Below are positions 1 through 64,000 of a stretch of 64,000 nt of DNA, in pieces; position 1 is the first letter of the stretch; each line of letters starts with the position of its first letter. A program made the translations under genes and the position numbers. Origin of the DNA: Podospora anserina (taxonomy: Eukaryota); contig CM030336.1 in NCBI GenBank assembly GCA_017654855.1, forward strand, positions 4,836,001-4,900,000, read 5' to 3'. The notes beneath the pieces are model-generated. The model searched no databases and was not told where the DNA came from. It saw nothing but the letters and a program-made list of their open reading frames with translations.

Positions 1-660
1 CCAGCTTATGCAAGGTGTCAACCGAGTGTTGACGAACCAGCATATAAGACTGATAGAATAGCAAATGCAACATTAGATAAGCGGCCAAAAAACACCAGTT
101 CCATGGAGATAAACCTCATGAGCTCTACATTTGTCCTACCACCCCGCTCCTGAGGCGTGGTCTAGAGACAATAGGCACTGTCGTGACACCCACCATCAGA
201 ACTGAAATGCCGGCTAAGAGCTCAATCCCACGTTGTGGCTGCCAAGAGACCCTGTCAATGCTGCTGACTGCAGATGTACCGTAGAAATTAATCCCGGTAT
301 CAGCATTGGCTGCCGGGTAGCGAGTGAGCAGGTCCTATCGGATGGACTCCTCATAGGGCCGACAGTACGAATTGCCACACTGAGTGCCCATTATCATACA
401 CTATCGAGTTGGAGATGGCTGGGCGGCAAGACCCTCGCAGAACCGAAACTCTCAGTGGCACCCAACCAACGTGGAGGCATCATGAAGAACTTGCATGTGC
501 TTACATGGACTATTGGATGGTGCCCAAGATGCGCGGGCCAACATCCTGGCAGGAGAAAAAGTTGAGATTGCGGCAAGCATAAATAACACAAGCTCCTCGC
601 GGGAATTGTTCAGACAGAGCTTCCACGGCACCTCGTCCCCAATCTTCACACACAGCCACC

Positions 661-2033
661 ATGAAGCTCCTCACAGGCTACCTTCTCCTCCAAACTGCCG
701 GCCTAGCCACGGCTCTGCCCCCCAAGCTCGAGGACTTCAAGCAAAAAGCAATCGACTCCGGCGTCGCCCTCAAAGCCCTCAATGGCATCGCCCTCGCCAA
801 AGCCCTCACCAAATTCAGCGGCACATGCACGCCCTCCAAAGTGAAATACCGCCGCGAATGGCGCACCATCTCCAAGCCCGACCGCAGAAAATTCATCGCC
901 GCGGTCAAGTGCATCATGGCCAAACCCAGCACGCTCCCTCCGGAGGAAGTCCCCGGCGCCAAGTCATTATACGATGACATCGTCTGGGCCCATGCGCGAA
1001 GAAGCGGTCTCGTTCACAACAGCGTTCGCTCCCCTTCTCCTCCGCCCCCCTTTTTCCCACTTTACTAATCCTCACAGGGAACCTTCCTCCTCTTCCACCG
1101 CTACTACCTCCACACCTACGAAACGGAACTCTCCGCCTGCGGCTGGACCGCAGGGCTCCCCTACTGGGAATGGGGCCTCGACATAACCGGGCCCCATCTC
1201 TCCCCCATCTTTGACGGTTCCGACACATCGTTAGGTGGTGACGGCGAGTTCATCCCTAACCGCCCCCCTTTTTCAATCCCTTGGATCGACCCCCTCACAC
1301 CGGAAATCATCATCCCACCCGGGACGGGAGGTGGATGCGTCAAGACAGGTCCGTTTGTCCATCATAAAGTCAGACTTGGGCCGTTCAACATGACAGAGAC
1401 GTTCCCTGTCGAGCCGGAGGATGGGAGGGGGGATAATGAGAGGTGTTTGATTAGGGATTTGAACAAGGGGGGGATTGAGAGGTGGGCGAGTTTTAGGAAT
1501 AGTACTGAGTTGATTTTGGGGAGTGGAGATATCTTTGAGTTTCACGTCAATGCTGTGAGTGCTTCTGACTGGATTGAAAGGTACCGGGAAGGGGGAGTGC
1601 TGCTGACATGCCGGGTGATATAGGAAGGGGATCCGAGATGGGTACCGACCAAGCCGATGGGTGTTCATGGTGGTGGGCATTCGTCGATTGGTGGGGTGGG
1701 CGGGCATGCTGCTGATCCGGTTATTTCGCCGTATGATCCTGCTTTTTGGTTGACGCATGGGCAGTTGGATAGGGTTTATTGGATTTGGCAGATGTTGGAT
1801 TTGGAGAGTCGGAGTGTGAGTTCTGCTGAGCGGAGTCGTTTGTTGTGTGATATGAAAACTGACTTGGCTTCGGACAGGACGTCTTTGGGACTGGCACGTG
1901 GCTCAACATCCCGCCTAGTCCTAATGTTACTGTGGAAGACAGCATCGATGTGTTGCCTCATCAGCCGCCGAGGAAGTTGAAGGAGTTGATGAGTACGGTT
2001 GCGGGAAGCCCGTTCTGTTTTGTCTATGTGTAA
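661..2033 (+). CDS. Secreted tyrosinase / di-copper centre protein (3 introns)
   Basis: Signal peptide MKLLTGYLLLQTAGLATA and RREWR motif. CuA: AH..VHNSGTFLLFHRYY. PYWEW. CuB: GVHGGGH...DPAFWLTHGQLDR. Introns 1024-1077, 1555-1623 and 1816-1877 join the ORF pieces, ending ...PFCFVYV-TAA. Confidence 0.9.
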
Positions 2034-2928
2034 GTGAGACGAGGATGATGGAGTTTACCATTTTCAAGTAGTTAAGGACTGGTATATTTGCTGCACTTCG
2101 TAGCAAGACAGTTAGGAAGTGTTGGGTAATTGTGTTGGCTTCGTAGAGAAACACCGCGATCCCACTGTGACTAGATATCAGTCAGATTCATACATGTTCA
2201 ATTCGGCTTAGTGCTATTCTATCATCCACTCCGTTTTCTTCTTTTTTTTTTTGTCTGTGCACGATCGCCGCCCATTTGTCCCCGTTTGCAAGGCGCGTTC
2301 TTGACAAACCAAAACACGACGCAACTGGTCGCGACTTCATCGACATCATGCCTCCCCTACTCCGAAAGCGCAAAGCCTCTCTCAATGACGATAACTCAGC
2401 ATTAGCAGTAGCCAAGCGGGTAGCCTCACCCACAAACCCGGCGGGCACCCAGCAGAGGACGAGGACAACCGACAGCTGGTCGCTGGACAACCCGACTCGG
2501 TCGCTACATCACAAGTCACCCAAAGGGACAATCTACCGTTTGCCTCACCAAAACACGGTCCTGATGCTGTTCTTGGCCTCGAAAGAAAATGGAACCCTTG
2601 GTGCGACGAAATCCCGAGCAACCTGGCAGACGCGATGGATATGGCTGACTTGTATTCACTCCATTTCCAGGAGCTCGTTGAGGAGGAGCTTGCGAAAAAG
2701 ATCACGATATTGAATGTGAGTGGTGGCGTGCTGTATCTTCCTTGCTGGACAACCCGCCAATTTGCTCATCAATCACTAATGACATCGCATGGATATACGG
2801 GCGCCAAACCCTCGACTCATGATGCTTCTTCGCCAACATATTGGGTCGTTGTCCCTTACCAAAAAATCAGATTGCGCATCCATGCTGCAGCAGCACCTCT
2901 CTATGAAACGGTGTCTTCAACAGCTGGT

Positions 2929-3330
2929 ATGTACAATTCGACCCTGAGCCAAGGGCTAGAAAAGTTTACTCCCCATCTGGAGACTCTTTCTGAGCTTCGA
3001 GGATGAGCATGTTTACAAAGAAAGCTACGAGTTGGCAATGGTTCTGAAGGGTTACTGGTGGTGTCTCGGGAAGAAGTGGTCCGAAACTGACCGATTGCTG
3101 GTGGCTCGGGCTGGGCCGTCCGCTGGTTTGATGAGGTACTGGGAGAAATTATCGGTCGTTGGAGACAATTTGGGGCCCTGCTGGGATGTGGAAGGCGACT
3201 TGGACAAAATGACTGCGGAATGGCGAGCGCGATAGGTCTCCTGTTTGGGGGAACACACCTCGGAACCGTGGTTTGACGAGTCACGGCGACTGTTGGGGAT
3301 CATGTGTGGAGTATTTCCAAGGCTAGAGAG
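2929..3330 (+). pseudogene. Copy 1 of unknown repeated domain (frameshift ~2998, stop 3233-3235)
   Basis: YNSTLSQGLEKFTPHLETLSEL / EDEHVYKESYELAMVLKGYWW...WDVEGDLDKMTAEWRAR*...EPWFDESRRLL aligns by eye with copies 2-6. Possible upstream exons in 2276-2900 are unresolved. Confidence 0.5.
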
Positions 3331-3726
3331 CTCTCCGGAAACAGGCCGCTCGTGCTACAACTGAGATTGTATGTGGGCAATGGCTTGGCAGCTTCGAATG
3401 GCTGATGGAAGGGTCCTGGTTCTGAGGTGGCGTTATGTGGGGCTGGTGACCTAAGCAAGTCACTGGCTGCGAAAAGTGAGGCCAAAAATGGCCAGAAAAG
3501 TAGACAATTTGGTGATACAGTAATTGGTTGTTGGTTGTTAAGTCTAAAACAAATAGGAAATCCAGCCTTAAAAGTAAACCGGGGTGGGTCTGGTGAAAGC
3601 TTGGGCCCTTTGTCTGGTGCCCCACACGTTAGGATCTGCGGAGCGTCGTATCACTTTCTCTTGTTTCCCATTGCTGCTCATCGATACTTAGGGTAATGCC
3701 CCCCTAAAGTTTCTCAATTCTTAACT

Positions 3727-4113
3727 TTGAAGCCCGTGGTGGACCCGTTCGGCCTGTATGACAACCACACCCTGAAACACGCCATGTGGCGATTCATCCC
3801 TGGGATCCGTGAGATATCCGAGGCTAGTGAGGAAGGTTGCCTATCGACCTGCGACTCATTGGTGGATGCATACAAGCTGATGATGTACCTGGGCAAATTC
3901 CAGTACGTTCCTCATGTGCCGAGCGAAGGTATCGACCAGCACGATAGAAACTATGATGATTTTCCGGCAAGTCTCATCCGACGGAGGATGGAAGCCGGAC
4001 ATCACCTTCGTGACGGGAAGGTCCATGAGTGCTACTCTATTTTGCTGGAGCGATCAAAGGAACGGAAGGTTCGGGGTGATGAGGCGTGTTATGCTGAGCC
4101 TTTGTCGTTGTGA
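3727..4113 (+). pseudogene. Copy 2 of unknown repeated domain (5' end unresolved)
   Basis: NHTLKHAMWRFIPGIREIS...DSLVDAYKLMMYLGKFQY...SLIRRRMEAGH matches copies 4 and 5. The ORF opens on TTG and no upstream exon was found. Confidence 0.5.
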
Positions 4114-5083
4114 TGAATTGGGAGTAAGAAGTGAGGTTGAGTAAGCTACCACGTTCGGTAATGTGGAACTTGGAGATCCCAGTTGTATTAGTACATTGAT
4201 TAATGTCTGTCTGAAGAAGAAAAGTCTGCCCTAAAGAGCGTAAGAATGGCAATTTATATAGACCGAGAGCACCACCAAAAAGACCGTATCCTTCCAAGGC
4301 TTTCAAAGGCCTTGCGTAAGCTCTCGTGAGCTTTATAATACTCTATAAGAGCCAGAAAATTGCGCCGAAGCCAGATAAAAGAGCGTAGACCTATTTCTCC
4401 GTCTGAGGCTATATTGGTCTACACGTAAGCCACGCTGCTCTTGCAAGCCTGCAGGAGCCAAGGCGGGCCAAGCCATACGCCACACCTTCACAGGTAATCT
4501 TCCATGTTAGCTCAAGGAATAAAAGTTGAGTTTGCTACGAGTTGTATGACAGTGGATGGATATATTCTGTGAGCGTCCTGCCAAGACCATGAGCGCTTCC
4601 ACGTCTCATGTGCCGCCAACCTGCTTGGCATCCAGCTGACCGACAACCAGCCAAGCCCTCAACCCAACAACACATATCTCAACCGGACGTCATTTGACAC
4701 GGTTCAAAGGAACACGGCAGTAAAATAAAATGGTGAGAGGGCCAGTTGTTGCTTTGGACAACCCCGGTCACGCGTCTTGTGGAACACACATGCACCGACG
4801 ACGATTGGAACGCCCCTTTCATTCTTGATGGCCCTTCTCGCCGGAAACACAAACCCAACAACGACAGCCCCTCCCAGCCGATGAATATGTCAGATTCAAG
4901 GAAGAAGAAACGCGAACCCCGGCCCAGTCCCGAGAATTACCTCGCCAAAGGTATACCGTCAAAGCCATCTTATCAGATCCTGTCAGACTAACCTGTTGAC
5001 CCTTCAGAACCTGCCCAGTCTTTCAAAGCCCTCACGTACTCTGCTCTAGTACGGGGTCTGCAGCAATTGCAGCTGAGCGGATC

Positions 5084-5452
5084 ATGTCTCGAATTAGCAG
5101 CGAGGAGAAGCCCGTAGAGGAGGAGGTAGCTGTTAGTGTTGAGGATGATGGCCGCTGTTCCGAGTCCATCGAAAAGTACGACCATAGTCTTGATGAGTTG
5201 TGTACCGAAGTTATCAAAAAGTGTGCAGACTCGGAGACTCCGAGTCAGGCAAACGGCGGCCTAAAGTGCCCGCAAGCGACGCAGGACTTTCGTGAGTGGC
5301 AAGAGGACCGTGAGGATCTGGGGATTACGGATTGGCTTCCTGAAAGAAAGGCGTTGGACTTGCTTGCATATCCACCGCCGAAGAGCTGGGGGGCGGCGAC
5401 TGACCTTGGTGGAAATGGGATTTGTCACGCTGAAGCCAAAAAAAGAAAATGA
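5084..5452 (+). pseudogene. Copy 3 (C-terminal half) of unknown repeated domain
   Basis: DHSLDELCTEVIKK...REDLGITDWLPERKAL resembles DVQLDELITDLIGKR...RADKGTKRWLLQSGQAL of copy 4. Confidence 0.4.
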
Positions 5453-6012
5453 GGATTTGGTGGCTGATCTGAACTGAGTTTGGCTCGAGTCAGCTTTTTT
5501 GTTGGCAGGTGACTGAATTGAACACGGTATCGGGCGGAACACACACCAAGAGAAAGCTTAATACCTACCTGATCAGATGTGCTCACATTTCCCCTCCGCA
5601 CTGCTCTCTTCTCCTTTTCTGTTCTGCCAGCTACATTCACTGATCGATCCGTAAGACCAAGTCCGCCTCAGGCTACCTCCAAACATGGATCTAGACAGGC
5701 CGGCACCGAAGAATACTCCAGTTTCAAGGACCGCGGCAGCTGGTCCAAGCTCTGAACAGACGAAGCGGTTCAAAGATTTTTAGCAAGACAAAAACGAACC
5801 GAGGGACATGAAAGACTTGATGGAAGAAAATGCTCTCCTAAAAGCTCAACTTGCTCAGGTTATTGACTTTGTTGACCAGCAGTTTGTTGCAGCGAGTACG
5901 CACGACCAAACTTCATGTTTGACTCTCCTTGACCATTTTGAACTGACGTAGTGTATCAGATGCATCTTCTTCTCTTCAAGACCTATTTGTATCCCGCCTC
6001 GGTCCTCGAACT

Positions 6013-6495
6013 TTGGCCGAATCACTGCTCAAAAGCATGGCCACCGTCGCGTCACCACTTTACACCAAGGCGTTTTGGCCTAAAAAGACCGAAATCTCCA
6101 ACGATGACCTGTGCGTCGCCACGTCGAAGCTCATAGAACCAATCCGAAAGATTGCCGATATTAATCATGCGGACTCTCTCAAGCAGGCTCACAGGCTTGT
6201 TTTTGAGCTTCGGGCTTGGTAGTTCAACGAGGCCTACGTCTGTCATGATTTATATGGCTCTGCCGACAGAGATGTTCAGCTTGACGAGCTGATAACCGAT
6301 TTGATTGGGAAAAGAAAGGGAGCCGGACATCGCTGGGCGTGGAAAGCTGAGCTGGAAAGGCTCGAGAAAGAAGCCAAGATGCGGGCTGATAAGGGAACAA
6401 AGCGGTGGTTGTTGCAATCAGGCCAGGCGCTGAAAGAGCTTGTGGACCAGGTGGGTCCTGGTGATGAAGATGTCATGCCAGCGAAAAAAACATAG
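6013..6495 (+). pseudogene. Copy 4 of unknown repeated domain (in-frame TAG 6220-6222)
   Basis: ORFs 6013-6222 and 6301-6495 share a frame. SNDDLCVATSKLIEPIRKIADINHADSLKQAHRLVFELRAW*FNE has a stop where copy 5 has WW. A probable upstream exon from 5686 also carries an in-frame TAG (~5781). Confidence 0.6.
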
Positions 6496-6890
6496 AAACT
6501 ACGATCGCACGCATAGCGGTGTCAGTAACGACGACATAGCCAGAGAAACCGCGCGGTTCATCGAGCCCATTCGAGAGATTTCCGCAATTGATCATAAAGA
6601 CGCCCTTGCTGAGGCGTATGGCTCGGTATTTGAAACGAACCAATGGTGGTATACTGAGGAGGGAGAGAACGAGGACGGTTATACCTCTTAACGTTGCGGT
6701 CTTCATCGCGGTCTTCATTGCGAGTGTTGTGTATCAACGCCATGAAGACAAGGGTGGACAAGCTCGAAAAGACTTGCGCAATGGAACCAATGACTGGCGG
6801 GATGGAATGGAGAAACGTTCCAAGCTCGTCTAGACACCGGACAGCAGCGGCTAAAGTATCTCGAGAAAAACACACGAGACTAAGCATTAC
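6490..6890 (+). pseudogene. Copy 5 of unknown repeated domain (frameshifted)
   Basis: SNDDIARETARFIEPIREISAIDHKDALAEAYGSVFETNQWWY is a clear paralogue of copy 4. Confidence 0.6.
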
Positions 6891-7835
6891 TTAGCTGAAA
6901 TATAAAACTTACGGGGCAATCAAGGTACCTACCTAAGTCGAAGCAACTGGCTCATACATAGACCCCATCGTCAACAAACATTGCAGATCCCATTTCTATA
7001 TTTTCTAGGCAAAGCGGTAATCATTCCTCCACCCACCGCCAACAACATTCCTTTCTCGTTCAACAATCTAAGCTTTTCCGCATCATTTACTGCATACCAA
7101 CGATGGGGAGAAGCCAATACTATCAGCCCTGGTCGCCAGTGCCCACCCTCAGTCTTTCCTCTTGTTTATGGACCAATCCTCCCTACGAAAGGACCTCCAA
7201 ACCAGAAGTCGGCAGCCAGACGGCTGAGGAGGAAGACTGCGGAAGAATGGATGCACTACAACTACGTCCGAAACGTCCCCTCGTCCATTCGTCGCTTCGT
7301 TGGAAAGAGGTAGCACTTTCGTTTGATCTCCCAGATTCATGATATTCTCGGATCTTTTATCATTAAGAACCACCGATTCTGTGGTAAGTTGCTCTGCACC
7401 TACATTACGTAGACTCCGTACGGCTGATGTTGATGGTATCCCTCGACAGCTAACCTTGCCTTTCTCAGACCTTCCGCCGCACATTCAGGTTATAATTCGG
7501 ACCGAGTGGCGGTACCGACCCAATAGGCGCCAGAGTACCTTGACAGAGATACTGCATGTGAAATCTATAAAATGGCTCACGGTCGGGTTCATTGCTTAGC
7601 AACCTACCAATGTCAAAGGCTAGGCGTAACCTGTTTCTTGCGTTCGAGATTTGCACCATTATTGACCCGTCATTTCAGACCTCCATCCAGCTGTTAGATC
7701 CATAGTACAACAACCAGGAACGGTCGCTCAAGGCCGCGTCTGATGAGCTGAAAAAGCGCATCGACGACTCCTACCTCCCATATCCCAATCACCGCCGCGC
7801 CGACCCCCCTCCTCCGGTTCAGACTCCACATTCTG

Positions 7836-8170
7836 CAATTTATTGGCCCCATCAGAGCCATCCTCAACATGGACCGCCCCGATGCTGCAAAGGAGGCTTA
7901 CGGGTGCGTTCGTTTTCTGTGGAACCTCTGGTACGATTTATGCCGGCCCGAGCATGACGATACTGATGACGAACTGGCCTCGGACGAGGAGTGTATGGAG
8001 GCTCTTGAAGTTGAACCTGACCCGTCAGCTGTGACCGATGGTGATGACTGGGACTATCATCAGGGATATTCTAGCGGCTGTGGCGCAATGAACGTGAGGA
8101 TGATCAGCCTGTTGTGAGTGATGGTTACGACAAACAGCCTCCAGACGAGTATTTTGAACGGAGTTAAAGG
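7836..8170 (+). pseudogene. Copy 6 of unknown repeated domain (frameshifted)
   Basis: QFIGPIRAILNMDRPDAAKEAYGCVRFLWNLWY matches RFIEPIREISAIDHKDALAEAYGSVFETNQWWY. Broken upstream exons probably lie in 7100-7830. Confidence 0.5.
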
Positions 8171-8257
8171 TCTGATCTCTAAGGTAGGTATCTAGTCTTC
8201 GTCGTACCGCTTTCACACTCGTGTAAAAGATAAAGATGATGGGAACCGATAGTAGCA

Positions 8258-9567
8258 TTATATGCGTGCCTGCTTCATGTCTCCACGTATGTCAGCCTTC
8301 AACTTCACCCATGCCTCTCTGTCCTGGACGGCGGTTTTCAAACCCGCCGTGCTCCACCGCGGAGAGTCAATATGCATCCTTATGTGCCCGTTCTTGTATG
8401 CCGTCCACGCCCGAGCAGCCTGGTCCATGCTCCACAGACGGCGCTGCTCTTCACTGCAATGCCTGTGGCATCAACAGTTAGCGCTCTTCTGGCACTTAAT
8501 CACGGGGAATAGACCTACCTAGGATACTCCACAAACGCCCTGTCAGCCTCACGCACAACCTGCACCAACTCATCCATTATCTCGCAGAGACCATCTCGGT
8601 AGGTGTACAGATTCCCATCCTGCCCGAACCGCGACGGCGTCCCAGACTGGCGGCGGACAAGAGTTTGAAGCGTGACGTAGTTGATGTCCATTCCTCCTTC
8701 TGGATTGACAGAGGCCAGTATTTCCTTGGAAAAGGACATAAGATCGTTGACCCGGTCCGTGAACCGTACAAGCGGATTCAGAGCGGGAATCCAGTAGTCG
8801 AACGGCACGCTGTGGAACAGACCAGCGATATACGCCGCTGACGCGCCAGATTGCGCCCGAAGCCAGCGCGGGAATCCAGCAGGGCAACAATGGTGAAAGC
8901 TGTGCTTGCTGGTGGATGGTGGCCTCAGATGCGGCGGCACGTCCCAAATGCTTCCGTTGAATCGTTTCTCGTTCTCCAGCGAAGAGATATAGTTGAACAG
9001 CGCCTCGCCGCCCAAGACCCCTGCGCGTGGATCATTCTCTCCAAAGTGGGCGATGTACTCGCGAACAAGACGGGTGAAGAACCCGAGCCAACCGCTGCGT
9101 TCTGTGGCTGCTTCGCTACCCATCAGGATGTCATACACGTAGCGCCCGAACAGGGGTGCTTCTTCATGGCCGGCGAAATCGTCCAGCACAATGCCAGCCA
9201 CTGACATCCGCGCCAGGTGGGTACGGCTTGTCGAGTCGTGATATGGGTAGAGGTAGTCCGACAAGACAGCGGCAGTGCGTACGGCGGCGTTGACGATCTT
9301 GGTTTTGGAGGGATCGTCACCGCAGAGCGGGAGCACGTGGTCGGCACACCATGCGGTTAGGTCGGAATCGAACTGGGAGTCGTGAGTGCGAGAATCTGAT
9401 GCGTCGAAGCCTAGCTCGTCGAGGCAGTGTGCTGTGAGCACTTCGAGGAGGTGGCGGGCTGTGCCAAGTGCTTCTGGGGAAGCAATCGTGTGCGTCTCGC
9501 CTGGGGCAAAGTCGAAGATGGCGAATTCGGGGCGGGAGAGCAGCTGGACGAAGGTAAACTCGGCCAT
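8258..9567 (-). CDS. Trichodiene-synthase-like class I terpene cyclase (1 intron)
   Basis: Asp-rich LDDFAGHEE, WLRAQSGASAAY, NSE triad NDLMSFSKE and NYV. Intron 8463-8518 (GTAGGT..GCTAAC..CAG) adds an exon ...AYKNGHIRMHIDSPRW...ARI-TAA. ATG at 9567. Confidence 0.8.
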
Positions 9568-10088
9568 TTTGACTGTCAGGCAAGCCAATTATTTGAAAGT
9601 TGATGGATAGGTACAGGTATCCCTTCGGGAGGTAAAATGGGCGGAGTTTAAGAATCATGACTTTTGGACCCCACCCAAGTTCTCCCTCATCCGACCACAT
9701 TTGACCGCTATCCGAAACGAAGACAAAAATGTTGCATGGCTTCGGAGGGAAGGTGGGCTGCACAGATCGGAGTCGAAGAGTGATGAACTTGAGACCATGA
9801 GATGTGAGTGGCTATAGTATCTATCTAGTGTAACCACATCCAAACACTACACCATGCATGTAGTATGCGGGCCGAGCCACATTATCGTCGGATCATTGCA
9901 TCTCTTCCCGCCCGAGTGCCGAAAGGAGTACGTAACCGATCAGACGTACGATGATACGCCTGGCAGGTAGACTCTCACTTCCCGGTTTGCCTAGCCTGAA
10001 CCTGGTTGGGTATGCCAACCCCCCGTACCTGTATGAAGCGATGGCGGTGGCCCAGAATGGATTCAATGGAAACCGCAAGGTAAGGCAC

Positions 10089-13000
10089 CTATTCCAGTGT
10101 CACCACTTCCAACACCCCCACCAACCTCTTCCACACAGCAGCACTCTCCTCATCATCCCCATTTGTCAACGTTCCCCTATTCCCAATCACAACCAATCCC
10201 CTCCTGGCCCTCGTAAGCGCGACATTCAACCTCCTCATATCCGTCAAGAACCCAATATCCCTCTTCTCATTACACCTCACCGTCACAAAAACAACCACGT
10301 CCGCCTCCCTCCCCTGAAAAGCATCAATACTGCTCACCTCCACCAACCCCGACCCCATAACCTGACCCAACACCCGTTTCAGCAAATCAACTTGCTTCGC
10401 ATACGGCGTTAAAACCGCCACAGTCTGGCTGACCCCTTTTTCCCCATCAGCAGCAGTAGCCAAAAGCGTACAAACCCCCAAACAAACCCCCGCCTGCCCT
10501 TTATTTACTTTACTTTTCCCCTCCACCTCCTCCCGATCAGCACACTCAACCCAAACCCCCCTTTTATCCCGCATTGGCCACGAAAACCCCGTCTTTTCCA
10601 ACCCCCTCTCATTGTCCCTCAATCCGGTAATCAACCTCCCTCGGTAAAACTCTGTAGAAGGGAAGTCACATAACGAGCTGTGCATCCGGTACTGCGTGTC
10701 GAGCATCAACCTCCCGAAACCCTCCCCTCTGGAAGAGGTGAACAGCCTCTCAAAAAGGGAACAATCACCCCCCAGAGTCACAACCTCCGGCCTCACGGTC
10801 GGTCTTAGTTGAACGTGATCACCCACCAAAACAGCCCTTTGACACCCCTTTACTAACGGCACGAGGGCGCACCCCTCTGTCTGCTGGGAGGCTTCGTCTA
10901 TGATGACAATATCAAACATTTCATTCCTTAACAGTCCCAAACTTGAGCCTATGCAAGTCGAAAACACGATTTTGGCAGCCTTGACACGTTTTTTGGCTTT
11001 GGTGGTCTCGGCGCGGGAGTGGAGGGTGTTGAGTTCGATTCCGGCCATTGCGTCGAGGGTGTAAGGCGTGACGTCGGGGGAGACTTTACGGATTTCGGTA
11101 GAGATCCGCAAGGGGGGGTGGGTGGGGTTAAGGGAGAGGTACCGCCGGAGAACGTTATCTACCGCGTTGTGGGTTGGGGCTGTGAGGAGGATGCGGGAGT
11201 CAGGGAAGTGGGATTGGAGAGACAGGATGATGGAGAGGATGGTTTCTGTTTTGCCTGTTCCCGGGGGTCCCCAGAGGCATAAAAGGGGAGTGGTGAGGGA
11301 GGTGGAGACGGCGAGGTTCTGGGAGGGGTTGAGATGGGGGTAGGGGCTGACGCTTTCCGGGGGAGGGGGAGAAAAGGGTTGGGATTCAAGGCCGAGGAGG
11401 TAGGGGGATATGGGACAGCACTCGTCTGATTGGGTGGCAAAGAGGAGGATAGCGTCAAGGGTTGTTTTTGCGGTTGTGAAAGGGGTGCAGTAGGTGAGTT
11501 TCCATTGACAGTGGGAATAGTATGGCGGTAAGGGGTGGAAGCACTGGAATTTTGCACGGCCGGGTTCGGATTGGAGGACGAGGGCGTCGATGGAGTAACG
11601 TTTCTCGAGGAGGGAGTTTGCGGGCGCTGAGGCAGCGGTTAAACGGACGTGGGCGGCGTTGTCGAGCCGGGCATTGTCTGAGTCGATGCGGAAGCTTACC
11701 TCGACGACTTGGTAGCCGTCTTCGTCTTTGTCGAGGAGGTGTAACTTGAGGAGGTCTTTTCTTGGCTCTGACTTTTCTGAGGCCTCTCCGATGTGTTCTA
11801 GCGCTGTGGTGATCAAGTTTCGGACAAAGTGGTTGACGGCAGCTGGCCGACCGGGAAGGAGACGCGATGCTTCGGGCTCGAAACACTCGAGTAGAATATC
11901 CATTGCCACTTCTGGTATTCTGACCGTCAATGAGATCAGTCTGACAAGCTCGGCGAACTGGTGCATTGATAAGACTTTGATACGTGAGAGATATGACTTG
12001 AGGGGGGCGACAACGAGTTCTTTGGCATCGTTGGCTGAAAGAATGAACCCGGTGAGGACTTCTTGGGCGTATGCTTCCAAAATGTCTACCAGCTCTTCTG
12101 TCTTCTCGTCAACAGCCTCGATGGGCGGCATCCTGCCAAAGGCAATAGCCAGTGATGGCGCCAGGCGTAGGAAACCAAGCATCACGCGGAGAATATCCGC
12201 CGACGAGACTCTTGTCAGAGGGCTAGGTTCGTTGCTGCTAATGCCCAGCAAGAGATAATCAAAGCACTTGAAGAGAATGAGACTTTGATCCCTGTCCAGC
12301 AACCAGGAAAACAATTCCTCAAACTGCTTCGGCGACGTCAATTCCCTCATCCAAGGCAGCTTTCCATCCTTTGCAATCGCGACAGTAAAGTCCGGCTCAG
12401 AGCCCCAGTCAACATCCTTCAAGGTCGGAATGGTGTATTCTTCCGCCTCCTGGTCAAACAGCGGCAGTGTTGTATCCGTGTCGATATGCTCAAGCCACAA
12501 GTCGAGATTCCTCATTGACTTGACGTCTCTGTTGCTGATAACGTAGACCTCGGCGGCTGTCACTGCATTCCGGTTCACTCTGCCGATATGTCGCTGCAGA
12601 CCCCTGCTGAACTTGTCGAGGGCGATACTGGCACGGAAGTCAACATTGGTTCCGGAGTCGATGGTCGCTTGGCGTTGTCTTCGCTTGTCGCCTTTGTTTT
12701 CTGCGGCCCTGTAGGAGCTGTCGTCCGAGGGGCTGCGGTTGATGAAGATCCAGGTGTTTCCACGCTGGCCTTCAAACAGTTGAAACTGTCTCTCGTCGCA
12801 ATACAGACGGTATGTCATCTTGGTGGGAAGGGTCATACGGCTCTGCCGTTCAGTGCCCTGGGTGTGAGGAAAGGCAAATAACCGCACAGTGTCATCGACA
12901 AGGGAGTCTTGGGATGTCTCAATCTTGCGGGGAACGTAGATGGCTACGGTCAAACGTTCGTCGACTTGGAGGATGATCAGCTTGCGGTGAAATGTTTCCA

Positions 13001-15319
13001 GTGCTTTGCTGGTAGTATCAAGAAATGTCCCCAGACGGTCCCTCGTTGAAGAGTTGTAAATGCACTTCCAGTGGATGCTGTGATGATTGAGTTGGAAACG
13101 GCGAGCAGCATCTTCCGTAATGAGACTCGAGTAGGTCACCGCGTTTCTGACCAAGGCAGGAACTTCTTGTGAGGGTGGCATTTGCTGCAACACCCATGCC
13201 TTCTCATGGTCTGTCAAGACATTAAAGTCAAAGTAGTCCAGAAAGTCTTCCAAATGGGCATTGTTTCTGCGACACCACGTTTGAGTCATGCAAATATACT
13301 CAAACTCCGACATGGCGAGGTTATCTCGGTTGAGGAGCAGCTCCAGAACGTCATGGTCATAACCATCGAAAACATTGCGATGAATCTGAGCTGTGTCCTT
13401 GAGAATAATCTGCTTGGCGGCCTCATGTAAATCATCAAGAATAAACGGTGGCGCATCCCGGGGGGGGTCGGGTGCCTGTTCCAACTTGGGAGGAATTCTG
13501 ATGATGGTCCCGTCCACACACTGAGAGAAAAGCCGGTTCAGCTCCTGACACTCTGGTGCCATGGGCCCCCGAGCACGAGCCCAGGCCAAGTAAAGCTTCT
13601 TGACTCGCCCAAGAGACATGTTGTTGTACTTGGCAAAATAAACAAGCCGGTCGTCGTCGGTGATGGCTTTGAAGCTGATCGCTTCTCTGGCACCTGGATA
13701 CTTGGCGGGTTCCGACATGGTCGAGGGAATCACACTTTTATCCCAGCAGACGAAGACTGTTGTCCCTGTTAGCGTCTCTATAGCAACGTTAAGGGGGGCG
13801 ACTCCACCCAAGAAAACATACAAGTATCACCATCCAAATCACCCCCAGACATCAGATCCGCCGCTGGTCTTCTGCCCCTCGAAGAAAAGACAATGCAATC
13901 CGTCAGATGCGCCAGCTCTGGTCTTTCAACCACTCTAAACTTTTGCATATCTCCCGGGTGTAAACACGGGTTCCTCGTCACCAACACCTCCATCCCTTTC
14001 AGCGCCGCCGGTTGGCCATCCTCGAAAAGGGTGACTTTGACTGCGCATTCTCCCTCCTTGAGACAATCCCAAGCATCACACACCCCAAACAGCAGCCTCG
14101 ACTGCGGGATCAAGATTCGACATTTTTGATCATCTCGTTTGTTCAACATCTTGCCGTATTCTGCCTTGACGAGCGCCTTGACTTTGGATTGGGCGTGCTC
14201 AACGTTGTCTGCCATTAGGATTTTCTCCGCCATTTCAGGCATATTGGCATAAGACAAGAACCTAAACGCAGCTCGGGGGTCTCTGGTAGCTTCTTCGAGA
14301 AACTGGAAATGTTCGTTTTGCTTTTGATGAAAGGTTTTGTGTGTGATGCCAAGGGCGGAGAGAAGGAGGATGGACTCGTCGTTGAGATACCCGTAGGTGT
14401 ATGGTTTGGAGTACTCGACGACAGAAAAGGAGTAATCGTCGCCACCAGAGAACTTCTTCATCGATTTGCGCAGCTTGAGCCAGATCGGAGGGGCGTCGGA
14501 GCTCTTGTTTTTTGGTCGCGGCATGGTCTGATCGACTTCCACAACGCCCTTGTAACCGCGGTAGCGTATTTGGAACACGGACGGGGTGTAGCGTCTATTG
14601 CGAAAGATGATTCGATCACGTCTTGCCAGTTCCCGCGCGAGATTAGGTGAGATGAGGCCGCAGCCGTCGGTAAAGATGTAATCGGCTGTCTCGATATCGG
14701 GGATGTCCTCGACGCGTTCGGGCGGGATGAGCATTGCTACCGATCCGGTAGAGAACAGGAGACTTATACGCTTGGCCTTTTTGGCAACTGTCTTCATTTT
14801 CGAAAAGTCGCCCAAGTCGTTGACCTTACGGGAGATCTCCTCGGGTGAACCGGCATAGAAAAAGCAAGTTCGGGATTTGAGCTGGCTGTTGCTGTGGCCG
14901 TAGAAATTGTAGTGGACACCTTGAATGGAGATGCCGGTCCTGAGGAGTCGAATAGCGTAGTCGGTACATTCTCGGGGCGTGGATGGTTGAAGCGAGTCGT
15001 CTGTGGATGTTGCTGCAGCAGAGCGGGGTGGTCGTCGTCCAGGCGGAGCACGCAGCTCGGCGATAGAGACGACGAGGAACTTGTTGAGTGGCTCGCCGCG
15101 GATAGCTCGATTGTCTTGTGCCTTGACCAGGGTGAAGTTGATTTCGTGCTTGCCACCGGTCATGACCAAGCTCACTGTTTTGATGAGTCGAGCATTGTCG
15201 AGCTTGTCGGGCCCGGGCAGGTTGGGGATGGTGTACCTCCATTCTCGATCATCTAACCTTATCCAGTCCTGGAGTTGGTGTTTGAAGCTTGCAAGTTTGC
15301 CACACATGGCAGTCGACAT
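10089..15319 (-). CDS. Eukaryotic RNA-dependent RNA polymerase fused to a C-terminal Upf1/NAM7-like SF1 helicase (~1720 aa, 1 intron)
   Basis: RdRP motifs: HSNSQLK, FTDGCGLIS, FQIRYRGYKG, LRKSMKKF, RNPCLHPGD, SGGDLDGD. Intron 13757-13821 (GTATGT..GCTAAC..CAG) gives DLDGDTFFVCWD and joins the 1244-aa ORF. That ORF carries the helicase motifs LNPSQ, GPPGTGKT, APTHNAVD, IIDEASQ, GDHVQLRP, SLFERL, QYRMH, TPYAKQ, DAFQGRE and RLNVALTRAR. Start taken at the first ATG (15319). Confidence 0.9.
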
Positions 15320-15683
15320 CCTTGGGAGGGAGATGTAGCGACAACAAGAAAAGAACTGGCGTCTACTGAAGGCAGGTCGAGGGCACAGGTGCTGGGTTTT
15401 GAGGAGGGGCAGGCCACACAAGAGCAACTAAACTGTCGGAGCTGGATCTCGCAGTTGATACGTGCCCGCACCTCCTGCAGCAGGCCTCAGTGCATATCTC
15501 ACCTGACTGGCTCAAAGCGCCGATTTTCGACCATCCCTTACATCAAAGATCATCGAGACGAGTACCTACATCACTTTCAGCTACCAGCCACATCTATCTC
15601 CACGTCGTTCCAGCATCGAAAGCCTGGAAAAAGTCCATCAAGCACAGTCGACTATCTACAGTTGAATTGCGCCCTACCAAACA
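15320..15683. promoter_or_regulatory. Probable bidirectional promoter between RdRP-helicase and P-loop kinase genes
   Basis: Only 364 bp separate the two divergent start codons. No specific element was identified. Confidence 0.4.
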
Positions 15684-16328
15684 ATGTCCCAACCACCAAA
15701 CATCTACATCATCGGCGCTCAATGCACAGGCAAAACAACCCTCGTCAAAAACCTCCACGCCAATTTTGAGTCCAACTCCTCCCATGAACCGCCAGTCCTG
15801 ATCACCGAAGTCGCCCGCACAGTCCTCAAGCAGCATTCCTTCACAGCAGCCGACGTCATCAACCCAGACAGAAGCATCCAGCTCCAAAGCCTGATCCTAC
15901 AAGCACAAGCCTCCACCGAGAGACAAGCCACCCAAACCGGGCAATGGTTCATCTCCGACAGATCAGGAGCCGACCCAATCACCTACGCCTTGCGATATGT
16001 AGAAGAAGGACGAGCCAACCAATTGATCCAGTCGGATGAATGGCGGGAACTGAGAACAAGGATGCAGGACGCGGTTGTGGTTGTCTGTGAAGCTAGCGAA
16101 GAAGCGCGGAGCTGGCTTGCGGATGATGGGGTTAGGTTGATGCCGGAGGATGTGGATGATTGGATTGCCATGCACAGGGTGTTTTGCGAATTCTTGCAAG
16201 ATCAGGAGATAAATTTCCAGGTCTTGCCTGCTTGGGTTGGGGATCATCAGGAGAGGGTTGAGTTTGTGTTGCAATGTTGGGATTGTAAGAAAGAAAGGGG
16301 TCCACGGTGGGTGGTAACTGATTTCTAA
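15684..16328 (+). CDS. AAA_28 (NadR/Ttd14-like) P-loop nucleotide/nucleoside kinase-like protein
   Basis: N-terminal Walker A IYIIGAQCTGKTTL, followed by EVAR, FISDRSGADPITYA (DR motif of NMP/dN-kinase-fold proteins), DDGVR and ERVEFV. Intronless, 214 aa. Confidence 0.8.
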   Translation: MSQPPNIYIIGAQCTGKTTLVKNLHANFESNSSHEPPVLITEVARTVLKQHSFTAADVINPDRSIQLQSLILQAQASTERQATQTGQWFISDRSGADPITYALRYVEEGRANQLIQSDEWRELRTRMQDAVVVVCEASEEARSWLADDGVRLMPEDVDDWIAMHRVFCEFLQDQEINFQVLPAWVGDHQERVEFVLQCWDCKKERGPRWVVTDF

Positions 16329-16350
16329 TGGCGGGTTTATAGAAGGCTAC

Positions 16351-17529
16351 CTATACACCATAGGCAGCGACAAGTCTCGCTCGCTCAGCCGCGGTACTAT
16401 GGCAGTTAGTCGATGTTGGAACGGACTGATCTAGGAATGGGACACTCACATAGGAGTTACGTATCCGTGCCTGGGATTCTTTGGCAGCTTTGCGTTCTTG
16501 ACGACCGTCCACTTGCCCTTGGAAATATCGTTTGTTGTGAATGGAAGGTAGCCGCCGTCACCACGCATGTAGTCGTCGATCCACAGATGCCACTGTCTCA
16601 AAGTTAGTAGAGCCCCCTCTCTGTGCTTCCTCACAGTGACTGACTGACCTTCTTCGGATCCCTGTTATCCCTAAACACCAACGGTCCCTCCCCGGCCGGC
16701 ATGCCTCCATCAGCACCAATCCTTTCGCTAACCGTCTTCCACGGCCCCTCCGGACTGCCCGCCACATTCTGCTGAATCAACTCATCAGGCCCATGCTTAC
16801 TAAACCAGTAGTACTTCCCCGTCTCCCCCTCCAAAGCAATAGTAGCATCCATCCCCAGCCGATTAAACTCCTCCGCCCGTGTAAACGTCTTGAAATCCTC
16901 CGTATGCGCCTTCATAAGCACAAGCTGACTATCCAACTTGCTCGTGAAATAAACCAAGAACTTGTTCTTGACCGGATCCCAAATCGCGTCCGGAGCCCAA
17001 GCCATCGCTGCTTCAGGGGGAGCCACCGTCTTGAACATCGGCCCGGTCCATCTCGCGAGATCGTTTGATTCCCAGACGTGGATAGACTTTGATCCGTTGC
17101 AGGTGTAGCAAGTCCCATTGTTCCAGCCGCGGCCCCAGACTTTGAGGTCTGTGGCGAGGAGCCAAAACTTGGACCGGTCGGGCGCGATGATGAGAGATGG
17201 GTCGCGGATGCCGCCCATGCCGAGGGAGGTGGTTAGGATGGGGTCACCTTTGTTGAGGGTGGTCCAGGTGGTTGGGTCGTTGTTGTTGCTGATGGCCATG
17301 TAGACTTGTTCGCCGTCTGGGAGGCGTTCGCCGGTGAACTGGGTGCTGTAAGCATTCTGGTTAGCTACATGGGGGAGAGGGGGGAGGGGACATAGGTGTA
17401 GAGGTAATCTGTGAAGTTGGTCGCTGGAGCTTGCCGCGCTTCAGGGCTGTGGTGCTGTAGGGCTGACAGTGGTGTGCCCTGTGCTACATGGGCAGCTGCT
17501 AGAATGATGGAGCAGATGATGTGACGCAT
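16351..17529 (-). CDS. Secreted glycoside hydrolase family 43 protein (3 introns)
   Basis: Signal peptide MRHIICSIILAAAHVAQG. Motifs FTGE..GEQVYMAIS, GIRDP, ATDL, WAPD, EGP, WIDD, RHG. Introns 17339-17391 (weak GTCCCC donor), 16593-16648 and 16397-16449. Ends ITAAERARLVAAYGV-TAG. Confidence 0.85.
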
Positions 17530-18772
17530 GTTGCCCTGAAGGTGCGAGAGTTGCCACAACATTGGTTGGTGCGCTTCTGCACATCGTGTACCCAATGACC
17601 GGTTTTATACTTTGTTGATTCATCATCACGACGTCCACTTACACGGATAATTCTCCTCCGTCGGCCACTCCCGAGATCGGTGTGGTGGTCGTGAATGCGC
17701 AAGCAATTTATCGTGCAGCCGTGGCGATATCCGCGCAAATGGGAGGTCGGGAGTGGGCCGCGCACACCGGCAATCTTTTTTGCACCGCTCAAATTGTACG
17801 AGGAGTTTGTAGGCTAATATACACATCTGTTGTCGGAATAAGGGGGTAACGCATGGAAAAGAGCCGCAGAAGATGTCCATGTTGCCAAGGCTTTCAGCTG
17901 GGGATGGTCAGCTGCTGAAGCTGTTTGCTGTGAGCTCAGTTTGTCATCAGATTCCTGGATAGGCGTTAATTCACTTGAGAGTCCGAAGGAGAGCGTCCGA
18001 AGAAGAGCGTCCGACACGAAGAGGAGATAAATCACTTGTAACGTATATTATAAGCGAGTAACCCATATAGGCGAGTGACCCACTTCCCACCACACCGTAA
18101 CAAACTATCCTCAATTATACCGCAACAACACTAGGAAGTAACTATAATTATATTAGAAACCGCTGAATCAGATGATTCCCTAGCCTCCTGGCAAGTGCGC
18201 GCGTTATGGCCAGGCTTGCCGCACATACTATAGCACCGAACCCTCGCACGATCTCCCCCTGCATTACTATTATCCGGCTACGTTTCTTACACTCCCTTCC
18301 CATCCACGGCCTTCTGATCCAGTAGATTCTGTGCCTCTTATATAGTAAGTGACCCTCTAAGCCTTACACGTGTTTTTTTAGTTTTCCGGCGTTTGCTTAG
18401 TATTTTATTAGCTTTATAAAGTAAAGAGACCTCTATACGAAGGAGAGTTACCTAGTATATTATAGCCGTTATACCTTTAGTAAGTTAGTTTACTCTAATT
18501 AATATTAAAATTAGGAAATTATTTTAATAATTAATAATACGAGTTTTAATAAAGGTTAATTATAAATTAGTTTCTCGAAAGTTATATAATATTTAAAAAA
18601 GTTAAGGTTATATAGTACCGTGCCGTAAGTTTATAGGTATTAACGTACGAAGTTTTATATTTAGTTAAAAAAGTATTTTTACTAAATCGTACGGTATAAG
18701 GCTAGTACTTATAAAGCTACTTTATATTTTTTTTTCTATTATAAAAGTAAAGAAAGCTTTACGAAAGGTATA

Positions 18773-21270
18773 ATGTATATTATAAGCGAGTCGTACAAAT
18801 AAGCGAGTCGTACAGTCTCCACCACGACGCGTCCTCCTTACACCTAACATTAATTTTTTCCACAACCCAACATGCCTCTTACTTTAAAGGAAGCTAGGAT
18901 ACTTTTAGCCCTTGAGGCTCTCTAAAAGGACGAAAAATTAAGCCTTCGAGCTATAACTAAGCTTTATAACGTACCACTTATAACTCTCTCTAACCGACGC
19001 GCCGGCCGGCCTACACGACGCGATACTACGCCCAGATCGAAGAAACTTATATAATCCAAAGCGGAGGCTATTATTTACTATATTATTAAGCTATTTACGC
19101 GAGCTTTTCTATTAAAGTTACGTAATATAAAAGATATAGTTAACTAACTATTATACGTACGTAACGCGCCCTCTATTAATAAACTTTAAATATATAATTT
19201 CGTTAAACGTTAATTATAGTTCTATACGCGTTTTACGCGTAAATATAATTACTAGAGAGCTAAGTGCGAGGATCCGAAAGTTATTATTAAATAATTTACG
19301 TTTATATAGAATATTAAAATTAAATATAGTATTATAAATAACGATATTTATAATTTTAACGAAACTAAATTTATAATAAATATTATTTTTATAAATATAA
19401 TAATTATAATTTCGGACGGTTTTAATAAAGTAAAACTAACCTAGCTTAATAACCGTAAGTAAGTAACAGTAATTTAAAGAATTAATATTTTTAATTAGGC
19501 TATCCCGCCTTTTATTATTTTAACTATATAATATTATTTTACTAATTAATATATTTGTTAATGTGTGGGTACTACTAAGTGCCCTACTTGCTGCTTTATA
19601 GATTAATATTATAGTGAGTAGTATTGCTATAAGCAGTAATGGAATTTCCCGGCTTAGATCCCTTTAGAATATTTTTTATAAGGGACCTTTAAAGGCTTAC
19701 AGGGCTACTGTAGCCTAAGGCTTAGTTAATAGATACTAGAACCTTCCAAAGTAGCTATAGGCTTACGTAGTAAGTTGCCACAATAGTGTGATTTACAGGG
19801 TACCTTTACTACTAAAGGTTCTATAGATTTCCGTGAGTCTACACTAGACCCACCTAAGCCCACTAAATACCCAAAGTAGTATAGAGGCTTCTAGGGCTTA
19901 CAGGACCCACAGTAGGCCTACGAAGGCTTATATATAGACCTCTCCTCTCTCCTGTAAAACAGTTTTCTTTCTTTCTTAAAGGGCAAAACCTTAAGGCTAA
20001 AGCTAAAAGCTAAGGCCAAAAGTAATAAAAGCAATTTTTATTCTTTATACCTCACTGTATTACAGTACTTTACCTTCCTTCGGCACTGCCATCGTATCCT
20101 CCCGCTTCCGCTTACGCACTGCTGTATTTTATAGTAACCCTATATAGATTCTATATTATAGGCCTATTAGGGCTTACCAGCTAACAATACTAAATATAAT
20201 TTATTATTTACTTAACGTATTATAATTATTAATAATAATTAAATTATTAATTTAATAAACTTAAATTAAATTAAATACTTTAATTATTAAATAGCGTCTC
20301 GTACGAAAAATAAATACCGGTTATTAATCCTCGATAATTATAAAAGCTATTATTTAATTAAATTCGAATATTATTATTAATAAAATAATATTATTATACT
20401 TTATATATCTTTATACTCCTCCCACTTCCTTTAATTACTTAATATTAATTACTTTAGGCCGTTAAAATGAATATACGGCCGCAAAACCGAGAGCTTAATA
20501 TATATATATATTAATTATATAAGTAAACTCGAATTTCTTTATACTTTCTATAAAGCTTTTTTCGTTTTTATAATAAAAAAAAATATATAAAGTAGCTTTA
20601 TAAATACTAACCTTATACTATACGATTTAAAGAAAGTACTTTCTAAATTAAATATAAAGTTTCGTACGTTAATACCCTTATCTTTAAAGCCGGGTATAGT
20701 ACTCCCTTAAGTATTTTAAATACTATAAAACCTCTAAAAAACTAACTTATATTTAACGCTTATTAAAACTTATATTATTAATTATTAAAATAGCTTTCCG
20801 ACTTTAATATTAAATACTATAAATTAATTTATTAAAGGTATAATAATTATAATATACTAAATAGCCCTCTTATAGGCAAAAGTCTTTTCGCTCCGTAAAA
20901 CCAATAAGGTACTAAGTAAGCGCCGGAAAACTAAAAAAACACGTATACAGCTCGGAGGATCACTTATTATGTAAGATGCACAGGATTTACTAAACTAAAA
21001 GGCCGTAGGTGGGGAGGTAGTAAAAGAAATATAGCTGGATAGCGGTAGTGTAGGGGGGGCTCGTACGACGGTTCGGTACTGTGGTGTGTGCGGCAAGCCT
21101 GGCCATAACGCACGTACTTGCTAGGAGGCTGGGGAATCATCTAATTCAGCCGTTTCTAATATAATTATAGTTACTTCCTAATATTATTGCGGTATAATTG
21201 AAGATAGTTATTGTAGGGTGGTAAAGACTATACAACTCGCTTATATATACGACTCGCTTATAATATACGT
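18773..21270 (+). mobile_element. RIP-inactivated Fot1/pogo transposon nested in the outer element
   Basis: TIRs A(T/C)GTATATTATAAGCGAGTCGTA with TA duplication. Transposase ATG at 18872 and CGVCGKPGHNARTC near 21080. It measures 1862 bp after removing the LTR insert, the same length as the 31710-33571 copy. Confidence 0.9.
19556..20186. mobile_element. Solo LTR (631 bp) inserted in the nested transposon
   Basis: TGTTA...TAACA termini and a 5-bp target duplication ATATT/ATACT. The sister copies at ~32490 and ~49865 show the empty site. Confidence 0.8.
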
Positions 21271-21412
21271 TAAAGGAATTCGAACTTATTTATATAGTTA
21301 TTATATATATATATTAAGTCTTTAATTTAGTAACCGTATATTTATTTTAGCGGCTTAAAGTAACTAATATCGAGTAGTTAAAGAAAATAAGAAGAATATA
21401 GAGGTATATAAA

Positions 21413-21845
21413 TATCACAACCCTAGTATATAAACGAGAATAACGATTGGTTATAGAATTACGGGAGTAAGGACTAATTGGGGAAACACCTAAGAGAGCT
21501 AATCACAGTAGGGAACGGCTAATTAGTGTGCGCGGAGTACCGAGTAGGCCGGAACGGGGTAATTAGTGTAATTAAGGCACTAATCAGGCTAACCAAGAAC
21601 AATTAGTATAGTTAAGGCACTAATCAGAAGAATTACGGCTAGGAAGAGGAGTCTATATATACGGAGGGACTGGTTAGTGTAGATAGATAGTTCCGCAATA
21701 TGCAATTTACAGCTTATATTTACGGTATTTTGTATTTACATTAAAACATTTTATTGTGCACTATTTAGCTGCACCGGACTAGGATTATTCAGAAGAGCCT
21801 TTAACCGGTATCCCTTTTAGAGGTTCTGGATAGGGGTTTATCACA
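21413..21845. mobile_element. Solo LTR (433 bp) of a second family, inserted in the outer transposon
   Basis: T(A<G)TCACA...ATCACA termini and a perfect ATAAA duplication (21408-12 / 21846-50). Internal repeat AATTAGT.TA.TTAAGGCACTAATCAG occurs twice. Confidence 0.75.
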
Positions 21846-23845
21846 ATAAAGTATAATAATATTATTTTATTAATAATAATATTTAAATTCGCTTAAGTTA
21901 TAACTTTTATAGCCGTCGAGAATTAATAACCGGTACTTACTTATTATACAAAACGCTATATAATAATAAAAGTATTTAATTTAAATAAAGTTTATTATAT
22001 TATAAATTAAATTACTATTAATAATTAAATTATTATTAATAATAATAATATATTAAATAAATAATAAGTTATACTCGGTATATTAATTAATAAAATAGTA
22101 TTACGCGAGTAAAATAATAAAGGATAATATAGCTTAACTAAAAGTATTAATTTCTTAAATTACCGTTACTTATTTACGGTTATTAAGCCTAGCTAATTTC
22201 GCTTTACTAAAGCCGTCCAAAGACGTAACTACTATACCCGTAAAAATAATATTTATTATAAACCCAGTCTTATCGAAATTATAAATATCGTTATTTATAA
22301 TATTATACTTAACTTTAATAATCCGTATAAGTATAAATCATTCGGTTATAACTTTTAAATCCTTATACTTAGCCCTTTAATAATTATATTTACGCGTAAA
22401 ACGCGTACGAAACCATAGTTAGCGTTTAACGAAGTTATATACTTAAAGTTTATTAATAGGAAGCGCGTCGCGTACGCGTAATAGTTAGTTAGCTATATCC
22501 TCTACACTACGCAATCTTAATAGAAAAGCTCGCGTATATAGCTTAATAACGTATTAAATAATAGTATCCTCTTCGGATTAAGTAAGCTTTTTCGATTTGG
22601 GCGTAGTATCGCGTCGTATAGGCCGGCTAGCGTGCCGACGCCCTAAAGTCTTACGATCGACTCTATCGATCTTGGCTGCGGCTCGTTCGCTTAGATTCTT
22701 ATTGTTTTGAAGCGTTTGGATGGCTAAAATTATATAGACTTTATTTGAATTAGAAGCCATCTTGGATAGTTAAGGAAATTGTTATTGAGTGCGAAGGTGT
22801 CATATCACGAAGGAAGTGGGTCACTCGCTTATATAGGTCACTCGCTTATATAGGTCACTCGCTTATATAGGTCACTCGCTTATAATATACGTTAAGTGAA
22901 TTGCCCAGTATCTTCACTTGATCCCAACCTGGAAACTTGGGGGAAATGATTGTGACAACTTATTCGAAAACGTGATGTTGTCGGTGGTGCTTATGGGAAG
23001 GAAGGAAGGAAGAAACAGGTTATAGTTCAGGCTGGAAAAAGAAGAGCAGGATCTTAGTAGTAGGCCTCTTCCCACGCCTCTCACACAGTCAATCGACCAG
23101 AATCTTGATCACTATCATGGTGCCTACATGAAGCCTCGTATCATCTTGCAGTGCTATTTGAGGAGATTATTGGTTAGAACGGGTACGGAGACCTGTTTAG
23201 AGTGAGCTGGTGGTTGGAGAGGAGCTAGGTTCCGACAACATGGAATAACGGCTGTGATTAAGGCCGGGTTTGATTTGAAAACGGTGTCGAACTTCGTATT
23301 GGGGACTCTTTCGTCTCTAAACGGGGCATGCAATAGACGGCACCGAATAAGGTAGAGACTGAACCAGAAGCAACCGTGACGTTCCGAGAAAATGTCCAGC
23401 TATCCGACGAAATCTTTCAACTATCAGTTGAGAGCTAGTCATGCTAGGTGAGGTTTCCAGAGCCTTCCGTGGAAGCTCATTCACTGTTATTCCAAGGCGT
23501 CTCCCCTACGGGGCTTGAAAACCAGAGCTAGAGCAACCTAATAGATTCCCCGGGTCACAGAGCAGACCCACAACTTCTCTGTTGTCCTTCCAAATTGACT
23601 ACCTAAACTGGACGCGACAGTTGCAGGACCTAACCCCATCGCGTTTACCTGTTAGCCCTTTCTTGTTTTTCCACTACTACTTTCTGTCTTGAGAAACCTG
23701 TCCCATCCGATTGCAACTTTACCACGCTCTGCCCCTGCGGTTACCTCAACACCTCGACCGCCCACGCATGGTATGTAACGAGCGCCTAAAACGTTTCAGG
23801 GGTCTAGATCGTACTGATGGACACCTCTTTTGTAGCCGTTCAAGC

Positions 23846-26800
23846 ATGTCCTCCTCGGGTCCCATCCGGAAATTGCCTGTCGAGTTACTCCGCGACATCG
23901 TCGAACGGCTACGGGACGCCAACAAGCTGGCATCATTAGCCGCTCTTGGTCAGACCTGTCGCGGCTTTTGGGAAATCATCGACCACTATCTATGGCACCA
24001 TCCACAAGCAGAGGAACCAGAAGTTTTCTACTGGGGTTGTCGGTATGGCCGTGAGACTGTGGTCCGGCGCCTTCTAGCCCTCAACGATGGGCCACCCACC
24101 GGGAATCGGATCTGCGAGTTGAATCATGGCTTGGGTCTGCCTCATACCTGGGTTATGACACCAAACACGGCCAAATACTTTCTCCCTTCAAGCCAAGAGG
24201 TGGTCAAGCCCAGAAAACTGTTTTTATCGAACGTCGACCTGGATGATGAAGAACAGCCAAGGACGGAGAGTACCGCATACCCAATCCATCTCGCCATTCT
24301 GTCAGGCAACGCGGAGCTGGTCAAATACATCACCCTCAGGCTCAACGGCCCGTTGGAATGGCACGACCAGACTTCAAACCGACTGTGTCACTGCGTCAGC
24401 GATGGCCCCGGGATTCGGTTGACGCCGAATCAAGGTAACGCGACATGACCATCGCTCAATGCGCTCCACATGGCCTTGTGCATCGGTCATGAAGACATGG
24501 TCAATTTCTTCTTCAAGCTCCTGCCAGAGGTGGATTGCCCATTGAGAAGCACCTACTACGTGGAACTGACCGTCAAAGACCCCCCCACCCATGCCAGGGC
24601 TGTTAAGACAAGATGTTCACCCATTCACTTGCTGGCAAGGAATGGGCAGCTGAAGTTGCTGGATTCGATGCTGAATCGAAACGACAAGGTCAATTATCTA
24701 GTGGAAAATCTAGACGAGCAATGCCTGACACCGATTTGGCACGCCTATCTCAAAGACCACTGTAAGTCTTCCGAACCATCCGTTTTCATCTGGTAGTTCC
24801 AGGTGAATAGCTAACCAATCTTTCCAGGGGACATCGTGGATCGTCTCCTACAGGCCGGAGCCGATATCGACGACGACCTCAGCAGGGGTTACACCCCTTT
24901 AATCCATGCCGCCATTGCTGGCAATTTGTCTGCTGTCAAAGAGCTGCTCGACCGCGGCGCCAATGTAAACACCACCACAATTACTCGACCACCCCAGTGC
25001 ATGTTTGCCTCGAATCCGAATCACACCTCGTACTATGGCCTTCGGGCCCTCGACATTTGTCTCGCCTCCTCTCCGAACCAGGGAAAGATCAGCTTCCGAA
25101 TCTTGAAACGCAGGACCAAAGAAGCAAGTACTATGTGGAAGCCTCCGGGCAGGACTGCTGCCCAGAAGGAAGTAGAGTATCGCGGTTATGAGCACCAACG
25201 CTTCATGTTAGTTCAGAGACTGATTCAAGCTGGAGCCAACTTGAACGCCAGTATGATATCTGTACACAAAACCCCGCCGTTGGTCGCGGCCGCGGCAGAA
25301 CAGTATGTCTACCTCTAGTACCTGGTGGCGGTAGTCTCTATTGCTAACAGAACTATCCTATCCAGACTCCCAGATATTGTTGATTATCTCCTCGACCGCG
25401 GGGCATCAGTCGATGAACCCGACACCCACGGCATCACAGCCCTGGTTGCTACCCTAGGATACGGCCACTGTAGCTGCCTGTTTCACATATTTCCATCCGG
25501 GGCGAAGCGCCCCCACAACCAACCCATCTGTCGAGGCCTCCAGAAATGCGTCACATTACTCCTTGACAGCGGTGCGTAAATCAGTCCTGTTGGCAGCGAC
25601 TCGGCACTGTTACGGCTTGCCATTCCCTCGAGATACCGTCGATCCGCCGAATCCAAGGGCCGAGCAACCCAGGTTGGGATGAGGCGAGACTGGTATCTTG
25701 CCGAGGAACACAAGGAGAACCTGGCTCACATGTTCATGAGCCGTCACGCCAATCCTAACCTACGATCAGGCTCAATGAGGATTCCGACGATATCGAGCAT
25801 CGAGAAAAATATGCCGTACCTCACCTCGGACTCAACGGTGGTGTTAAACCCCTTGCCGCAGCGCTATGAGTCGTGGTTGTTGTGCAAGCAATCCCCCGTC
25901 GCCACCACAACACGACCGGCCGAGACCTGGCCTTGGTCGCCCCTCCAGCATGCGTTCTGGTCGCGAGACTTTTCTCTGTTCGAAATCTTGATGAGCTACG
26001 GCAATGTTCCACCGGCTGCCGACATTTTCTGGATGTTTCAGGGCATGATCTACTCGCTGATGACCAGCCCCGTAGAAATCTTTTGTCACTTCAGACGAAC
26101 AGATTGGTTGAACCTACTGGCGTTATCACCGGGACAACCACAGTTCCGGGCCCTGCGAAGCCCCATTGCGCTTGCATGGACTTTGGCACTACTACGGGAG
26201 TGTGCTCTGAGCCTGGTAAAAATCCTCGAGACGGACGATGTCAACTGCCTTTGCTACAGCGGAACTGATGCCCCATCACATGATCTTCGAGGATCGTGCA
26301 AAGGCTTGAAGCAACGAGACGTTTCCCAGCTGGCATGGGACATCTGGTCCCTCGGGATTAACCGGGATCACCTCCTCGAAATGGTAGATGCCCGCCGGTG
26401 GCACCCCCGTTACGGATCCCACCGCATCATGGTGGCCACAGTTTGTTTGGAGGAGGCAGTCCTCGCGGCCGAGCTCAGAATCGTCTCGGCTCTCCTTGAC
26501 CTGAATATTGAAGGAATCATCCGACCAGAGACACTCATCATGGCAGTCTCCCTAACCGAAGCCAACCATGTCAGCTCAGCAATCCTGGAGAAGCTTCTCC
26601 AGAAAAGCACCCCGCTTCCCTGCCGCCCTGTACCAACAAACCCAAGACTCGAATCCCCCACCGGCCTCCTCCAACACGCCACCTGCAAGCCCAAAGACAA
26701 GAACACCAACCTCGGCGGCCTAGCCGGTCACCGAGGCTACCCCCACTGCCGCGACCCCCTCCAATACGCAATCTGCACCTCCAACCTCCCCGCCCTCAGG

Positions 26801-27210
26801 ATCTTCTCCCGCCACCCCCTCCCCTGCCCCCTCACAACCCTCTACATCAACGAAGCCACCCTCAGGCTTGACGTCCAAGTCCTCTCCCTCCTCCTCATCC
26901 GCAACCCCGCCTGCAGGTCGGAAGATCCCCCGATCTTCCTCCTCAAAAACCTCCACGACATCTGCAACGGTGTCGCCGACCTCAGGTACCACCACGTCGC
27001 TGGGACTCGCACCTCGGCGTGAGGTTCTCCCAGTTGACGCGGTGGATGGCGTGCGCGGTTGCTCTGATGAGGACGGGGGTGGATTTGGACAGGGCGGTGG
27101 ATGAGAGGGGCAAGTCGGCGAGGGGGTACATTGATGAGTACCAGGGCTACCAGGGCCCGAACCGTTTTTTGAGAGAGGTGGCGAGGAGGGGTGCTCGTTT
27201 GCTCGCGTGA
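23846..27210 (+). pseudogene. F-box-like plus ankyrin-repeat protein gene, disrupted
   Basis: F-box-like KLPVELLRDIVERL...LGQTCR. Ankyrin repeats YPIHLAILSGN, ALHMALCIGH, GYTPLIHAAIAGN, TPPLVAAAAE, GITALVA. Introns 24762-24827 and 25303-25365. In-frame TGA 24446-48, in-frame TAA 25577-79 and a frameshift near 27010. Confidence 0.75.
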
Positions 27211-27863
27211 GGGGATTCGTTTCCTCGCGGGGGCTGGGTGGGGGGATGGGGGATGGGGATGCGTTTGCTTGAGGGGGGATGCGCTCGCTCGTGTGGGAAT
27301 ATGGTTATGCTGAGACGATTTTGAGACGTAATACTTCGTAGATATTTGTACAAACAGAGAAAGAAGAATATAAATTATGGGATGGAAAAAGTTCACACTT
27401 GCTATCAAAAAGTCAAGGGAATACAGTGCCATCCCCTTTATGAAATTACTGGCATATAAGAGTAAAATAACCTCTATTATATTGTGATGTATAGCTCGAA
27501 GTACAATTCTTAGGCCTTTTAAAACAAAAAAAAGGCCTTCAAAGGTCTTGAATAGGAGTTGGAAACATAGTTGAGTGCATATTGACTATCTTTAAAGGCC
27601 TTACAAAAGTAAATGGAAGTTGAAAGCATACCTTTCGAACGCGTATCCCCTGTCTTTAGATGTCTTGAGGGAAACAGAATAGCCGTTGATGATAGTTTAG
27701 GACCTCTTAATTCACTTCTGAAGCACGGTTCACAATATAAAATTGGTTAATTCACTTTTCCCTGCCAATCATTTTATAGGAAGAGAGACACCACAACACC
27801 AAACTCTCCCCACACGCCATCTCCCCCAGCCTACTTACAAAGCCACCCTCCAACCCAACCCCA

Positions 27864-28412
27864 TCACTCCCCCCCACCCTTCCCCGCCAAAACCTCAACC
27901 ACAGCCTTCAACGCCGCACGATCAGCACCCCGTACCCTCTCCACCAACCCGTCACCCGTCAAAGGCACCGACGGGCGAGCTGTCATTCCCTGAACCGCCA
28001 CCCCCTTCGGCGCACCATTCTCAAAGAACAAAAAAGTCGGCATCGCAGACACCCCATACCGCGAGGCAATATTATCAACGTGGTCGACATTCACCTTGGC
28101 GAAAGCAAGCTGGCCGTCTGAAGAGTGCTTGTCGGCCAGCCCGGAGAAGTGTGGTGCAATGACGCGACAAGGCGGACACCAGTCTGCGTAAAAGTCTACT
28201 ACCACATGCTTGGCGGAGGACAGGAGGGCGTCGAACTCGGCGGCGTTGGCTATTTTGTAGACTTTGCCCGAGGTTTCAGGGATGGGCGTGGTGGGTGTAA
28301 AGAGTCGCTTTAGGATCTGGACGTGGATGTCAGCACAGAAGGATATCAACCGGGGGATGGACGGTACCCAGAGTACGATAAAAATCGTGACTAGATAGAA
28401 TGAAGTTTCCAT
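27864..28412 (-). CDS. Thioredoxin with N-terminal hydrophobic segment
   Basis: VVDFYADWCPPCR active site, FAKVNVD and VSAMPTFLFF. N-terminus FYLVTIFIVLWVP is hydrophobic. Confidence 0.9.
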   Translation of the reverse strand: METSFYLVTIFIVLWVPSIPRLISFCADIHVQILKRLFTPTTPIPETSGKVYKIANAAEFDALLSSAKHVVVDFYADWCPPCRVIAPHFSGLADKHSSDGQLAFAKVNVDHVDNIASRYGVSAMPTFLFFENGAPKGVAVQGMTARPSVPLTGDGLVERVRGADRAALKAVVEVLAGKGGGE

Positions 28413-29614
28413 GGTGTCGTTGCGGTTGTGGGGTGCGGCGATGGAGGAGTGGTGTTGTTGCTGAAGAGTGGTGTAAAATGAAAGAGAGAGTGACGTGGCG
28501 GCGGGGATTTCCCTTATGGTGGGGCTAGAGCCTTGGCGCTAGCTATTACTGCATTTCTATTGGTCATTCGATCCGCTTCTCAATTGCCTTGCTCTACTCG
28601 CAGCCTCGCAGCCTCGGCCATCACCTCCAGCACATCAAAAGTCACTGTTGCATAAATTCAAGTACTCAAACACCCAGTGTATTGAAACCCTCCTAAGCGT
28701 TGCATCAAAGACCCTGTCCAACATCCCAAAGGTGTCCCAGCACCTCCACCCACGAATCTGAATCCCACCAATCGACAACCACGGCCACACCAGCCTAGCC
28801 TCACACTCCGGCAACCTATCCCCTAGCACTAGCCCAACCTATTTCCCCTCCGCTCTCGCTTTCGCTTTTGCTTTGCACCCATGACAATAGCCGTTTGACT
28901 GGGGCGCCGTTTCGACCTTTCTGCATCTCTCGGTACCTTCATACCTGCAAGCCACTTTCGCTCTCCGTAGAAAAACGTTGCATCCCACGCAACTCTTGTT
29001 CCAGCATTTGCATATGACTGTCGATCTTTGCGTTTGTGTAGGTAGGTAAGTGTTCAGGTCTGATTGTCACTGACTTGGGTAAGGCGTTTACGCGAAGTCT
29101 AAGGTGCGTTTTTGTTTTGGATCCTCGGAATGGTTGTGTCTGTGGAAGAGGAAGTGGTTTTGGCAAGGGAGTCGCCATGTTGATATACCGAGGCATTTGG
29201 GGTCTGGCCCCGAAAAGACGACTGTGCAAACGGTGTCCTATCAAGTGTTACCTAGACAGCTGGCTGCGGGCTGTCGTCCAGGTCACGAAGTGGGTGACTT
29301 AAAACCCGGAGGGTTGAAAAGTATTAAAGCATGGACCAAGCCAGTGTCATATGAGCAAGAGCGACTACCTCGTCTGAATGCGACATGTCTTGTAAACGTA
29401 GCGATCAGCACTTCACAGACACCATCATCGAGACGCCTGATTGTCACGCTCACAGCCACCTTCCACTCCTGGAACAATTCCAAGGCAGAAACTTGATATA
29501 TTAAGGCAACAGACCTGGGAAGCAGAGTCGCGTTCTCCTCATTTCAACCGAGTCCTAGCCGATATGTCTTGCCCACCACCTACCATCCCGAAAAACACAA
29601 CCCAACCCTCTTCA

Positions 29615-29800
29615 TCATCCTCGGCAGTAACTATCCCCCCTCTCTCGAGCCTCCTCCTCCTTTTCCTTACACTCATCGCAAAGCCTCGTCTCCTTCCTTC
29701 TAGTGATCTTCCTACACCCAAGCGACTTGTCGCATTCCTTCGTGCTTTGCCCGATTTTCTTGGTGCAGCCGGAGCTGGTGATGTCTATGATGGTGCACAT
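29615..29800 (-). CDS. Possible small Cys-rich protein (61 aa)
   Basis: ATG in CATC-ATG context. MC...C...C...C...CDEC spacing followed by a charged tail. No recognisable family. Confidence 0.3.
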   Translation of the reverse strand: MCTIIDITSSGCTKKIGQSTKECDKSLGCRKITRRKETRLCDECKEKEEEARERGDSYCRG

Positions 29801-31709
29801 GATGGATGATGCTTCCTTTTCTTGAGTTGGATCGAGTATGGTGATGATGAGGAGAAGGCTGAACCAGCCTTAGAATAGAGTGAGCCATGTTTAAATATCC
29901 ATGACCTCACAAGTTACTTCGTGGCCTCTTTCGTGAACTATCCGTATCAGAAGGACAACAAATGTCGTTTCACAACTAGAGGCGTTTGATGCCGCTTGTT
30001 AATAGGCAGAGCCGATAATATCCAGACAACAGCTCAGACGATGCTTGATCCAGCCATCACACGACTGCGGCTGTCTTCATCGTCTCATTTGCAATCCATC
30101 CCGGTGACCAATGCTCCACTCGTCGAGGCAGGAATCAGAGTCTTCCAGGCACCGAACTGGATCCAAGCAACCAAAATCTACAGCGTTTCAAGTTTTATCA
30201 GCGGGGTTTTGGCTGTGTGCCCAGCTCCAGAGCCTCAGGCCGCCTACCAGTTTCTCTGTTGAGTGGAATTGGGCTCCTGGGCCGGCGAGTTTGAAGTATT
30301 TGTTAGCGTGCATAGGCCATGCAGAGACAAGTAAAAATCAAGCCTGTTCTGCTCCCGTTGTCATCTCTTCATTTTCATCCTTTCATAATTCACCTCCATC
30401 ATGTGGTCCAAGTATTTGGATGCAATGCTACGCCAACATCAACAACATGTCTCACAACAACTCCAACAAGAGCAATGCCGACAACACATCAGGTATGCCT
30501 GACCCGCAGAGTAGATCACCGGGCGATTCAACATCGTCCGCTGTTGACATGGACTGATACTGCGTGCGGGCAGATTTCATTTACAACAACGCCGCCAACA
30601 ACGACACCACTGAGGTTGAAGGACCGAGAACCACAAGGCATGCTCCCCCCGCGGTCAGGGACTGGGTCCCTGATGAGCATATCAGCGCGCGAGATAGATG
30701 CGTCTAATCGTGGACATGTGCTGATCCCACCTGCGGGTGACAGGTTTCCAGAGGGCGCGTCTTCCCAAACAGCTGGGTTGTTTCGAGGAAGGGGGTAAGG
30801 GTACCTAGATAGATGGAAATTCCATGTGAACATCAATAACAATCCTGCTGTCCACGACCGCACTATCCCCCACTTTCCTGTCAAGCCGAAGAGCTCTTCC
30901 ATCTTTCTCTTCTCGTGTTTTCCACTCCCTCGTTTCCTTCCTTATTATCACACACTACCCCTCCACACACCCATTTGATACTCGCTAATATTTTATTTTT
31001 TGTTTTGCCGGTCTTCTCTCCATTCCGTCCTTCGACTTTTTCGACTGCCAAGTTCCGACCTGTTCATTTTCATTGATGTCCCACTCGACTCTTCCTTCCA
31101 CATCCTCGTTACTCCTCGCTCCATTTTCCAGCTTTGTTTTTTTCCTCTTCGACTTTCCTCCCCCCGAGATTTTGGTTTTCCAATCAAGGGTCGCGCAAGA
31201 GATGCTAGGAATAGCCCAGGTTTGCGCGAACGACTCTGGGGGTGTCATGGTAACTTTTAGAGTTACCCTAGGCCGAGCGTGTTTGGTTTTTGGACATTTT
31301 GGCTGTCGGTCCGATTCTGGCTTCTTTTTTGTTTCGCTGCCGAGCACGTGAGTATGATGGCGTTAAATTTTGGAGGGCTTGAACTGGTCGCTGCCGCCGG
31401 TGACTGAGCAGGAATTTTGTCTCTTTGATGTCACATCATGGGGGGACACGGGGGGAGAAGTTGGCATACTAGTGTTGTGGGGAAGTGAAGGTTAACACTG
31501 CGGCGCATTGTTTATTTTTTTTTATTTTCTTTTAGGAATCTTGTTATTTTTCTCAGAACGCTGGGTAACCCCCGATGTTTGAAGAAAAGATCGATGACCA
31601 CAGCCAAAAAGATATGTCACACCATCGTCAGAGAGACCTAGCTGAAACTTGTGCTAACCATCTGGTCAGCTTGCCATGATTCGACCCCATCTCCAAGACG
31701 AAAAGGATA

Positions 31710-33571
31710 ACGTATATTATAAGCGAGTCGTATATATAAGCGAGTCGTACAGTCTCCACCACGACGCGTCCTCCTTACACCTAACATCAATTTTTTCCAC
31801 AACCCAACATGCCTCCTACTTCAAAGGAAGCCAGGATACTCTTAGCCCTTGAGGCTCTCTAAAAGGACGAAAAATTAAGCCTCCGAGCTATAGCTAAGCT
31901 TTACAACGTACCACCTATAACTCTCTCTAACCGACGCGCCGGCCGGCTTGCACGACGCGATACTACGCCCAGATCAAAGAAGCTTACTTAATCTAAAGAG
32001 GAGGCTATTATTTACTATATTATTAAGCTATTTACGCGAGCTTTTCTACTAAAGTTACGTAGTGTGGAAAATATAGTTAATTAACTATTACGCGTACGTA
32101 ACGCGCCCCCTATTAATAAACTCTAGGCACATAACTTCGTTAAACGCTAGCCATAGCTTTATATACGATTTACGCGTAAATATACTTATTAAAGGGTTAA
32201 ATATAAAGATCCGAAGGTTATTATTAAATAATTTATATTTATACGGAATATTAAAGTTAAATATAATATTATGAATAACGATATTTATAATTTCGACGAA
32301 ACTAGATTTATAATAAATATTATTATCGTAAATATAATAATTATAATTTTGGACGGCTTTAGTAAAATAAAATTAATTTAGTTTAGTAATTATAAATAAA
32401 TAACGATAATCTAAAAGGTTAATACCTTTAATTAAGTTATCTTACCCTTTATTATTTTAATTATATAATATTATTTTATTAATTAATATATAAAATATAA
32501 TTTATTATTTATTTAACGTATTATAATTATTAATAATAATTAAATTATTAATTTAATAAATTTAAATTAAATTAAATATTTTAATTATTATATAGTATTT
32601 CGTACGAAAAATAAATACCGATTATTAATCTTTAATAATTATAAAAATTATTATTTAATTAAATTCGAATATTATTATTAATATAATAATATTATTATAC
32701 TTTATATATTTTTATATTTTTTTTATTTTCTTTAATTATTTAATATTAATTACTTTAAGCTATTAAAATAAATATATAGTTATTAAATCGAAGGTTTAAT
32801 ATATATATATATTAATTACGTAAGTAAATTTAAGTTTCTTTATACTTTCCGTAAAACTTTTTTCGCTTTTATAATAGAGAAAAATATATAAAGTAATTTT
32901 ATAAGTATTAGCTTTATATTATATAATTTAAAAAAAATATTTTTTAAATTAAATATAAAGCTTCGTACATTAATACCTTTATTTTTAAAGCCGGGTACGG
33001 TACTCCGTTAAGTATTTTAAATATTATAAAATCCTTAAAAAATTAATTTATATTTAACGTTTATTAAAATTTATATTATTAATTATTAAAATAATTCTCC
33101 GACTTTAATATTAAATATTATAAATTAATTTATTAAAAATATAATAACTATAATATATTAAATAGCCCTCTTATAAGCAGAGGTCTCTTCGCTCCGTAAG
33201 GCTAATGAGGTACTAAGTAAGCGCCGGAGAGCTAAAAAAACACGTGTACGGCTCGGAGGATCACTTACTATGCAAGATGCATAGGATCTACTAGACCAGA
33301 AGGCCGTAGGTGGGGAGGTAGTGGAAGAAATACAGCCGGATGGCGGTAGTGCAGGGGGGGCTCGTACGACGGTTCGGTGCTGTGGTGTGTGCGGCAAGCC
33401 TGGCCATAACGCACGCACTTGCCAGGAGGCTGGGGAATCATCTGATTCAGCCGTTTCTGATGTAATTATAGTTACTTCCTAATGTTGTTGCGGTATAATT
33501 AAGGATAGTTGTTGTAGGGTGGTGGAGACTGTACGACTCGCTTATATGTACGACTCGCTTATAATATACGT
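31710..33571 (+). mobile_element. RIP-inactivated Fot1/pogo DNA transposon (1862 bp)
   Basis: TIRs ACGTATATTATAAGCGAGTCGTA, TA duplications at 31708-09 and 33572-73. Transposase MPPTSKEARILLALEAL with many RIP stops. CCGVCGKPGHNARTC knuckle. Confidence 0.92.
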
Positions 33572-33634
33572 TAGACAGTGATGATGATGATGCCCCATCT
33601 CTTGTCCCTCCACCACCCCCCTCGCCACACCTTC

Positions 33635-34561
33635 CTAGCCAATAGTAGCATTCTTGAAAAACAAATTCGACCTCCTATCCCCCGCAACACCGCTCGCGAA
33701 GCCCAAAAATAATCTTGTCTGGCCCGCTGCCGTCCGATAGACGGCCATGCCTTCTGCTTCCCTGAAAACAAGACTCTCTCCCGCCTTTGTCAACGTCGGT
33801 CCTTGCATCAGCAACCCAGTGTTCATGTCGACAGTTGCCACTTGAGAGTTGACGCTGCCCCCTGTGACGTCGTAGCTGTCGCCCCATAAGAGGTACAAGT
33901 GCCTGCCATGCGCGGCGTACCCCTGAAACGCGCCGCCGAGCGTGGTGATTGTTGGGATTTTGAAGTTTACCAAGGGGGACGAAAAGTCGCCTGCTGTGGC
34001 GGCGGCGAGGGTGTAGACGGCCATGTGCTTGCCTGATCCGGGGAGGTAATAACGCACTATTAGACGGTTGTTTACTGGGTCGATTGAGCAGGTGAATTCG
34101 GTTGCTGCTGGGATGGGTTTGAATTTTTGGAGGGTGGGACTTGAGGCTGAGAGGGAGGTTCCGGAGGTGAATTTGAAACGGGCTAGGCGGGTGCCGTAGC
34201 CGTTGGAGTTGGCGTCAACTTCTGTCCAGAGGTAGGTGGAGGTACCGACTGCTTGCGCGCCGAAGGAGACGCCGTGGCCGAAGCCAGTCAGGTGCATATA
34301 CCCTACCTGGTTGCCGGAAAAGTCGAGCTGGGTTATGCAGAGGTTGCCGAGGGAGGAGTCGGCGCCGTTGCGGCGCTGGGAGACGAAGAGGCGCGCGTTG
34401 GGGTTGTCGAAGGTGAAGGATTGTTGGACGGTGGAGTCGTGGAGGGTTTTGTGGCGGAAGAGGTCGTAGGAGGGTTTGGTGAGGTCGAAACGGGGGGAAG
34501 AGGGGAGTTGGGCGAGAATGAGTGGGAGGGAAAGGGGAAGGAGGAGGGTGAGAGGGTGCAT
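33635..34561 (-). CDS. Secreted beta-propeller protein, bacterial TagC / phage receptor-binding-protein-like
   Basis: Signal peptide and intronless 308 aa. Motifs VQQSFTFD, GFGHG, YLWTE, FQGY..HG..LYL and REAEGMAV recall actinobacterial TagC-like proteins. Family assignment is from memory. Confidence 0.65.
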   Translation of the reverse strand: MHPLTLLLPLSLPLILAQLPSSPRFDLTKPSYDLFRHKTLHDSTVQQSFTFDNPNARLFVSQRRNGADSSLGNLCITQLDFSGNQVGYMHLTGFGHGVSFGAQAVGTSTYLWTEVDANSNGYGTRLARFKFTSGTSLSASSPTLQKFKPIPAATEFTCSIDPVNNRLIVRYYLPGSGKHMAVYTLAAATAGDFSSPLVNFKIPTITTLGGAFQGYAAHGRHLYLLWGDSYDVTGGSVNSQVATVDMNTGLLMQGPTLTKAGESLVFREAEGMAVYRTAAGQTRLFLGFASGVAGDRRSNLFFKNATIG

Positions 34562-37500
34562 TTTGCTGGTTTGGGAAGGCGAGGGGGAGGCGGAGGGCGA
34601 GGGGAAGAGTTGGAAAAGAAAAAGGGGAGAAGGGGTGGGTGGTGAAGGATGAGGCTGGGTGTTTATGTGTGTATTCAGTGCGGCATCCCAGTGTTATGGG
34701 CTTTAGAATATCAATGGCGGCCCGCGCCGAGCTCCAAGGTGAATACCTACGTATGCATGTCACGCCTTACCCCTGGAAGTAAGCTCTACACAACTATTGT
34801 CCCGTTGAAACTACGCCATCCTAATGAGGAAGGTTGATATGGCGCGATTGGCGCCAGGGAATGGCATCGAGGGGTTGAAGGGATTAACTGGGGTTGATGT
34901 GTTTATAAATGGCGCACTAGTTGCTGGCTGCAGCACGGCCTTTTCTTCACAATCAAGAGGTTGGTATGAAATGGAGGGGAGTTGTGGTGGTAGCTAACCA
35001 ATGATCGTGGCTGGCTTATCAACGTGCAGTTTTGGAGTTGCAGGATTCCAACCAGACACGCACCCCGTTTATAGATCCTGTTAGATTCACCTACTTAGGG
35101 ATGAACCACTTGGCTTTATTCGTGTAAATAGGTAGTGAGTGCAGGGTAGGTAGGGAGAGGAAGTGTGACAGCTCGGTCAGAGAATATGTGTTGCTGATGA
35201 AATGCGGAGCCAATGAGGCGAGTTTTGACGTGGAAAAACTAGACTTTTTGAGCAGAGTTGCCTTCTCTAGCTGGTTGATGTCCCTCATGGACATCATATA
35301 TCTCTAAAGGGGGCTTTTTACCTGTTAACAGTTGTCCTGGCTTGATATGATCCAAGACGGGAAATCCAAAAGTTCTTCCGCGCAGTTTCAACAACCCATT
35401 TTGTGGGCCTTTTGCCACGATACGTGTCCCCGTCAGCAACATCAGAAGCCAGTCCTCGAATAGAGTTAATTTTAAGTGTCTTAGAAAGGGCTGTATATTC
35501 TGAAGGGTGAGGAGAATACACTGCACGGGTCGTGCTGGAGGGGCGGCGTTGCATAGCATGCGGGTTTGCCACCAGTGGTGGCTCGAGTAGGTACCTATCA
35601 AAAGGGGCTGAAGCCACGGCGCACACAGCGTTGAATCTCAGGTTGCCTCTGACATACCCATAGACGAGACCATGACCCTGCGACTTGGGCCTGAGTTTCT
35701 TAACATCGCTATATGGGCCTCAAGGTAATCTCTGCCACATAAGATGCGATCTGCAAGTTTGAAGTACCACAAGATATGCCCCTTTACAGCTCCGCTTGGA
35801 AAGGTGTCTTGCTCGCTAGTGGCGATAGCGAGTCGCTACCAAGAGTCTCGACATTGACAGTCGAACTGATCGGTTCACTCTAACCTGAACGGAGTTTCCT
35901 GGAGTGTATTATTCATGAAGGACAGGTTGCCTATGGACTCGTATCAATTACACCAGAGTTGCAAGCACGTTAAAAGAAAGAGCACGTGAAATGATGGAAA
36001 GCCAGAGGTCTTGTTAGTAGGGCATGACAGATGGCCAATCCTGAGTGCTCTTTGATAGCAGGTCCACTGTGAGCCAGCTGGGCTCGCATGATATCACTCC
36101 ATGGCCTCATTCTCTCCGAGTACGCCAGCAAGCAACAAAAGACATGGTGATTTCGGCGGCGATGCCGTCATCAGTCGGCCCGTCCGCTTGCCCTGTCCGG
36201 AACCCATTCTAGCCAGGCGCGAGCAACCGTACACCGACTTGAAGACCTTGAACAACCGTCCTTGATATTCTTCAATCAATCCCACACGCCATCTCAACAC
36301 ACAACCTGCCCCCAGAGCAGATTGATTGCCTTACGGCCGTCAACGGTAACGCCTCAACCGCCACTGGCGTCGCGCCACCCTGCAAGCCCACCCGTTCAGA
36401 GGCTGTTTGATGCAGATGACGTCTGTCCCCCCTGACGATCAAAACAGCATAACCGCCAAGCAGCGCAAACTGGCTCGCTCGATCTTTGTGAGACCGCGAC
36501 CAACTGCCAATCACCCTAACACCGGAGCTGACGGGGGCGGAGATTTTAACAGCTTTGGGTTAGGACTGGACGGTAGGGCGATGGTGCAAAAAAACGTTGA
36601 AGCGGCTTGGTCTCGGAGAGGAGGATCGGGGTGTCTAGTACAACAGCTATTGCCGTGATGGCGATGACGGAGCGGAGTGGGATGTGAACGGGGTGTGCCC
36701 CCCCTCGGTCCCGAGCAGGTGGAATGGGACAGTCATGAATGATGTGATTTTGGCGGTTAGAATTTCTCCCGGCAAAGACGAACAGAGTGTGGAAGGGAAT
36801 TTGCGAGTCGTAAACAGAGCACGATTCGGAGGCGAAGGAGGAGGAAATAACCGACCGAGCCTTTAGTCGGGGTGGACAAGATCTGGCGGCTGCAAAGTGG
36901 TGCCAGAAGAGATGTCGTTCATGTCGGACATTTTCCATTTACGCGCGTGTGCTTGGAGCTGGGGGTGGTCCTTGTCAGTCGGGGGACAACCCCTGTGCGT
37001 CAAAAGTCCCGTCTTGTTACCCCCCCGCATACGTACCGTTGTCAAATTGGGAAGGATGCAGGTCGTGTAACAGTGGACAGTGGGTGTCAGCAAGTGCCGT
37101 CTGAAGCCGGTGCCGGGGGAGACATCTCGCGCCCGGGCTTGCCTGCGGTGCCGCGCCTGTCTCTGATGCAAAGTCTGTGGAGGTCTCTTGTGGGATCAAA
37201 ACAGTCATCGGAGGGCTTGCGTAGTCAAGATGCTGCTTCCAAGACAGGGGCTGTGGTTCATCCAAGCATGCAGATACCCAAACGCCAACGCCACGAGGCC
37301 ACTCACTCCCTAGAACCGATTTGCGACAACTGCGTCACCTCTCGGCCGAAGCGTAGATATTTCTCATGGCTGTCTTGGGACCAGAAGCTGACACCCCGCG
37401 TGAGGTCTCAGGCTGGGACCAAAATGTCTTGCAGGTCGGATGTCGGAGCGGCAGACTCCGATAAACGACCCTCCCCCTCAGACATGAAGCGCTCACATGT

Positions 37501-38120
37501 CAAGCTTGCGTGGCTGGCAAGCCACATCGTCCCAGATTATGCGAGGAGCCACCAGCATGGGCGGTGACGGCATGAGACGGTTTAGCTCGCAGGCCAGTCC
37601 CAGGAGAGGGCGATGATCCGTCAGCGATGTTCCTAGCCTCTTGATGTGTTGCGGACGGACGGAGAAGCGACAATGACAACTCGACACGAGTGAAGAGGCG
37701 TCAAACTCGGCGAGCAGCTGGAGTCTAGACTCCATCATCACAAGTTCCTGAGGTGCGCATGTTAGTATGCGGTCGACTGAGATTTCACGCCACGCCACTG
37801 GCCGGCTGTCCCGTTGGCGCCCACTAGCGCTCAGCTGAGTACCATGGTTGGCGGGTCTGGCCACAGCAATACAGGCGGTGCCAGAGAGCCGCGCCCTTTG
37901 GAACGAGACACCAGGTCTCTCTGCCTTGTCTCCGAAAGGGTACCCAATCGTCTTGGCACGCCCCGTCAGGGGGGGGGGGGAGGGGGTGTTGCTGTTGTAT
38001 ATATGCCGCCGACGGACACCCTCGTTGTCTGATCTGATACCTCCCAGATCCTTCCATCTATCAGCCATCATTCCAACAAATACCAACCAACTCACCAACA
38101 CACACACATACACATACAAT

Positions 38121-39239
38121 ATGGTTTCGCCAAAAGATTTGGTATTGATAACAGGGGCCACGGGCCATGTAGGGTCGTGGACTCTGGTGCAACTGCTTCG
38201 AGAGGGATACCGGGTCCGGGCCGCCGTTCGATCCCATGCCAAAGCTGCTGCTGTTCTTGCAAGACCACAAATCCAGGCACTCAACCCAGGATACCGACTC
38301 TCCTTCATCATTGTGCCCGATATCATGGTCCCCGGTGCTTACGACAACGCTGTCGAGGGCGCAACACACATCATCCACATTGCTTCGCCACTGGCATCAG
38401 GTGGTAACGGCGTACCGCTCAGTCAACACGATGCGCATTTCATCCAGCCAGCTGTGCGTGGTACCATCAGCCTCCTAGAAGCAGCCAACCTCGGTGGGAC
38501 GGTCCGTCGTGTCGTGATCACCAGCTCCTTCATTGCCTTGGTTCCCATGGACGAGCTGACGGGCAGACGGAAGCGAGACCCTTCCAAGCCTGTGTCTCCC
38601 AATGACCGCATCCCGTTTGCCCCTGGACCGTACGAATCCGAGTTTGCGGCCTATGCGGCATCCAAGGTTGCAGCGCTGCACCATGCCGAGGCGTGGATGG
38701 AGCGTGAGAGGCCGCCGTTCGATGTCGTGCACCTTCACCCAGGCTTCGTGTTGGGGCGCAACGACACGGCTACCACAGCAGGACAAGCCATGCAGGGCAC
38801 CAACTCGGTGGTACTGGCGCTGCTGCTGGGCAAGCGGTTTGGGCCGTATGCGGGCGCGACAGTGCATGCCTCTGATGTGGCTCGGGCGCACGTGTCGGCA
38901 CTGGACCCGACGGTTCTCGGAAACCAGAGCTACATTCTCAGTCAGTCGGCGCGGTGGAACGATGCCATCGCCATCGCCAAGCGGGAGTTTCCCGAGGCCA
39001 TCAAGACAAAGCTGCTGGTGACGGGTGGCAGCGTCAAGACAACGCCTCTTCCCATCGACGCAAGTCTAACCGAGGAGACGTTCGGCTTCAAGTTTGCCAG
39101 CTACGAGGACCAGGTGATCAATGTTGTTGAGCACTTCTTGGAGCTGCGGTTGCGCAAGAAGACAGGGGTCCAGATGGTGTCTTCCAGCGCACCAAAGAAG
39201 CAACGGGTGGTGGTCAATGTCAGCGCCATCGCTTGCTGA
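38121..39239 (+). CDS. NAD(P)-dependent epimerase/dehydratase-family (extended SDR, aldehyde reductase II/Gre2-like)
   Basis: VLITGATGHVG, HIASP, RVVITSS, YAASK catalytic motif, VHASDVARAHV. ATG at 38121. Confidence 0.9.
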   Translation: MVSPKDLVLITGATGHVGSWTLVQLLREGYRVRAAVRSHAKAAAVLARPQIQALNPGYRLSFIIVPDIMVPGAYDNAVEGATHIIHIASPLASGGNGVPLSQHDAHFIQPAVRGTISLLEAANLGGTVRRVVITSSFIALVPMDELTGRRKRDPSKPVSPNDRIPFAPGPYESEFAAYAASKVAALHHAEAWMERERPPFDVVHLHPGFVLGRNDTATTAGQAMQGTNSVVLALLLGKRFGPYAGATVHASDVARAHVSALDPTVLGNQSYILSQSARWNDAIAIAKREFPEAIKTKLLVTGGSVKTTPLPIDASLTEETFGFKFASYEDQVINVVEHFLELRLRKKTGVQMVSSSAPKKQRVVVNVSAIAC

Positions 39240-39400
39240 TGCGTGGTGGTAGTTTTCTGTGTTTCTTTCTGTACATGTATTTCTTGGGCGCAACAGGCGG
39301 CATTGGGGAAAAACGATCATCTTGGCGTTCGGGTTAAATGAGACATGACTGGAATGAGTCGGAATGGCAGTAGACAGCGAGAGCCGAGCAATCATCAAGC

Positions 39401-39470
39401 GACGGAGAATGACGGAGGACGACGGAGGACGACGGAGGACGACGGAGGACGACGGAGGACGATGGAGGAC
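39401..39470. repeat. Tandem 10-mer GACGGAGGAC, 7 copies (two imperfect)
   Basis: Directly visible in the sequence. Confidence 0.9.
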
Positions 39471-39892
39471 GAGGAGCGTCGAAAAGAAGATACTAGATAC
39501 CCAGCTCAATAGCATAACATAGAACGCGAGGCAACCTCGATTAAATTGCATACAAATAAATAATGATTTGCTTCACCGGATATGACAGTGATGATGATGA
39601 TGATTGTGGAGGTCGGGACAAGCTTTCCAGTGCCCTCTCGGTGGGGCTCAGCAGGCATCAGTGGGCTGATAAGATAAGGAGCCCAGACAAACACAGTGCG
39701 CGCCACACTCCCCAGCAGGGAACAGCCAACTGCGCCAAAAGTTCTGACGCCACAGGCCACTTGCGTCCTCGGTCCTCCATGCTCCAGCGCGCAACGAACA
39801 CCGACTACAACACAAGACAAGAATTGTTGCGCTTCCTTTCCTTTTTTTTTTTAATTTTTTTTTTACACCTCCTCATCCAAGATAACGGCAAG

Positions 39893-42751
39893 ATGCCCTT
39901 TGATCCAACAACATTCACAAAGGCCACGGCCGCCGATTATTCCTCCTCAGAGTCCGACGCTGAAGATGATGAATATTTGATACCCTCGACCAACCCCCAC
40001 GACGATGAATTCGCCGATCACAACCCCCGAAAACGAAGGCGCACCGGCCGCGAGGCAAAAGAGAGCGCCGCCCTTGGAATTTTCGGATCCGAAAGCGAAG
40101 ATGAAGGGCCCAGTCGAAAATGGAAACACAAGCCATTGCGCAACAAGGGCGTTAGCTTCGTATCGTCGAGCAACGTGAAGCCCGGCCCGGTTGACGACGA
40201 AGACGATGATGAGGACAAGGAAGACGATAAGGATGATGAGTACGCCGAGTGGGATGACGATGGAAAACCTACCATGATGACCTCGACTGCCACCGCCGCC
40301 GACGGAGACGAAGACGAAGACGATGAAGACGAGGACATGGGAGGCTTCGGCCTGGGCTTTGGTGGTGGTGGTGAGGCCGCTGCCGCTGCCCAAGGTCTCG
40401 GGTGGACCCCCCCAACGCAACAACAGAAGCCTCTAAAAAGCGCCGTCTTGAAGCCGATGCCATTCGTCAAGTCAAAAGTAGATCCTAGCAACCCTCTGGG
40501 AACTGGGTTTGTGCCAATGTCGGCGAGAGGTCCAAGTCTTCTAAACCGTGACGACGATGAACCAGCGAAACCACGCGTACCTGCGGCGAGCGCGTTCACA
40601 AAGGGCAAAGGTGGGAAGATCAAGACCAATACCAATTCTTTCGCGGCGAGAATGATGGCCAAGATGGGTTATCAGGAAGGAAAAGGTCTTGGAAAGGAGG
40701 GCCAGGGTCGAAACATTGTCATCGAGGCCAACCTGCGCCCACAAGGCGCCGGTCTCGGTGCTGTCAAGGAAAAGACTGAACAGGAAAGGCAAGAAGAGAA
40801 ACGACAAGCACGTCTCAGGGGCGAGGAGGTTATTGACTCGGAAGAGGAGGAAAAGAAAAAGAAGGCCGCGCGCAGGAAGAAGGCTCTGTCTGGTGGACTG
40901 GGCAGTGGTACAGGTAGTGGCGCAAGCACGCCCAAACGCCAGAAGCCAAAGTACCTGACAATGGATGAGATCAAGAAGGCCGCCCCCGGCCTCAATATTC
41001 CCGACGCGTTTACCCCTATCTTGGATCTGACCGGTCCCGGCAAAAAGATGCTGACCACCTCGTCAGGCTTGATGACCCCCACTGGTGGTACTGCGCCTGT
41101 TGAGTCTGCTGAAACGGCCGAATCCCGGAAGCTCGTCCGCCGTGCCCAAAACGACTTCATGGCTATGCTTGAGGAATGGCAGAGCTTACAAGAGCGCAAG
41201 GCATACATTGAGCTGCAGTTGAAACAAGAAAGGCAAGAGATGGAAGAGCTGGCCACAACGTTGCAAGGCAATCAATCACTCACCAGTGCCTGCGCTGCAG
41301 CGTCCAACCCAACCGAGAGCGGCGAGATTGACCGCAAGGCTGATCTCAACTATCGACTGGGTCGCATCATTTCAGGGCTCAGTGATACTTACTCGTCTCT
41401 GTCCGACCAGATGTTACCTCAGATCAAGGAAGAGCTCACATCCCTCGTCGTCGCTGCCATCCACCCAGACTTCAATCAATACCGCCAGCTCTGGGAGCCT
41501 CTCGAGGAACCTAAACCAAGCTTCGTCGACGGTCTCAAGTCTATCCGAGGCTTGCTCGGTCTCGACCAACAAACCAAAAAGACGTACCGCCGACCGACCG
41601 CCAACCCCTACGAAACAATGATGTACGAGTTGTGGTACCGAACCGTCACCAGCGCAGTCCGCGAATGGAACGTCCGGGAACCAGACCAGCTCATTGCTGT
41701 GCTAGAAGCTTGGGATGGCCTCCTGCCTGGCTTTGTCCGCACTCAGCTTCTACAAGATATCATTCGCAAGCTGGAGGAGGCTGTTCAGAAGTGGCAACCA
41801 AAACGACACAGCGAGCACCTCCCTCACACTTGGATCTTTCCCTGGCTGCCGTATTTGCCTTCGGTCCATCTCGACCCAAGAAGCTCGTCTGGTCTGGTGG
41901 CAGATGTCAAGCGCAAGTTCAGACAGCTCATTGACTCGTGGGAGTTCAAGAGGGGTGTCATTCCCGGCTTGAAACCCTGGAAACAAGTGCTGCGTGGAAG
42001 CAGTAGTAAGAGCGACCAGTGGGGCCCGCTGGTGATGAACCACCTTTTGCCTGGTTTGGCGAGGTATCTTGGGAAGAGCTTCAAGGTTGATCCGCGAGAC
42101 CAAGAGCCGTACATGAAGGTGTTGGATAGGGCGTTTGAGTGGTTGGAGTTTGTGAGTCCGACTATGATTGGGGAGGTGCTGGTGGCGGAGGTGTTCCCCA
42201 TGTGGCATGAGGCGCTTTACCAATGGCTTTTGCTGGAAGATGCCAACTATGATGAGATTGGTCAGTGGTTTGAGTGGTGGCAGGGGGAGGTTTTCCCCGA
42301 GGAGATTAGAGTGTTACCATCCATCACGGCGGAGTTTGAGAAGGGTACTGGTCTCATTGAGAAGGCGCTTGATTTGGGCGATAGGGCGAAGGATGAGCTC
42401 AAGCCACCAGAGAAGGGCCCTGCTCTCAGGAGTGAAAGGCGGGATAGGGAGCATAAGACAAGGAAACCTGAACCACTGGTGGAAACGCCTGTTGGGGAGC
42501 CGCCAAGGGAGGTTTCGTTCAGACAGGTCATGGAGGAGTGGTGCCAGGAGAATGATTTGCAGTTTATGCCTGAGAAAAACGTTCATGCCGAAGGGCCGAT
42601 GTACAAGATCTCTGGCAATGATGCCAAGAAGAGTGTTTTGGTGTGGTTTAAGGGGAACACGATGTCGGTGAAGACAAAGACGCATGGGACGGTGGAGGTC
42701 AGGAGGGAGAATGAGGATGAGTACGGGGTGTTGTTGGATTTGGTGGTGTAG
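39893..42751 (+). CDS. SPP382: Spliceosome disassembly factor TFP11/Spp382/Ntr1 (G-patch + GCFC)
   Basis: TIP_N-like KESAALGIFGSESEDE. G-patch FAARMMAKMGYQEGKGLGKEGQG...GAGLG. GCFC region PHTWIFPWLP, WFEWW. ATG at 39893. Confidence 0.88.
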   Translation: MPFDPTTFTKATAADYSSSESDAEDDEYLIPSTNPHDDEFADHNPRKRRRTGREAKESAALGIFGSESEDEGPSRKWKHKPLRNKGVSFVSSSNVKPGPVDDEDDDEDKEDDKDDEYAEWDDDGKPTMMTSTATAADGDEDEDDEDEDMGGFGLGFGGGGEAAAAAQGLGWTPPTQQQKPLKSAVLKPMPFVKSKVDPSNPLGTGFVPMSARGPSLLNRDDDEPAKPRVPAASAFTKGKGGKIKTNTNSFAARMMAKMGYQEGKGLGKEGQGRNIVIEANLRPQGAGLGAVKEKTEQERQEEKRQARLRGEEVIDSEEEEKKKKAARRKKALSGGLGSGTGSGASTPKRQKPKYLTMDEIKKAAPGLNIPDAFTPILDLTGPGKKMLTTSSGLMTPTGGTAPVESAETAESRKLVRRAQNDFMAMLEEWQSLQERKAYIELQLKQERQEMEELATTLQGNQSLTSACAAASNPTESGEIDRKADLNYRLGRIISGLSDTYSSLSDQMLPQIKEELTSLVVAAIHPDFNQYRQLWEPLEEPKPSFVDGLKSIRGLLGLDQQTKKTYRRPTANPYETMMYELWYRTVTSAVREWNVREPDQLIAVLEAWDGLLPGFVRTQLLQDIIRKLEEAVQKWQPKRHSEHLPHTWIFPWLPYLPSVHLDPRSSSGLVADVKRKFRQLIDSWEFKRGVIPGLKPWKQVLRGSSSKSDQWGPLVMNHLLPGLARYLGKSFKVDPRDQEPYMKVLDRAFEWLEFVSPTMIGEVLVAEVFPMWHEALYQWLLLEDANYDEIGQWFEWWQGEVFPEEIRVLPSITAEFEKGTGLIEKALDLGDRAKDELKPPEKGPALRSERRDREHKTRKPEPLVETPVGEPPREVSFRQVMEEWCQENDLQFMPEKNVHAEGPMYKISGNDAKKSVLVWFKGNTMSVKTKTHGTVEVRRENEDEYGVLLDLVV

Positions 42752-44948
42752 TTGAAGTTGCATGTAAATGATACCAATCACGATTCAGTTGTCGGGTCGG
42801 ATGCTACCGAAAGACGCAGAAAAGACAGAACGGGCAGCCGCCTGGGAGATCCATATCATTGGAGGGACTTTTCTGGAAGGTGATACGGTATTCGCGTGTT
42901 GTCATTGGTTGTGATACTGACGAATGTTCTGACATGAGTGTCTCACACGAGGTAGACTGAGACCGCATCTCGCTGTTCAGGTACGAAGAGAACTACGCCT
43001 CACCTTCACCCTCACCGATATCTTCGCTACCACGAGCAATCGTCCACGTCGCAAACTTTCTCGTATCTCTTGCCTCGATTTATTACAGCATGCCGTGACA
43101 CAGCCAAACGGGCCGAGCGCTGAATAGTCCTCTTCGTTCCGGATACTTGCCTTCGTATGGCATTTCGCAAGATGCCCGAGTCTTATAGTTGAGGTCGATC
43201 TCTTGCAGCTCGCCTATCATGCCAAACATTTCGCCTATCCTCACCGAGAGATTTTACCCGCTGTATAGGTCCCAACCGGGCCATGTCACCTATCCATCCC
43301 ACGTGGTCTTCTCCCGCTCCCCTTACCCGCCCGTGGAAACCGGCAAGGAAGGTCGCATGCGGTTGTAGGAACTGTTGCGGTTTCTATTCTTATCGCGGCG
43401 GCATCCGGCACCTTTCTGAACGGGATATATTGTCCGGCTTGATATTAATCGACGTCTGTGGCCTCGTGACGCGTCGCGTGGAAGCGTGGGATAGTTCCGC
43501 GGCGGCAGGGGAGAGATAAGACTTCGTTTGAGTTTCGCTTGGGGCCGTCATTTGCCTGGGACTTGGAGGCGTCAGTCAACCTACACGGCCACCAACCAGC
43601 ACAGATGTCATCATGACTCTATCACTTCACTGTCCAACTTTGTCGAACCCCCCTCCCCCCTTTCGCAAAAGATTTCATTTCTCACAAAGATAAGCGATAT
43701 AACTCGCCCACCATTCTTCCCAAGTCATATGCGAACCTTCGCCATGAATCCAAGCAACTAAGCCCTGGAACCAGAAGGATTCTTCCTCACGTTGGCGTAT
43801 GCTGACAACAATACTACCGTATCTGCCACCGCGCTGTGACGTGACACTCGACAAGCCAACAGCAATGGCAACTCGATATTGCATTTCATCTGTGGGGATA
43901 TTAACAGACACACGGTTAATATCCACAAGCTCGCTCTTTCCCGGTCACCAGCAAAGCCGGGCATGTTCCGACTGGTCTTGAGGCGAATGAATTAGTCAAC
44001 GACTCTTCCTACCCGGATGCTGGGATGCGATCTGCCGGGTTTGGGTGATTTAGGGGCCATCTGATCTCACTTGTTCCCAGGATTGGAGGGTGAGGGAGGG
44101 TGGGATTTTTAATTGGGTTCATTACCTTTTTGCTTGGACTCAGGCAATCGTCTGCCTGCCGGAAGGTTGTACATTGAGAGGGAAGATAGCCCTCTACAAT
44201 GGGTTTGCTATCAGACGGACAATGTTGACTCGAACATCCTACGCCGGGAAATAAAGATGATTTCTATTGACCTAGAACATAAGCATTTAAGGAGAAGACG
44301 TCCAACCTAACGTAATGGCCAAGCCACTGTCGTCCACTCTGCACCGGAGTTCTTCCATGCACATGAAGAGTAATCCAAGGGTCTAACACGACTGGTTCGT
44401 GCGACGTTTCTCTCACACCGACCTGTGGCTTGTATCAAGGCTGCATGGGCCAACCTTACCACCCACCATTCAGCATGTCGGGGATTTTTCACGTGCTTCC
44501 ATGGCCACCCCCCAAGGTGTCACGACCTCCTTCCTGTTCGTCTTGCAGCTCTTATCTTCAAACATCTACATTCGCTTGCAAGATACCGACTCTATGTCGT
44601 GCTCAGGCAGGAATTATGTGAGCTTGCGTCTGAAAGGGAAGTTGAGGAGAACGAAAAGGAAGAGGGTGTGCAGTGGCTGCTACTGCAGGGTGGTTAGATA
44701 CCTTACAGTCTCGGCAAGGCAGACCGGACAAGAAGAAGCAAGAGAGATACGTGATGCTAACGATGATGGTGGGAAGACTGATGGTTGATCTCATTTGCTT
44801 AGGCCAGCGAGCTTGGGAGTGCATGCCGACACCGCTGCGAAATAAGGAGCTTTGCAAGTATAAAAGCCCCTGATTTCTCACTCATTCTTTGTGTTTTGAA
44901 GTCATCAACATCATCTTGCGCAGCTACTTGCGATACAAATCTTACAAC

Positions 44949-46438
<1,490 letters not shown>

Positions 46439-46539
46439 GTTGAGGGAGATTGTTTGGCCAGTATGTGGTAGAGTGGTTGATAGACAGGTTTCTTTTACGC
46501 ATGGCTTTTTTCTGGTCTAGATATCTGTATTGCACTGAC

Positions 46540-47535
46540 TCACAAATCCAGCGCAACAACCCCCTCATTCACCAGCGTAAAGTCAGGCAAAAACTCCCCC
46601 CCATTCGTCACATAAAGCGTCGTCCTCTCCTTTGCACTCCCCCTCCCAAAAGCACACGCGGTCGGGTTCAACAGTTTCGTCGCATTCTTCACAACCCACT
46701 GCGACCCCTCTGGGAGCGTAACACCAACAGCATAGTCGGGATGAGAAGCAATCCAAACCTTCCCACTACCACCATGTCCCAAATCAAGCGCGATATCATC
46801 ATACACCACATCAGCCCCCGCATCAGAAGCACTAGACAGAACCTCAATGGCCCCAACTTGCTCGCCGTTCCAGCCGATCTTGACCCTGCCCAAATACCCC
46901 TGAGCGGAGTTGGTAAAGTAGAGGTATTGCCCCTGGGCTTTAAGACCGTTAATTCCCAAATGAGCAGTGGCAGTAGGTGTGAGAAGAGGTGACGAAAACG
47001 CCACGCTGTGGGCACCTGTCAAAAGGTTAACTTTCCACACTGCTCCCAAGGCAGAGTCCGCAGCGAGCAACAAGGTGGGATTGGTAGGGTGACGAGCAAT
47101 TCCATTAAAGATAGTTGTGTTGGCGACTTGAGTGATGAACTTGACGCGTTGACTGGGGGCTTTGTTGAAGTTGACTGTCCAGACTGCCAGCGTTCCAGGG
47201 ATGGCACGGGTAGCGAAGAGGTCCCAATCTGCGACGATGACAGCAAAGACGTCCGGGGCGATCTCGGCTATCCCCGAGATGCCGGTTCCGTTGTTGGGGT
47301 TGGCGAAGCTGTGGATGATGTCGGCTGCGGGGTTGGGGATGAGGGGGTTGATGGAGTATAAATGGGGCACGCTCATGGAGGTGAGGAGCAGGCGGGAGTT
47401 GGAGCGGACGGCGATGTTTTCGATAAAGTGGTTGGGGGGGAAGGTGTAGATGTTGCGGATGGGGGGGTTGGGGGGTGGTGTTTGGGTGAGGGCTGAGCAT
47501 GCCCAGAGGGCGAGGGTGGCGAGGAGGAGTTTCAT
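46540..47535 (-). CDS. Secreted SMP-30/gluconolactonase-like six-bladed propeller protein
   Basis: Signal peptide. Motifs IENIAVR, FNGIA, ADS..GAVW, GINGLK, YLYFTNS, DDIAL, PTACAFGR, LYVT. Confidence 0.8.
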   Translation of the reverse strand: MKLLLATLALWACSALTQTPPPNPPIRNIYTFPPNHFIENIAVRSNSRLLLTSMSVPHLYSINPLIPNPAADIIHSFANPNNGTGISGIAEIAPDVFAVIVADWDLFATRAIPGTLAVWTVNFNKAPSQRVKFITQVANTTIFNGIARHPTNPTLLLAADSALGAVWKVNLLTGAHSVAFSSPLLTPTATAHLGINGLKAQGQYLYFTNSAQGYLGRVKIGWNGEQVGAIEVLSSASDAGADVVYDDIALDLGHGGSGKVWIASHPDYAVGVTLPEGSQWVVKNATKLLNPTACAFGRGSAKERTTLYVTNGGEFLPDFTLVNEGVVALDL

Positions 47536-48013
47536 TGTCGGTGGGTAAGATGATGGGTAAAAAGTAGGATGTTGACTTTGGGAAACGGCATAATGTTATT
47601 TATGCTCGCGATTGTTGACATTTTAGCTCCGGAAATAAATGTCATCATTGGGGGCTGTCGTCTAAATCAATAGTCTAGAGCCACACCCATGGAACTGGAA
47701 TGCCTGCGCTAGACCTGAGTGCTGTAGTATGCATGAAACTATCCAAAAAAACGAGGTCTTATTGGGTGCTCGCACTTCTGCGTTTTCGGGCAGAGAATAG
47801 TCCGAGCCGAGGATTGTGCTGCCGGCAGGCAGAAGCGTTGCTGAAGCCTGTCAGCTCTTTTCTCTTCCATCATGCGGGGCTACTCAGACTTACGAATACG
47901 TCGATGGCACCTAGTTCTATCCACAATCTCGAGTCAGACCACTATTTCCGGTGATTGCTCGCCGCGCTCATTGTTCAGATCAACGGCGAATCCTGCCCAA
48001 GACGAGATTTCCA

Positions 48014-51000
48014 ATGGACGATAGCAACGCGGTCAAGGGCGTGGCCCCAGGATCGCACTTGGAACACCCACAACCGTGGGCTGGACCAGCTGTATCCTCG
48101 ATCAACTGCGGAGTATCATACAAGCCTCTCAGACTTGAACAATCTATTCGACTGCTCAAATTCCAGTCCCCGTGCGACATAGCCAGTCCCAAAATTGAAT
48201 GCACGCTGACGGAGCGGTCCATGGGCGATTGTCAAGGGAAATACGTTGCTCTGTCATATACATGAGGAGACTCTGTCGCACGAAGAGAGATAATTGTCGA
48301 GATCTCTCATTGTCAACGGGAAGCCAGCTCTCATCACGGAGAGTCTCTATGAGGCTCTGACACACCTTCCCACGGCACGGGGAGACTTGGCTACCCGTCT
48401 TAGCCTATTCTGAAATCTGGATCGACGCGTTGTGTATCAATCAGCAGGATGCGGTCGAAAAGTCCGCGCAAGTTGCCAACATGCGCGATGTCTTCTCCAA
48501 CGCCGCTTGGATAGTCGCCTGGATGGGCCCCTCGGCGGATGGGAGCGATAAGTTGTTGCGAGATATACGCAAGGTCATAGTCCCCGAGGTCAAGCACTCA
48601 CCCCTGGCCATCCGGTCATTCTTCAGCAGAGCTTGGTGGCAGCACATGTGGATATTGCAAGAGTTTATCGTGTCGAAAAATCTTTTGTTCCTGTGTGGGC
48701 ATGAGTTTCTAGACGAAGATATGCTCCAGACATTTTGTGAGTTCATATCTGGAATGGCTCGACCGAATATCAGGAGCCCAGATCGTCCAACCTGAGCTGT
48801 GGGGTTTGTTGGCGCTGAGGATGAACTTGTTAGCAGGGAGACAAGCGTTTTCGGTTGGGCTGCAATGGCCTTTGATATTCTGGATGGACGCGGCGAAAGA
48901 TTCGAGCTCGCTGACCCTCGGGACAGCATCTTTGCGCTTCTTGGATTGATCATGCCCGAGGAGAGGCAGGACATTACTTGCGATTGCAATTCATCTCTGT
49001 GCGAAGTGTTTTGGAACGTCATCAGGGTCACAGCCATGCTATTGACGGTCGACGATGTGGAGAAGACACTCAACTCCTTGATTACTAATGTGCATGATAA
49101 GCGAGCGACGCAGATAAGCGAGCGACGCACTCTCCACCACAACACGTCTCTTAAATATCTTCTACTACAATTTACCACCAACAACCATGGACGGCCCTTT
49201 AAAAGAAGCTAGACTTCTTCTTGCCCTCGAAGCTATTTAAAATAGGAGGATCTTAGTATCCGTACTGCAGCTAAGTTATATAACGTCCCAGAAGTAACCT
49301 TCCGCTATAGGCGTAATAGCCGACTAATGCGATATAATATTTTAATTAACTTATATAATTTAACGGATCTAAAGGAAAAGATAATAGTTTAGTATATTTT
49401 TAAACTATTTATACGTATATTCCTACCTAAATTAAGTAGCGTGGAAAATATAGTTAATTAATTACTACGCGTACGTAATATACTTTTTATTAAGAAACGT
49501 TAGGCTTATAATTTCGTTAAACGTTAATTATAATTCTATACGCGTTTTACGTATAAATATAATTATTAAAAGGCTAAATATAAAAATTTAAAGGTTATTA
49601 CTAAATAATTTATATTTATATAAAATATTAAAATTAAATATAGTATTATAAATAATAATATTTATAATTTTAACGAAATTAAATTTATAATAAATATTAT
49701 TTTCGTAAGTATAATAATTATAACCTCGGACGGTTTTAATAAAATAAAATTAATTTAATTTAATAACCGTAAATAAATAATAATAATTTAAAGAATTAAT
49801 ACTTTTAATTAAACTATTTTATTTTTTATTATTTTAATTATATAATATTATTTTATTAGTTAATATATTAAATATAATTTATTATTTATTTAATATATTA
49901 TAATTATTAATAATAATTAAATTATTAATTTAATAAATTTAAATTAAATTAAGTATTTCGATTATTATATAGCGTCCTATATAAAAGGTAAATACCGATT
50001 ATTAATTTTCGATAATTATAAAAATTATTATTTAATTAAATTCAAACGTTATTATTAATAAAATAATATTATTTCGTTTTATATACCTTTATATTCCTTT
50101 TACTTCCTTTAGTAATTCGATATTAATTACTTTAAGCTATTAAAATAAACGTACGGCCGTTAAATCGAAAGCTTACTACGTATATATATTAATTACATAA
50201 ATAAATTTAAATTTCTTTATACTTTCCGCGAAACTTTTTTTACTTTTATAAAAAAAAATTATATAAAATAACTTTATAAGTATTAACTTTATACTATATA
50301 ATTTAAAAAAAATATTTTTTAAATTAAATATAAAGTTTTATATATTAATACCCTTATCTTTAAAGCCGGGTATAATATTACTTTAAGTATTTTAAATATT
50401 ATAAAACTTCCGAAAAACTAATTTATAATTAACGTTTATTAAAATTCGTATTATTAATTATTAAAATAGTTTCCCGACTTCAATATTAATTACTATAAAC
50501 TAGTTTACTAAGGGTACGATAATTATGATACACTAGGTAGCCCTCTTTCAGTCAAAGAACGCTTCGCTCCGTAAAACTAATAAAGCACTAAATAAGCGCC
50601 GGAAAGCTAAAAAAACACGTGTACGGCTCGGAGGATTACTTACTGTGCAAGATGCATAGGATCTACTGGACTAGAAGGCCGTGGGTGGGGAGGTAGTGGA
50701 AGAAATATAGCCGGATGGCGGTAGTGCAGGGGGGGCTCGTACGAAGGTTCAGTGCTGTGGTGTGTGCGGCAAGCCTGGCCATAATGCCCGCACTTGCCAG
50801 GAGGCTGCAGAAGGGTCTGATTCAGCTGTTTCTGACGTAATTGTAGTTGGTTCTTAATGTTGTGGTCTAGCAATTGAGGATAGTTATAGTAAGGTGGTGG
50901 AGAGTGCGTCGCTCGCTTATCTGCGTCGCTCGCTTATCATGCACGTTAACCATTTTCTTGGAGAGAGAACAAGATCCAGGAACCTAATCCACTCGAACCA

Positions 51001-51034
51001 GTTGTTCCTGCCCGGCGGAATTGCGACGGCGTAG
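48014..51034 (+). pseudogene. HET-domain (HET-6-like) gene, disrupted and split by a transposon
   Basis: IRLL, YVALSYT*GD (TGA at the conserved W), IWIDALCINQ.D..EKSAQVANMRDVFSNA..VAWMG, WWQHMWILQE, DPRDSIFALLG. Frameshifts at ~48300 and ~48415, TGA at 48793. Transposon inserted at TA 49086-87, and the frame resumes briefly after 50948. Confidence 0.8.
49088..50946 (+). mobile_element. RIP-inactivated Fot1/pogo DNA transposon, third TIR variant (1859 bp)
   Basis: TIRs A(T/C)GTGCATGATAAGCGAGCGACGCAGATAAGCGAGCGACGCACTCTCCACCAC with TA duplication. Transposase MDGPLKEARLLLALEAI at 49187. CGVCGKPGHNARTC knuckle. Confidence 0.92.
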
Positions 51035-51241
51035 CCTGTCTATCCCGAACTCTCTGCTTCAACATGCCTAAACTTGCGGAAATAAGCGGCCAGCAACGTG
51101 TTGAACATACTATAAAGCAGCAGCGAGTGCGTCGTCGGATGGATAGTGAACGCCAACGGGATGTGTGGGTTTGCCATTCTAGGACTCGGGCTGGCCGTTC
51201 TTCGGTGCTATATACAAGAATCCTTTCAACCAAGGTCGAAT

Positions 51242-52483
51242 TTACTGCCCAGAAATACCCCGCAGGAAAGAGTCGTACGCCGCCTTCTTTTGATAGTTGT
51301 TGTTCCAAAGAAGCGCGTCACCTTCACCCTGGAAAGTCTGGGGAACCCACGAGTACCTGTCACTGACGCCCTATTTCTCACTGTTAGCAACTGTAAAACC
51401 AGACTTGTCATATCAAGCGGACGTACCCAAATGGTCATGCCAACGCAGCGGGGGACATTCATGCACGACCGGGCAACACGGCCATAAGCATCAGCCAAAG
51501 CCTGCAGCTTCTGAGCATTGGATGGTGTCCTCATGCGGATATCGATCTCAGTGTAGGCAACGTCAACACCAAGGTCGGCGGTGATCTTCAAGGCGGCAGT
51601 AAGGTCCGCCTCAGAGGGGGTGGGGGTGGATTGGGTTGGGGTGCTCTCGGTGACCAAGTGGCCTTGGTAACCAACACCGTCGATTCTGACTCCGTATTGC
51701 TGGCAGAGTCTCACGATACGAGCGGCACCTTCGACCTTGGGTCCCAGGTACTCGAGGTTGTAGTCGTTGTAGTACAGCTTGGCGGAAGGATCGGCGGCAG
51801 CGGCAATGCGGAAGGCCATGGGGATGTATGCTTCACCGATGGTGCGGAGGAAGACGTTGTCGCGGTATGTGCCGTCCTCGTTGAGAGCTTCAAAGATGTC
51901 AGCACCGTCACTGGCTTTTAAAATTTCTCAAGACATCTACCTTCGTTGACGACATCCCAGTGGTTGCACTGCCCACGGTACCGTCCCATGACCTGGTTGA
52001 TGTGGTTGGTCATGACCTGGATCAAGGTGGCGTTGTTGAAGCGGCTGTTGGACACCCAACCAGGGAGCTGAGAGTACCAGACAAGAGTATGGCAGCGAAC
52101 GTGCTTGCCATTCTGGCGTGCCCAGTTCATGTGCTGATCGGCGGCGCCCCAATTGAACTGCCCGCGGTTAGGCTCGGTGGCATCCCACTTCTGGGCGTTC
52201 TCCGGCGTAATGGAGCCGAACTCGCTGCGGATGATGTTCTGCTCTGAGTTGTCGTTGCGGACCGTGAGGGAGGTACCGATGTACTCGCGGCCGGCGGCAA
52301 TCATGGCCTGGTTGAGGGTCCGTACTTGACGGTGGAAGAGCCTGTGGCAGCGGATGTTAGGTTCTCTCTGCATGTCAGGGGCAGCGAGACTGGTACATAC
52401 TCCACAGCCTCATGGTCAACGGGCACCGGATTGGCGGTGACAAACCCACCAAGGGCGAGGGCAACAGAAGGAAGGAATCTCAT
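51242..52483 (-). CDS. GH10 endo-1,4-beta-xylanase (3 introns)
   Basis: Signal peptide. TPENAQKWDATEP, CHTLVWYSQLP, WDVVNE (acid/base), YYNDYNLE, GYQGH, YTEIDI (nucleophile), WGVSD.YSW. Introns 52342-52400, 51888-51940 and 51371-51426. Confidence 0.93.
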
Positions 52484-53665
52484 CTTGTCCGTCTTCGTTG
52501 GCTGTATGGCAAAGCGACTGATAGCGCGGAAGATGGAGGTGCACCGGAAAGCATGGCGGTTACCCGGAGGGAGACTTTGCCCTAATATACCCAAAAGCAA
52601 GCCTTTACCTGGGAATTCGGAGATATGTGGCGACTCAAGAACCCCTTGATGGGTGATACAGACAAGAGTTCTTCATCAAACAGGGTTCCATATTTCATGG
52701 CCTGGGCGACCGGATAATTACAAGATCTGAGTGACTATGGAGTCGAAAAGCCTTGGTCGATAGCATATTGCAGCCGCACCAATACAACTTGGTCGGATCC
52801 GGATAAAGTCAATTAATGACCTCTTCATCCGCCCGTAGCCTAGCTCCGAGGGAATGTAACGTCTTGCGATTGATGGGTTGAGGTCCGCGTGGTAAAAGGT
52901 TAAATCGATATAGGCGATAGGTATATTGAGAAGTTGGTCCTGACAATCTTCTTCAGCATTTGGATCGAGTTTAGTTCGTTACATGAGGTGATCTGTCTCC
53001 TTGTGTAGGTAGGGAACATGTGTAGATGCACGACCATTGGATTTCGCGAGGTATAAGTAGTCCGGTAAAATTGGTAGAAGTAGCAGGGTACCTATATTAG
53101 ACCTATTAAACAATGCAGGACACAATGTAGCTATGAGACCTGGCTGTTGAGATACCTAGGACATACAATGAGGAGAGTGATGGTTGAAGGTACCATAGTG
53201 GGAATTTGACTTGTCAAATAGAATCTGCAGTGGGCCAACAGAGTCTGCAGGAGGCCAACAAAGTCTACAGGGCAGGCCCACATATCGTCACTGAAGATAT
53301 AGGAGGCACCTGCCGTACACCCCCCTATACGGTCCCTATTTCTCGCGCCTGGCTCGTTCAATTAGCTACTGCTTCAGTGGCTCAATGGACGACCCTGCCG
53401 TCCACCCATGTGGGAGCAATACTCCTGTGGGATTGGCAGTCAGGTTGCTCCAGGGCTTTGGCGTTTTGCTCTCCGGAGTTGTTTGTTCGAGTACTTAACA
53501 ATACCATCAACATTAGCAAATCCTCGCGGCCGTCCAACAACCCAATAAGTCTTCCACTGTTTAATAGGCCCTGCGTCCGATCCCAGGTGCGCACCCATTA
53601 ACCTTCTTCTTTTGCAGCGCTTCCACGGTTCACACCCACCACCACCACCCACCACCACCCACTGA

Positions 53666-53700
53666 CTCACCCACTAGCTCACCCACTAGCTCACCCACTG
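53666..53700. repeat. Tandem 12-mer CTCACCCACTAG, about 3 copies
   Basis: Directly visible, preceded by a CCA/CACC microsatellite. Confidence 0.7.
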
Positions 53701-55552
53701 GGCCCAGTCACCAGTGGAATCCAATAGAGGCCGGCTCAGTGGAAGACCACTGGGCTGGCCACTGTAGCTTTTGGTCAGAAAGTGGGCCTGTCCTGTAGAC
53801 TCTGTTTTTATTGCAGGCTCTGTTGACTTAAATATATCTAGTTGATAGGCAAAGTCTAATTGCCCTGGCCCACACCCGGTACGGTATACATAATGCCCCT
53901 CAATACCCCTGAATAACAATTGTATCCTAGTACTACCTCTGAATTTCGTCAGATTATGAACTCGAGGCCCTAGACGTAATACTTATTGTCTGTGTCTTAG
54001 GCAGGCGCTTAACTCGATGTTTCGAGGCTTTGGGACCCGGAGCTAATCACTTGAGTCTACATTGCACCATGGGGCTGACAAGTCGCTTGGAAGCTCAATC
54101 CATTCTCCCAACATGACGACCAATCATGTGATAGCTAGAGCCTTGTCGGGTTTTGTTGAGCGCAATTTCCATCCAATGCAAAGAGGCTGTGACATTGCAC
54201 TCGTTTTTCTGTAATATGGATCCTGCTCTAAATATAGCCGCATGAGTTATACCGTCGACTCAATCTCAACAACAGCTGATCCTGTAGGTGACTTACCTAT
54301 CAGCCTCCACATCATAGCCAACAGCCCTTGGGGTGATTGATCGAGGTTGCCAACTCCAATGCCATTGACAAATCCCCAGTCGCACAACGGGAGACTTTCA
54401 ATAGATGACTTAATAATGGAACCTTCCAAGGCTCCTGGCTTCTTTTCATGTATACAATCACTTACCTACCTTGGCTGAAACTGTATTGTTAGTTGCTGGG
54501 CCTACAGAAAAGCTGCGAATCACGATGCGTTCGCTACATCAATTCGCTTCAAGAAAATCAAAGACACAGGTCAAATCGTAGAACCACGAACAGTTGACTG
54601 CTTCACGTAAATCAATCCTAATTGAAACTACATCCCTATGGGAAAGCTTGCTCTGGGAATTTAACACACCGGGAACCTTGTAGAATAGAGCATTCTCGGA
54701 CTAGCAAACGTTGCCGCAGTAAAACCAATCCATCCACACCTAATCCTAACGTATGTGAGCATATTCCCCCGAAATCAATGCCCTTAAGATAATGAGAAGA
54801 TGCAAGATACACCCCTCGTTTATGTATTACAAGCACCCCCACACTAACACTTAGAATGTAAATCATTATGGTCACAAATGCCGCCATTTTGTTTAGTATG
54901 ATCTGGGGCACTTTCAATTGGTCCCGGGCTGAATCCCTGTGCGGAGGGAGAGTGTATGTCTGATCCTGAACTGGACCTCAAGACTGATGGCCAGGCACTT
55001 TGCTGGACTCTTACTTGAACGAGGCTCTCACCATCACTGCCCGATTAGCCATTCCTGCTAGCTTAACCTCGACAAGCCAAAAGCCGGAGAAGGATAAAAA
55101 GGAGGAGAAGGGGAAGGGCGAGAGCGGAAAGAGAGAGAAGAAACCCTAGGCGTTCTGGTTAATCAGGATCGATCGGGTGGGTTCCATGCCCTGTCATGGG
55201 AGACAGATGGACAGTATAATGAGCGTCTGCTTTCTTGCTTTCAGGGAGTGACAGAGAGGGTAATGGTCCGTTATCAAGAGCACTTTATATAACAAATAGT
55301 TTTTCGGTTTCAATCCATGCTTCATGTTAACAAAGCTCTATCACCTTTCCGTGTCTAGCAAAAGGCTGTCGTAATGCTTCGGGTAAACGTGACGGAGCAG
55401 GCTTTTGGCTATCCGATAATAAACTGAAGAGACCGCTTGAATTCTCCCCCGCAATTACCTAATTCAATGGGAATAGATAGGTAAACAAGCAGAGGTTTAT
55501 CAACTTTGTGATTTCAAGAAAACCATTATAAAATATCTGGCTTCGAGCTGTC

Positions 55553-55795
55553 TACTTGTTAGGCCTTTAAAATCGGCACTGACCATGGCTTCTACTATGG
55601 TTCGGTTCCTTGATTCGTAAATTCTGGTTGATTCGTGAAATGTCCTTTTAGCTGCAAATGTGGTACGTGCGTTAAATCCGGGTTAGGGTTAGCGGCCAAA
55701 AATCACTCTTTGGGAATCAACCGGAATTTGCGAATTAAGGAACCTGACTAGGTGGCAGCCTGGTCCAAGTGCCGATTTTCAAGGCCTAACAAGTA
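55553..55795. mobile_element. MITE-like element (243 bp including terminal TA)
   Basis: 28-bp inverted repeats TACTTGTTAGGCCTT(T/G)AAAATCGGCACT with 1 mismatch, TA at both ends, and no ORF inside. Confidence 0.7.
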
Positions 55796-56432
55796 ATCTT
55801 GGATTTGGCACGGCGGGTGAACAAAGTTTCTATCACCGACGTTGAAACAAGGTCGGACTGGGTTGCGGGGAGAACTCGCCAATTGCCGGGCCTAGCAACA
55901 CTGGCAGATCCATTCTGACAGCCGAAAAAGCCCGTTCTGGCAGGTCGAGTGCACTACGTTCGCACAAGTCAACTAATGCCAAGGTGCTGAGACACGCGAT
56001 TTCGGATCAAAATGTCCCAAAGACCTTGCAAATTCATGGACAAATGCCATCTTCTTGACCAAAAATGTTGAGGGAATTGCAGCTCCCGCCAAGCTCGAGA
56101 TCGTCGATCCCTTCAATATCCGATCTCCACGCCCCCACTCCGCCGGAATCGCAAACAGGGTTAGGGCTACTATCAAAAACATCACAACATTTCTCTCATC
56201 TGCATGAAGAGATGCACAACTCCGCTTCCCTACGTCACAGAATGGGACCAATTCCCAGCCGCAAAAAAATGAGAATTAGAGGCTGACGGAGCCCACCCAC
56301 ACCGCATTTTTAGTCTCGCTCAACATTCCATCGGCCGCCGGACAAGTGAGGGGAGAAAGGACGGAAAGAGGGGAAGACCAGAGGAAAAAAAAAAAAAAAA
56401 AACACCGGACAACCCGCTCAGAAACCTTGGTC

Positions 56433-57374
56433 ATGCTCAACTCACGTGTCACCACGTCGCTCTTGCAGCATCCAACCTCCGCCGCTATCCGACGCGCTTT
56501 TATCTCCAGTTCCAGCTCCCCTTCCTCCTCTTTTCTCTCTTCTCTTGTCAGGTCCGGACCGTTGCGCTTCCCCACACCAACAGCCACAACCCCTTCCCTC
56601 CTGCGTCATTGCTCCTCTGACTCCCACTCTTCGTCATCATCATCAAACCCAAAGTCCAAACTCCCCAACGCCAACCCCTCATCGGACAAATCCACCTGGC
56701 GCGCCATGGCCGAAAAGGACATCAGCCGCTACCTCCGCCAAACCCACGACCGTGTGTTCGAGCACAACCGTGCCTGGGCCGCTGAGAAGAAGAAGGCCGA
56801 CCCCGACTTCTTCGCCAACCTCTCCGCCGGCCAAACACCAGAGTACCTCTGGATAGGATGTTCCGATTCCCGCATTCCCGCCGAGCAAATCACCGGCCTC
56901 GAACCCGGTGACGCGTTTGTCCACCGCAACATCGCGAACCTGGTCTGCAACACCGATCTTAACGTCATGGCCGTCATCAACTACGCCGTCCGCCATTTGA
57001 AGGTGAAGCACATTGTTGTGTGCGGGCACTATGGCTGCGGCGGTGTAAAGGCTGCCATGTCGGCCAAGGATCTGGGGATTTTGAACCCTTGGTTGAGAAA
57101 TATCAGAGATGTGTACAGGCTGCATGAGAAGGAGCTGGATGCGATTCCGAACGAGGAGGAGAGGTATAACCGGTTGGTGGAGCTGAATGTGATTGAACAG
57201 TGCAAGAATGTGGTCAAGACGGCGGGGGTGCAGCAAAGTTACGCCGAGAATAGCTTTCCGATTGTGCATGGATGGGTGTTCGGGTTTAATGATGGGTTGT
57301 TGAGGGATTTGCAGATTGATTTTGAGGGCATGTTGAAGGATATTCAGAAGATTTATAACTTGACTGAGAGCTGA
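56433..57374 (+). CDS. Beta-class carbonic anhydrase with putative mitochondrial presequence
   Basis: Zn ligands IGCSDSR and CGHYGCGG, plus FVHRNIAN. Ser/Arg-rich N-terminal extension from ATG 56433 and a second ATG at 56706. Confidence 0.92.
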   Translation: MLNSRVTTSLLQHPTSAAIRRAFISSSSSPSSSFLSSLVRSGPLRFPTPTATTPSLLRHCSSDSHSSSSSSNPKSKLPNANPSSDKSTWRAMAEKDISRYLRQTHDRVFEHNRAWAAEKKKADPDFFANLSAGQTPEYLWIGCSDSRIPAEQITGLEPGDAFVHRNIANLVCNTDLNVMAVINYAVRHLKVKHIVVCGHYGCGGVKAAMSAKDLGILNPWLRNIRDVYRLHEKELDAIPNEEERYNRLVELNVIEQCKNVVKTAGVQQSYAENSFPIVHGWVFGFNDGLLRDLQIDFEGMLKDIQKIYNLTES

Positions 57375-58780
57375 GGGGTGGGGTTGGATAGGGAGTTTAA
57401 TGGCATTGAGCGTTTTCGTCAAGGGATTGGTGTCTGTCGCTGACAACATAATGGGCACATAACGTGTAATAACTGTTGACTTGCATGTTTCGAACCGGAA
57501 AATAGGCCTAATTGACTATTGTTCGAGGAAGAACTCAACAGTCATGCCTCATAACCATATTTGGGGTGACCTTGTCACCATATTGCGGTAACTAATTCTT
57601 TGTCCACGGCCACATAGCCTCCAGTGCCTGATTTATCGCGAGGCTTTTTATTGCACCCATGAGGTATGCACATATATATTTCTAGCATATAATATTTAGT
57701 CAGTGTGAGATTGAAGAGTTAAGTGCCATCCACTCTAGAATCACTAAGGGATCTGGTTTGTTCAACAGTCCCAGCCTTAAGTTAAAAGGTAAAGCTCAGA
57801 CAAATAATGGAAAGAGATTACATCTGAAATGGTAATGCTTCACCTTTAATTCTGCGCTCAATTCAGAGAAAATCTTTTTCTTTAAACATTAACTATTCGT
57901 AGCCAGCCCGATGCCAACCCCACCAGCAAAGTCTGTTTTGGGTGGTTGCTCAGTGGCACATGCTTCACGCTAAACCAAGCCTCATTGCATGCAATTGGGC
58001 GGCATGGCTGATGAGATCCTGCCATGTCGTCTCACCAGGGCAGTCAAGGCACAGATTGGTAGCTGAAGACCCAGGGTCCGTGTATGCTTCTGGAGCCCTT
58101 CCTTCCAAAGAGATGCACCGTCGACCAGCTCCTGGTGCTTCTTATTCCAACCCGCCTGCCCAGTCTTGATATCCCAAGACCAAATGAGCGGGTCGATCCC
58201 CGGACCCAGCTGGTGGATATCATGGTGTCGAATTTAGGTTCTGGGAGGAACCACGTCGGTCAGCGGCTTCCCACGCTAAAGTACGACCCTCCGTTCCAAA
58301 GCTGAGCGATGCCTGAGAACAATAAATTTCCAGGTTGTCGCCATGACACCCCGACGGAAAGAATTGTTGCTGACACGGCCCAGATCGAGACCAATGAGCA
58401 CCTGCCATCGAGCGGCTCAGCCTGCACCGGTGCATCGGGAAACAGGGGTCCAGATTGCCCCAGGGTCGTGGCTCGCCAGCAGGAACGCCCAATCGCGGGG
58501 AAGGTCGCTAGCGAAGACAACGTCGCGCGTGTCCCGAAATGTGCAGAGCTCAAATTTCATCATGAATTTGGTGTGGGTAAAGTGGCATGGATGGCGTTGG
58601 GGGAGGGCGTAGATGGCGGCAGCTAAAATGCCACCTCGTGTCCGCCTCCGTGTTGGAGTCCGGACTCACTCCTCCACATCATCCATGTGTGGTGATGACG
58701 ATTGACTTTCTGCTATTGTTTCCTCTTGTGACACTCACAATTAACGTATTTTCTCATTGCTAGTTGCATCTATTTACAAG

Positions 58781-60101
58781 ATGGTCCTTGGACTGTCATC
58801 ATTCCGGCTGGCATCACGCCTTCCAACCGTCCTTCTCGCCATCATATCTGTCTTGGGATCTGTGTCCGGCGTCAGAGCAGCGGACTTGGGCAGTGCCCTC
58901 GCTGGACAAACAAATCTCACCACGTTTCGTGAGCTAGTCAAGGTGTGCCTTCATTTGCTCTCCATCCTCAAATGTCACCACTGATCAATCTCATCAGGAC
59001 CACCCCGACATCTTCGTCAACCTCCCCTCAGGCGTCACCATCGCCGCCCCCAACGACGACGCCTTCGACAAACTCGGCAACTATGACGAATGGCGCGAAA
59101 ACAAAACCCACGTCGAGGCCGTCCTGAAATACCACGTCATGACCTCGATAGTCTCTATGCCCTCCATCATCAAAGGCGACTCGATCTGGGCACCCACGCT
59201 CCTGACCGACCCGAAATTCTCCCCCATGAAAGGCGGCCAACGCATCATCCTGACCAAGCAACCCGGCGGGGAGGTCGTCTTGACATCTGGCTTCGCCAAC
59301 CGCGGCACCGTCGTCGTGGAAGACGTTGAATGGGACAAGGGCCTCATCCAGGTAACCGACTCGGTCATGCGCGTCCCCGAAGGGCTCGAGTCCACAGCCC
59401 GCAACGCCTACCATGACATGACCTCCTTTCTCGGCGCCCTCTTTGCAACCGGTCTCTACGACGAGGTCATCCTCCCGGCCAAAGAGGTCACAATCTTTGC
59501 CCCAACCAACGCTGCCTTTCAAAAACTGGCGAGCACGCTCCCTGCCCTGTCGAAAGACGAGCTTAAATCTGTGCTCCGGTATCACATCGTTCCCGGGCAG
59601 GTGTCTCAGATATGGGAACTGCGGAACGAGTCTAGTCTTGTTACCGCGGAGGATAAGCACTCGATTCGTGTACTGAGGCACAGCAATTTTATATTTGTTG
59701 ATGCTGCGCAAGTTTTGCAGGCTGATATTCTTGTTGCGAATGGGGCGGTGCATTTGGTGGATAATGTGTTGAATCCGAAGGGGGGGAATAATGGGACCAA
59801 GGGGCCGGATGTAGAGGCTGTGGTGCAGAGTCCCGCTTTCAGGGTGGTGGGTACGGAGACGGTGACGGGGACGGGGGTGCCGACGCCGTGGACGGAGTTC
59901 TTGCCTTGTACGGTTTCTTGTCCTGTGACGGAGACGGTTACGAGGACCGACCCGACGGTTAGTGTGACGAGGAGTGTTGTTGTTAATCAGGGAGGGGTGG
60001 GGCCTACTTCTACGAATGGGGGGTTGGGGGCGAGGTGTACAGGGTTGGTTGGGGTGGGTATGGGGGTTGTGGTTGGGGTTGTGGGGTTGGTTGCTCTATA
60101 G
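58781..60101 (+). CDS. Fasciclin (two FAS1 domains), secreted and probably GPI-anchored (1 intron)
   Basis: Signal peptide and intron 58943-58997. First domain TIAAPNDDAF...LKYHV...IQVTDSV, second TIFAPTNAAF...LRYHIV...NGAVHLVDNVL. Thr-rich linker and hydrophobic C-terminus. Confidence 0.88.
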
Positions 60102-60189
60102 GCGGAGAGACAGGGGCGAATCTTGATACCTGGTTGCAGTGTAACATCTAGTATTGGAAAGGAAGTAGTAATACAAGAAGCGTGTCTAA

Positions 60190-61130
60190 CTAGACTCGGG
60201 CGTTGTTGCTCGAAGCGTCCATAGCATTGATCGCCTGTTGAATTCGGGATAACGATGCACTGGGGATGATCCGCCCTGCACCGCCATCCCCCGAATCCGT
60301 CTCCTACTCCAGACCCTTCTCTCCCGCCAGCGCTTCGAGTCTTCCCCGCCAAAACTCCCACCGCTGCAGACTGCGCGGGTAGACACCCTCGCACAGCGGG
60401 CCGGGTTTGATTGCCGACTTTGTTTTCTCCTCCAAGTCTACCCCACAAGTCATCTCGCTGTACACAAGTTCGGCGCGTTGGGTCAGCCACTGAGTTGCTA
60501 CCCAAAGTCTGCACTCAAATATAGTTGGGTCCTCCGGCGGGGGAATTCCAGCGCCGAGCGTATCTCCCAGTAGGGTAAAATAATCCAGTTCATGTACTCT
60601 TCATTCAGGAGCTGTGACGCAAATGAGTTCCAGCGTTTCCAGGCGTCTACGTCCTCCGAGGTGTAGTCGTCCAACTCGGTAGGGTTAAACCACTTGTCGA
60701 AGACATACATGCTCAGATCGGGCAGGTCCGCCCAGTTCAGCGTGTAATCCTAGATAGAAAAGAAAGCTGTCAGATATCCTGCTGATGCGATGGTAATGAA
60801 CAAGTTTCCGCTCACCTCGAGTTCAACCACAAGCCCGCCTCTCGAGCGCAAGTTGTTCATGCCAGCGGCGAGCGCGGCGTGCCATGGATGTTCGATGGGC
60901 ACGATTCTCACCACCTCCAACAGCATCACCCACAGATTCCAAAGCAGGGTGTCTGCAGCCTTTGTTGACTTGCTTGAGGCAGTTAACTGTCGTAGCTCGT
61001 CTTCCAGGTTGGCCGCGACGACTGCAGGATCATCGCTAGAGTTTAATGCTTTGGCCAATGTGTCGAGAACATCTGCTTCGCCCTGGGGCATGCTGGGTTC
61101 CTTTAGGACCTGGAGATCTATGTTTGGCAT
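60190..61130 (-). pseudogene. DUF3632-like gene with frameshift and premature stop
   Basis: LWNLW...HPWH, intron 60750-60815, WADLP, WKRWNSFASQL, IRSALE. A 1-nt shift in the G5 run 60539-43 restores ...VATQWL...GPL...SLQRWEFWRGRL...AINAM. In-frame TAG at 60304-06. Confidence 0.65.
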
Positions 61131-62171
61131 CGTGGTTCAATGTGCGAGAAGAAGATGTGAGTATATGGTAGTTTGTCGGACAAAATTGACTGTCAAGAGA
61201 AAGTAGTGTGTGTTGTGGAGATGGAGGATGAGGATGCGGGGGGGTAAAGGGGGGAAGGAGGAGGAAGAGGATGAGGAGGAAGTAATGGTGGGTGCCATGG
61301 GAAAGACGGAAACAGCAGTTGCCGATAAAGCCAGGCCGCTGTGTGCTGGGGGCCGAACAGACTACGTCCAAGAACGGCGTTTCATAAGCTGTTATTACTG
61401 GTCCAATTGACAGGCCTTCTAACTCGCCAGCAGGTCATGGTGCTACGTATAGGGCAAGTAGATTGAACTTGCTGATTGAGCCGTGGCTCCACCCTGTGGT
61501 TTGACGCCGCCCGCCTGCTGGAACAAAGAACAGGTCACATTTTCGTCCCATCTTCAGATCAAAGGGCTTGGAACAACCGCCGTGCAACCACACCGACTAC
61601 TATATGTGAATTGAGTTGATTTTGACCCGCGTCAGGGCGAGACTTGCTTTGTTTGAACCACCCGCATCACTTAGCCTGACCGGGACTCGTAGCAGCAACT
61701 GGGTGGTAAGGGCAAGCACACCAACAACAACTCACCTACCTGTAACAAGCCTTGTGAGGCTTTGCGCATAAATACTCCCTTGAATACAAAGCCACTGGCA
61801 ATCTGGTGCTATCCACAACACTTTCTTTGTTCACAATGGCCTTCATTCAATGTATCATGTCTGATGAATGAAATTTACATGGAACAGATACGTACTCATC
61901 AACTGAGCATACAGCTTTACTGGTGGACCATCTGACCGGCGCTGAGGGCACCAGCCCAGTCATCATGTGCTGCAGTGTCCAGGCTGTATGTAAAGCCTCA
62001 CTGAGGTAAAGGACAATAAATAGAGACGTTCGTCCTCATATCCTTGGTTGATATTTCCAATCTCTAGTCTCCGTTTGCACATAAATCATGGTAAACTGTG
62101 GAAGCCATCACTTGCTTTGAGTCTTTAGTTTAGATCTCCTCCTTACCTTGGCTATAATTCATCCCTCCTTC

Positions 62172-62676
62172 ATGTCGGACTCGACGAATCCACCACAACG
62201 CGCACCGAGACGCAGTCCAACGGACTCATCCTATGTAAAAACCCCCCGTCCGCAGCATCGCGGAGAGTTTCCCTTCATGCTAAAGGCTAACTGGAATAAA
62301 GTACGACTGCGATGGCGTAGTGGCTAACAAGAACGATCCAAGTTCCAAGTCATGGCATTATGCTAGGGATGTCAGGGCGCAGGTCGCCGCTGAGCAGCCA
62401 CAACATCCACGGGGATGGGGAAACCCATCATATTTCGGCGACAAAGCTGGCCTTCCTTTGGCAGCTTCGAAGCCCCTTACACATACTCCAATCGAACCTG
62501 GGAGTTTGACTCCATATGTACCAGGGACTAAACCTGGAGCACACCGGGCAGTCTACAACGACACGAATAGAGCCGTGGTGGATGTGATTTACCACGATCC
62601 CAACAAACCTCCAAAGAATGGCTCGAAGTTTGAGGAATTCTCCAAGGCGACTTATGTGGCGAAGGTGGTACCGTGA
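62172..62676 (+). CDS. Leaderless RNase T1/barnase-fold protein (145 aa, 1 intron)
   Basis: Intron 62235-62301 (GT..GCTAAC..AAG) joins in frame. YDC...NPSYFGDKAGLPL...PLTHTPI...PGAHRAVYN...VIYH...F parallels RNase T1 YTC...YPHKYNNYEGFDF...PYYEWPI...PGADRVVFN...VITH...F. Confidence 0.6.
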
Positions 62677-64000
62677 TATTTGGATGTTTGGTAGATTCGA
62701 TGATTACCTGCCTAAGTAGGCTGGTAGTCGGTATGGCTTTGTGAGAGCTCGGACTCAGCCTTCGGCATTGTTATAGATATTCTAGTGCTATTTGGATCTT
62801 GGGAGTATGTATATATTGGTGTGATTTCTACGCTCTTTTTTACTAAGATTTCCTTTGTCTAGTAGATGAATTTACTTCTTTCACTTTGGCTCATTTCTGC
62901 CTGCACAAATCTCCCGAGTAAGCAGAGTCTTTTACTTTCTAGAATATGGACACCCGGCAGATCCAGGCGCATTCATAGCCCGGCATTTGGTTCAGTGAAT
63001 ACCTTTTGTGTTTAGTATGACAATATGAGTTGGTTCATTGAAAGGAGCATTGCTCGATGGCTTGTGATAGGCTCCTGGGTGTATAGAGCATGATTATTCG
63101 CTCGTCACGCTCACCCAGTACCCCTGAATAAAGCAGGCAAATAACAAGGTGCAAAAAGCAAAAGATGATTTTGGTTTGGACTCAGATCTCTCCCCTTTTT
63201 TTCAACGGAATTGTGCCTTCTCTGACAGTCCATACTTGCCTCATCCGTTCTTACAATCGACACCCAGTTACCAGAGCAAACATAGCACCGGGCCACATTC
63301 CCCGATCAGATAAACAAGGAGTGACAGATCATCCAAGGTGGGGGGTAGTACCCGACCCCAGGTTTCGGGCCGAGGATGTCTGAACCAAGCTGCGGGGACC
63401 ACCCGGCACTGAGCTAGTGTGGCGCTCTAATCTCGGGGGCAGCAAGCCACTTTCCTGAAGGAACCATACATTAGTTGCAGGAAGCGAACGATTGTCAGGG
63501 ACTGTGCTCCCCTGTCTTTGCTTCCCAAGATCTGGAAAACACATGCAGGGGACGGTGCAGGACTCATGAACCAACCATAGGAACGGAACTTATCTGTGCC
63601 ACGTTTTTTCTGTCAGTCTATATCAGCTTGCTGCACAGATCGATGGCTTCTAAGAACGAACAAGACGAACAAAACAACCCGAGTTGTTGGGCCCCCGAAA
63701 CGTCAGCGAATTCAACAGTTGATGGTCCCATTTTCAAGTCAAACAAACAAAGCAACGGCGGCAGCACTCTCCGGCACGGACATCTGGAGACCGAACTGAC
63801 CCATAACAAGTTTGAGCGGTGAGCAAACCATCTTCGGTCAGAGATGATATGATTTCATCTTCAAGAACAAGGGAAGTGCAGAGCATGGATCGGGATCCCA
63901 AGGACAGGGTACAGCGTGGGGAAAAGAGTACCCAGCACCACCGACACGGAAGCGAACCGCCCGGGAATAACCTCACGAGGCCTGAATCCGGCAATGGATT

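Follow-up and report, generated by a model that had tools for sequence, protein, structure and literature searches.

An AAA_28 kinase gene stands head-to-head with the FgRdRp5-type RdRP-helicase gene across Pezizomycotina

The fission yeast complex RDRC consists of Rdp1, Hrr1, and Cid12, and its two core activities, RdRP and helicase, are kept in separate proteins (i.e., Rdp1 and Hrr1), as they are in Neurospora (i.e., SAD-1 and SAD-3). The NMD factor Upf1 carries an N-terminal CH zinc-knuckle domain that binds Upf2. In vertebrates, viperin, a radical-SAM enzyme, forms a head-to-head gene pair with CMPK2. RdRP5-type enzymes are present in most of the Pezizomycotina lineages sampled and are the least understood fungal RdRPs. 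The architecture of one of them, FgRdRp5 of Fusarium graminearum, was published in 2015 (PMC4515635) and is also given in PMC11237814; the latter names RDRC and SAD-1/SAD-3 and places Fgrdrp5 on a separate branch. It also reports that a knockout of FgRdRp5 (2024) affected ascospore discharge and ex-siRNA levels (PMC11237814), and PMC12366691 describes FgRdRp5 as dispensable for TRISS (i.e., tandem-repeat silencing).

We analyzed a 64,000-nucleotide stretch of the Podospora anserina genome, referred to here as the window. An earlier note on this DNA had described an intact RdRP-helicase fusion gene head-to-head with an intact AAA_28 kinase gene and had not linked the fusion to a characterised enzyme. 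Gene models, Pfam domains, and motifs confirmed both genes and their arrangement (Table 1). The fusion is no newcomer: colinear similarity places it in the FgRdRp5 orthogroup, whose architecture and knockout have been published.

Table 1. Positions in the window of the two genes, their parts, and the convergent neighbour.
Feature	Position	Strand	Description
Fusion gene, CDS	15319..13822 + 13756..10089	-	5166 nt, 1721 aa, two exons
Fusion gene, exon 1	13822..15319	-	ATG 15319..15317; N-terminal region and most of the RdRP domain; ends just past DLDGD
Fusion gene, intron	13757..13821	-	65 nt, GT..AG; joint 13756>13822 in RNA contigs
Fusion gene, exon 2	10089..13756	-	End of the RdRP domain, 700-aa accessory region, Upf1-like SF1 helicase core; stop 10091..10089
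Accessory region, polymerase-helicase interval	11334..13436	-	TLDc-like, ARM-like, and beta-barrel parts (AF2 and Foldseek)
Spacer between start codons	15320..15683		364 bp from ATG to ATG of genes on opposite strands; putative bidirectional promoter
AAA_28 (NadR/Ttd14-type) P-loop kinase gene	15684..16328	+	214 aa, single exon; Pfam PF13521
GH43-like gene, convergent neighbour outside the module	16351..17299	-	Pfam Glyco_hydro_43 1.2e-6, below the Pfam cut-off

The fusion gene joins two minus-strand open reading frames (13778..15427 and 10089..13823) across a 65-nt intron (13821..13757), which is spliced out in the contigs of all four RNA-like runs, drawn from four studies. Its product is equal in length to the annotated Podospora anserina protein PODANS_5_10400 (1721 aa) and falls in the same 90% cluster. 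Exon 1 matches the RdRP family PF05183 (1.4e-101, 341.5 bits), and the match continues into exon 2 (4.1e-10). The sequence DLDGD, an instance of the catalytic motif DxDGD of eukaryotic cellular RdRPs, is intact at the end of exon 1; in the spliced product it runs on into F-F-V-C-W-D, and these columns are nearly invariant among 28 sequences. By domain match and motif, we assign the polymerase part to the eukaryotic cellular RdRPs (PF05183); among solved structures it comes closer to plant RDR2 (7.2e-47) than to QDE-1 (1.1e-15), a far weaker match. The helicase part contains AAA_11 (1e-39) and AAA_12 (1.1e-50) with intact GPPGTGKT and DEASQ, and it is closest to NAM7/UPF1 among solved structures (1.6e-57). 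These domains and the Walker A and DExx motifs identify it, at the level of sequence, as a Upf1-like SF1B helicase. The accessory region between the two enzymes contains no Pfam domain at E<=0.01; its AF2 model (mean pLDDT 83.4) appears, by Foldseek, to comprise a beta-rich TLDc-like domain, a helical ARM-like domain, and a beta-barrel like that of Upf1/SETX/Aquarius (matches to Upf1 2xzp, E 3.5e-4; SETX 8fth; Aquarius; and the NCOA7 TLDc domain 7obp_F, TM by target 0.62).

We compared this protein with its described relatives. It resembles Upf1/NAM7 in its helicase core and in its accessory beta-barrel and helical parts, whereas its helicase is fused to an RdRP and is preceded by the TLDc-like, helical, and beta-barrel region. 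Furthermore, the CH zinc-knuckle domain of Upf1 was not found in the fusion (Pfam, E<=0.01), and by these features it does not qualify as Upf1 proper. Names such as 'NAM7-nonsense-mediated mRNA decay' are attached to homologues in source records, where they are annotation by similarity only. As in RDRC and SAD-1/SAD-3, an RdRP is paired with an SF1-type RNA helicase; however, here the two form one polypeptide rather than separate proteins, and in contrast to RDRC the locus has no nucleotidyltransferase, the third element being a small-molecule-type kinase. With FgRdRp5 (FGSG_09076) the fusion shares the order RdRP, DEXDc/AAA_11, AAA_12 and nearly the same length. The similarity is colinear, with 57% identity over residues 47-540 of the exon 1 ORF and 49% identity over 99% of exon 2 (residues 18-1244 of the exon 2 ORF); exon 1 is 81% identical to its counterpart in Triangularia. 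Our data indicate, as far as sequence can, that the fusion is the ortholog of FgRdRp5. Among the matches listed, there are more than 100 full-length RdRP-helicase fusions across Pezizomycotina, including many Fusarium species. A kinase neighbour of FgRdRp5 is not mentioned in the literature searched (i.e., the available text of PMC4515635 and PMC11237814, exclusive of their supplements, among other sources), nor are the identifiers FGSG_09075/09077 and Pa_5_10390/10400. The fusion is already known; its kinase partner seems to be new.

The kinase matches AAA_28 (PF13521) at 5.1e-29 and 102 bits, compared to a Pfam gathering cut-off of 27. All 39 family-invariant residues are kept, including GAQCTGKT, DRS, and DDGVRLMPE. 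K17, D92-R93-S94, and R151 are invariant in 22 kinase sequences; by analogy, we take these to be the P-loop, DRx, and LID-type arginine residues of the catalytic site. The best structural matches of its AF2 model (pLDDT 91.1) are the ribosylnicotinamide kinase (RNK) domains of NadR, 8x7f_A (Z 18.8; rmsd 2.5 Å over 180 residues) and 6gye_A (Z 17.6), followed by thymidylate kinases (TMPK, Z 16.7-15) and deoxynucleoside kinases (dNK). The NMP/nucleoside-kinase fold previously proposed for this protein is supported by these matches and by the invariant catalytic-type motifs. With an invariant Walker A, DRS, and DDGVRLMPE on a NadR-RNK/TMPK/dNK-like fold (Z 18.8-15), the kinase looks active. The likeness to the NadR RNK domain (PDB 8x7f, 6gye, 1lw7) extends to the Pfam family, the P-loop, and a W-x-x-DG-x-R-like motif. 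Unlike NadR, however, the window kinase is free-standing, with neither an NMN-adenylyltransferase nor an HTH domain, and the sequence similarity is marginal (E 0.008). Its single domain of 214 aa and its score of 16.6 bits against the NadR NCBIfam model TIGR01526 (cut-off 341) rule out NadR proper. Several sources name homologues 'nicotinamide riboside kinase', which is annotation by similarity only.

The kinase probably acts on a small molecule, of nucleoside or nucleotide-like type, and not on RNA ends. A role as a Clp1/PNK-like polynucleotide 5'-kinase is rated lower because no polynucleotide 5'-kinase occurs among the 50 best structural matches of the model. These 50 matches include a single kinase of a tRNA-bound substrate, PSTK, whose Z of 11.6 is much lower than those of the small-molecule kinases. 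Searches of the kinase against PADLOC and NCBIfam returned nothing beyond generic or sub-threshold matches.

We found that the divergent pair is conserved, with the same orthologs on opposite strands of a short spacer in distant taxa. The earlier note had expected an AAA_28 gene within 2 kb and in divergent orientation beside genes for RdRP plus AAA_11/AAA_12 proteins, and had counted a lack of linkage in other genera against the pairing. Such linkage was found across orders and classes. In 17 named species, drawn from Sordariomycetes and Leotiomycetes, annotation places the two genes side by side; here locus-tag and accession order are indirect evidence of adjacency. Consecutive NCBI accessions were found in 11 of 12 same-assembly pairs (Triangularia, Cladorrhinum, Podospora australis, Staphylotrichum, Dichotomopilus, Hypoxylon, Glarea, three Trichoderma, and Diplogelasinospora); the models of Xylaria nigripes are three accessions apart. 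Six further species have neighbouring locus tags (Madurella 09680/09679, Thermothelomyces fergusii 199/198, Cudoniella g9545/g9546, Oculimacula 5359/5358, Colletotrichum orchidophilum 14096/14095, and P. bellae-mahoneyi 510400/510390). Direct evidence came from a metagenome scan with the kinase alignment, which yielded 57 loci, 53 of them with a kinase match and 38 testable (i.e., with at least 600 bp upstream). The fusion lies upstream of the kinase on the opposite strand in 34 of the 38, at an estimated ATG-to-ATG gap of 185-616 bp. These 34 loci form 22 lineages at 90% nucleotide identity, and in the panel they come closest to members of Sordariales, Xylariales, Glomerellales, Leotiomycetes, and Dothideomycetes, with two deep lineages unplaced. 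At the four testable loci where the RdRP is missing, we found an N-truncated kinase copy adjoining a NACHT gene (L041), fragmentary kinase copies (L047 and L052), and a neighbour that carries the fusion's middle region and no other part of it (L026). An adjacency due to chance, or to an annotation or assembly artefact, is refuted by DNA read directly in 34 loci of 22 lineages with one orientation, in addition to the window itself, and we regard it as having next to no probability.

The neighbours of the pair are reshuffled. Among 13 representative loci (78 tblastx comparisons at 1e-8), no flanking gene was common, the one exception being a RIPped transposon. When the trees of the two genes were compared for 17 species, 7 of 14 splits agreed, compared to a maximum of three in 2000 label permutations, a congruence to be read with the fact that either tree would track species descent anyway. 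The identities of the fusion drop with taxonomic distance among the matches listed. We considered the pair as a mobile cassette and set this aside; vertical descent is the simpler reading because identities track taxonomic distance and the trees are broadly congruent.

The arrangement recalls viperin-CMPK2, a divergent pair in which one gene likewise has a nucleotide-kinase fold, and by this analogy the locus could be an inducible antiviral or anti-transposon module whose kinase makes or modifies nucleotides or RNA 5' ends for the polymerase-helicase. Besides the head-to-head position, the helicase core resembles the Mokosh defence protein MkoA (1.4e-85, a match that is generic for Upf1-like helicases), and RIP-mutated repeats are present in the window, with RIP-type dinucleotide indices in three AT-rich blocks (18-23 kb, 31.8-33.3 kb, and 48.9-51 kb); the same index computation found none in the fusion or kinase gene. 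However, the partner here is a polymerase-helicase, Pfam found no radical-SAM domain at the locus, and the genes flanking the pair include no effector, viperin-like or other; Pfam finds there the GH43-like gene and ORFs without a family. The structural matches of the kinase, with PSTK far down and polynucleotide 5'-kinases outside the top 50, speak against RNA 5' ends, and the pair behaves as vertically inherited, core-like content rather than as a variable island. Moreover, the published phenotypes of FgRdRp5 are developmental (ascospore discharge and ex-siRNA, PMC11237814), and it is dispensable for tandem-repeat silencing (PMC12366691). We consider an antiviral module quite improbable.

Both genes are covered by RNA contigs, the kinase gene in four of four runs. 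Because the runs are available as contigs, splice joints are readable while level, strand, and co-variation are not, and the parts left uncovered in X11 and X12 count as no evidence. In run X3, contigs extend past exon 1 of the fusion gene to 15334 and restart at 15542; they restart at 15550 in X12 and at 15616 in X11 and are continuous in X1. These contig ends give a weak hint that a spacer core of approximately 200 bp is untranscribed. On the far side, the contigs of the kinase gene merge with the convergent GH43-like mRNA, whose minus-strand introns (16397-16449 and 16593-16648) are visible and whose spliced frame has its stop (16353..16351) 23 bp away from that of the kinase gene. Co-regulation, with both genes switched on together from one short bidirectional promoter, is most likely, given the gap of a few hundred bases between the start codons. 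The 7-mer GTTACAC also occurs in the spacers of 13 of the 22 lineages, with one orientation in 12 of them, compared to a maximum of seven in shuffled spacers; it is missing from the spacer of the window itself. GTTACAC is a candidate shared promoter element.

Given these data, the explanation that we favor, with about an even chance of being right, is that this is an old divergent pair of Pezizomycotina that has been kept by selection and whose kinase acts in the same process as the polymerase-helicase. A single chain unites the RdRP with the Upf1-like RNA helicase, and the short promoter would drive fusion and kinase together. The NadR-RNK-like kinase would then phosphorylate a nucleoside or nucleotide-like small molecule in the process served by the polymerase-helicase, which in Fusarium is the Dicer-dependent production of exonic siRNA during sexual development. 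We infer a shared pathway for the two proteins. Elsewhere, pathway components have been uncovered through signals like this one, a partner that stays head-to-head through at least three fungal classes amid reshuffled neighbours. A real link would bring a small-molecule kinase into an RdRP pathway, a step of which we found no report in the literature searched.

Alternatively, the two genes may be neighbours with no shared pathway, locked together by a compact bidirectional promoter that cannot be divided without damage to at least one of them, and the kinase may be metabolic (e.g., in nicotinamide-riboside or nucleoside salvage) and have no part in RNA silencing. This is a possible explanation, which we hold only tentatively. 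The spacer is short everywhere, from 185 to 616 bp, and the closest structures of the kinase are metabolic small-molecule kinases (i.e., NadR RNK, TMPK, and dNK), in keeping with the nicotinamide riboside kinase names that several sources give its homologues. In addition, no fused kinase-RdRP protein occurs among the best 150 of 956 profile hits. The fusion may also persist in most Fusarium species with no close kinase ortholog among the matches listed. The Nectriaceae kinase query recovered from Fusarium a single cluster, F. equiseti/flagelliforme, at rank 119 among the best 120 matches listed, and FgRdRp5 may work without this kinase because that cluster is the only Fusarium match listed. 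Here the window differs from F. graminearum, for which no close AAA_28 ortholog is among those 120 matches.

Against a promoter lock, adjacency and orientation outlast every other neighbour across at least three classes. Neurospora and Sordaria are in neither gene's best 120 matches listed, though other Sordariales fill both lists, and it is possible, judging by these lists, that both genes are absent together from the two genera. In sibling species of Podospora, the kinase models are degenerate (130 aa in P. pseudocomata; 123 aa with T18M in Walker A in P. pseudopauciseta; changes at two invariant sites in P. comata), and the siblings with a broken kinase model also have no fusion protein recorded in the 90% cluster, a weak point that rests on annotation. 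In Fusarium, and in some of these siblings, the two genes may be less tightly paired. If the link between the two proteins is not real, the pair would be a clean case of promoter-locked synteny.

A stronger form of the favored shared-process explanation, which we consider unlikely, would add the AAA_28 kinase to the RdRP5 machine as an obligate third activity, kept since the common ancestor of Sordariomycetes, Leotiomycetes, and Dothideomycetes, which makes a special nucleotide or gates the enzyme through nucleotide supply. Such a nucleotide could be an initiating or signalling one (e.g., NMN/NAD-related or otherwise non-canonical). An obligate polymerase-helicase-kinase unit would, if true, add to fungal RNA silencing a new branch that has a small-molecule step of its own. 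A complex prediction that covered the kinase and the 701-aa middle region of the fusion, run without controls, scored 0.00, which gives no support to contact between the two and counts neither for nor against it. Two of the kinase's profile hits are long, namely an AAA_28 protein of 455 aa and a P450+AAA_28 model. In the ESM Atlas, the nearest non-fungal AAA_28 clusters come from phages and bacteria, which serves as a lead only.

Protein searches with the window kinase and with a Nectriaceae ortholog returned AAA_28 proteins of approximately 200 aa from the same fungi that carry the RdRP-helicase fusion. Neighborhoods in named species were read from locus tags and accession order. The fusion and kinase genes have adjoining locus tags in Madurella fahalii (09680/09679), Thermothelomyces fergusii (199/198), Cudoniella (g9545/g9546), Oculimacula (5359/5358), Colletotrichum orchidophilum (14096/14095), and P. 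bellae-mahoneyi (510400/510390). Their NCBI accessions are consecutive in 11 of the 12 same-assembly pairs examined; in the remaining pair, from Xylaria nigripes, they are three accessions apart and the RdRP model is truncated. Trees of both proteins from 17 species have 7 of 14 splits in common (maximum of 3 in 2000 label permutations), which fits joint vertical descent, and both trees would follow the species tree anyway.

We scanned JGI metagenome contigs with an alignment of 22 kinase sequences and obtained 57 loci. The kinase matched at 1e-5 in 53 loci, 38 of which have at least 600 bp upstream. An RdRP-helicase gene lies upstream of the kinase on the opposite strand in 34 of these 38, with extrapolated ATG-to-ATG gaps of 185-616 bp, and these 34 loci form 22 groups at 90% nucleotide identity. 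Within a 39-species panel, the best matches of the loci fall in Sordariales, Xylariales, Glomerellales, Leotiomycetes, and Dothideomycetes (Pleosporales- and Venturia-like), while L022 and L038 reach at most 48-53% to any member. The four loci without the full arrangement are degenerate or atypical: in L041 the kinase copy has no P-loop and neighbors a NACHT gene, and the ORFs of L047 and L052 are fragmentary. In L026, the gene adjoining the kinase (1880-2500) lies on the minus strand (400-1767) and matches only the fusion middle (exon 2 query residues 456-803); this short contig has too little space for an RdRP domain, and the neighbor could represent a decayed copy or a relative without the RdRP. 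The earlier note had proposed a co-regulated antiviral or anti-transposon unit with AAA_28 linkage in other genera as its check, and that linkage is borne out by locus tags, accessions, and metagenome DNA. Its coordinates, sizes, and spacing (364 bp from ATG to ATG) were likewise all correct, and the observation of the pair is confirmed.

With the pair masked in the window and in 12 representative loci, all flanks were compared (tblastx, 1e-8), and none of the 78 comparisons revealed a common flanking gene. The pair is therefore a synteny island rather than a piece of a conserved block. The sole flank match was a RIP-mutated repeat at 18-23 kb of the window and in L002, and this protein-level similarity identifies the 18-23 kb block as a transposon family. 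RIP-type indices of the AT-rich blocks are 1.2-1.5 for TpA/ApT and 0.3-0.6 for (CpA+TpG)/(ApC+GpT).

Features of the fusion-kinase pair and its surroundings in the window
Feature	Position	Strand	Details
Long ORFs of fusion	10089..13823, 13778..15427	minus	ORF call; overlapping at short intron
Fusion CDS	15319..13822 + 13756..10089	minus	1721 aa
Middle region of fusion, between RdRP and helicase	11334-13436	minus	700 residues; AF2 model, pLDDT 83.4
AAA_28 kinase	15684..16328	plus	214 aa, single exon; Pfam AAA_28 5.1e-29
GH43-like gene, convergent on kinase	16351-17299	minus	introns 16397-16449, 16593-16648 (RNA contigs)
AT-rich blocks	18000-23000, 31800-33300, 48900-51000		GC 0.23-0.32

Part of the evidence suggests that fusion and kinase may not be tightly linked. 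Neurospora and Sordaria are missing from the 120 matches listed for the fusion and from the 120 for the kinase, both filled by other Sordariales, which is consistent with joint absence. Among Podospora siblings (annotated kinases P0143, P0193, and P0124), the P. pseudocomata model is degenerate-looking (130 aa), the P. pseudopauciseta model appears broken (123 aa, T18M in Walker A), and the P. comata kinase carries C135F and M153I, both at family-invariant sites. The 90% cluster of the fusion has named proteins from P. anserina and P. bellae-mahoneyi only, and none from these three siblings. This pattern could reflect joint decay, which if true would support coupling of fusion and kinase, or decay of the whole region. 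The fusion was found in many Fusarium species, and the only Fusarium cluster among the 120 matches listed for the Nectriaceae kinase query was F. equiseti/flagelliforme (51% identity, rank 119); further Fusarium orthologs may lie just below. We regard the chances as even that fusion and kinase form a co-regulated unit serving a common pathway.

A possible but less favored explanation is that the two neighbors are locked together by their promoter and share no pathway. Of the 22 lineage spacers, 13 contain the 7-mer GTTACAC (L002, L003, L004, L008, L014, L022, L028, L029, L031, L034, L036, L049, and L053), often within CGTTACACAA, and in 12 of these it points the same way with respect to the kinase. 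In 200 shuffles the count rose to 7 at most, and the observed count is inflated by related lineages. The motif is not found in the window spacer (15320-15683). GTTACAC may be a putative shared promoter element. In contigs of four RNA-like public runs, coverage ends at 15334 and starts again at 15542 for X3, starts again at 15550 for X12 and at 15616 for X11, and continues through the spacer for X1, which at most weakly suggests an untranscribed core approximately 200 bp long. Contigs cover the kinase gene in all four runs. Only 23 bp separate the GH43-like stop (16353..16351) from that of the kinase, so that their 3' UTRs necessarily overlap, and contig depth there is therefore uninformative about the kinase.

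The fusion has a genuine intron and is transcribed: in contigs of all four runs, which come from four studies, 13756 connects directly to 13822 and 65 nt are skipped (GT..AG on the minus strand). This joint and two further splice joints in the neighboring gene are why runs labeled 'RNA?' were read as RNA. Exon 1 ends directly past DLDGD, GTATGT...ACAG follows, and exon 2 resumes with F-F-V-C-W-D. The product has the length of P. anserina PODANS_5_10400, a member of the same 90% cluster. An X11 contig skips 297 nt in frame within the helicase core (10307-10603, minus strand, non-canonical CC..CC ends), and X1, X3, and X12 contigs all break between about 10335 and 10617; an isoform, a repeat, and an assembly artefact are all possible sources of the skip. 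At 9800-10335, contig depth is several-fold above the gene body (X11 and X12), which suggests an extra transcript overlapping the fusion 3' end; a plus-strand ORF at 9951-10412 matched no Pfam family.

Pfam assigns RdRP (1.4e-101), AAA_11 (1e-39), and AAA_12 (1.1e-50) to the fusion. Among solved structures, the helicase core is nearest to NAM7/UPF1 (1.6e-57), and the polymerase part is nearer to plant RDR2 (7.2e-47) than to QDE-1 (1.1e-15). The middle region matched no Pfam family. In its confidently predicted structure, a beta-rich, TLDc-like domain (NCOA7, TM by target 0.62) comes first, and behind it lie helical (ARM-like) and beta-barrel parts that resemble accessory domains found in Upf1, SETX, and Aquarius.

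The fusion itself is already known. Its best named matches, among those listed, are full-length fusions (1650-1800 aa) from Sordario-, Leotio-, Dothideo-, Eurotio-, Lecanoro-, and Pezizomycetes. One of these is the Fusarium graminearum gene FGSG_09076, with 49% identity across 99% of exon 2, and this gene is FgRdRp5. Its RdRP-helicase-AAA architecture and grouping with plant RdRPs were published in 2015 (PMC4515635), its deletion reduces ascospore discharge and ex-siRNA accumulation (PMC11237814), and it is described as dispensable for tandem-repeat-induced sexual silencing (PMC12366691). An amphioxus RdRP candidate is described as carrying an AAA_12 domain (PMC6396948). Main-text literature on RdRP5 in Fusarium, the gene identifiers, and AAA_28/AAA_12 with fungal RdRP yielded no mention of a kinase partner, and the conserved partner appears unpublished. 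Two fusions are oddly placed: P0082, filed as Monosporascus sp. GIB2 (Xylariales), behaves Pleosporales-like, and P0031, filed as Lasiodiplodia mahajangana (Dothideomycetes), behaves Xylariales-like; contamination, mislabeling, or transfer could be responsible.

The kinase alignment has 39 invariant columns, including GAQCTGKT (Walker A), E42, R45, D92-R93-S94, and D148-V150-R151-L152-M153-P154. Exhaustive structural comparison of its AF2 model (pLDDT 91.1) placed NadR RNK domains on top (8x7f_A, Z 18.8, rmsd 2.5 Å over 180 residues; 6gye_A, Z 17.6), followed by thymidylate and deoxynucleoside kinases (Z 16.7-14), and Foldseek returned the same fold. By sequence the match to NadR is marginal (E 0.008), and its score against the NadR equivalog model falls far short of the cut-off (16.6 bits vs 341). 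The kinase is a predicted stand-alone NadR-RNK-like enzyme. The best 50 structural matches include no polynucleotide 5'-kinase, which favors a small molecule as the predicted acceptor. An antiviral module as the earlier note framed it, with the kinase acting on nucleotides or RNA ends, seems improbable to us. In one protein of 674 aa (P0413), a cytochrome P450 (8e-75) is joined to an AAA_28 domain of this kinase family at the C terminus; the fusion is either genuine or the result of merging two gene models.

Follow-up and report, generated by a model that had tools for sequence, protein, structure and literature searches.

The RNA silencing machinery of several eukaryotes pairs an RdRP with a helicase. 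Nematode EGO-1 cooperates with ZNFX-1, while the S. pombe RDRC (Rdp1, Hrr1 and Cid12) and the Neurospora pair SAD-1 and SAD-3 each partner an RdRP with an SF1 helicase; Hrr1 and SAD-3 are cited as RdRP-cooperating helicases in passages of PMC11237814. In amphioxus, BL02069 combines an RdRP with a preserved catalytic site and an AAA_12 domain, and the amphioxus RdRPs, BL02069 included, were speculated to act outside RNAi (Pinzon et al. 2019). The closest described protein is FgRdRp5 of Fusarium graminearum (FGSG_09076). Its C-terminal helicase and AAA domains were described in 2015 (PMC4515635), and a 2024 study characterised a mutant lacking the gene. Passages of that study give Fgrdrp5 a part in ascospore discharge and in Dicer-dependent exonic siRNA biogenesis and accumulation, a phenotype common to Fgrdrp1 and Fgrdrp2, and place it 'in a separate branch' of RdRPs (PMC11237814). 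It is possibly non-critical for hairpin-RNA silencing (PMC4870495). The main-text passages of the two FgRdRp5 papers name the helicase 'DEAD-like/DEXDc', discuss DEAD-box analogies, and contain no mention of a TLDc domain, an AAA_28 neighbour or non-fungal relatives (PMC4515635, PMC11237814).

The gene analysed here lies in a 64,000-nt stretch of Podospora anserina DNA (the window). It occupies 10089-15319 on the minus strand, has a single GT..AG intron and is accompanied by a divergent neighbour. The features of the locus are as follows.

15684..16328, plus strand: divergent neighbour gene, encoding a 214-aa stand-alone AAA_28 (NadR/Ttd14-type P-loop) protein
15320..15683, no strand: 364-bp spacer separating the start codons of the two divergent genes and presumed to act as their common promoter
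13822..15319, minus strand: exon 1 coding sequence, residues 1-499 plus base 1 of codon 500, with the start codon at 15319
13757..13821, minus strand: intron, 65 nt, missing from one contig each of runs X1, X3 and X10, present in X15
10089..13756, minus strand: exon 2 coding sequence, residues 500-1721, stop codon 10089-10091
13440..15115, minus strand: cellular RdRP domain (PF05183), split by the intron, profile positions 16-440 then 442-556 of 582
13826..13840, minus strand: catalytic DLDGD, residues 494-498
12522..13145, minus strand: predicted TLDc-fold domain, about residues 704-911, AF2 model
11775..12392, minus strand: predicted all-helical domain of unassigned kind, about residues 955-1160, AF2 model
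11388..11768, minus strand: predicted Upf1-type 1B beta-barrel and stalk helices, AF2 models and structure alignment
10176..11336, minus strand: SF1B helicase core (RecA1/RecA2; AAA_11 and AAA_12; motifs Q, I-VI)
11247..11270, minus strand: Walker A GPPGTGKT, residues 1329-1336

The coding sequence is divided between two stop-to-stop ORFs on the minus strand, 13778-15427 and 10089-13826. Position 15319 is the first in-frame ATG, and none occurs 5' of it inside the open frame. The junction reads GAT TTG GAT GGT GAT ACT T/GTATGT...GCTAAC...ACAG/TC TTC GTC TGC TGG GAT, in which the intron is bounded by GT..AG ends and contains a CTAAC branch-point-like box. Removal of the 65 nt therefore joins DLDGDT to FFVCWD, and the spliced product is a protein of 1,721 aa with one terminal stop. 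One contig in each of X1, X3 and X10, which are the three probable-RNA runs and come from three studies, skipped 13757-13821 exactly, and the skip reads CT..AC on the plus strand; these runs are represented by contigs rather than reads, and their RNA status ('RNA?') is a guessed label. The spliced contigs reach from 15334-15389 to 10556, 10581 or 11157, so the RdRP and linker are covered, and those of X1 and X3 also take in half of the helicase, its first. Run X15, which is DNA-like, spans the entire stretch and keeps the intron. The initial annotation had proposed a fusion hidden by a 65-nt intron, to be checked by following transcripts through to the helicase; the fusion and the splicing are borne out by the spliced frame, by these contigs and by the Pfam match across the junction.

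The RdRP profile PF05183 runs on across the junction, with the larger segment in exon 1 (E 6.9e-100; 335.8 bits against a cut-off of 23.8) and the remainder at the start of exon 2. The best solved relative of the domain is Arabidopsis RDR2 (E 1.1e-44; 6.9e-99 by profile search). The DLDGD sequence, a DxDGD loop, is nearly invariant among 60 orthologues and is retained in 13 of 14 diverse fused proteins; in the alignment of 16 fused proteins the orthologues give GGDLDGDxFFVCWD as their junction consensus. The RdRP is intact, as was first claimed, with the profile matched along its full length after splicing, and the domain is a predicted RNA-templated polymerase with an intact catalytic loop. 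A Pfam scan that had been suggested as a check matched all three expected families, PF05183, AAA_11 and AAA_12.

The helicase end of the protein was identified by AAA_11 (E 9.8e-40) and AAA_12 (E 1e-50) at the C-terminus. The invariant residues of motifs Q, I, Ia, II, III, IV, V and VI are present in all 16 fused proteins of an alignment (15 orthologues together with the exon-2 product of the window gene), and the Walker A GKT is retained in 14/14 diverse fused proteins. An AF2 model of the helicase (pLDDT 92.6, pTM 0.91) found UPF1 8rd3_A as its best Foldseek structure match (E 2.5e-44, 618 columns), the UPF1 core being matched over about 600-620 columns. The models contain two RecA domains and a 1B beta-barrel on a helical stalk, with matches to UPF1, Sen1, IGHMBP2 and DNA2; the barrel aligns to UPF1 2xzp with Z 10.1 and rmsd 2.5 over 85 residues (model 565-657, chain 324-414). 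A complete Upf1-like SF1B helicase, as originally described, is thus supported by both motifs and model. The stretch between motifs Ia and II appears short by eye as compared to Upf1.

A profile search with the helicase placed Upf1/Nam7 first (E 5e-89), ahead of Sen1, IGHMBP2 and DNA2, with ZNFX1 far back (1e-48). The solved ZNFX1 belongs to the family that includes Hrr1 and SAD-3. Upf1/Nam7 is the best match in both sequence and structure, sharing the 1B barrel, the stalk and all helicase motifs. However, RdRP, TLDc and helical domains stand where the CH zinc-knuckle domain of Upf1 would be, and no Pfam match to the CH (Cys/His) Upf2-binding domain was found in the 1,300 residues N-terminal of the helicase. 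Upf1 proper, the NMD factor, was rejected as an identity for the protein on account of this replacement.

The linker between the two enzymatic parts (AF2 pLDDT 88.4) contains a domain that is called TLDc at the level of its predicted fold. VIA-align matched it to NCOA7 7obp_A (Z 13.3, rmsd 2.8, 152/165 residues), OXR2 (Z 13.2), mEAK7 (Z 12.2) and Skywalker (Z 11.6), Foldseek gave a probability of 1.00 with a TM of about 0.6, and all 30 of its named Atlas feature matches are TLDc. By sequence, Pfam TLDc (PF07534) was matched in 0 of 16 members at E<=1. The all-helical domain that follows gave no usable match from the Atlas, and its last part aligns with the helices preceding the Sen1/SETX 1B barrel (8ram_O, Z 11.4, model 499-678). 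The modelled domain order is therefore RdRP, helical linker, TLDc fold, helical domain and Upf1-type helicase (1B barrel, stalk and two RecA domains). The literature searches returned no mention of a TLDc-fold domain or a Upf1-like 1B barrel in the linker.

Comparison to FgRdRp5 shows that this design was already known. The two proteins are 51% identical over 1,745 columns (residues 11-1721 of the window protein and 9-1706 of FgRdRp5), share the RdRP and AAA_11/AAA_12 architecture, and fall in the same starred clade of the RdRP tree (an 11-row set with 98% SH-aLRT, within a 33-row fungal clade). Colinear along their full length, the window protein and FgRdRp5 are orthologues from different orders of Sordariomycetes. 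The initial annotation had supposed a function not yet characterised, unless the protein proved to be the orthologue of a characterised fused RdRP. It is such an orthologue, and the supposition falls with the published Fgrdrp5 knockout (described in passages of PMC11237814). The great majority among the 120 matches listed are likewise about 1,650-1,800 aa long with PF05183, PF13086 and PF13087.

Fused relatives extend well beyond the ascomycetes, to Basidiomycota (Phellinidium), Glomeromycota (Diversispora), chytrids (Nowakowskiella), sponges (Ephydatia, Oopsacas, Oscarella), a jellyfish (Rhopilema), molluscs (Dreissena, Patella), amphioxus (Branchiostoma), a green alga (Gonium) and a diplonemid (Rhynchopus). 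Domains were verified by Pfam for four of these named proteins, and many of the named genes sit on Mb-scale contigs. Some members depart from the consensus, with an SLGED catalytic loop in Oopsacas and degraded helicase motifs in Patella and Oscarella. Proteins P0237 and P0275 of B. belcheri carry RdRP, AAA_11 and AAA_12 and lie inside the fused clade, but the Branchiostoma RdRP aligns to the window protein in two blocks only, at 29% (RdRP-TLDc part) and 36% (helicase). A split with 100% SH-aLRT divides the 103-row tree into 17 unfused rows and a clade of 86 rows in which all 58 fused rows are found. The family is an old, eukaryote-wide RdRP clade carrying a Upf1-type helicase. This amends the earlier proposal of a separate fungal clade: the separation from QDE-1, SAD-1 and RRP-3 stands, resting on passages of PMC11237814 since our tree was built without these anchors, and the restriction to fungi gives way to animal, green algal and diplonemid members.

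Two readings would deny either the single chain or its age. That the locus makes two separate proteins, through intron retention, an internal start or termination, with the fusion an annotation construct, is extremely improbable. The unspliced frame does end 15 codons past DLDGDT, ORF-style public gene calls split the halves (e.g. P0003, 1,244 aa), and no single contig among the probable-RNA runs spans the whole CDS. However, the spliced contigs of all three RNA-type runs continue 2.6 to 3.2 kb past the junction into the helicase, and a stop after DLDGDT would cost the RdRP domain its last fifth, its Pfam profile being complete only after splicing. Independently annotated orthologues, moreover, have the same order of parts as the spliced product in one chain of about 1,700 aa, with which it is colinear. 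It is also highly improbable that the fusion is recent in filamentous ascomycetes and that the non-fungal matches reflect contamination or horizontal transfer, even though Pinzon et al. note possible horizontal transfer in the metazoan RdRP beta group and many representatives are metagenome or Logan proteins. The named animal, algal and diplonemid genes are carried by long contigs of their hosts (Patella 78 Mb, Dreissena 156 Mb, Ephydatia 8.9 Mb, Branchiostoma 2.4-30 Mb, Gonium 0.66 Mb), and their products are just 25-36% identical to the window protein. Animal, algal and diplonemid members form clades apart from the 33-row fungal clade, and many non-fungal members have a different N-terminus, AAA_28.

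The same AAA_28 domain is encoded by the divergent neighbour, which matches PF13521 over profile positions 2-164 of 164 (E 5.7e-29, 101.9 bits against a cut-off of 27). Across 42 sequences, the G, K and T of its Walker A loop, GxxxxGKT, do not vary. Between the end of the RNA-type contigs of one gene and the start of those of the other lie 150-270 bp, and the spacer may serve as a shared promoter. The two genes adjoin in other Sordariomycetes and Leotiomycetes, as read from tag order and shared contigs. Consecutive locus tags were found in five species (Madurella fahalii 09679/09680, Thermothelomyces fergusii 198/199, Cudoniella acicularis g9546/g9545, Oculimacula yallundae 5358/5359 and Colletotrichum orchidophilum 14095/14096), and in further species both genes are on same-sized contigs, including ones of 9,960, 58,920, 63,226 and 111,482 bp. 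Fused proteins of sponges, a bivalve, a jellyfish and a diplonemid carry AAA_28 as their N-terminal domain. Pfam detected it there in three of five distant fused members scanned, BLASTP of the neighbour against such N-termini gave 29-30% identity (E 6e-12), and a profile from 116 fungal stand-alone AAA_28 proteins matched 22 RdRP proteins of the collected set at their N-termini, with E values as low as 8e-27. Of the 22, nineteen are rows of the tree, all in a 37-row clade with the two placed sponges and the bivalve. Because the same protein forms the N-terminus of the fused polypeptide in these lineages, the neighbour most likely works as the third component of the RdRP–helicase machine, a previously unrecognised partner; no report of the link was met in the literature searches.

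These parts set the system apart from known RdRP–helicase partnerships. In RDRC, SAD-1 with SAD-3 and EGO-1 with ZNFX-1 the partners are separate, whereas in the window protein they are covalently joined. TLDc and AAA_28 are additional parts of the present system, and no Cid12-like or other nucleotidyltransferase part was seen in the fused protein. Upf1, Sen1, IGHMBP2 and DNA2 all match the window helicase far better than does the solved ZNFX1 core, which stands in this comparison for the family of Hrr1 and SAD-3. With Upf1 closest and ZNFX1 distant, the comparison does not point to kinship with the helicases known to partner RdRPs, and the 'RDRC-like' one-chain enzyme of the initial annotation is best read as an analogy. 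Dictyostelium and oomycete RdRPs, which have an N-terminal Dicer-like SF2 helicase, are likewise fusions; the window protein has a C-terminal SF1B Upf1-type helicase instead.

Taken together, we consider it quite probable that the locus encodes one 1,721-aa fused protein, the FgRdRp5 orthologue, with an AAA_28 partner and a mechanism of the following kind. The data show the gene structure, splicing, domains, orthology, distribution and AAA_28 link, whereas the activities, polarity, substrates and siRNA role in P. anserina are inferred. A single mRNA from the two-exon gene gives one protein. Upf1, IGHMBP2 and Sen1 have 5'->3' polarity and cellular RdRPs start at the 3' end. By analogy to these relatives, the helicase would load on single-stranded RNA and travel 5'->3', stripping proteins and structure and carrying the tethered polymerase to the RNA 3' end. 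The RdRP would then turn the RNA into dsRNA, which Dicer would cut into exonic siRNAs, an output proposed because the FgRdRp5 knockout suggests such a role. Alternatively, the helicase may trail the nascent strand and peel it from the template. No enzymatic activity of any fused-family member was found in the literature searched.

It is rather unlikely that the machine instead acts outside classical RNAi, as a Upf1-like surveillance factor or an antiviral or transposon sensor that marks or copies aberrant RNAs, or as a tailing or terminal-transferase enzyme, with the AAA_28 part acting on RNA ends or nucleotides. The nearness of the helicase to Upf1/Nam7 fits such a role, as does the weak resemblance of AAA_28 to the NadR ribosylnicotinamide kinase domain (E 7e-4 to 1.4e-3). 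The discussion of PMC11237814, in part, reports that genes down-regulated specifically in Delta-Fgrdrp5 are enriched in ribosome biogenesis and that a predicted network ties Fgrdrp5 to NAM7 and NMD factors. The family is also kept in animals whose RdRPs Pinzon et al. suggest to function apart from RNAi, which makes it less likely that siRNA production is a general task of the family. However, Fgrdrp5 deletion alters exonic siRNA accumulation (PMC11237814, in part), and TLDc and helices precede the helicase in place of a CH domain or other Upf2-binding part.

With the siRNA-generating fused protein as the preferred reading, a broader view can be offered tentatively: the window may hold the split form of an ancient, eukaryote-wide machine of four parts (AAA_28 kinase-like NTPase, RdRP, TLDc and Upf1-type helicase), possibly about as old as the last ancestor shared by fungi, animals, green algae and diplonemids. 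AAA_28 would be a head-to-head gene in fungi and the N-terminus of a polypeptide of about 1,700-2,000 aa in sponges, bivalve, jellyfish and diplonemid. If so, this family could account for the recurrent pairing of RdRPs with SF1 helicases, and could show the role of RdRP genes in animals without RdRP-dependent siRNA amplification.

The RdRP-helicase gene occupies two overlapping stop-to-stop frames on the minus strand, and a short intron lies where they meet. The features of the gene and its surroundings are as follows.

8518-9588, minus strand: 357-aa open frame downstream of the RdRP-helicase, without a Pfam match at E<=0.001
10089-13826, minus strand: stop-to-stop frame 2, overlapping frame 1 by 49 bases
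13778-15427, minus strand: stop-to-stop frame 1, overlapping frame 2 by 49 bases
13757-13821, minus strand: 65-nt GT..AG intron with a fungal-type CTAAC box, from sequence reading
15684-16328, plus strand: stand-alone AAA_28 P-loop protein of 214 aa (PF13521, E 5.7e-29)
16634-17440, minus strand: frame with a weak GH43 match (29.5 bits, under the 32.2 cut-off)

Read on the minus strand, the intron junction is GGT GAT ACT T/GTATGT...GCTAAC...ACAG/TC TTC GTC TGC TGG GAT, and excision fuses DLDGDT with FFVCWD. Translation from the first ATG in frame, at 15319, gives a spliced product of 1,721 residues with a single terminal stop. The Pfam RdRP profile, PF05183, covers profile positions 16-440 on exon 1 (E 6.9e-100) and resumes at 442-556 within the first 105 residues of exon 2; this continuity across the junction supports the splice. 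AAA_11 (E 9.8e-40) and AAA_12 (E 1e-50) follow close to the C-terminus; the Pfam scan proposed in the initial annotation recovered all three expected families.

Assembled sequencing runs were used to assess removal of the intron. None of the runs is registered as RNA, and the RNA nature of X1, X3, and X10 is a guess. Fourteen runs with transcriptome-sized contig sets contained 47-96% of sampled words; three of these, from three studies (X1, X3, and X10), were examined together with the DNA-like run X15, which contained 100%. One contig in each of X1, X3, and X10 skips exactly 13757-13821, with CT..AC ends on the plus strand, which indicates that the intron is removed. X15 covers 9000-16500 as one piece and has no such skip. 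The skipping contigs run from 15334-15389 down to 10556, 10581, or 11157, so that in X1 and X3 one assembled molecule holds the RdRP, the whole linker between the two enzymes, and the helicase to roughly motif IV. The X10 contig ends just beyond motif I. The 3' end and the final stretch of the helicase are found on additional contigs, and gaps are left at about 10493-10580 in X1 and X3 and about 10306-10616 in X10. In these putative RNA contigs, the gene is expressed as one spliced mRNA. The initial annotation had proposed a single chain hidden by a 65-nt intron, and the splice in all three putative RNA runs, together with the continuous RdRP profile, bears this out.

Some further observations concern the same contigs and the flanking frames. 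The X1 and X3 gap, 10493-10580 on the minus strand, is a G-rich purine tract within the helicase coding region, and the X10 contig breaks bear adapter-like loose ends. One X3 contig skips 53 nt at 16397-16449; its CT..AC ends suggest an intron on the minus strand, in a gene that runs towards the AAA_28 gene. In the 8518-9588 frame, an aspartate-rich LDDF and an NDLMSFSKE recall, by eye, putative terpene cyclase metal-binding motifs.

The two enzymatic parts were compared with proteins of solved structure. For the RdRP part, Arabidopsis RDR2 ranks first among solved relatives (E 1.1e-44), with QDE-1 far weaker (2.2e-14), and a 60-sequence profile gave the same order (6.9e-99 and 1e-26). The C-terminal 470 residues matched Nam7/UPF1 best by sequence (1.5e-57), followed by SMUBP-2 (7.9e-45), SETX/Sen1 (about 1e-38 to 1e-41), and DNA2 (1.4e-35); ZNFX1 (1.9e-23) and Aquarius fell well below these, and the ranking was unchanged in a profile search. 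An alignment of the exon-2 product with 15 orthologues showed invariant residues in motifs Q, I, Ia, II, III, IV, V, and VI, including GPPGTGKT (I), DEASQ (II), QYRMH (IV), and RRxNVxxTR (VI). The AlphaFold model of residues 1150-1721 (pLDDT 92.6, pTM 0.91) matched the UPF1 helicase core over about 600-620 columns (E 2.5e-44), and also matched Sen1 (TM 0.79), IGHMBP2, DNA2, and ZNFX1. Taken together, the motifs, the sequence ranking, and the model match identify a predicted helicase that is complete and of Upf1 type, in agreement with the complete Upf1-like SF1B helicase of the initial annotation. The protein is not Upf1 itself, since it has no CH domain.

The linker comprises 700 residues that are conserved among orthologues, and neither TLDc nor any other Pfam family was found in it by sequence profile. 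Its structural model (pLDDT 88.4, pTM 0.59) has four parts: a helical stretch, a TLDc-like alpha/beta domain, a helical domain with no usable Atlas match, and a Upf1/Sen1-type 1B barrel with stalk (Z 10-11.4). The alpha/beta domain was matched to the TLDc domain of NCOA7 with Z 13.3 and an rmsd of 2.8 A over 152 of 165 residues, and to OXR2 (Z 13.2), mEAK7 (Z 12.2), and Skywalker/TBC1D24 (Z 11.6). Foldseek gave a probability of 1.00 for TLDc at a TM of about 0.6, and a protein-language-model search with the alpha/beta part alone returned TLDc clusters in all 30 named matches (score 0.92). The Pfam TLDc profile matched none of 16 members, and no TLDc chain occurred among the 60 listed of 90 matches in a PDB sequence-profile search. 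Because the similarity is seen by structure and language model and not by the Pfam sequence profile, TLDc is a predicted assignment at the level of fold. The TLDc and helical domains may serve for scaffolding or docking.

Searching with exon 2 brought up 231 proteins. The 120 listed include members from Sordariomycetes, Leotiomycetes, Dothideomycetes, Eurotiomycetes (Chaetothyriales), lichen-forming fungi (Letrouitia, Teloschistes, and others), Ascobolus, and Kalaharituber; most have about 1,650-1,800 aa with PF05183, PF13086, and PF13087, and the nearest named match among them is Triangularia verruculosa (81%). Two longer gene models, P0085 (Epichloe bromicola, 1,924 aa) and P0090 (Kalmusia, 2,011 aa), carry MFS-transporter or short-chain-dehydrogenase Pfam domains beside the RdRP-helicase and are probably merged neighbouring genes.

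In the case of Fusarium graminearum, FGSG_09076 (FgRdRp5) is 51% identical to the window protein from end to end (9-1706 against 11-1721). Earlier literature on this gene includes Chen et al. In Zeng et al. 2024 (PMC11237814), Fgrdrp5 is listed with DEXDc and AAA (PF13087) domains, and on the basis of its deletion it is reported to have roles in ascospore discharge and maturation and in Dicer-dependent exonic siRNA accumulation, these roles being partly common to Fgrdrp1 and Fgrdrp2. The initial annotation had regarded the function as probably not yet characterised; end-to-end orthology to a gene already published and deleted overturns this, and the window gene, in the form first proposed, is simply an orthologue of a fungal gene already in print. 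The same study places Fgrdrp5 "in a separate branch" from QDE-1, SAD-1, and RRP-3, as had been anticipated. Wang et al. 2016 (PMC4870495) put FgRdRp5 nearer Arabidopsis RdRp2 and RdRp6, with which the ranking of RDR2 as best solved relative agrees.

Fused proteins are not confined to fungi. Searching 1.84 billion representatives by HMMER with the RdRP part yielded 3,967 matches, of which the best 150 were returned, and helicases were called with our own RdRP, linker, and helicase profiles built from the orthologue alignment. By these profiles, a helicase is present in 58 of the 103 rows with a near-complete RdRP domain. The fused proteins include fungi outside the Ascomycota (Phellinidium pouzarii, Basidiomycota; Diversispora eburnea, Glomeromycota; Nowakowskiella, a chytrid), sponges (Ephydatia, Oopsacas, Oscarella), other animals (the jellyfish Rhopilema, the molluscs Dreissena and Patella, Branchiostoma), the green alga Gonium pectorale, and the diplonemid Rhynchopus. 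Many of those named sit on Mb-scale contigs, and Pfam confirmed RdRP with AAA_11 and AAA_12 in Ephydatia, Branchiostoma, Rhynchopus, and Gonium. Aligned by BLASTP, the Ephydatia and Branchiostoma proteins match the window protein through the TLDc region, as far as its residues 966 and 904.

In a quick maximum-likelihood tree under LG+G4 (103 rows, 550 columns, SH-aLRT only), a split at 100% SH-aLRT sets 17 rows apart from an 86-row clade. The smaller side has no helicase and short tails, and includes Rhizophagus, Actinomortierella, and one Oscarella protein. All 58 fused rows fall within the larger clade, whose remaining 28 rows are mostly models ending ahead of the expected helicase start. 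The fused RdRP-helicase is old and widespread, and the separate fungal clade suggested initially gives way to one with animal, green algal, and diplonemid members. Pinzon et al. 2019 (PMC6396948) had described amphioxus BL02069 as a full RdRP with a preserved catalytic site and AAA_12, and speculated that its role is unrelated to RNAi.

Of 14 diverse fused proteins, 13 retain the catalytic DLDGD and all retain the GKT of Walker A. Decay in either domain was seen in Oopsacas, where SLGED replaces DLDGD (P0187), and in Patella (P0249) and Oscarella (P0222), where helicase motifs Ia, II, III, and VI are degraded; judged from these motifs, one or the other activity may be gone in some animal copies. 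Inside the fused clade, a four-row group (P0239, P0254, P0223, P0246) has C-terminal tails of 385-880 aa with no detectable helicase, which may have been lost; P0239 and P0246 retain an N-terminal AAA_28 domain. The protein P0151 (Anneissia japonica, 1,730 aa) has tandem RdRP-profile matches at 121-587 and 1063-1367 and no helicase.

The AAA_28 gene lies upstream of and divergent from the RdRP-helicase, with 364 bp between the start codons, and is covered by contigs of the presumed RNA type. The pair was compared across species using the listed exon-2 matches (120 of 231) and AAA_28 matches (120 of 635). Consecutive locus tags were found in Madurella fahalii, Thermothelomyces fergusii, Cudoniella acicularis, Oculimacula yallundae, and Colletotrichum orchidophilum. 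Both genes occur on contigs of identical size in at least 10 further named species and two Logan contigs, a set joined by Zalerion maritima through a separate AAA_28 search. Among the shared contigs are short ones, from Podospora australis (9,960 bp), Staphylotrichum (58,920), Zalerion (63,226), and Triangularia (111,482). The gene pair is kept together across Sordariomycetes and Leotiomycetes.

In distant eukaryotes the two are found in one chain. Pfam placed an N-terminal AAA_28 in three of five distant proteins scanned (Ephydatia 22-194, Rhynchopus 5-182, P0239 5-193), and the window AAA_28 protein is 29-30% identical to these domains (E 6e-12). With phmmer it matched the N-termini of 14 collected proteins, and a 116-sequence profile of fungal stand-alone AAA_28 proteins matched 22 (E down to 8e-27), always at residues 2-214. 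Nineteen of the 22 are tree rows; all lie in a 37-row clade with Ephydatia, Oopsacas, and a bivalve, and none in the fungal or amphioxus clades. Adjacency in fungi and fusion in distant eukaryotes make a Rosetta-stone argument that the AAA_28 protein and the RdRP-helicase are probably functionally linked. A search for longer AAA_28 proteins, by a method requiring shared 5-residue words, found only three in fungi and no RdRP fusions, and tblastn of 69 generic SF1 helicase loci from metagenomes, chosen by helicase motifs only, found no RdRP, middle region, or AAA_28. The only resemblance of the AAA_28 profile, and a weak one (E 7e-4 to 1.4e-3), was to the ribosylnicotinamide-kinase part of NadR; the protein might be a kinase of nucleotides or RNA ends, or else a regulatory NTPase, but these are guesses.

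Helicases of Upf1 type translocate 5'->3' along single strands, stripping off proteins, and cellular RdRPs initiate at or near template 3' ends. Given this polarity and this starting point, a tethered helicase could deliver the polymerase, taking it down an mRNA as far as the 3' end and clearing the path. Alternatively, the helicase could follow the nascent strand and release it. The catalytic signatures of both enzymes are intact under long-term conservation, and loss of the orthologous Fusarium gene lowers exonic siRNAs. We consider the chances about even that the gene acts in dsRNA or siRNA production in this fungus; delivery of the RdRP to the 3' end, in particular, is a tentative proposal that we regard as rather improbable. 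By analogy, the protein would work in the manner of the pairs of RdRP and SF1 helicase known from fission yeast, Neurospora, and nematodes. Among the helicases of solved structure compared, its own sides with Upf1 and not with ZNFX1, so the likeness to those pairs is treated as analogy and not as homology. The initial annotation is borne out on the joining of RdRP and helicase in one chain; for its RDRC-like reading, the helicase kinship seen in this comparison is closer to Upf1 than to ZNFX1.

Only three papers mentioning the RdRP-helicase architecture were found: PMC4515635, PMC11237814, and PMC6396948. A search pairing TLDc or AAA_28 with RNA-dependent RNA polymerase gave nothing relevant by title and abstract. 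RdRP-helicase architectures may also be described by Burroughs, Ando and Aravind in 2014. No account of the family's wide spread, its TLDc domain, or its link to AAA_28 was found in the literature covered, supplements and the 2014 work aside. The fused RdRP-helicase persists in lineages of animals for whose RdRPs no function is known, its TLDc domain is an unexpected part, and its AAA_28 partner is linked to it by genome position and evolution. RdRP, helicase, TLDc, and AAA_28 offer a concrete set of parts for studying how cellular RdRPs are loaded onto templates, and a harmless, tractable fungus such as Podospora would suit such experiments.
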